Assembly: GCA_044356455.1 (NCBI GenBank)
Contig: JBIKWF010000059.1
Location: 1-26,077, forward strand
DNA length: 26,077 nucleotides
From: Bdellovibrionota bacterium
Lineage (GTDB): Bacteria; Bdellovibrionota_C; UBA2361; JBGSMV01
Direction of reading: 5' to 3'
The position numbers and the translations under genes are program-made. The notes under the pieces are model-generated. The model saw only the letters and a list, made by a program, of their open reading frames with translations, searched no databases and had not been told where the DNA came from. Shown here in pieces: positions 1 to 26,077 of the stretch; positions within the stretch are counted from its first letter, which is position 1; every line of letters begins with the position of its first letter.

Positions 1-137
1 CCCAAAAGATCGCCTTCCCTAGTAACTACCGGCAGATGCCGTACCCCCCGTAAGGACATGGTATGCAGGGCCTCATCGAGGGTCATCGCTGCGTCAACAT
101 GGTAGGGACAGGGGACCATGACATCTTGAATCTTCAT
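1..137 (-). CDS. CBS domain-containing protein, 5' part (runs off window)
   Basis: Manual translation from ATG at 137: MKIQDVMVPCPYHVDAAMTLDEALHTMSLRGVRHLPVVTREGDLLG, a typical CBS start (DVM..., RHLPVV...G.LLG). It is not in the ORF track. Confidence 0.85.
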   Translation of the reverse strand, partial: MKIQDVMVPCPYHVDAAMTLDEALHTMSLRGVRHLPVVTREGDLL

Positions 138-240
138 AGGAACCTTCACTTGCCGAAGTAGTTGCCAAATCTTAGCCTAACGGCGAACTGGAGAGCTACA
201 CCGAAATAGAGTAGTTTAAGGAACCTCAGAAAGACTCTCC

Positions 241-315
241 TCTGTGTACCTCTGAGCCCTCTGTGGTGAAATTTTCATGAAGAAATTCACCACAGAGGAC
301 ACGGAGGTACACAGA
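241..315. repeat. Long palindrome of 9-10-bp periodic units (CTCTGTG.. / ..CACAGAG), copy A
   Basis: tctgtgtacctctgagccctctgtggtgaaattttca | tgaagaaattcaccacagaggacacggaggtacacaga; ~37-bp arms with few mismatches. Confidence 0.9.
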
Positions 316-326
316 AGTGTAATTAG

Positions 327-456
327 GGAACCTCTGAAAAACCTAGATATTTTATTTCTTTCCCTCCGTGTTCTCTGTGCCCTCTGTGGTTTTTCAACAA
401 TTTAAATCAACCACAGAGGGCACAGAGTTCACAGAGCAGATTTTTTCAGAGCTTCC
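327..456. mobile_element. Nested MITE-like element (inner shell) carrying palindrome copy B
   Basis: TTAG(323-326)-GGAACCTCTGAAAAACC ... TTTTTCAGAGCTTCC-ATAG(457-460); same terminal repeat family as 220-499. Confidence 0.65.
364..436. repeat. 9-bp-unit palindrome, copy B
   Basis: ctccgtgttctctgtgccctctgtggtt (364-391), AT-rich spacer, aaccacagagggcacagagttcacagag (409-436); three units per arm. Confidence 0.9.
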
Positions 457-540
457 ATAGATTGAGGCATATTAAGAATGGAGGTTTTTCAGAGGCTCCT
501 TAACCGCCAAGAATGTGCCCCCTAACCACACGAGTATCTC

Positions 541-1773
541 ATGTCCGACCAAGTTATCCCTGAATCTACCCTTACCGAAGCTCTCGTTCCTGAACTGATC
601 GCCCCGGAGCAGACCCTGGGTAGTCAAAACGTGGACCAGATTTCAATAGGAGGCAAAGAGATATTTCTTGTCGGAACGGCACATGTAAGCAAAGCCAGCG
701 CTGATTTGGCAGAACAGGTGATTCGCCAAGTAAAACCCGATTCAGTAGCAATAGAACTTTGCGAACCTCGTTATCAATCCCTTAAGAACCCCGATCGCTG
801 GAAAAACATGGATATCGTCTCCGTGATCCGGCAGGGCAAGGCCTATGTCCTCATGGCGCAGCTCATGCTTGCCGCCTTCCAGAAGAAACTTGGAGACCAG
901 CTCAAAATTAAACCGGGCGCTGAAATGGTTCGAGCTGCGGAAATTGCTGAAGCAACAGGCGCTCGTATTATCCTCGCCGATAGAAACGTAACCACTACCT
1001 TGAAGCGCACGTGGGCCTCCTTAGGGTTTTGGTCTATGGGAAAACTCTTCTTCGCCATGCTGGGAGGACTTTTCTCAGACCAAAAAATCGATGAGGCCGA
1101 AATTGAGCGCCTCAAGTCTTCGGATGCCCTGGATGAGCTCATGCGCGAATTCTCAAAGGCCTTACCTGAGGTTCGCATTTCGCTCATCGATGAGCGCGAT
1201 AAGTATCTCGCTGAAAAAATTCAGTCTGCTCCAGGAACCCGCATTGTGGCGATTGTTGGCGCGGGCCATGTGGCGGGAATCAAGCGCTACCTTGGAACCA
1301 AGATTGATATTCAAGCGCTGGATGCACTTCCCCCTCCTAGCCCATTCGCCCGGCTGCTCGGCATGGGAATTCCTGCGCTATTTGTCGCACTTATTGTAGG
1401 AGGCTTTTTCTACTCAGGTGCAGAAACGAGCGCTCACATGGTAGGCGCCTGGATTCTTATTACGGGAGGGTTCGCAGCACTGGGCTCACTCATCGCGCTC
1501 GGTCACCCCCTCACGATACTTTCCGCTTTTGTCGCCTCGCCCTTCACTACCATTCATCCCCTGCTTGCCTCAGGCTGGGTGGCTGGTCTCGTAGAAGCCA
1601 TGATTCGAAAGCCACGCGTCGGAGACCTTGAGCACATTGCCGAGGATTTAAGCACCTACGGGGGATGGTACCGAAATCGAGTAAGTAGAATTCTTTTAAT
1701 AATGGCGCTCACGAACCTATTTGGAACGATTGGCGCACTGTGGGGTATTAAGGTAGTGGCCTCCATGCTCTGA
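541..1773 (+). CDS. TraB/PrgY/GumN family protein (pheromone shutdown TraB-like) with C-terminal membrane segments
   Basis: Motifs LVGTAHVS, PDSVAIELC, PGAEM, LADR, LIDERD, AIVGAGH; hydrophobic C-terminal third. Confidence 0.9.
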   Translation: MSDQVIPESTLTEALVPELIAPEQTLGSQNVDQISIGGKEIFLVGTAHVSKASADLAEQVIRQVKPDSVAIELCEPRYQSLKNPDRWKNMDIVSVIRQGKAYVLMAQLMLAAFQKKLGDQLKIKPGAEMVRAAEIAEATGARIILADRNVTTTLKRTWASLGFWSMGKLFFAMLGGLFSDQKIDEAEIERLKSSDALDELMREFSKALPEVRISLIDERDKYLAEKIQSAPGTRIVAIVGAGHVAGIKRYLGTKIDIQALDALPPPSPFARLLGMGIPALFVALIVGGFFYSGAETSAHMVGAWILITGGFAALGSLIALGHPLTILSAFVASPFTTIHPLLASGWVAGLVEAMIRKPRVGDLEHIAEDLSTYGGWYRNRVSRILLIMALTNLFGTIGALWGIKVVASML

Positions 1774-1935
1774 TTCAAAAAGGCACTTCACGAAGAAGTG
1801 AGAGCCCTCCGCAGCAAGCGCAAGCCCCTGAATAAATTAGCATAGCTGCGACCTGCGCAGAGGGAGTGTCATCGCGCCGCCCCTGTGCCCCCTTGTCCCT
1901 CTATGGTAAAGGAAGTCTCCGAGAGAAGAGTACCC

Positions 1936-2928
1936 ATGTCCAAATCCCTACCGTCAGAAACCCTGCCCTCAGTAGCGCTTGCGCGCTCCATTATTTCGGC
2001 AGAGGCTCACGCTCTTTCCCTAATGGCCGAATCGCTCGGACCAGCCTTCGACAGCGCGGTACAGGCTTGTGTTTCCCTTAGCCCCCGCGGCCGTATCGTA
2101 GTGTGCGGAATTGGGAAGACCGGAATTATAGGGGCAAAGATATCCGCTACGTTTGCGAGCGTAGGTTTCCCCTCCTATGTCCTTCACCCCGGCGAAGCGG
2201 TTCATGGCGACCTTGGCAGGTTATGCCCTGAAGATTTAGTCATTCTGCTTTCCAATTCAGGGCAGTCTTCGGAAATCCTGAGAATCCTCCCCTACCTCAA
2301 GAACTTTGGGGTCACCACGCTTGCTATCACCAGTGGCGCAAACTCCCCCATGGTGAAGCAATGCAGCCTTTCCCTTGTGGTGCCCAAACTTGAGGAAGCG
2401 GGGGCACTTGGCCTTGCGCCCACTTCCTCTACCACGGCGCTTCTGGCCTTGGGTGATGCGCTCGTTATGTGCGCTGCCCATCATCGCAAGGTTTCACGCG
2501 ATCTTTTTGCCGCAAGACACCCTGGGGGAATGCTCGGCAAGACACTCATGCTCGTTTCTGAACTGATGCGGCGAGGCGATCAATTATGCGTCGTCTCGGA
2601 AAAACTTCTCTGCAAAGATGTTTTGCACAGCATCACCCTCACCAAAGGTCGGCCAGGATGCGCGGCGCTCGTTAATGCGGAGGGACAACTCCAAGGAATT
2701 TTTACCGACGGCGATTTGCGCAGATGCTTAGACCGGAATCCTGACTTTCTGGAACGGCCGGTTGTAGAATTTATGTCCCACACTCCCAAGACAGTATCGC
2801 CCGATACTCTTGCCGAAGAAGCCTTGAGAACCATGAATCAGTTTCAAATTGACCAGGTACTCGTTATCGACGAACAACGCCGGCCTATTGGGCTGCTTGA
2901 TATTCAAGATATTGTTCAGGTTGGATAA
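1936..2928 (+). CDS. kdsD: KpsF/GutQ family arabinose-5-phosphate isomerase (SIS + CBS pair)
   Basis: GIGKTGIIG, HPGEAVHGDLG, LSNSGQS, LAPTSST, GDAL, HPGG.LG, GIFTDGDLRR. The start is placed at ATG 1936 (ORF track extends to 1885; start uncertain). Confidence 0.9.
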   Translation: MSKSLPSETLPSVALARSIISAEAHALSLMAESLGPAFDSAVQACVSLSPRGRIVVCGIGKTGIIGAKISATFASVGFPSYVLHPGEAVHGDLGRLCPEDLVILLSNSGQSSEILRILPYLKNFGVTTLAITSGANSPMVKQCSLSLVVPKLEEAGALGLAPTSSTTALLALGDALVMCAAHHRKVSRDLFAARHPGGMLGKTLMLVSELMRRGDQLCVVSEKLLCKDVLHSITLTKGRPGCAALVNAEGQLQGIFTDGDLRRCLDRNPDFLERPVVEFMSHTPKTVSPDTLAEEALRTMNQFQIDQVLVIDEQRRPIGLLDIQDIVQVG

Positions 2929-2959
2929 GAGCTTCCCGAGCGAATCTCTGGCCAGCTTT

Positions 2960-3008
2960 CCCTTCGTGGTCTCTGTGGTCTTAGTGGTTGTTTTTAAAAA
3001 CAACAAAG
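2960..3008. repeat. 9-bp-unit palindrome, copy C (right arm decayed)
   Basis: cccttcgtggtctctgtggtcttagtggttgtttttaaaaacaacaaag aligns closely with 8905-8952; lies between convergent genes. Confidence 0.75.
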
Positions 3009-3039
3009 CCCATAGGAAGCAATCCCTCGGGGGCTCCCT

Positions 3040-3420
3040 CTACCCAGCCTTCGACTCTTTACTCTGAATCGCAAGCGCTTCTATATACTCTTTAAACGCT
3101 GCATGGATGTCGTAGCGCAGGAAAACTTCCGCCGGACGAGCTGACTTTGCTAGTTTCTTAAGATCTTCATCTTGATTAGGACAGATACAGACCACTGGAT
3201 TGTCTGTGATTCTTCCCACATTGACCATTTGCCGCAGAGCGCCTCTCTCTTGAATAAGCTCCTCGTTAACATCGGCAATGAGGACTCGTCCGAGCTGCTT
3301 AAGCTCTTTGATAATACGTTCCGTCTTGGCGGTCCTGAGCACGCGTATCCCTGCAGCGGAACAAATTCCCGAGATTTTCTCCTGAAGGAATGCGTCAGAG
3401 CTACAAAGAACGGCAATCAT
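3040..3420 (-). CDS. Small hypothetical protein, possibly atypical receiver (CheY-like) fold
   Basis: 126-aa ORF filling the gap; beta/alpha pattern like REC (IAVLCSSD...VLIADVN...PVVCIC...AEVFLR) but lacks the acidic pair and conserved Lys. Confidence 0.6.
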   Translation of the reverse strand: MIAVLCSSDAFLQEKISGICSAAGIRVLRTAKTERIIKELKQLGRVLIADVNEELIQERGALRQMVNVGRITDNPVVCICPNQDEDLKKLAKSARPAEVFLRYDIHAAFKEYIEALAIQSKESKAG

Positions 3421-3597
3421 ATGAGAAAGGGTAAAATGGTTATTCTTTCATTCACTAAAATCAGCTCGGCACACCCTGGTGAGGAGGTCGGAATGGCGGA
3501 CGCACTACTTGAGCCCTTTCTAAAATACGGAATTTTCTTAGCGTATTCTGCGTAATTCCATCAAAGAATCAGGCAATTACCAATTCGCGCCTAATCG

Positions 3598-3624
3598 TAC
3601 AGGTCCCCCACAAAGCGCCGATAT
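3598..3624 (+). promoter_or_regulatory. Putative sigma28 (FliA) promoter
   Basis: TACA-N15-GCCGATAT versus consensus TAAA-N15-GCCGATAA, ~145 bp upstream of a flagellin gene. Confidence 0.7.
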
Positions 3625-3767
3625 TCACTAGTAGAAGATGATGGACATGCTAACGGGACGCGCTAACGACGCTCAAGCAGAGGGCGAAGCTTGCGAGTCC
3701 AAAGAGGAGACGCACGAGGCGAACCGAATCGTCGTGGCCTGGCGTCATTAACATAGAGGTTAGCAGT

Positions 3768-4556
3768 ATGAAGTTAGATTCACTTCTTCGCGGGCTCTCA
3801 ACAGCCACGAATGAACTCAATAAATCAACCGAGAAGCTCTCTTCGGGCAAGCGGATTAACCGCGCCGCCGATGATGCAGCAGGGCTTGCCATTGTGAGTC
3901 AGCTCGTCAGCGACGAGAAAGTACAAAGGCAAGCATCCAGTAACATCGACTACGGCAAGTCTGTATCCGAAGTTCAAGACGCGGCACTTAGCAGCATCTC
4001 GGACATCAGCCAAAGACGCGCGGAACTTGCGGCTCAAGCTTCCAACGGCACTCTGAGCGACAGTCAGCGAGCTTCGCTGGACGCCGAGTACCAATCACTT
4101 GGCCAAGAAGCGGACCGCATCGTTGCATCAACTGAGTTTAATGGAGTGAATCCGCTTGAAAATGAAGTCAACCTACAGGTAGGCGGAAACTCTAGCAGCG
4201 ATTCACAAATTGCGCTGGGAAGCACCCCTTCAAGTGTCCTCTCCGGATCAGGAGGGAGCTTACTATCAGCAAGCTCGGCGCAAGCGGCACTTGATAGTGC
4301 CATCTCGAAAATAGCCGATGTTTCTGAAGCACGCGGCACAAATGGAGCTGCAGTTTCTCGCCTCGATTATGCACAGAACGCGGCCGAGTCCAATGCAACC
4401 GAGAAGGCGGCCGCACGCTCACGCATTGAAGACGCTGATATCGCCGAAACTGTCGCGCGCAGGGTCTCCAGTGAAATACAGCAGAATCAGACTACTGCGC
4501 TTCTCGCCCAAGCGCAGCAGCTGAATAGACAGAATGCTGCTATTCTATTGAAGTAA
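3768..4556 (+). CDS. fliC: Flagellin (minimal, 262 aa)
   Basis: EKLSSGKRINRAADDAAGLAI, ELAAQASNGT, TEFNGVNPL, LQVG, RSRIEDADIA, LLAQA..L; RBS GAGG upstream. Confidence 0.9.
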   Translation: MKLDSLLRGLSTATNELNKSTEKLSSGKRINRAADDAAGLAIVSQLVSDEKVQRQASSNIDYGKSVSEVQDAALSSISDISQRRAELAAQASNGTLSDSQRASLDAEYQSLGQEADRIVASTEFNGVNPLENEVNLQVGGNSSSDSQIALGSTPSSVLSGSGGSLLSASSAQAALDSAISKIADVSEARGTNGAAVSRLDYAQNAAESNATEKAAARSRIEDADIAETVARRVSSEIQQNQTTALLAQAQQLNRQNAAILLK

Positions 4557-4568
4557 GACGAGGACACT

Positions 4569-5348
4569 GTGGTGGTTGGCAAAATCGGAGCATCTCGAAT
4601 TGATCTTCTTGGTTCCTCGGGTTCCTCTCGCACGCTGGGAGACTCTCTAAACGTGCAGAGCACCCAGGGAACTACCAAGACCGGGCGAGCAAACGAAGAT
4701 GCCGCCACCGTCTCCCTCTCTAAAGATGTCGTAACAGCTAAGACATCCTCAGCTCCCGGAGTCTCAAATTATCTTGCCGTGCGTGAGAACGCCGCCAATG
4801 CAATTACGAGCCTTCGAGCTGAGCAACAAAGCCTTGCGGAAAAGGGGGCAACCCTTGCCGAAAGTGAGGAGCTCGCCACTCTTCAATCCCGATTTGGCGA
4901 AATAGAAGAAGAGATTAGCCGCATAAGTAGCGAAGCCACCTATAAGGGACAGAACGTTCTTCAAGGAGCAGTCTTTGGAGAGAATGACGCCAGTGATGGG
5001 AGCAAGACAAAAGTATTCGCGGTAGCGAGCCTCGCCCCTCTTACCGCAGATCCAGGACTTTCTCTTGCGACCCCTGAGCTTGCCGACGCCGCGGACGAGT
5101 CGCTCACGACCTTAGTGGGTCTGGCTTCTAGCGCAGCAGAATCAAGCTCCCGAGCCCAAGAAGTAGCAAGTTCAAGCGCCGCAAGCTCCTCGGAAGCCTC
5201 TTCCGAGGAAGCTTCCCGGCTTTCCGTTGAAGATGCCCAAAAGAGAGCCCGGTCCATTGCAGATCAAGTGACTCAAGCCGCAAGCGCATCGTTCTCTGCG
5301 GAAGATAGCACGCTGAGTCTCATAGATTCTCTGGATCAGACCGCATAA
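4569..5348 (+). CDS. Divergent flagellin-like protein (partial flagellin N-terminal domain)
   Basis: ENAANAITSLRAEQQSLAEKGAT...LQSRFGEIEEEISRISSEATYKGQNVL parallels the flagellin ND1 helices; GAGGA RBS before GTG; directly follows the flagellin. Confidence 0.65.
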   Translation: MVVGKIGASRIDLLGSSGSSRTLGDSLNVQSTQGTTKTGRANEDAATVSLSKDVVTAKTSSAPGVSNYLAVRENAANAITSLRAEQQSLAEKGATLAESEELATLQSRFGEIEEEISRISSEATYKGQNVLQGAVFGENDASDGSKTKVFAVASLAPLTADPGLSLATPELADAADESLTTLVGLASSAAESSSRAQEVASSSAASSSEASSEEASRLSVEDAQKRARSIADQVTQAASASFSAEDSTLSLIDSLDQTA

Positions 5349-5420
5349 GCGCATAAAGCTTCGGATTTCTATTCGTATCGCGTAGTCGACGGGGGACGCG
5401 GAGAGACAAAAGATCCCCTG

Positions 5421-5437
5421 GGATTTTCAGGGATTCC
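5421..5437 (-). repeat. Solo degenerate MITE-family terminal repeat
   Basis: Minus strand GGAATCCCTGAAAATCC, 12/14 match to GGAACCTCTGAAAA. Confidence 0.4.
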
Positions 5438-5466
5438 TAAGACTACCGCCGCAAATAGGCCGGTCG

Positions 5467-5877
5467 TTAGGCTCGTCTAACCTGAGCCAAGAATTCTATG
5501 AAATCGTCGAGATGTTTCTCGAGAATAGAATCCACGATTTTAAAATTGAGCTTCTGATATTCATGAATCGCAATATTTCGAAAACCAACCATGCGCTTCA
5601 TAGAAGCGGCTGTCTCTGAGGAGAGTAATTTTGCAGCAACGAGCAAATCAAAGCCATCTCGATTCGTCTGTGGAATGCCTAGCTGCTTTACCTTCGCCAC
5701 ATGCACGGAGAGACTGATCGCAAGCTCGCATGCCTGTTGCAGTGTAAGGATGATAGAGTCTTGCTTAAGCTCGTCTTCGACCCAGGCGAGCTGCTTTCCG
5801 CCGTGAAGCCGTTGAAGTTTCGCTACCGCACGCTCGAGGGCAGCAGATTTGTTTATTACTACGTTATCAATGACCAT
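5467..5877 (-). CDS. hepT: HepT-like HEPN ribonuclease toxin (DUF86), type VII TA
   Basis: RX4HXY motif (FRNIAIHEY), LQQACELAI, GIPQTNRDGFDLL; immediately downstream of an MNT gene. Confidence 0.92.
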   Translation of the reverse strand: MVIDNVVINKSAALERAVAKLQRLHGGKQLAWVEDELKQDSIILTLQQACELAISLSVHVAKVKQLGIPQTNRDGFDLLVAAKLLSSETAASMKRMVGFRNIAIHEYQKLNFKIVDSILEKHLDDFIEFLAQVRRA

Positions 5878-5878
5878 C

Positions 5879-6295
5879 TTAACTTTCCCCAGGTCTCCTC
5901 GACCCAGCGATAGGGCGATAGAACTCTTCTAAAAAATCTCTTCTTTGCTCATTAAAATCGGTATAGGCGCAAATTGCATACGTCTCAAACTCTTTCCGTG
6001 CCTCAGGGTCAAGGTCAAGAATTACCTTAGCTTTACTGACAATCTCCGCGCGAAAGACCTCGGACGCATGGCGAATATCTATAAGGTGAACGTCCCTATT
6101 CAGCGCAACTGCAATATCCTGCGAAATATTCCAAAGTTCGACTGAATCAACAGGCGGAGCGTTGTTGAGAAAAGCCAGATCAACATCGCTATCACTCCGT
6201 GCAGTATCGTCAGCCTGCGAGCCAAAAAGATACACCGCCTGGAGCGCACCAAACTTTGCACGAAGAATATCAATAGCAGGATTAAGGTTGATCAC
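5879..6295 (-). CDS. mntA: MntA-like minimal nucleotidyltransferase antitoxin
   Basis: AVYLFGSQADDTARSDSDVDLA (GSX10DXD). The start is estimated at GTG 6295 (ORF track extends to 6352). Confidence 0.9.
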   Translation of the reverse strand: MINLNPAIDILRAKFGALQAVYLFGSQADDTARSDSDVDLAFLNNAPPVDSVELWNISQDIAVALNRDVHLIDIRHASEVFRAEIVSKAKVILDLDPEARKEFETYAICAYTDFNEQRRDFLEEFYRPIAGSRRPGES

Positions 6296-6473
6296 TTTCA
6301 GACAGTAGCAAAGAGAGTATTGCCGAGAAAGTACGATCTGGACTTCACCCAAGCTGGAACCTATGACCCTGATATTGCTAAGGGATTAGAGCACCTCCAC
6401 GCGACATTCATTCTTGCCGAGCCGCCGCTGCAAATCATAGGAAACTATTTCAACAAATCTCCGATATCGGGGC

Positions 6474-6959
6474 ATGCGCTTCAATTCAACAATGGTTTCG
6501 GATTTCGCCGTCGCTGCGAGGAAATACAAGTGGAGTCGCTTCTGCAAAGGAAGCTCCCTCACTGAATTCCTGCTAAGCCTGGCGATAACCTCGGCCCTCG
6601 CGGTCATCTCCATTCCAAACCTTCAGGCCCTCACTGCAGGAGGCATATTCGCCAAGTCATGCCGTGCATTGAAGCCCGCTCTTGAACTAGGGAGAGTCTC
6701 CGCACTGACCCTTGGGCAGCAAGTCGAAGTCGCATTGATAGGGAAGCAGCTCGTAGGTAGAGCTCCCGCCCAAAATCGCATCATATTTAAGGCCGAGGTT
6801 CCAAAGGGGCGCGCCGAAATCGCGTCGTCTGAGCCAGGAAAGATAATCTTTAGGCCAAATCTAAGTGCCTCCCCAAGCAGTCTGCGCGTCTTTGGCGCCT
6901 CTCGCACCTGCCTAGTTCAAATCTCTCTTCGAGGAAGAATTGCGGAGAGCATACGATGA
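6474..6959 (+). CDS. Prepilin-type protein, FimT/FimU/GspH-like
   Basis: Type III signal KG^SSLTEFLLSLAI...ISIPNL, LELGRVSAL, IIFRPNLSA, ISLRGRI; start uncertain. Confidence 0.75.
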   Translation: MRFNSTMVSDFAVAARKYKWSRFCKGSSLTEFLLSLAITSALAVISIPNLQALTAGGIFAKSCRALKPALELGRVSALTLGQQVEVALIGKQLVGRAPAQNRIIFKAEVPKGRAEIASSEPGKIIFRPNLSASPSSLRVFGASRTCLVQISLRGRIAESIR

Positions 6960-7225
6960 ACTGCTGCCGCGGAGCCTCTCTCATCGAAGCACTGCTTCTT
7001 TGTCTTCTCATAGCCAGTGCTTCTCTCGCGAGCGCGGGACACCTCGCTTCTTCCTATCGCGCACTAAAGGAAATACGGGGGCTTACCCCTAAACTTTCAA
7101 ACGCTCCTCTTCCTTCCGAGGTTTGCAGCCTTCAACCTCACCACATCCTCAACGAAATTCTTTCTACCTGCCAAGACCCGGGGTTATCAAAAGATAGTTA
7201 TCTCCACGCAAGGAGGTGGCCATGA
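6956..7225 (+). CDS. Prepilin-type protein, PilV/GspI-like (short)
   Basis: RG^ASLIEALLLCLLI; ATGA overlap with the upstream gene. Confidence 0.65.
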   Translation: MNCCRGASLIEALLLCLLIASASLASAGHLASSYRALKEIRGLTPKLSNAPLPSEVCSLQPHHILNEILSTCQDPGLSKDSYLHARRWP

Positions 7226-8082
7226 TAGCAGACCGCGTAAACTTTGGTTTCTCCCTTCTTGAAACTCTGGTGGCAACGCTTATGACCTCTCTCTCGCTCC
7301 TGACTGGTGTCTATCTTGTTACTCGCCTCTCCCCGCAGCTTGATAGCTACGCGCAAGCAGAATCAGACCTCGCCGCCGAGCTGCTTGTCATTCAGCTTAT
7401 GAAGCGCGCCATGCGCTCCTTAGATTCGCACCGCTTACCCCTTATCCCCATGGTGCATAAAGGCGGAAACATAAGATTTAGCGACGGAAGCCTTGCTCCC
7501 TTTAGTGCGGGCGCAGCCTGGGATTCTGATGCAATTTCCTATACTCATCTTGACTCCGAACAAGTGCTTTCAGTTGCTGAGTGCCGCGTCTCCAGCGAAG
7601 CCACTATTATTAGGGGCTGTTTGAATGCCAGCCGCACGGCAAGTTTTAAGGGAATCGAAAATTTTGTTTTGGTTTCACCTGAAGGAGTAACGCTTGCTCC
7701 TGGAACAGTAAGAGGGCTCGGAGTGTGCCGTACGGCAGTATTGTTCTCTTCGCCCAGTATTCTTGGCGCCCAGCCTGCACGCCCCCTGCCATGTTCAGTA
7801 CAAGCGATTGTGCCTGCACGCACACTCGAAACTCTCTATCTTGGGCAAGATGGCATCCTGCGACTAGTTCGCACTCGCGGCGCAAAGGTAATCGAGCAGC
7901 AACCTGTTGCTGCGCTGCCCTTCAATTTGATGCTCAATCTACGAGAATCAGCGGAGAGTAATCTCCTCCAACTTGAAGTGCTTCTTTCTCCACGCGCTCC
8001 GCGCCAGGCCAGGCCTCGTAGCTTCACCTTTAATAGCTCGCTTAGCAGACGGCATTTTCTTGATCTGGTTTTTAATCTATGA
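7222..8082 (+). CDS. Prepilin-type protein, PilW/GspJ-like
   Basis: FG^FSLLETLVATLM; AGGAGG RBS at 7211-7216 and ATGA overlap support start 7222. Confidence 0.75.
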   Translation: MIADRVNFGFSLLETLVATLMTSLSLLTGVYLVTRLSPQLDSYAQAESDLAAELLVIQLMKRAMRSLDSHRLPLIPMVHKGGNIRFSDGSLAPFSAGAAWDSDAISYTHLDSEQVLSVAECRVSSEATIIRGCLNASRTASFKGIENFVLVSPEGVTLAPGTVRGLGVCRTAVLFSSPSILGAQPARPLPCSVQAIVPARTLETLYLGQDGILRLVRTRGAKVIEQQPVAALPFNLMLNLRESAESNLLQLEVLLSPRAPRQARPRSFTFNSSLSRRHFLDLVFNL

Positions 8083-8867
8083 ACTCTCAGGAACAGGGCA
8101 CCTCATTTTGCGCGGTGGTATTTATTCTCTTTGTGGTCTCAGCCCTGCTCTGCGCCTCTCCCCAAGGGACTGCGCTCATCATGAGAACCGCGGGGCTTGC
8201 CGCAAGCGTTCGAAAGCGTGAATCAGAGCCCATCGATAGAATCTTTGCTTCCCCCCTCTCACCCCTTAGCGGGATTCGCGTTCAAAGAAAGCAGATAACA
8301 ACAAGCCCATCCATTTCCACTTTTGCAACTTTGCTCTATCCGCATGAAGAGGGAATTCTATTGGACCTTGAGTTTAGCTCTGATCTCGCCTTGCACCCCT
8401 GCCCCGCATCCGCCCTTGTGCTCGAGCCTCTGCTCTATCGAGAAGAACCCAGCGTTTCTTCAGCGTACACATGCGCCTATGGCAATAGTTTGCGACTATC
8501 AAAGAATACGGAAATGCTGAGCAATCTTTCTGCGCCTGAGCTTGAGCTCTCGGGAGACTATCCGTTCACTCTCATTATCGCGGGCTGGCTTAGGCTCGAT
8601 TCGCTCCGAATCCTTGGAAGCGCCAGAGTAATTGTTGGTGGAGATGTTGCTATTCGCGAAGTTCATATCCCAGAGGGCAGTGACCTACGACTGCACTCCG
8701 CTACTGGCATGGTTGAAGTGCATGCGGCCTTAGGAAACGGACGAAGTCTTATCTCGGGACGTGACCGCGCACCAGCTCCTTTGCAAGGAATGGAAGCAAG
8801 TCTTCAAGTACTGCCACATAGCGAAGTTCGTCTTCTTGGAATCCAGCGTGTGGGCGATGCGAGTTGA
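8079..8867 (+). CDS. PilX/GspK-like protein (prepilin-type, no Glu+5)
   Basis: EQG^TSFCAVVFILFVVSALL lacks E5, as in PilX/GspK; fourth gene of the cluster; ATGA overlap. Confidence 0.6.
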   Translation: MNSQEQGTSFCAVVFILFVVSALLCASPQGTALIMRTAGLAASVRKRESEPIDRIFASPLSPLSGIRVQRKQITTSPSISTFATLLYPHEEGILLDLEFSSDLALHPCPASALVLEPLLYREEPSVSSAYTCAYGNSLRLSKNTEMLSNLSAPELELSGDYPFTLIIAGWLRLDSLRILGSARVIVGGDVAIREVHIPEGSDLRLHSATGMVEVHAALGNGRSLISGRDRAPAPLQGMEASLQVLPHSEVRLLGIQRVGDAS

Positions 8868-8904
8868 GGAACTTACTGCCCTCAACTAATTGAAGCATGC
8901 CCTC

Positions 8905-8964
8905 CCCTTCGTGTTCTTAGTGTTCTTAGTGGTTGTTTTTACAAACCACTAAGAACACGAAGGG
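8905..8964. repeat. 9-bp-unit palindrome, copy D
   Basis: cccttcgtgttcttagtgttcttagtggtt - gtttttaca - aaccactaagaacacgaaggg; three units left, two right; between convergent genes. Confidence 0.85.
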
Positions 8965-8975
8965 TAAAAAGCATG

Positions 8976-10013
8976 TTACTCGCTAAGCTCTCGTAAAAGC
9001 GCTTCAAACGCTTCACCCCCTGCGGCGCTCTTCCACTCGATATGTGGCCTCTGGTCAGGCAACGCCGCTCGTGCGGCATGAGCAGTGCGTTTAAGCAAAC
9101 AGGTAAAGCCGCCAGCTCCAAATCCCTCAAAGGGGAAGAGCCTATAGCAATGCGCCTCTGTGAGCAGAGAACGATGAGCTGCGAGCGAGGCGACTGCGCA
9201 GCTTTCAAACTCGGGAAACTTCTTCAGGAACCACTCTATGACTCCTTCATTTTCAGCTTTTGAGAAGGTGCACGTGGAATAGAGTAGATGGCCTTCGGGG
9301 GCAACCAGGCGAGCAGCATTAGCAAGTATCCTACGCTGCCGCTTAGAGTTCATCTGCACAGTTGCCGGGTGAAAGCCGCCAGGCGACGACTTGCCCTTCA
9401 AAAGCAGAGACTGCCCCGAGCAGGGGGCATCGACTACGACCACATCAGCAACGGCCCCTAACTCATCAGCGAGGCGCTCCGGATCCCTCCCCAACACTAC
9501 GCAGGGGTCTATGCGGCAGCGCTTAAGATTCGAAATAAGAGCGGTAATTCTTCCATGAACTGCCTCGTTGGCAATAAGTAGCTGAGGGGAAAGAGCCTTC
9601 CATCCAAGAAGCGCCTTGCCGCCCGGAGATGCGCACACATCAATAAGAATTCGTGGCGGCTGCTCGCGCAGCGTGCGAGACACCTCTTGAAGTGGGCTCG
9701 CGCAGAACACGGAAGAAAGATCCAATAGATACCAATCCCCTGCCTGATGGCGCGGGTCCAAGCCAGGGCGCGAATCGGGGTCGGGGAATGAAATCCAGGC
9801 AGGGAGCCAGGGCGGTGATTCACGACCAAGGCCAATTGAAACATCCGCCTCTGAAGCGCCGCGTACATGAAGAACAGAGGAGCGGGCCATGTCGCCAGAG
9901 GATAAGGCGGAGAGAAATCGCTCTTGATCAGTCACCTCAGAAAAAAGAGCGCCCGCCAAACGCAGCATGCTTTGAGAGGGGGGATTATTCTGCGGTTTCG
10001 TATTCATGAACAC
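8976..10013 (-). CDS. RsmB/RsmF (NOL1/NOP2) family RNA m5C methyltransferase
   Basis: DVCASPGGKA, IANE, VVDAPCSG, RQRRIL, LLYSTCTFSKAENEGV; both catalytic Cys motifs are present. Confidence 0.92.
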   Translation of the reverse strand: MFMNTKPQNNPPSQSMLRLAGALFSEVTDQERFLSALSSGDMARSSVLHVRGASEADVSIGLGRESPPWLPAWISFPDPDSRPGLDPRHQAGDWYLLDLSSVFCASPLQEVSRTLREQPPRILIDVCASPGGKALLGWKALSPQLLIANEAVHGRITALISNLKRCRIDPCVVLGRDPERLADELGAVADVVVVDAPCSGQSLLLKGKSSPGGFHPATVQMNSKRQRRILANAARLVAPEGHLLYSTCTFSKAENEGVIEWFLKKFPEFESCAVASLAAHRSLLTEAHCYRLFPFEGFGAGGFTCLLKRTAHAARAALPDQRPHIEWKSAAGGEAFEALLRELSE

Positions 10014-10187
10014 TTACTTAGTAGAGCGCCGTACGTAATCACATTCAGGGCTTCAAACGCAATCATAGCGAGCCGCTAACTCAGTAGTTCCAGTGAGTTA
10101 GCGGATATGGAGCAACTTACTTCCTTACGCTGATAGGAGAGCACAGTGGGGTCTTCCCCTTGCATGAATGAACTACGAGGTTCTCCT

Positions 10188-10994
10188 ATGACAGCGCCAC
10201 TTCCCCCTCTTCCCCCAAAACAGCAGGGCAGTTCGGCTGAAAAAATTGTCTTGATCACCGTTATCGTGGTCTGGGTAGCAACGGGCTTAGCGGGGCTTGG
10301 CCTTCTTGCGAGCTCCGTTCTCGCGAGTGGCGAAGGCGAAGATCGGAGGGCAGCGGTTCCCACTAAGTCTGTAACAGTTGCATCGGAAGAGACGGTCCCA
10401 CCCGAGGCAATTGTTCCACCAGTAGAAACAGCCCAGCCTGAGGAAACTATTAAACCAAAAGAGACACGCGAAGCATCCAATGATTCCGATTCCATCTCGC
10501 CTCCGGAAGACGAGCCCAAGGAAATGGTAGTACGTCCCCTCGAGGTACTACCTCCTATCTCCCCTGAAAACACGGGTGCTACTCCGATAGCAAAGATCGC
10601 ACCGGCGGACACCACAAGTTCGCGAACATTACCTTCTGAGACTACCGTGGCCCTCAATATTGCAACGCCCCCAGCACCGACGCCTGCCCCTCAAACTCTG
10701 GACCAAGCATCGGTCTGCACACTCTCTGAACAAGCATGTATTGACCTGTGCCCGGATGGTTCGGTTTTTGATGATGGGATGGATATTGGCGGAACTGAAG
10801 AGTGGGAAGTTTGTGAACAAGCCTGCCGCTTTGGCAGAATTCGCTGCATCAAAGGAATTGAAGAAGACCCCTGCGGCCATTTTCATGGAGCCTGCCGCTA
10901 TCACTGCTATGAAGAGTCTTATACTGAAGACTGCGAGGATTCTTGCGATGAGGGCCGTGATACGTGCGCCGCAATCCTTGGGCACAAGAAATGA
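10188..10994 (+). CDS. Membrane-anchored protein with Pro/Glu/Thr-rich linker and 12-Cys C-terminal domain
   Basis: One N-terminal TM segment, low-complexity linker, two Cx6Cx3C-xn-Cx3Cx6C repeats; GAGGT RBS before ATG 10188 (ORF track start 10146). Confidence 0.75.
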   Translation: MTAPLPPLPPKQQGSSAEKIVLITVIVVWVATGLAGLGLLASSVLASGEGEDRRAAVPTKSVTVASEETVPPEAIVPPVETAQPEETIKPKETREASNDSDSISPPEDEPKEMVVRPLEVLPPISPENTGATPIAKIAPADTTSSRTLPSETTVALNIATPPAPTPAPQTLDQASVCTLSEQACIDLCPDGSVFDDGMDIGGTEEWEVCEQACRFGRIRCIKGIEEDPCGHFHGACRYHCYEESYTEDCEDSCDEGRDTCAAILGHKK

Positions 10995-11032
10995 AGAAGC
11001 TGACTTAGCCTGATCATCTCAAAGCACACGAG

Positions 11033-11051
11033 GGAACCTCTGAAAATCTAG
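11033..11051 (+). repeat. Solo MITE-family terminal repeat
   Basis: GGAACCTCTGAAAATCTAG, nearly identical to 327-346; abuts the helicase stop codon. Confidence 0.7.
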
Positions 11052-13298
11052 CTAACGGCGTCCCCCTGCTCCGCGAAAGGGCTGAGCGGTCATGCGCGGA
11101 GAGCGGCCGCGTCCTTCGGCAATGTGGCTAGGATCAAACGTTTCTTGCTCACGAACAGACACCTCGCGCAGTAATGAGCTGCGCCCTTTCACCCATTCAG
11201 GCGCATGGGAGTCGTGCCACTTGGGATCAATCGCGGTCGCTAGGGTAAGGAGTGGAACTATCTCGGTGTCGGTTGTCATATCTCCTCCGATACCAATGTT
11301 GATAGTTTTACCCACGAGCCATGGACGCTCTTTCACTACGGAGTCTTTTGAAAGGGTGCGGGTCTGGTCCCCATCAGTGTACCCATCAGTCACTCTCCTG
11401 TGAAGTTTATCTACCATCCCGGCCCAAATGCTTTCCAACGCAACCTTACGGTGCTCCCCTGAGAAATCATTCAGTTCAGGACTCTCGCCCGGCTCTACCT
11501 TGAGCCGCCGCAGTAGCATAGCTTCAACTTCGCGCGCCCGATTGAAGTCCCGAAGTTTGATGCCAGAATGTTCAAAGTCATATTCTGAGAGGCCATGCGC
11601 CGCTCTAAAGGCAGCTAATTGGGCAAAGAGATCGGAGTCACACTCAGAAGGACAAAACTTACGCCATGCTTGAGAGCCAAGAACGGTAATTCCATTTACC
11701 TGAGAAATAGCCGCAATCGAGATCATGTGGCGCAAAATGCCAGGGACCTCATCTTCATACAGAGACGCATGAATCAAGGTCGCCGCCGTATGCGTATCAA
11801 GAGGCAAGGATGCCACGGCTCTTCCGAGTGGGGTAACTATGAGACTTGGACTTCTAAGCCCAAGCGCCTTATGTTTTCGACGAGCTTCTTTAATGCTTTC
11901 TCGTGGTGGCTGATGGAAGAAGGTCAGCGCTTCCATATTGATACCAGCGCATGCAAAGCGCAGGTCAGTTTGGTCAAGGGGGAGCCGCTGAATTTCAGGG
12001 GTAGGATACGCTGCGAGAGCTGACCGCGGCACCTCTCCGTGCCAAATATAGATCCCCTCCCTTGTTCTGCCCGCTCTTCCTCTCCGCTGATTCGAGCACG
12101 CAAGGGAAATAAGATGAATATCGAGCGTCTCCACCCCATCCACTACTTCGATGCGTCTTTCCAGCCCTGAGTCGATTACTGCGTCAATATCGTCAATGGT
12201 CACACTTGTCTGTGCCACATTAGTGCACACCACAATTTTAGGTCTGTCATAGTGCCTAAAGGCGAGCTCTTGTTCAGAGGGAGGGAGCTGCCCGTGCAGT
12301 GGTACAATTTCAGCGTCGACCCCGGCATCCTCAAGAGCCGCAATCGTCATCTGAATTTCTCTTTTTCCAGGAACAAAAATAAGCGTATTCCTGCCTTCAC
12401 GAGCGAGCGCAGCCGCATCATCAATAATAGAATTTCCAGCCTCTCTGTCCTCTATCGGGAAAACGCGCCCGGGTATGTTAATTATGGGAGCTCCACCGAG
12501 GTACTTCGACAAACGCTCCGCCTCAAGCGTGGCAGACATGATGACTAACTTAAACGGCTTGCCCTCACTTTGCGCCTTTACTGCCCATGCAAGCAGGGCC
12601 TCCTGGTGCTTATTCCACTCATGGAGTTCATCGAGCACAAGAACGTGGCGCTCATGATCTGGGTCAACAAGGCTCTTCACGAGCTCATACCCATCGGTGA
12701 CGAATCTTATTCTCGTCTTTGGTCCTTCAATACGATCAAACGCGTGGCAGAACCCGACGGTTTCCCCAAGAGGCTCGCCAAATAACCAAGCAAGATAGGA
12801 AGCACAGGCACTGGAAGGAAGCCGCCGCGGCTGCGTCGAGGTTACGTCATACCCCGCTTCATGCAAAATTCGTGTTCCCTCTGTGGTCTTACCTGAACCT
12901 GTCTCAGCAACAATAATCACCGCAGGATGCATCGCCACCGCCTGCAGAATCTGATCTTTGAACTTTGTTACCGGTAAATCTGTCCGAAAGTCGGGAAGCA
13001 ATACGGGCCTTGGAGCGTAAGAGGCCGCCGCAGGGTCCCCATCCTCAAGCATGAATCTTACGAGAAGCTCGTTAGGATCATCTCCCGTAGAAGCACCAGG
13101 CCTACTACTTGTAACCGGCGGGGCAACAAGCTGGTCATACCCAGCAGAACCAGACACCTCTCGCATTGAAATTGAGGCTGTAAGGCGGGGAGAGCCCGCA
13201 TCTCCGGGGAGATCAGCTGGACGGCGGCCAGAATTAGAGCCCAGAGAGAACTGGAATGAATCACGAGGGGAAGGAGAAACTGCCACTAAACCCCACAA
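11052..13298 (-). CDS. DEAH/RHA-family (HrpA/HrpB-like) ATP-dependent helicase
   Basis: AETGSGKTT, TQPRR, FVTDG, VLDELHE, MSAT, LIFVPG..EI, PLHGQL, TNVAQTSVTI, VIDSG, QRRGRAGR, PEIQR; true start probably inside the first ~80 codons. Confidence 0.92.
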   Translation of the reverse strand: MWGLVAVSPSPRDSFQFSLGSNSGRRPADLPGDAGSPRLTASISMREVSGSAGYDQLVAPPVTSSRPGASTGDDPNELLVRFMLEDGDPAAASYAPRPVLLPDFRTDLPVTKFKDQILQAVAMHPAVIIVAETGSGKTTEGTRILHEAGYDVTSTQPRRLPSSACASYLAWLFGEPLGETVGFCHAFDRIEGPKTRIRFVTDGYELVKSLVDPDHERHVLVLDELHEWNKHQEALLAWAVKAQSEGKPFKLVIMSATLEAERLSKYLGGAPIINIPGRVFPIEDREAGNSIIDDAAALAREGRNTLIFVPGKREIQMTIAALEDAGVDAEIVPLHGQLPPSEQELAFRHYDRPKIVVCTNVAQTSVTIDDIDAVIDSGLERRIEVVDGVETLDIHLISLACSNQRRGRAGRTREGIYIWHGEVPRSALAAYPTPEIQRLPLDQTDLRFACAGINMEALTFFHQPPRESIKEARRKHKALGLRSPSLIVTPLGRAVASLPLDTHTAATLIHASLYEDEVPGILRHMISIAAISQVNGITVLGSQAWRKFCPSECDSDLFAQLAAFRAAHGLSEYDFEHSGIKLRDFNRAREVEAMLLRRLKVEPGESPELNDFSGEHRKVALESIWAGMVDKLHRRVTDGYTDGDQTRTLSKDSVVKERPWLVGKTINIGIGGDMTTDTEIVPLLTLATAIDPKWHDSHAPEWVKGRSSLLREVSVREQETFDPSHIAEGRGRSPRMTAQPFRGAGGRR

Positions 13299-13384
13299 TT
13301 AAAGTACTTCTAAAGAAACACAGAAGCACACCCCTTAAGGAATCATACCAATTACCTTAGTTTAACCAAGTGAAAATAATTAGC

Positions 13385-13927
13385 TTACGAGAAAAAAAGT
13401 CGTAGACTTTTTAGTTGAGATGTAGAAAGCCCTAGCCTAAGTTTATCTACTTCTAATGCCTTTCCAGGATCCACTTTACGACCTGGCGCAATCACATCAT
13501 GCCCAACCAAGTTGCGAAGCGGAAAAAGTTTTCCAAGTACCCTCAAGAGCTTTCCTAACGCCGCGTACTGACTATCCGTAAACTTTCCCGTCGGAGAGCC
13601 GAGCAATTCAATGCCGATGCTAAAATGGTTTACGTTCTCCCGGCTATCGTCCGGGAACGGCATACGACTGACACCGGCATGCCAGGCGCGTTTCTCCGGC
13701 TCTACAAGCTGAGCAGTCTTCCCACGTCGTGAGATGAGAAAGTGCGCAGAAACTCGCGCCTCATCAAGCGCAGCGATACACTCGTGAAGCGCAAAGGGGC
13801 TTTTTGCATGGGAAACATACATGCAGTGCAGCACCACGGTATCAATCTCGCAGCCTTTCGGCCGCTCATCAAAATGAGGCGAGGGACTCTTTTGTATGGT
13901 AAAAACCTTAGATGAAGCACCCTTCAC
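13385..13927 (-). CDS. ampD: 1,6-anhydro-N-acetylmuramyl-L-alanine amidase AmpD family (Amidase_2)
   Basis: SPHFDERP, VVLH, VSAHFLI, RAWHAGVS, NHFSIGIEL, FTDSQY, GHDVIAPGRKVDPG. Confidence 0.92.
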   Translation of the reverse strand: MKGASSKVFTIQKSPSPHFDERPKGCEIDTVVLHCMYVSHAKSPFALHECIAALDEARVSAHFLISRRGKTAQLVEPEKRAWHAGVSRMPFPDDSRENVNHFSIGIELLGSPTGKFTDSQYAALGKLLRVLGKLFPLRNLVGHDVIAPGRKVDPGKALEVDKLRLGLSTSQLKSLRLFFS

Positions 13928-13957
13928 AGGGACGTCTCCTTAGGGGCATGACAAGTT

Positions 13958-14377
13958 ATGATGCGCACTCTTTCTATCTCAACGGCAGGCCAAGGGCTTT
14001 ATGAAATCACCTCTGAAGTCGCCAAAGTTCTTGCAGAATCTAATATAGAGCAAGGCCTCTGCACCATCTTCATTCAGCATACCTCTGCGAGTCTTCTCAT
14101 CCAAGAAAACGCAGATCCTTCAGCCCGCCAGGACCTTGAACGCTGGCTCAAGCGCCTCGTGCCCGAGCGAGATCCGCACTTCACCCACACCGCAGAGGGC
14201 CCCGATGACATGCCAGCTCATATTAAGGCTGCCCTGACACCAACTTCAATTGGCATACCTGTCAGCGGAAACGAACTTATGCTCGGGACCTGGCAAGGGA
14301 TTTATCTGTGGGAGCATCGCGCCCTCCCTCATCGCAGAAAGGTTGTGGTCTCTGTTCTTGGAGAAGGGGACTCTTAG
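13958..14377 (+). CDS. yjbQ: YjbQ/UPF0047 family protein
   Basis: HTSASLLIQENADP, HTAEGPDDMPAHIK, LGTWQGIYLWEHR. Confidence 0.95.
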   Translation: MMRTLSISTAGQGLYEITSEVAKVLAESNIEQGLCTIFIQHTSASLLIQENADPSARQDLERWLKRLVPERDPHFTHTAEGPDDMPAHIKAALTPTSIGIPVSGNELMLGTWQGIYLWEHRALPHRRKVVVSVLGEGDS

Positions 14378-14394
14378 GGAAACTCTGAAAAACC
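14378..14394 (+). repeat. Solo MITE-family terminal repeat at the yjbQ stop codon
   Basis: TTAG(14374-14377, includes the TAG stop)-GGAAACTCTGAAAAACC. Confidence 0.75.
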
Positions 14395-14408
14395 ACCCCC
14401 GGGTATGC

Positions 14409-15005
14409 TTACTTTTCAAGCACCTGATTACCAAGGCGCACCTCACGGGCAATGCGAAGAACCTCACCTACGAGCTCGCTCGAGGGCATGGGTTTTTTTA
14501 AATATCCGTCCATGCCGCTACTAAGACAGAGCTGCTTGTAGCCGGCGATATGATGCCCCGTATAGGCAACAATATGAACATGCCCACCAGTGTTGCCTTC
14601 TAGTTCACGAATCTTCCGCGCAACTTCAAATCCATCCATGCCTGGCATTTGGCAATCTAAGACAATTACGTCGAAATCTTCTTCTGAGAAGTAGCGCACC
14701 GCCTCTGCACCCGTCTTAACAGTGGTCACATCCACGCCAGCCTTCGACAAACTTCGGCCAATAAACAGACGCTGCATTTCGTCATCATCTACCACAAGCA
14801 CACGAACTCGAGTTCCTTCGGATACTACGGGAGCAGCAGCGCCGGAAGATGACACGCCAATACTTCGCCTGATGTCGCCAAGTTGTTTCCGAATGACTTC
14901 ACTATAACCTTGCTGCTCAACACTAAGTCCTGTCTCCTCAAGCAAGGCAAGCATGCCCTCGCAGGCTTCAAGCTGCGCAATCATTTTTTCAAGTTTTTGA
15001 AGCAT
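14409..15005 (-). CDS. Response regulator receiver protein with truncated HisKA-like N-terminus
   Basis: VLVVDDD, IVLDCQMPGMDGFE, IVAYTG, GMDGYLKKP; GGAGG RBS. Confidence 0.88.
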   Translation of the reverse strand: MLQKLEKMIAQLEACEGMLALLEETGLSVEQQGYSEVIRKQLGDIRRSIGVSSSGAAAPVVSEGTRVRVLVVDDDEMQRLFIGRSLSKAGVDVTTVKTGAEAVRYFSEEDFDVIVLDCQMPGMDGFEVARKIRELEGNTGGHVHIVAYTGHHIAGYKQLCLSSGMDGYLKKPMPSSELVGEVLRIAREVRLGNQVLEK

Positions 15006-15252
15006 CTTGTCGCCTCCCCATGAACTACGCGTCCACTACCACTATGGTCGGCCAGCTAAAGATTCAACTGAAGAGAAAAGGCACAGGACAGAGGGAGGAA
15101 ACACTCTAAATTCAACAACTTATCGACAGTAGCAGGTAAAAGGCACGCGCTTGCAATCAACTTCCTACCTAAGGAGCCTCCGAAAAAGTCCCCTTGCCGG
15201 CACAAAACTCGCTCATCCAACGGAAATCTAAACAAATCCCTGTGAGCCACAT

Positions 15253-15279
15253 AGGTAGGGCGCCCTGTCCCCAGGAGGC
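15253..15279 (+). repeat. GTAG-type REP-like sequence (degenerate copy)
   Basis: aggtagggcgccctgtcc is identical over 18 bp to 16865-16882. Confidence 0.7.
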
Positions 15280-15282
15280 AAT

Positions 15283-15344
15283 GTCACCTCGAGGCAGGGT
15301 CACCTCGAGGCAGGGTCACCTCGAGGCAGGGTCACCACGAGACA
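15283..15344 (+). repeat. 16-bp tandem repeat (3 perfect + 1 degenerate)
   Basis: (gtcacctcgaggcagg)x3 followed by gtcaccacgagaca; no spacers. Confidence 0.95.
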
Positions 15345-15432
15345 ATTTGGAAGATCCTGCAGCACACGGTGAGACTTGTCTCACAGAACAAGTCGCTTGA
15401 ACGGCAGAGCGCATTTTAAAGAGGATCCCTAA

Positions 15433-16752
15433 CTACTCACTCGCAAAGGCGGAACGGGCCCAAGACGAGAGGTCCTCCACGACCGCTTGATTCTTAGTCC
15501 GCAAATCTTTCACCTCAAGCTTTTTGCCATCCTCACTAACAAAGAGCACATACGGAATCCCCTTTCCTGCGGCAAAGTCGATTTGCTTCCCAAGCTTCGG
15601 ACTCTTGAAGAAAACCTCCACCGCGATACCTGAGTTCCTTAGGTCCTCCGCAAGTTCATTACATCGTGGGCGCTGCTCTTCAGAAAGAACAGTGACAAGC
15701 ACCTGCGCGCGAGTGCGCTGCTCAGTGCTTACAAGATTATTAGTAAAGGCGAGCTCCATAAGCCGCGTCAGTCCAATAGATCCACCGACGCCGGGGAGCT
15801 TTTGACTTGTAAACTGAGAAGCAAGATTCTCATAACGACCGCCACTTGAGACCGAGCCGAACTCCGGGAAATCGGTCATAAGAGTCTCGAAGATAATCCC
15901 GGTATAGTAATCGAGACCTCGCGCAAGACTTAGGTCTACCCTCAAATACTCATGGAACGGCTGAGGAATGAGTGAGAAGATCTCTCTTAGCTCCTCGGCC
16001 CCCGCTTCGAACATTGCATCCTTAATTCCAAGCGCATTCACGGTGGTGAGAAGATCTCTTGGACTGCACTGCACTGCGGTGAGGTCAATAATCTTAGCTG
16101 CCGTTTCTCCCGAAACCCCAGCGCTTGCCCCAAGTTCCTTCATGACTCCGTCTTTTCCAATCTTGTGGAGTTTATCGACGGCGATGATGGCAGCCTTGCG
16201 CTCAGCTTCCCCTAAGCCAAGTGCACTGTAACAACCATGAAGCAACTTGCGGTTGTTCACGCTCATCCGAAAAGGACCAAGCGCTATTGTCTTAAAAGCC
16301 TTTAGCAGAACATGCAAAATCTCTGCATCACAGCTCACGGGAAGCTCGTCACGAGCAATAGTATCAATGTCGAATTGATAGAACTCGCGAAACCGCCCCT
16401 TCTGAGGTCTCTCCCCTCGCCATACCTTTTGCATTTGGTAGCGCTTAAAAGGGAAGCTCAGCTTTGACATATGCTGAGCCACATAGCGCGCAAAAGGCAC
16501 CGTTAAATCAAAGTGTAGTCCAAGCGCCGACTCTTCCTCGTCTTCTGCATGGAAGCGTTTTACCGAGTATATCTCACGCTCTACGACCCCTTTTGAAGAG
16601 AGCGTTTCGATGAGCTCAACTGCCGGTGTCTCAATGGGAATAAAACCGTGGCTCGCATAGACCGAAGCAATGGTCTTAATGATGCGCTCTTCAGCGAGCT
16701 TTTGCTCGGGCAACCACTCAGGGAAGCCTGAAATAGGGGTAAGTTTGGCCAT
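15433..16752 (-). CDS. hisS: Histidine--tRNA ligase
   Basis: ISGFPEWLP, IETPAVE, FDLTVPFARY, WRGERPQKGRFREFYQFDID, LARGLDYYTG, GGRYENL, GGSIGLTRL. Confidence 0.98.
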   Translation of the reverse strand: MAKLTPISGFPEWLPEQKLAEERIIKTIASVYASHGFIPIETPAVELIETLSSKGVVEREIYSVKRFHAEDEEESALGLHFDLTVPFARYVAQHMSKLSFPFKRYQMQKVWRGERPQKGRFREFYQFDIDTIARDELPVSCDAEILHVLLKAFKTIALGPFRMSVNNRKLLHGCYSALGLGEAERKAAIIAVDKLHKIGKDGVMKELGASAGVSGETAAKIIDLTAVQCSPRDLLTTVNALGIKDAMFEAGAEELREIFSLIPQPFHEYLRVDLSLARGLDYYTGIIFETLMTDFPEFGSVSSGGRYENLASQFTSQKLPGVGGSIGLTRLMELAFTNNLVSTEQRTRAQVLVTVLSEEQRPRCNELAEDLRNSGIAVEVFFKSPKLGKQIDFAAGKGIPYVLFVSEDGKKLEVKDLRTKNQAVVEDLSSWARSAFASE

Positions 16753-16866
16753 AGGATGCTCCTGGTACTAGGTCAAGAAGGGTACCTGAGTGACCAACGC
16801 GGAGCAATCGCCAGGGGGTGAAGTTTGCCGGCCTGCTCCCTCTCTCGCGCCCCTCCCTCCATAAAG

Positions 16867-16892
16867 GTAGGGCGCCCTGTCCTCAGGGCGCC
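16867..16892 (+). repeat. GTAG-type REP-like hairpin
   Basis: GTAG followed by the perfect stem GGCGCCCTG-tcct-CAGGGCGCC. Confidence 0.75.
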
Positions 16893-17034
16893 AAGAAAAA
16901 ATGTCCGAATATTAATCCGCTGAGAAACGCGAAATATGGAGCGCGCTCCCTCCCGTATATGCGGGAGAAAAAGCCCCCTTCCGCGCAAAAAGGTATGGTT
17001 TGAACTCCCTAAGATTCCTAGACTCAAGGAAGCT

Positions 17035-17658
17035 ATGGACGCCCCTCCCACCTACACAGAAGAAGCCAGGCTCAGCGCTCTGCGTGAGACCCTTTCAGCT
17101 CAAGAGAACGCCAGCGCCCAGCTTCCCTCTCTCAAAATGGACACGTCATGGGTTGAGCGAGCCCTTAAAAAGGCCTGGGAGTATCTTGAGCCCTGGGTTC
17201 CCGACTTCTCTCTTAATAAAGATGACTTCTCGTTTCCGGTAGACCTAGAAGGAATCTGGCTCACGGTAAAAGTTCTATTTCTTCTTACCTCGGCAATTCT
17301 CCTGCTGAAACTCTTTCAAGTGCTTTGGTCTCGGCGCAGTCAAAGCAGCCTCGCCGAGAGACCCTCTCGCCCTCTTTCACAAAACAGCCTTGTGTCCCTT
17401 ATAGAATCTGCTTGCCGCGAAGGCCGCTGGACAGAGGCGCTAAGACTTCGCTGGTGCCTTTTTTTGCAGAGGAAGAACTTACGGTCTTCGATTACCCCCC
17501 AAGAATTCGCGCTCAGAGAAAAGCCCATCGCCCAGCTCCCTCAAGTCCTTGCCGGAATGTTTGGCCCCCTCGAGGCCGCGCACGAAAGCCTCTTTCAGGA
17601 CTTTGATAGAAATTGCCATGCGTTTGAGACTTCGCAAGCTCGGGGAGACGCGGCATGA
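17035..17658 (+). CDS. DUF4129-like membrane protein of the MoxR operon
   Basis: One TM segment then ACREGRWTEALRLRW...SITPQEF, resembling DUF4129; position before DUF4350/MoxR/DUF58. Start uncertain (ORF track 16936; AAGGAAG RBS before 17035). Confidence 0.6.
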   Translation: MDAPPTYTEEARLSALRETLSAQENASAQLPSLKMDTSWVERALKKAWEYLEPWVPDFSLNKDDFSFPVDLEGIWLTVKVLFLLTSAILLLKLFQVLWSRRSQSSLAERPSRPLSQNSLVSLIESACREGRWTEALRLRWCLFLQRKNLRSSITPQEFALREKPIAQLPQVLAGMFGPLEAAHESLFQDFDRNCHAFETSQARGDAA

Positions 17659-18815
17659 AAATCCCCAAGGCACTCGTACTCCTCGGACTTTTATCGGTCT
17701 TTGGGCTCTTTATCTTCCTTCAGGTGCTTGCGGCTCGGCGCACAAGCGCGGCGCAAGTTTCTACTGTCGCAGCTTCTGGCACGGGGCTAAGCACGTTCCT
17801 CTCTTTTGCAAATTCTCTCTACCCCTCTCAAGTAACGCTCAAGCGCTCGGCAGTATTCTCATCCCAAGAGCTTCGCACGACGGGCGCACTGCTTATCCTT
17901 AGTCCCGAAATGGACCTCTCATCGAGAGAGAGCGCCATCCTCAAAGAATTTGTTGAGGACGGGGGGCTTCTTCTCATCTCCTTTCACCAGGAATCTTCCT
18001 GGAATGCCCTGAAGCACGCTCGCAGCGTGCTCGGAATTACTAGGGACATTGAGCCCTATGCTGAGTTTGAGAATTACAAGGTAAGCCGCGCAACCGCCCC
18101 GCAAGGCGTTCCTCTTTTTGAGGCTGGCAAAGTTTATTCCTTCTATTCTGCCTTGACCTTTGATACCAAAGACTGCCGAGGCGGAAACTTCGATTGTTTT
18201 GTGATGCACCAGCGCCTTGGTAAAGGAGACGTCCTTGTAATGAGCGGCTTACCGCTTCTTGCAAACTCTCTGCTACCCTTCGATGGCAATCAGCACTTTG
18301 CGGCGAACCTTATTCCTAGCGTTGGGTCGGTAGTTATTGATGAGTACCGACACTTTTATAGTGATAAGACGCTGGGTGACTTGCTCACGAAACCAAGCTT
18401 TATCCTCCCCATGTTGGCCCTTCTCGTGGGAGCCCTTGGCTTTTTCATTTTTGGTTATTCTGAGCCCTCTCACCTTGCCGATCGTTCCCAGGTGGAGAAG
18501 CCACGTCTCGCCTTCCATGACTTTTCTTTGGATGCGCTAAGGGGGCTATTCTCAAGAAAGGAAGACCTGCGCGAGGCAATTTCCCTGCAAGAAGACTCTC
18601 TCCTCATGCGATTTCCTCGCGCTGCCCAGCGCCTTCAGGCGCTGCATGAGCACTACGCGGCCCGCCCACCTCTTGAGTTAGCCTCTGCGCTACTCAAGGA
18701 ACACCGCTCTCTTCTTCAAGAGCGCATGGGCCTCAAGCACTCGAGCGCGGCTCACGCTAGTATTCAGAAACAGGAACCTCTCTCTCTCAAGAATCAAGAA
18801 GGAAGCACGATATGA
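17655..18815 (+). CDS. DUF4350 domain-containing membrane protein
   Basis: N-terminal TM, GTGLSTF, LKEFVEDGGLLLI, GKGDVLV, LLANSLL...GN, VVIDEYRH, second TM; ATGA overlaps on both sides. Confidence 0.75.
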   Translation: MKIPKALVLLGLLSVFGLFIFLQVLAARRTSAAQVSTVAASGTGLSTFLSFANSLYPSQVTLKRSAVFSSQELRTTGALLILSPEMDLSSRESAILKEFVEDGGLLLISFHQESSWNALKHARSVLGITRDIEPYAEFENYKVSRATAPQGVPLFEAGKVYSFYSALTFDTKDCRGGNFDCFVMHQRLGKGDVLVMSGLPLLANSLLPFDGNQHFAANLIPSVGSVVIDEYRHFYSDKTLGDLLTKPSFILPMLALLVGALGFFIFGYSEPSHLADRSQVEKPRLAFHDFSLDALRGLFSRKEDLREAISLQEDSLLMRFPRAAQRLQALHEHYAARPPLELASALLKEHRSLLQERMGLKHSSAAHASIQKQEPLSLKNQEGSTI

Positions 18816-19756
18816 ACGGAACTTGTAAGGAACTATTTAGCGCAATTTCAAATACGGTTGAGGGCCACTTGCTTTTTGGCCATGAACGCCTGATTCGATT
18901 TTTTGTCATCGCCTTCTTGGCCCGCGGACACGTCCTCGTTGAAGGCCCCCCAGGAACCGGTAAAACCCTGACCGCCAAGATCATGGCGCACCTTCTTGCA
19001 CGCTCATTTAGGCGCGTTCAATTTACAAGCGACATGCTTCCCAGCGATCTGATTGGTGCCCACCTGTACAATCCCGCCCAGCAGCGCTTTGACTTTATAC
19101 GCGGACCGCTTTTTGCAGACTTTATTATTGCAGATGAGGTCAATCGCACTCCTCCCCGAACTCAATCAGCTCTGCTTGAAGCCATGGAAGAGCGGCAAGT
19201 TACCGTAGAAGGAGAAACCCTCAAGCTTGGCGCCGATTTCTTTGTAATTGCGACCCAGAATCCGCACGATTTTGAAGGCACCTACCCTCTGCCTGAATCG
19301 CAGCTTGACCGTTTCCTCTTTAAAATGGTGCTTTCGCATGCCCCTCAAGCAGCAGAAATTGCCATTCTTCAAAATCTTCTCGCTGGTTCCCTTCCGCCAG
19401 ACCTCTCGAAGCTGCGTCCGGTTCCTTACGACCGCGTTCAGATTGAACAGGAACTCGCGAGCGTCACGATGGACCCCAGCATCGTTGCCTACATCACCTC
19501 AATCCTTGATAGAACTCGAAACCACCCGCTCCTTGAATATGGAAGTGGTATCAGAGGCGGAATTGCGCTCGCCCGTTCGGCGCGCGTGCTTGCAGCTCTC
19601 GCCGGGCGTGGCTTTGTGCTCCCTGACGACATCAAGGAACTTGCCGTCCCCACGCTGCATCATCGCATCAGGGTATCTTCCGATGCTCAGCTCTCGCAGC
19701 AAACAGAAGCAACCGTACTTCAAGAGATTGTGAGCGAGGTGCCGTTTCCCCGCTAA
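18812..19756 (+). CDS. moxR: MoxR family AAA+ ATPase
   Basis: GHVLVEGPPGTGKT, RVQFTSDMLPSD, ADEVNRTPPRTQSALLEAMEERQVT, ATQNP, GTYPLPESQLDRF. Confidence 0.96.
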   Translation: MNGTCKELFSAISNTVEGHLLFGHERLIRFFVIAFLARGHVLVEGPPGTGKTLTAKIMAHLLARSFRRVQFTSDMLPSDLIGAHLYNPAQQRFDFIRGPLFADFIIADEVNRTPPRTQSALLEAMEERQVTVEGETLKLGADFFVIATQNPHDFEGTYPLPESQLDRFLFKMVLSHAPQAAEIAILQNLLAGSLPPDLSKLRPVPYDRVQIEQELASVTMDPSIVAYITSILDRTRNHPLLEYGSGIRGGIALARSARVLAALAGRGFVLPDDIKELAVPTLHHRIRVSSDAQLSQQTEATVLQEIVSEVPFPR

Positions 19757-19758
19757 AA

Positions 19759-21144
19759 GTGACCATGGCAAAAACTCGCACTCTGTTATCACCTAAGGCC
19801 TTTATCACCTACTGCGCGTGGATGGGGGTTGGCATCGCGATGATGCTCGCGCCGTGGCTGCTGCCGCTTTGGGCGTTAGCGGGTGCTCTTGGCCTCTTGG
19901 TGATGTGGAGGGAAAGAAAAACACTGCCTGCGGCTCAAGATTTGCGCCTTGAACTGGTACTCGCCTCTGCGCCAGAACTCCACAAGCAATGTGCGCTCGT
20001 TGCCAACCTAGAGCCCACAGCCCCCCTCTCCAAAGGCCTGGCTCTGAGCGCTCAGCTCCTTTCACCAAAATCCAGGCTTCTGCGCTTTAGGATTCTGCGG
20101 GCGGACTTTCTGCCTCAAGCAACCACAAGCGGCAACTTCGCATTAGGCGCTCGCCTTGAAGCACAAGCAGAGCGACTTGGATTTGAAACAATCTCCGAAG
20201 TTACTTTGGAGCTTAGTTCCTGGGTAGGGTTTTGGAAGCGACAGATTACTCTGCCCCTCTCGCAGCCCCTCTCATTTCGCGTCTCCCCCTCCCTTCCTCC
20301 CCCTTCGCGAGAGCGCTTCAAGGCACTGATTGCGCAGCAGCGCATTCTGACCTCCGGCAACCGCCAAGCACTTCGCAGCCGCACGCGTGACCAATTTCAC
20401 TCTCTTCGCCCCTACCAGTACCCGGATCCGATAGCAGACCTCGATGCAAAGAAGACCGCCAAGTTTGGGAAACCCATGATCCGGCTCTTTGAGAGTCTGC
20501 ACCAACACCGCGTCATCATCGCGCTTGATGTAGGACGCTCAACACTCGGGACCATTGCCGGGTCTCCGATGTTTGATTTTTTTGTCTCGTCTATCTTGAG
20601 TGTTGCGAGGCATGCGATTCACCAGAAGGACGCATTAAGTTTTGTGGCGTTCTCTCAATCAGTGCACTGCAGCATCATTGGCGCAAAATCTATGCATGCG
20701 CTCGCTCCTCTTTTGCGCGGAGACGAAGCGCTTCTTCCTTGCGAGAAAGAAACTGACTACGAGGTACTGGCACGCTTTATTGCAAGACATGGAGGCGGGC
20801 GTAGCATCGTACTTTTATTTTCTGATGTATCCAGGCCCGCCACCCAAAGTGCCCTGCTCAGTGCCCTTAGGCCCCTTTGCAACAAACACCTCACCGTCGC
20901 TCTTGGCGTAAGCGATGCAAAGCGCACACTTGAGCACCGCATTCTGGACGAAGCTGAAGCAGGTCTCTTAACTCCCGAGGCTTACTGGGAGCTCTTCTAT
21001 AGCTATCATCTTGATGATTCCTTCACGCGCTTCCGCACTGCCGTTTCAGGGCTTGGCGGTGCCGCACTTCAGATTCCGCACACCTATTGGATGGGAACCA
21101 CGGATAAGGTTTACGAATTACTTCGCTCCTCAATGAGAATCTAG
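19759..21144 (+). CDS. DUF58 domain-containing (vWA-like) protein
   Basis: QFHSLRPYQYPDPIADLDAKKTAK, IIALDVGRS, ETDY, RSIVLLFSD; follows moxR. Confidence 0.85.
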   Translation: MTMAKTRTLLSPKAFITYCAWMGVGIAMMLAPWLLPLWALAGALGLLVMWRERKTLPAAQDLRLELVLASAPELHKQCALVANLEPTAPLSKGLALSAQLLSPKSRLLRFRILRADFLPQATTSGNFALGARLEAQAERLGFETISEVTLELSSWVGFWKRQITLPLSQPLSFRVSPSLPPPSRERFKALIAQQRILTSGNRQALRSRTRDQFHSLRPYQYPDPIADLDAKKTAKFGKPMIRLFESLHQHRVIIALDVGRSTLGTIAGSPMFDFFVSSILSVARHAIHQKDALSFVAFSQSVHCSIIGAKSMHALAPLLRGDEALLPCEKETDYEVLARFIARHGGGRSIVLLFSDVSRPATQSALLSALRPLCNKHLTVALGVSDAKRTLEHRILDEAEAGLLTPEAYWELFYSYHLDDSFTRFRTAVSGLGGAALQIPHTYWMGTTDKVYELLRSSMRI

Positions 21145-21319
21145 CTGGGCTGTCCCGCTGCCACCGCAACATGTAGGGCCAAGGATTCAACGGGACAGAC
21201 CCCTAGGAGTCTGTCCCGTAGGAAATTCCTACCACTACATGTTGTGGTGGCAACGGGACAGCCCACCTACGGATTGTGTCCAAAACGAAGATTTATGTTT
21301 CTACGGGACACACTCCTAG
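21141..21319. repeat. Cluster of nested inverted repeats built on TGTCCCG/CGGGACA units (REP/MITE-like)
   Basis: 35-bp arms 21142-21176 / 21235-21269 (3 mismatches), inner palindrome 21190-21219, small hairpin 21218-21232, further units to 21319; CTAG at unit boundaries. Confidence 0.85.
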
Positions 21320-21352
21320 CCGCGATTTCTTGGGGGCCTGAAGGAATCCTAG

Positions 21353-21482
21353 GGAATCTCTCAAAAAACCAACCTCTGTGTACCTCCGTGTCCTCTGTGT
21401 CCTCTGTGGTGAACTTCTTCAGGAAGATTTCACCACAGAGGTCTCAGAGGTACACAGAGGTGTATTAAGAATGGAGTTTTCC
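21353..21482. mobile_element. MITE-like element with CTAG target duplication carrying palindrome copy E
   Basis: CTAG(21349-52)-GGAATCTCTCAAAAAACC ... tattaagaatggagttttcc-CTAG(21483-86); shares palindrome and tattaagaatggag with 220-499. Confidence 0.7.
21373..21460. repeat. 9-bp-unit palindrome, copy E
   Basis: Its reverse complement matches 239-317 with 5 substitutions plus one extra 9-bp unit. Confidence 0.92.
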
Positions 21483-21487
21483 CTAGA

Positions 21488-21952
21488 CTACAGCCCCCAG
21501 ACAGCCCAGCTTTGGGGAAAATTACTACCACGCTGCTTCCGGTAGACTATCCACTGACCGTGGTGAAGCACCTCATGGTCAGCAAGATACATCACATGTT
21601 GACCTAGAGATTTCTGTTCCCCAAACCAATCAATACTAGAGTCGCCTTTGCTTGCAACACACTTCGCAAGCTTAGTGTCCAGAGTTGCCAAATAGGAGAG
21701 TAAGTTTGCCTTCGACGGCCCGCCTAAATATGAGCCCCCTTCAATGCCGAAGCGAATGGACCCGGTTTCTATGGCTGCGAGGTAGTTCTCCTGCACTCGG
21801 CCGACGTGTCGAAACTGCTTCCACCAGCTTCCTAGATGCGGATTCGGCGTTGCCATCAAGTCATCGTCAGAAAGACTCTCGAGAAGGTCTCGGGTGAGGC
21901 CACGCACGAAAGACCACTGTACTTTGAAATGCTCTAGCAAATCGTTGGTCAT
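21488..21952 (-). CDS. DinB/YfiT family protein
   Basis: RGLTRDLLESLSDDDL, QFRHVGRV, LADHEVLHHGQ metal-binding His pattern. Start estimated at ATG 21952 (ORF track 21994). Confidence 0.85.
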   Translation of the reverse strand: MTNDLLEHFKVQWSFVRGLTRDLLESLSDDDLMATPNPHLGSWWKQFRHVGRVQENYLAAIETGSIRFGIEGGSYLGGPSKANLLSYLATLDTKLAKCVASKGDSSIDWFGEQKSLGQHVMYLADHEVLHHGQWIVYRKQRGSNFPQSWAVWGL

Positions 21953-22056
21953 ATCTTTGAAGAAAAAGTAATTCGCTGCAGGCTGTCTCTTCATTCGCTC
22001 ATTTCAACACAACAATAGCGGCGCGTCTCACTCCCCTGCCACAAGGAGCGTGCCCT

Positions 22057-22626
22057 CTACCTACCAGCACCAAACTGCCGAAGCAAAGAAGCCGCAAGAG
22101 GATTTCCGTTGATCTTCTCGCTTATCTTTTCCGCCTCATAGCGCTTGCAGTCACTTCCAAGATAACGCCCCTTATTTATCAGGGTAGTTTTCACAGAACT
22201 TCCGCTCATCGGCGTAGAGGACCCACTAAGCGATTCGGTGTAGTTCTCCTCGTCAGCGAAACGGAGTTCATAGGTCGATTATTGTTTAATCGGCTTATCG
22301 CAAACCATGTTCTCCACACGCTCTGCCGCGTTCTGCTTTATCACGGTGCGAGTACAGTGAGGCAACGTCGAGAGAGACTCTCGAAGCTTGACCTCCTCCG
22401 CATCTTCGGAAACACAGAGGCGACTTGTCCGGGGTTGCCCATACTCAGGATGACCAGAATTAAACTCCTCAATAACATTTGACGGGGCACCTTCTAGGGA
22501 CACGCTGAAAGTTGAAACAACTTCCCAAGCACCAGGCTTGAATCTTGGAGTTTGAGGCGATTCTCGGCAACTAGCGAGTGGCAAGAGAGGCACAAGCAGG
22601 CATACTCTTATGAGGAGAAGGTGCAT
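22057..22626 (-). pseudogene. DUF3617-like lipoprotein interrupted by an in-frame TAA
   Basis: Lipobox LASC, KPGAWEV, LCVS; TAA at 22279-22281; the same frame continues STYELRFADEENYT...KGRYLGSDCKR...GR to TAG at 22057-22059. Confidence 0.75.
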
Positions 22627-22637
22627 ATTTTTGACTC

Positions 22638-22718
22638 CTGTAACACGCTGACTCGCGAAAAAATCCGCCAAGCAGTCTCCGCTGGCTAATATTTATCGGG
22701 ACGTTCAAACTATTCACA
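22638..22718 (-). other. Degenerate attC-like site 5
   Basis: Minus strand TGTGAAT ... long imperfect hairpin (gccagcgg-aga-ctgcttggc core) ... GTTACAG, followed by GGAG RBS and the ATG of the next gene. Confidence 0.45.
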
Positions 22719-22728
22719 CAATTTCATA

Positions 22729-23313
22729 TTAACGCTTCACCATGGTTCCTTCGAAAGTAACCCGGGGATCCTTAACGTCTACAAGCTCATTAAGCTCATA
22801 CACATTACGATAGCCATAACCGTACAAATTCACATAGGTGGGAATATTTAGAGCCATCATAAGAGGCTTTGCTTGAGCGGACATTTGCCGGCTCAATGCG
22901 CCGCCTCGCAAAGACTCCGGGGTGGCTACTTTGGAAGCAAAATCGGTCTGATTGCCCTCGAAGTTATTGTTGCAGTAGATAAGAATTTTCGTTTCGAAGG
23001 TCGGAATCACCTTTCCGAGATTCTCTTGAGTGAAGTCCGTGAAACTCAGGTGCTTCGCGCCCTTTAAGTGAATACGCTCAAAACGAAAACCGGAACGGCC
23101 ATCAAGAATTATTGTTCCCGGCTCTTTGCTCATAGCCAGAAAGGACTCGAGATTGATAAGACGCTGCGCTCGATGCGGTTCTACTTCACCCACAAGCTTT
23201 TTAAAGTCGTCGAAGCTGACCTTGGCTTTGGGATAGTTATTGTTTTCGGCCTCGGCGAAGGCGCAAAAGAGTAACAAACCAAGAACGCTAGCGAGAACGC
23301 TTTTTACCTTCAT
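22729..23313 (-). CDS. Exported rhodanese-like domain protein
   Basis: Signal peptide MKVKSVLASVLGLLLFCAFAEA, IILDGRS, HLKGAKHL, ILIYCNNN, YGYRNVYEL; GGAG RBS supports start 23313. Confidence 0.85.
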   Translation of the reverse strand: MKVKSVLASVLGLLLFCAFAEAENNNYPKAKVSFDDFKKLVGEVEPHRAQRLINLESFLAMSKEPGTIILDGRSGFRFERIHLKGAKHLSFTDFTQENLGKVIPTFETKILIYCNNNFEGNQTDFASKVATPESLRGGALSRQMSAQAKPLMMALNIPTYVNLYGYGYRNVYELNELVDVKDPRVTFEGTMVKR

Positions 23314-23342
23314 TGGTTTGACTCCAGCGAATGAGATGCTTG

Positions 23343-23398
23343 TGGAAATGGCTAGGATGTCGCGGCGCGAAGCGCTCGAGACCATCCATCTGCTCTCC
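23343..23398 (-). other. Degenerate attC-like site 4
   Basis: Minus strand GGAGAGC-agatg-GATGGTC..gcgcttcgcgc..GACATC-ctagcc-ATTTCCA; 5/6-nt spacers and two bulged bases preserved, core AAC/GTT changed to AGC/ATT. Confidence 0.55.
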
Positions 23399-23459
23399 CC
23401 TTTTATAGGAAACTTTTCGACCTTATTCACGAATATTAATGGTGGTGGAGCACCGAGAT

Positions 23460-23978
23460 ATGAGTGGATCGATAAAACCGATAGATCAAGTTCGAACCCT
23501 GATACATACCATTCGTGGTCAGAGGATTGTTCTCGACGTCGACTTGGCATCAGTTTACGGCACAACTACCAAGCGGCTAAATGAACAGGTTCGACGAAAC
23601 ATCGAGCGGTTCCCGGGCGAGTTTATGTTTCAGCTGTCAGATCAGGAAGTTACGGATTTGCGGTCGCAGATTGCGACCGCAAATTTAAGCATGCGACGGG
23701 CTAATCCGTATGCCTTCACTGAGCACGGCGCTTTAATGGCCGCCAATATCGTAAACAGTCCCTTGGCCATTCAATCCAGCATAGCGTTGGTCAAGGCGTT
23801 CATTGAGGCAAGAAGAATTCTGGGAGAATTGGCCGAACTCAAACGACGGCAATCGGACATCGAACGCCGCATGTTCAGTGGATTCACAGGACTGGAGCAA
23901 GAACTACAGGAAATACGCTTTCTAATTTCGGCCTTGCAAGAGCCTGAAGTAAAGAAAAAGGGAAAACTTGGATTTTGA
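23460..23978 (+). CDS. ORF6N domain (KilA-N-like) DNA-binding protein
   Basis: IHTIRGQRIVLDVDLASVYG, LNEQVRRNIERFPGEFMFQL, PYAFTEHGALMAA, C-terminal KLGF; GGAG RBS before ATG 23460. Confidence 0.92.
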   Translation: MSGSIKPIDQVRTLIHTIRGQRIVLDVDLASVYGTTTKRLNEQVRRNIERFPGEFMFQLSDQEVTDLRSQIATANLSMRRANPYAFTEHGALMAANIVNSPLAIQSSIALVKAFIEARRILGELAELKRRQSDIERRMFSGFTGLEQELQEIRFLISALQEPEVKKKGKLGF

Positions 23979-23981
23979 AGT

Positions 23982-24077
23982 GTAGAACGGCGAGGCTCAC
24001 TAGCGGGCTGCCCCGGCACCTCTGATTGTCCTACCATCGCATTAAGGCCGCACGTGTAACGCAGCCGTTTGTTATCC
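23982..24077 (-). other. attC-like site 3
   Basis: Minus strand GGATAAC-aaacg-GCT...GTGAGC-ctcgcc-GTTCTAC immediately after a stop codon; left L box disrupted. Confidence 0.6.
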
Positions 24078-24079
24078 CT

Positions 24080-24361
24080 CTATAACTCTTTTGATCGCTT
24101 TCTAGAGAGCAGCATTCCAACCCCACCAAGCGCCAGTAAGCCGACCCCTATCAGTTTCGCAGTGGAAGAATCAAATGTTCCGAGCGCGGCGAGAGCCAAC
24201 GAGCCGGTCGATTTTACTGATGACGTCTGCACTGCCTTCTGATCCGGGGGAAGAGTGGCAATGAATGTTTTGCTGGCCGTAACTATGTAAAGCCCCACGA
24301 TAAGAGACAATAACGACAAGCTGCGAATCCAAATGTGCGTTTTCGAGTTCAGAACAGTCAC
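24080..24361 (-). CDS. Small membrane protein (two TM segments)
   Basis: Two hydrophobic stretches and a basic C-terminus (SRKRSK); stop lies 2 bp from the attC-like site; start uncertain. Confidence 0.6.
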   Translation of the reverse strand: MTVLNSKTHIWIRSLSLLSLIVGLYIVTASKTFIATLPPDQKAVQTSSVKSTGSLALAALGTFDSSTAKLIGVGLLALGGVGMLLSRKRSKEL

Positions 24362-24394
24362 TCCTAGATTTTCGTCAGTCGCTCACTGCCAATC

Positions 24395-24451
24395 CCAGTC
24401 AAAACATTGCCAGTCAAAACATTGCCAGTCAAAACCATTGCCAGTCGAAAC
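24395..24451. repeat. 15-bp tandem repeat spanning a gene 3' end
   Basis: ccagtcaaaacattg x2, ccagtcaaaaccattg (16 bp), ccagtcgaaac. Confidence 0.9.
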
Positions 24452-24872
24452 TATTAATTGATACCTCGATGGGAATATTCTCCTTGGGCGACTTGTGATG
24501 TTTTCCATGCACCACGCCATTAGCGAATGAATCCAACTCTAGACCGAAGTATTCATCAGAACCATAGGCATGACTTTTTTCATCCATCGAAATCACAAGC
24601 AATCTCAATACCCAACGATCGTTAGTCACTAACTTACCTTTCTCGTCTCGATCAAGCTTCCATTGTGGGATAGCCAGATGTTTTGAATCTTCGGACCAAA
24701 CGGCGGAAGGATTACAACATTGAAAAACGCGACCGTCTGATAACTGCAAAGTACCTTGGGTTGGAAGCGGACGCGACGATACGTCGAAGGTCTCCGCTGT
24801 TTTTATTTCGGCCGTATGCAAACCGCTGGGGCTCCGAAGAAATAGCCTACTACTCCACATACTAATCGTCAT
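24429..24872 (-). CDS. Hypothetical protein (147 aa, beta-rich)
   Basis: GGAG RBS before ATG 24872, right after the attC-like GTT; globular-looking sequence (CNPSAVWSEDSKHLAIPQW). Confidence 0.7.
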   Translation of the reverse strand: MTISMWSSRLFLRSPSGLHTAEIKTAETFDVSSRPLPTQGTLQLSDGRVFQCCNPSAVWSEDSKHLAIPQWKLDRDEKGKLVTNDRWVLRLLVISMDEKSHAYGSDEYFGLELDSFANGVVHGKHHKSPKENIPIEVSINSFDWQWF

Positions 24873-24885
24873 ATTAACTCCAAAG

Positions 24886-24943
24886 GGAGAACGGTTAGTC
24901 TGAACAGTCCGCGATAGCGAATCTGTTGAGGCGTTTGTTATCC
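24886..24943 (-). other. attC-like site 2
   Basis: Minus strand GGATAAC-aaacg-CCTCAACAg-a-ttcgc..gcgga-cTGTTCAG-actaacc-GTTCTCC; fills almost the whole gap between stop and RBS. Confidence 0.7.
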
Positions 24944-24945
24944 AG

Positions 24946-25368
24946 CTACGACCGGCTACCGTTAAACAACGCACTCCATTGATCGGGTGTGTACTGAAGT
25001 TTGAGTCGTTCGAATTCTTCCCTAAATTTCGAATTGGCCTCGTCGCACCTTTTAATAACTGCATGAATATCCTCGTCGCTGGGCTGTGTAATATTAATTC
25101 CTTCCGCCCTCGCTTTGGCGATAATTTCCGGTCTGAGCCGCGCCGCGAATTTCTGATCTGAAAATGTGAAGTTGAGATCCACGGAAGCATCAAGGGCTTT
25201 GGTAGCCGATCCAAGAGCTGCGACTACACGTTGCTCACGCTCCGAGATTGGCGCAAAGCGATCGGTGGTGGGTGCGGTGAGCGCGTCAAATGCACGGGTT
25301 CCACCAACGCCGGAAGCGATACCAATGCCGGCTACAAGAGCAGTTATTTTGCCGTTAATCTGAACCAT
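24946..25368 (-). CDS. Hypothetical exported helical protein (140 aa)
   Basis: AGGGAG RBS, hydrophobic Gly/Ala N-terminus; bounded by attC-like sites. Confidence 0.7.
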   Translation of the reverse strand: MVQINGKITALVAGIGIASGVGGTRAFDALTAPTTDRFAPISEREQRVVAALGSATKALDASVDLNFTFSDQKFAARLRPEIIAKARAEGINITQPSDEDIHAVIKRCDEANSKFREEFERLKLQYTPDQWSALFNGSRS

Positions 25369-25450
25369 ACACTCCCTACTAATTCACATTTACCATAGGT
25401 ATTCCGGTTATGGGCGAAATAGGTCGGCCGGTATCCTCCCGCCCTGTTCT

Positions 25451-25512
25451 GGCTAACGGCTATGAGCAGCGGTGTGACCGCAGGGAGCATTCGCTGGCTC
25501 AATTTGTTCTCT
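25451..25512 (-). other. attC recombination site 1 (integron cassette site)
   Basis: Minus strand AGAGAAC-aaatt-GAGCCAGC-gaatgctccctgcggtcacacc-GCTGCTC-atagcc-GTTAGCC: R''/5 nt/8-bp L'' with extra C/7-bp L'/6 nt/R', 62 bp. Confidence 0.8.
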
Positions 25513-25561
25513 TCCGTATTTCTAACTTTGGTGTGGTTTCTAGGCAACTTTTCTGCCGATT

Positions 25562-25612
25562 TGTCGATTAGGGTTAGAAGGGCTAGGTCGCGGAGACACG
25601 GAGACCGCGGAG
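25562..25612 (+). repeat. Left inverted repeat of the GxxExxY unit
   Basis: Core cgcggagacacggagaccgcggag (25589-25612) ends at the ATG; imperfect extension tgtcgattagggttagaagggctag. Confidence 0.92.
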
Positions 25613-26029
25613 ATGGAAATCAACCAGATTACCGAAAAGATTATAGGTGCGGCTATCAAGGTGCACTCACTTCTAGGACCAGGCCTCTTCGAGCAAGTCT
25701 ACAAGGCATGCCTATTCCGCGAGCTCCAAAAGCAGAGCATCAAGGTTGCCAAAGAGGTCATGCTTCCGGTGCTCTATGACTGCGAATTAATAGACCTAGG
25801 GTACCGCCTAGACCTGCTAGTAGAGTCAGAGGTAATCGTTGAGTTAAAGGCGATCGAACGTCTTACCAGAGTCCATAGAACCCAGGTGCTAACTTATCTG
25901 AAGCTATCTCAAAAAACTGTTGGACTACTCATAAACTTCAATGCTGTACCGCTTAAGGATGGAATCGTGCGCATCGTTCGAGGTTACGCAGGACCTAAAC
26001 CCTCCGCGGTCTCCGTGTCTCCGCGCTAA
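25613..26029 (+). CDS. GxxExxY protein (PD-(D/E)xK nuclease superfamily)
   Basis: ITEKIIGAAIKVHSLLGPGLFEQVY (GxxExxY), YRLDLLVE..VIVELKA, QVLTYLK, GLLINFN. Confidence 0.95.
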   Translation: MEINQITEKIIGAAIKVHSLLGPGLFEQVYKACLFRELQKQSIKVAKEVMLPVLYDCELIDLGYRLDLLVESEVIVELKAIERLTRVHRTQVLTYLKLSQKTVGLLINFNAVPLKDGIVRIVRGYAGPKPSAVSVSPR

Positions 26030-26051
26030 TCCCTTCTTAACCCCTTCGACA
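26002..26051 (-). repeat. Right inverted repeat of the GxxExxY unit
   Basis: ctccgcggtctccgtgtctccgcg (26002-26025) is the exact reverse complement of 25589-25612; extension ctaatcccttcttaaccccttcgaca. Confidence 0.92.
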
Positions 26052-26077
26052 GAGTTTCCTCGAACATTCAAGTAGGA

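Follow-up and report, generated by a model that had tools for sequence, protein, structure and literature searches.

The window analysed here, the whole stretch of 26,077 nucleotides, is one contig (C216) of a 4.7-Mb draft genome (G000) that is 93% complete. Near its right end lies a gene of the GxxExxY family enclosed by inverted repeats, in a unit that is cut by the contig end. The features of this unit and of the DNA beside it are as follows.

24886..24943, minus strand: next attC-like site, assigned from sequence; R boxes pair in the fold of its bottom strand (z -2.6)
25451..25512, minus strand: attC of the cassette, made up of an inverse core and a 5-nt spacer, L boxes containing a single bulged base, then a 6-nt spacer and the GTT core
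25513..25588, plus strand: left module, with a promoter-like motif (~25543-25569) facing the gene and an imperfect outer left arm; 19 BLAST matches in the genome
25589..25612, plus strand: left arm, three 8-9-nt units; 44 matches genome-wide at 4 or fewer mismatches
25613..26029, plus strand: GxxExxY / PDDEXK_3 gene, 138 aa, in the direction opposite to its own attC
26002..26025, minus strand: right arm, a perfect inverse of the left arm that doubles as coding sequence for the C-terminal residues of the protein
26026..26077, plus strand: right module, truncated by the contig end; 26 matches in the genome

An initial annotation, made from the letters of this DNA, had described a perfect 24-bp inverted repeat around the gene, imperfectly extended to ~50 bp, with a right arm that supplies the last codons of the protein. 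All of this is borne out. In an inverted-repeat search of the window, the 24-nt arms (25589-25612 and 26002-26025) are 100% complementary at a distance of 389 nt, and by an arithmetic estimate the chance expectation for such a pair in 26 kb is about 1e-6. The open reading frame (25613-26029, 138 aa) starts immediately 3' of the left arm, and its final residues are encoded by the right arm. In the predicted RNA fold, ~25560-25612 pairs with ~26002-26056 (z -6.4; 0 of 100 shuffles as good), which matches the imperfect extension. The left arm does end at the ATG and does supply GGAG, as had been noted, but the GGAG that abuts the ATG is unfit as a ribosome-binding site because it is too near the start; judged by spacing, the GGAG of the middle unit (25600-25603), 9 nt upstream of the ATG, is a plausible one. 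The arms likewise bracket the gene, but the repeated unit is not confined to them; it begins with the attC (25451-25512) and ends a few bases outside the contig. An Rfam search of the window gave no match.

The motif in the left module is a putative promoter. It occurs upstream of 22 of 41 homologues in the phylum versus 0 of 140 controls, a comparison in which the motif was defined on these same loci. We dropped a reading of it as a sigma-28 promoter, since it is absent upstream of a flagellin-like gene and has 84 matches in the genome versus 56 in shuffled sequence. Several ORF6N-like genes on contigs C24, C39, C127 and C196 of this genome are also preceded by the promoter-like motif of the GxxExxY cassette, and the ORF6N gene of the window (23439-23978) is likewise reversed inside the cassette array there.

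In a profile search, the only profile matched by the open reading frame was PF13366 (138.7 bits, cut-off 22), and its score against the GxxExxY model TIGR04256 (140 bits, cut-off 35) also places it in this very large family, which comprises 18,443 clusters at 50% identity. The entry for PF13366 in one published listing gives its function as "Unknown" (PMC3424549). In an alignment of 106 sequences (the query plus 105 single-domain matches among the best 150 of the 18,443), G22, G24, E27, Y30, D67, E77, K79 and F109 are invariant, Q91 is conserved in 105 and Y95 in 103, and the window protein has E27, D67, E77-x-K79 and Q91xxxY95 all intact. A helical QxxxY motif after the PD-(D/E)xK core has been described for RecB-family nucleases and is a feature that GxxExxY proteins share with the RecB/Cas4 group (PMC2475608). 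An alignment-based AlphaFold model (pLDDT 95) was used in preference to a single-sequence model (pLDDT 33). Structure-search matches to it are weak and confined to the PD-(D/E)xK superfamily, led by the Cas4 proteins SSO0001 (Z 8.0, the best; rmsd 10.9, 107 residues aligned) and Pcal_0546, with BpuSI at Z 7.8 (rmsd 3.3, 95 aligned); a search of PDB sequences with the protein gave no match.

By motifs and fold, the GxxExxY protein would be a RecB-type PD-(D/E)xK nuclease, with a predicted activity to match. The initial annotation had placed the family in this superfamily and outside the recognised transposase classes; the intact motifs and the restriction-endonuclease-like fold matches uphold the first point, and neither profile nor fold searches gave an HUH/Y1 match. 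Two narrower identities were considered and rejected. The protein is unlike Cas4, as it has 138 aa, 15-20% identity, no CRISPR context and only 2 Cys, none in conserved columns, whereas the Fe-S cluster needs four. Identity as a cruciform resolvase was not adopted, as the archaeal Holliday-junction resolvase Hjc is one of many matches, at only Z 6.4. Tandem two-domain GxxExxY fusions of ~280 aa also occur (proteins P0001-P0005, P0007, P0009 and P0012).

The unit in the window lies in an integron cassette, in a genome that has IntI elsewhere. Its attC, with a crossover between 25457 and 25456, was read from the sequence and found by one detector, and two stricter detectors missed it; the minimum-free-energy fold of this site alone is not significant (z -1.0), and an attC of the same family on contig C1 folds with paired boxes. 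A small cassette array extends leftward from it, with genes at 24946-25368 and beyond on the minus strand. The integrase is encoded on contig C92, where a protein scores 428.8 bits against TIGR02249 (cut-off 265); the sites of the cassette array beside it adopt attC folds. Three 15-16-nt tandem repeats lie at the end of a cassette gene (24401-24451), with length variants in metagenome contigs.

Homology among copies of the unit spans attC, a 76-bp left module, arm, interior, arm and a 60-bp right module. It runs past the arms by ~137 bp leftward and ~60 bp rightward, reaching integron junctions, so the arms do not form the boundaries that an insertion sequence would have. There are 15 copies of the attC in the genome, 12 of which stop at GTT, each followed by a different sequence (nine belonging to the GxxExxY-type unit and three to other cassettes); the remaining 3 enter a tandem copy. 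At the opposite, 5' cassette end, G stands at the crossover in 20 of 24 junctions, and in the 24 aligned junctions of other copies the right module ends at the G|TT junction ~7 nt beyond the point where the window is cut. In G087, three copies that are 98-100% identical show homology only between attC crossover points.

The interior is of two main kinds. It is the gene at 3 left and 5 right junctions and an unrelated 118-bp segment at 13 left and 17 right junctions, the last figure including a chimera on contig C127. At least 5 gene-bearing and 16 gene-less right ends thus have this shell and these arms in common; because of contig breaks the counts are inexact, and an overlap of C127 with C130 is possible. 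Ten full copies with the 118-bp interior are 87-99% identical, and the gene and the 118-bp segment abut the arms at identical bases. The segment has no long open frame and was not found in 60 relatives; as a remnant of the gene it was rejected, with an alignment score of 17-20 versus a shuffled median of 18. Gene-bearing and gene-less forms with identical arms thus exist; no empty-site allele was found for any free arm (see below). In contigs of four lake-metagenome runs from four studies, one possibly the source of the assembly, the 118-bp interior is joined to the right arm in 4 of 4, and the right end is joined to attC in 3 of 4, where a circle is indistinguishable from a tandem copy.

The attI-position region of C92 recurs 4 times without an integrase, at 71-84% identity, and each copy directly adjoins the end of a cassette of the present type. 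These orphan attI/promoter platforms of ~210 bp lie on contigs C40, C99, C173 and C196 (compared with C92 at L111:1233-1480); their divergence exceeds that of the cassette copies, which suggests separate insertions. Across the phylum, an attC-like site lies upstream of the gene at 15 of 41 loci versus 1 of 140 controls, a count with several loci per genome and three from G000. The boundaries of the cassette are thus observed, and from known integron chemistry it follows that IntI would be the spreading agent. Spread by phage was not supported by record searches, in which 50,697 phage records gave no match, a single-pattern scan gave one viral contig, and plasmid records numbered 8.

In its attC with paired R and L boxes and its G|TT crossover, the unit resembles integron cassettes, including CALIN arrays and SALIN attG singles (PMC4889954; 10.1101/2022.09.11.507474). 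It also resembles them in where it inserts (attI, positions behind attC, and scattered GTT), with IntI elsewhere and an ORF-less form allowed. Cassettes are described as inserting at short GWT sites in genomes (10.1101/2022.09.11.507474), and ORF-less and self-promoted cassettes are known, although promoters are rare in cassettes (PMC4889954). Two properties set the unit apart from usual cassettes. First, a single genome holds ~20 copies of this shell, some with the gene and some without it. Second, the inner, arm-bounded module exists without integrons in other phyla.

On C127 (L115:560-1165), attC and the left module lie on both sides of an arm-118bp-arm segment, as if arm-recombined, which is possibly an assembly artefact, and the 141-bp interior on C172 begins with sequence similar to the start of the gene. 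The C127 flanks and the C172 interior are consistent with exchange of interiors by repair at the arms, but ordinary recombination among the ~20 long flanks that the copies share, or an error of assembly, could also account for the swaps.

The arm unit is not restricted to the cassette. The initial annotation had listed five gene-less palindromes elsewhere in the window with the 8-9-nt unit of the gene arms; the unit is confirmed at these places, partially at 2957-3008.

216..503, unstranded: outer MITE with arm doublet 239-318; same 4-mer at both ends
323-460, unstranded: nested MITE with doublet 362-436, inside the MITE 216..503
2957..3008, unstranded: partial free doublet of the CACTAAG-type class
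8905..8970, unstranded: free arm doublet with CACTAAG-type unit; no MITE ends or attC nearby
21349..21486, unstranded: MITE around arm doublet 21372-21461, with an identical 4-mer at each end

Three of the five lie inside MITE shells. In the whole genome, three-unit arms number 773 versus 0 in a shuffle, with 204 outward pairs, mostly at one spacing, and they divide by carrier into 588 beside MITE ends, 35 of cassette type and 150 free. The MITE is bounded by short terminal inverted repeats and duplicates a 4-bp target, (C/T)TA(A/G); identical 4-mers stand at the ends of 142 of 276 copies versus 58.6 when permuted (permuted maximum 75). We take the shell to be of the IS5 group, with a YTAR target. 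This likeness concerns the shell of most gene-less doublets, not the GxxExxY unit. Of 253 inward end pairs less than 400 bp apart, 232 have arms. Because the same ends surround arm-free interiors in other genomes (G019, G052, G073 and G104), MITE ends and arms are independent, and the shell carries at least 4 distinct arm doublets. A cognate transposase was found neither in the 93%-complete assembly nor at 30 loci with MITE ends, and a DUF772 search for one returned nothing. A transposase on C213, presumably IS4-like, was rejected as the mobiliser, as its terminal ends differ. The window also holds a second MITE family (21203-21319, with a related copy at 21142-21269), armless and with different ends, which forms 75 inward pairs genome-wide and is repeatedly inserted in the left module of the cassette, where it separates the promoter-like motif from the left arm. 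Elsewhere in the window lie four to five 16-nt tandem repeats between genes (15267-15346) and a HepT-like ribonuclease and nucleotidyltransferase pair (5467-6352), an ordinary toxin-antitoxin-type module.

The initial annotation had suggested that the unit may be the autonomous member of a repeat family, with its nuclease propagating the palindromes. This is not supported here, as the copies are bounded by integron crossovers and most arms stand at MITE ends; the doublet is not itself the moving unit for the 588 MITE-linked and 35 cassette arms. More generally, one could propose that the arm-gene-arm unit is an autonomous mobile element whose nuclease transposes gene-less palindromes. The free arms speak for this proposal, since they occur both as singlets (66) and in doublets (48 arms), with unique flanks. 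So does the state outside the phylum, where attC is not above background (2 of 78 versus 5 of 294 controls in one set, 0 of 57 versus 8 of 181 in another) and the module with its arms must be placed by other means. Yet no clear target duplication was found at 24 free doublets, where the longest direct repeat is 3.75 versus 3.43 permuted (15 of 300 as high). Copy homology here and in G087 runs past the arms to the crossovers, and the genome yielded no copy of arm, gene and arm whose flanks were unrelated on either side. With transposase motif and fold absent as well, we regard an autonomous element as improbable. At the window locus, the module of nuclease and repeat thus rides in an integron cassette rather than in an element with demonstrated autonomy.

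A further possibility is that the GxxExxY gene is passive cargo and that some other enzyme, either a host factor or a Y1 protein like RAYT, moves the arms, which would be REP-like repeats. The genome does encode two proteins of 310-324 aa with weak Y1_Tnp matches, on contigs C191 (L284) and C42 (L285), which we take to be RAYT-like; however, no arms lie near them. Moreover, among 47 listed inward arm pairs, whose interiors are partly annotated, those with closely matching arms 361-400 bp apart are the GxxExxY loci on C1, C138 and C216. Passive carriage would fit the arm-rich genomes in which no gene was found, but not an arm type that tracks the GxxExxY subfamily (both below), and we consider it very improbable.

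The association between gene and arms extends across the family. From 251 confirmed relatives in GTDB genomes, 80 loci were taken, 2 of which were dropped as too close to a contig end (n=78). An inverted repeat scoring at least 24 spans the gene at 61 of the 78 homologues versus 8 of 1,114 shifted control intervals, so that the flank survey suggested by the initial annotation finds arms at most homologues. Two-unit arms of the same consensus, inward on both sides, flank 41 of 78 versus 1 of 1,114 controls, and the arm unit lies beside the gene in 13 named phyla. A second, distant subfamily was sampled at 80 metagenome loci, from which the source of the query itself and 13 unusable near-end loci were excluded (n=66). 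Here inverted arms with a TGATT-type unit occur at 40 of 66 loci versus 1 of 266 controls, and the first-type unit at 0 of 66; this set consists of close kin of one query, in hosts of unknown taxonomy, and kinship inflates the contrast between subfamilies. A quick tree of 127 rows places the two arm types in different clades with support 100; inside the first of these, a variant of the unit clusters (9 changes versus 17.9 shuffled). A third arm unit (AGAGCAGCGAG-like) was seen in a GxxExxY subclade within attC cassettes (L170, L199, L190-L192 and L081).

Arm abundance was compared among 77 genomes of the phylum that are at least 90% complete. At least 5 three-unit arms are present in 20 of 26 gene-bearing versus 7 of 51 gene-lacking genomes; for IntI as a control trait, the figures are 14 of 33 with and 13 of 44 without. 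The two-by-two table of gene and arms overstates the association because kin are not independent. Arms track the gene in this comparison, which the initial annotation had proposed, but five draft assemblies with at least 20 arms (G012, G015, G057, G062 and G067) have no gene found, and in six genomes with the gene the tested pattern occurs in fewer than 5 arms. G057, 96% complete, has ~227 near-identical arms, mostly as inward doublets 32 bp apart; its loci L124-L153 are a candidate case for an alternative mobiliser. In G031, which belongs to another family, an identical 24-bp arm forms arrays of alternating orientation with unrelated spacers of ~85 and ~110 bp (L167, L164 and L155), and no GxxExxY gene was found there. 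Overall, a specific nuclease-repeat link is supported, as the arm unit follows the protein subfamily and its abundance tracks the gene better than IntI.

How might a nuclease, an integrase and a transposase share these repeats? We give an even chance to the explanation that a RecB/Cas4-type nuclease recognises and cuts its own arms and that most copies are moved by IntI and a transposase. The core module would then be a small PD-(D/E)xK nuclease with inverted arms of about three 8-10-nt units. The protein would recognise its own arm, as duplex DNA or extruded hairpin, and would nick or cut within or beside it. Host repair or recombination at cut arms would swap, delete or copy the DNA between them and seed new arms; such repair would also keep protein and repeat matched and would leave free singlets, doublets and filled/empty pairs. 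In the transcript, to judge from the computed fold, the arms would pair over the ribosome-binding site and may limit expression. In this genome and phylum, the module has been captured as an integron cassette, reversed and with its own promoter-like motif, and IntI would have placed both the filled cassette and the form derived from it without the gene, using sites that resemble attI, positions behind attC and dispersed GTT sites. Most gene-less doublets are carried inside the DDE-type MITE, for which target duplication is observed. Against this explanation stand the arm-rich draft genomes in which no gene was found, the modest fold matches, the free CACTAAG-type arms, which match none of the three assembled paralogues exactly, and the excess of free singlets over arms in doublets. 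An active role of the nuclease is possible because at least four doublets occur in one shell, free arms exist, and the G031 arms enclose unrelated spacers.

The arms could instead be a control device, an operator array and/or mRNA stem, of a toxic or defensive nuclease that targets other DNA (phage, plasmid, or self as addiction), with dispersed arms as passengers or decoys. The transcript fold that pairs the arms across the start region would suit this role, as would the reversed orientation and own promoter-like motif, which are unusual in cassettes, where promoters are rare (PMC4889954). An operator role would also account for the subfamily-specific units, another vehicle is at hand for 623 of the 773 arms, and the gene is patchy and often broken among relatives. 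Such a device would, however, leave unexplained the ~150 free arms, the presence of four or more doublets in the same kind of MITE shell, the arm-rich genomes that track the gene, and why a gene-less cassette with perfect arms has spread. We therefore hold it to be somewhat unlikely.

The arm-cutting explanation, which we continue to prefer, invites comparison with REP/REPIN-RAYT systems, REPtrons and TIRtrons, where an analogous layout is found with Y1 transposases. These share with the present system a single small nuclease gene between inverted repeat flanks, hundreds of gene-less copies of the repeat in the form of hairpin doublets at fixed spacing, and repeat-specific paralogues (PMC3116915, PMC3733652). 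The differences are also clear. The enzyme here is PD-(D/E)xK rather than HUH/Y1, and its gene is multi-copy, patchy and often broken. The arms are short tandem arrays in which no GTAG or CGTC tag was seen, and most doublets in this genome lie inside a DDE-type MITE. The RAYT/REPIN-like autonomous role that the initial annotation had proposed is not sustained, both because the protein is not HUH/Y1 and because no gene was found in arm-rich genomes such as G057.

In the literature searched, largely outside subscription journals, no description of the GxxExxY-arm link or of the cassette was found; one passage that mentions GxxExxY names it only beside a reverse transcriptase. The pairing of gene and arms is real and probably undescribed as a family trait. 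Tentatively, GxxExxY proteins may serve as the enzymes in a class of repeat system that is so far undescribed, in which a minimal RecB-type nuclease that recognises the tandem arm of its subfamily would, together with host repair, copy arms and exchange arm-bounded DNA. If so, the system would parallel REP-RAYT on an unrelated fold, and its arms would repeatedly board cassettes and MITEs, which would account for several doublets in one MITE shell and for a gene-less cassette amplified ~16-fold. The locus itself presents a selfish-looking module that exploits an integron, with ~20 copies of one cassette, and it cautions that an inverted repeat flanking a gene need not delimit the moving unit. 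For the family, a subfamily-specific arm offers a direct substrate test for PF13366 with a specificity control built in. If the nuclease does act on the arms, a second, unrelated enzyme class would stand behind abundant bacterial palindromic repeats.
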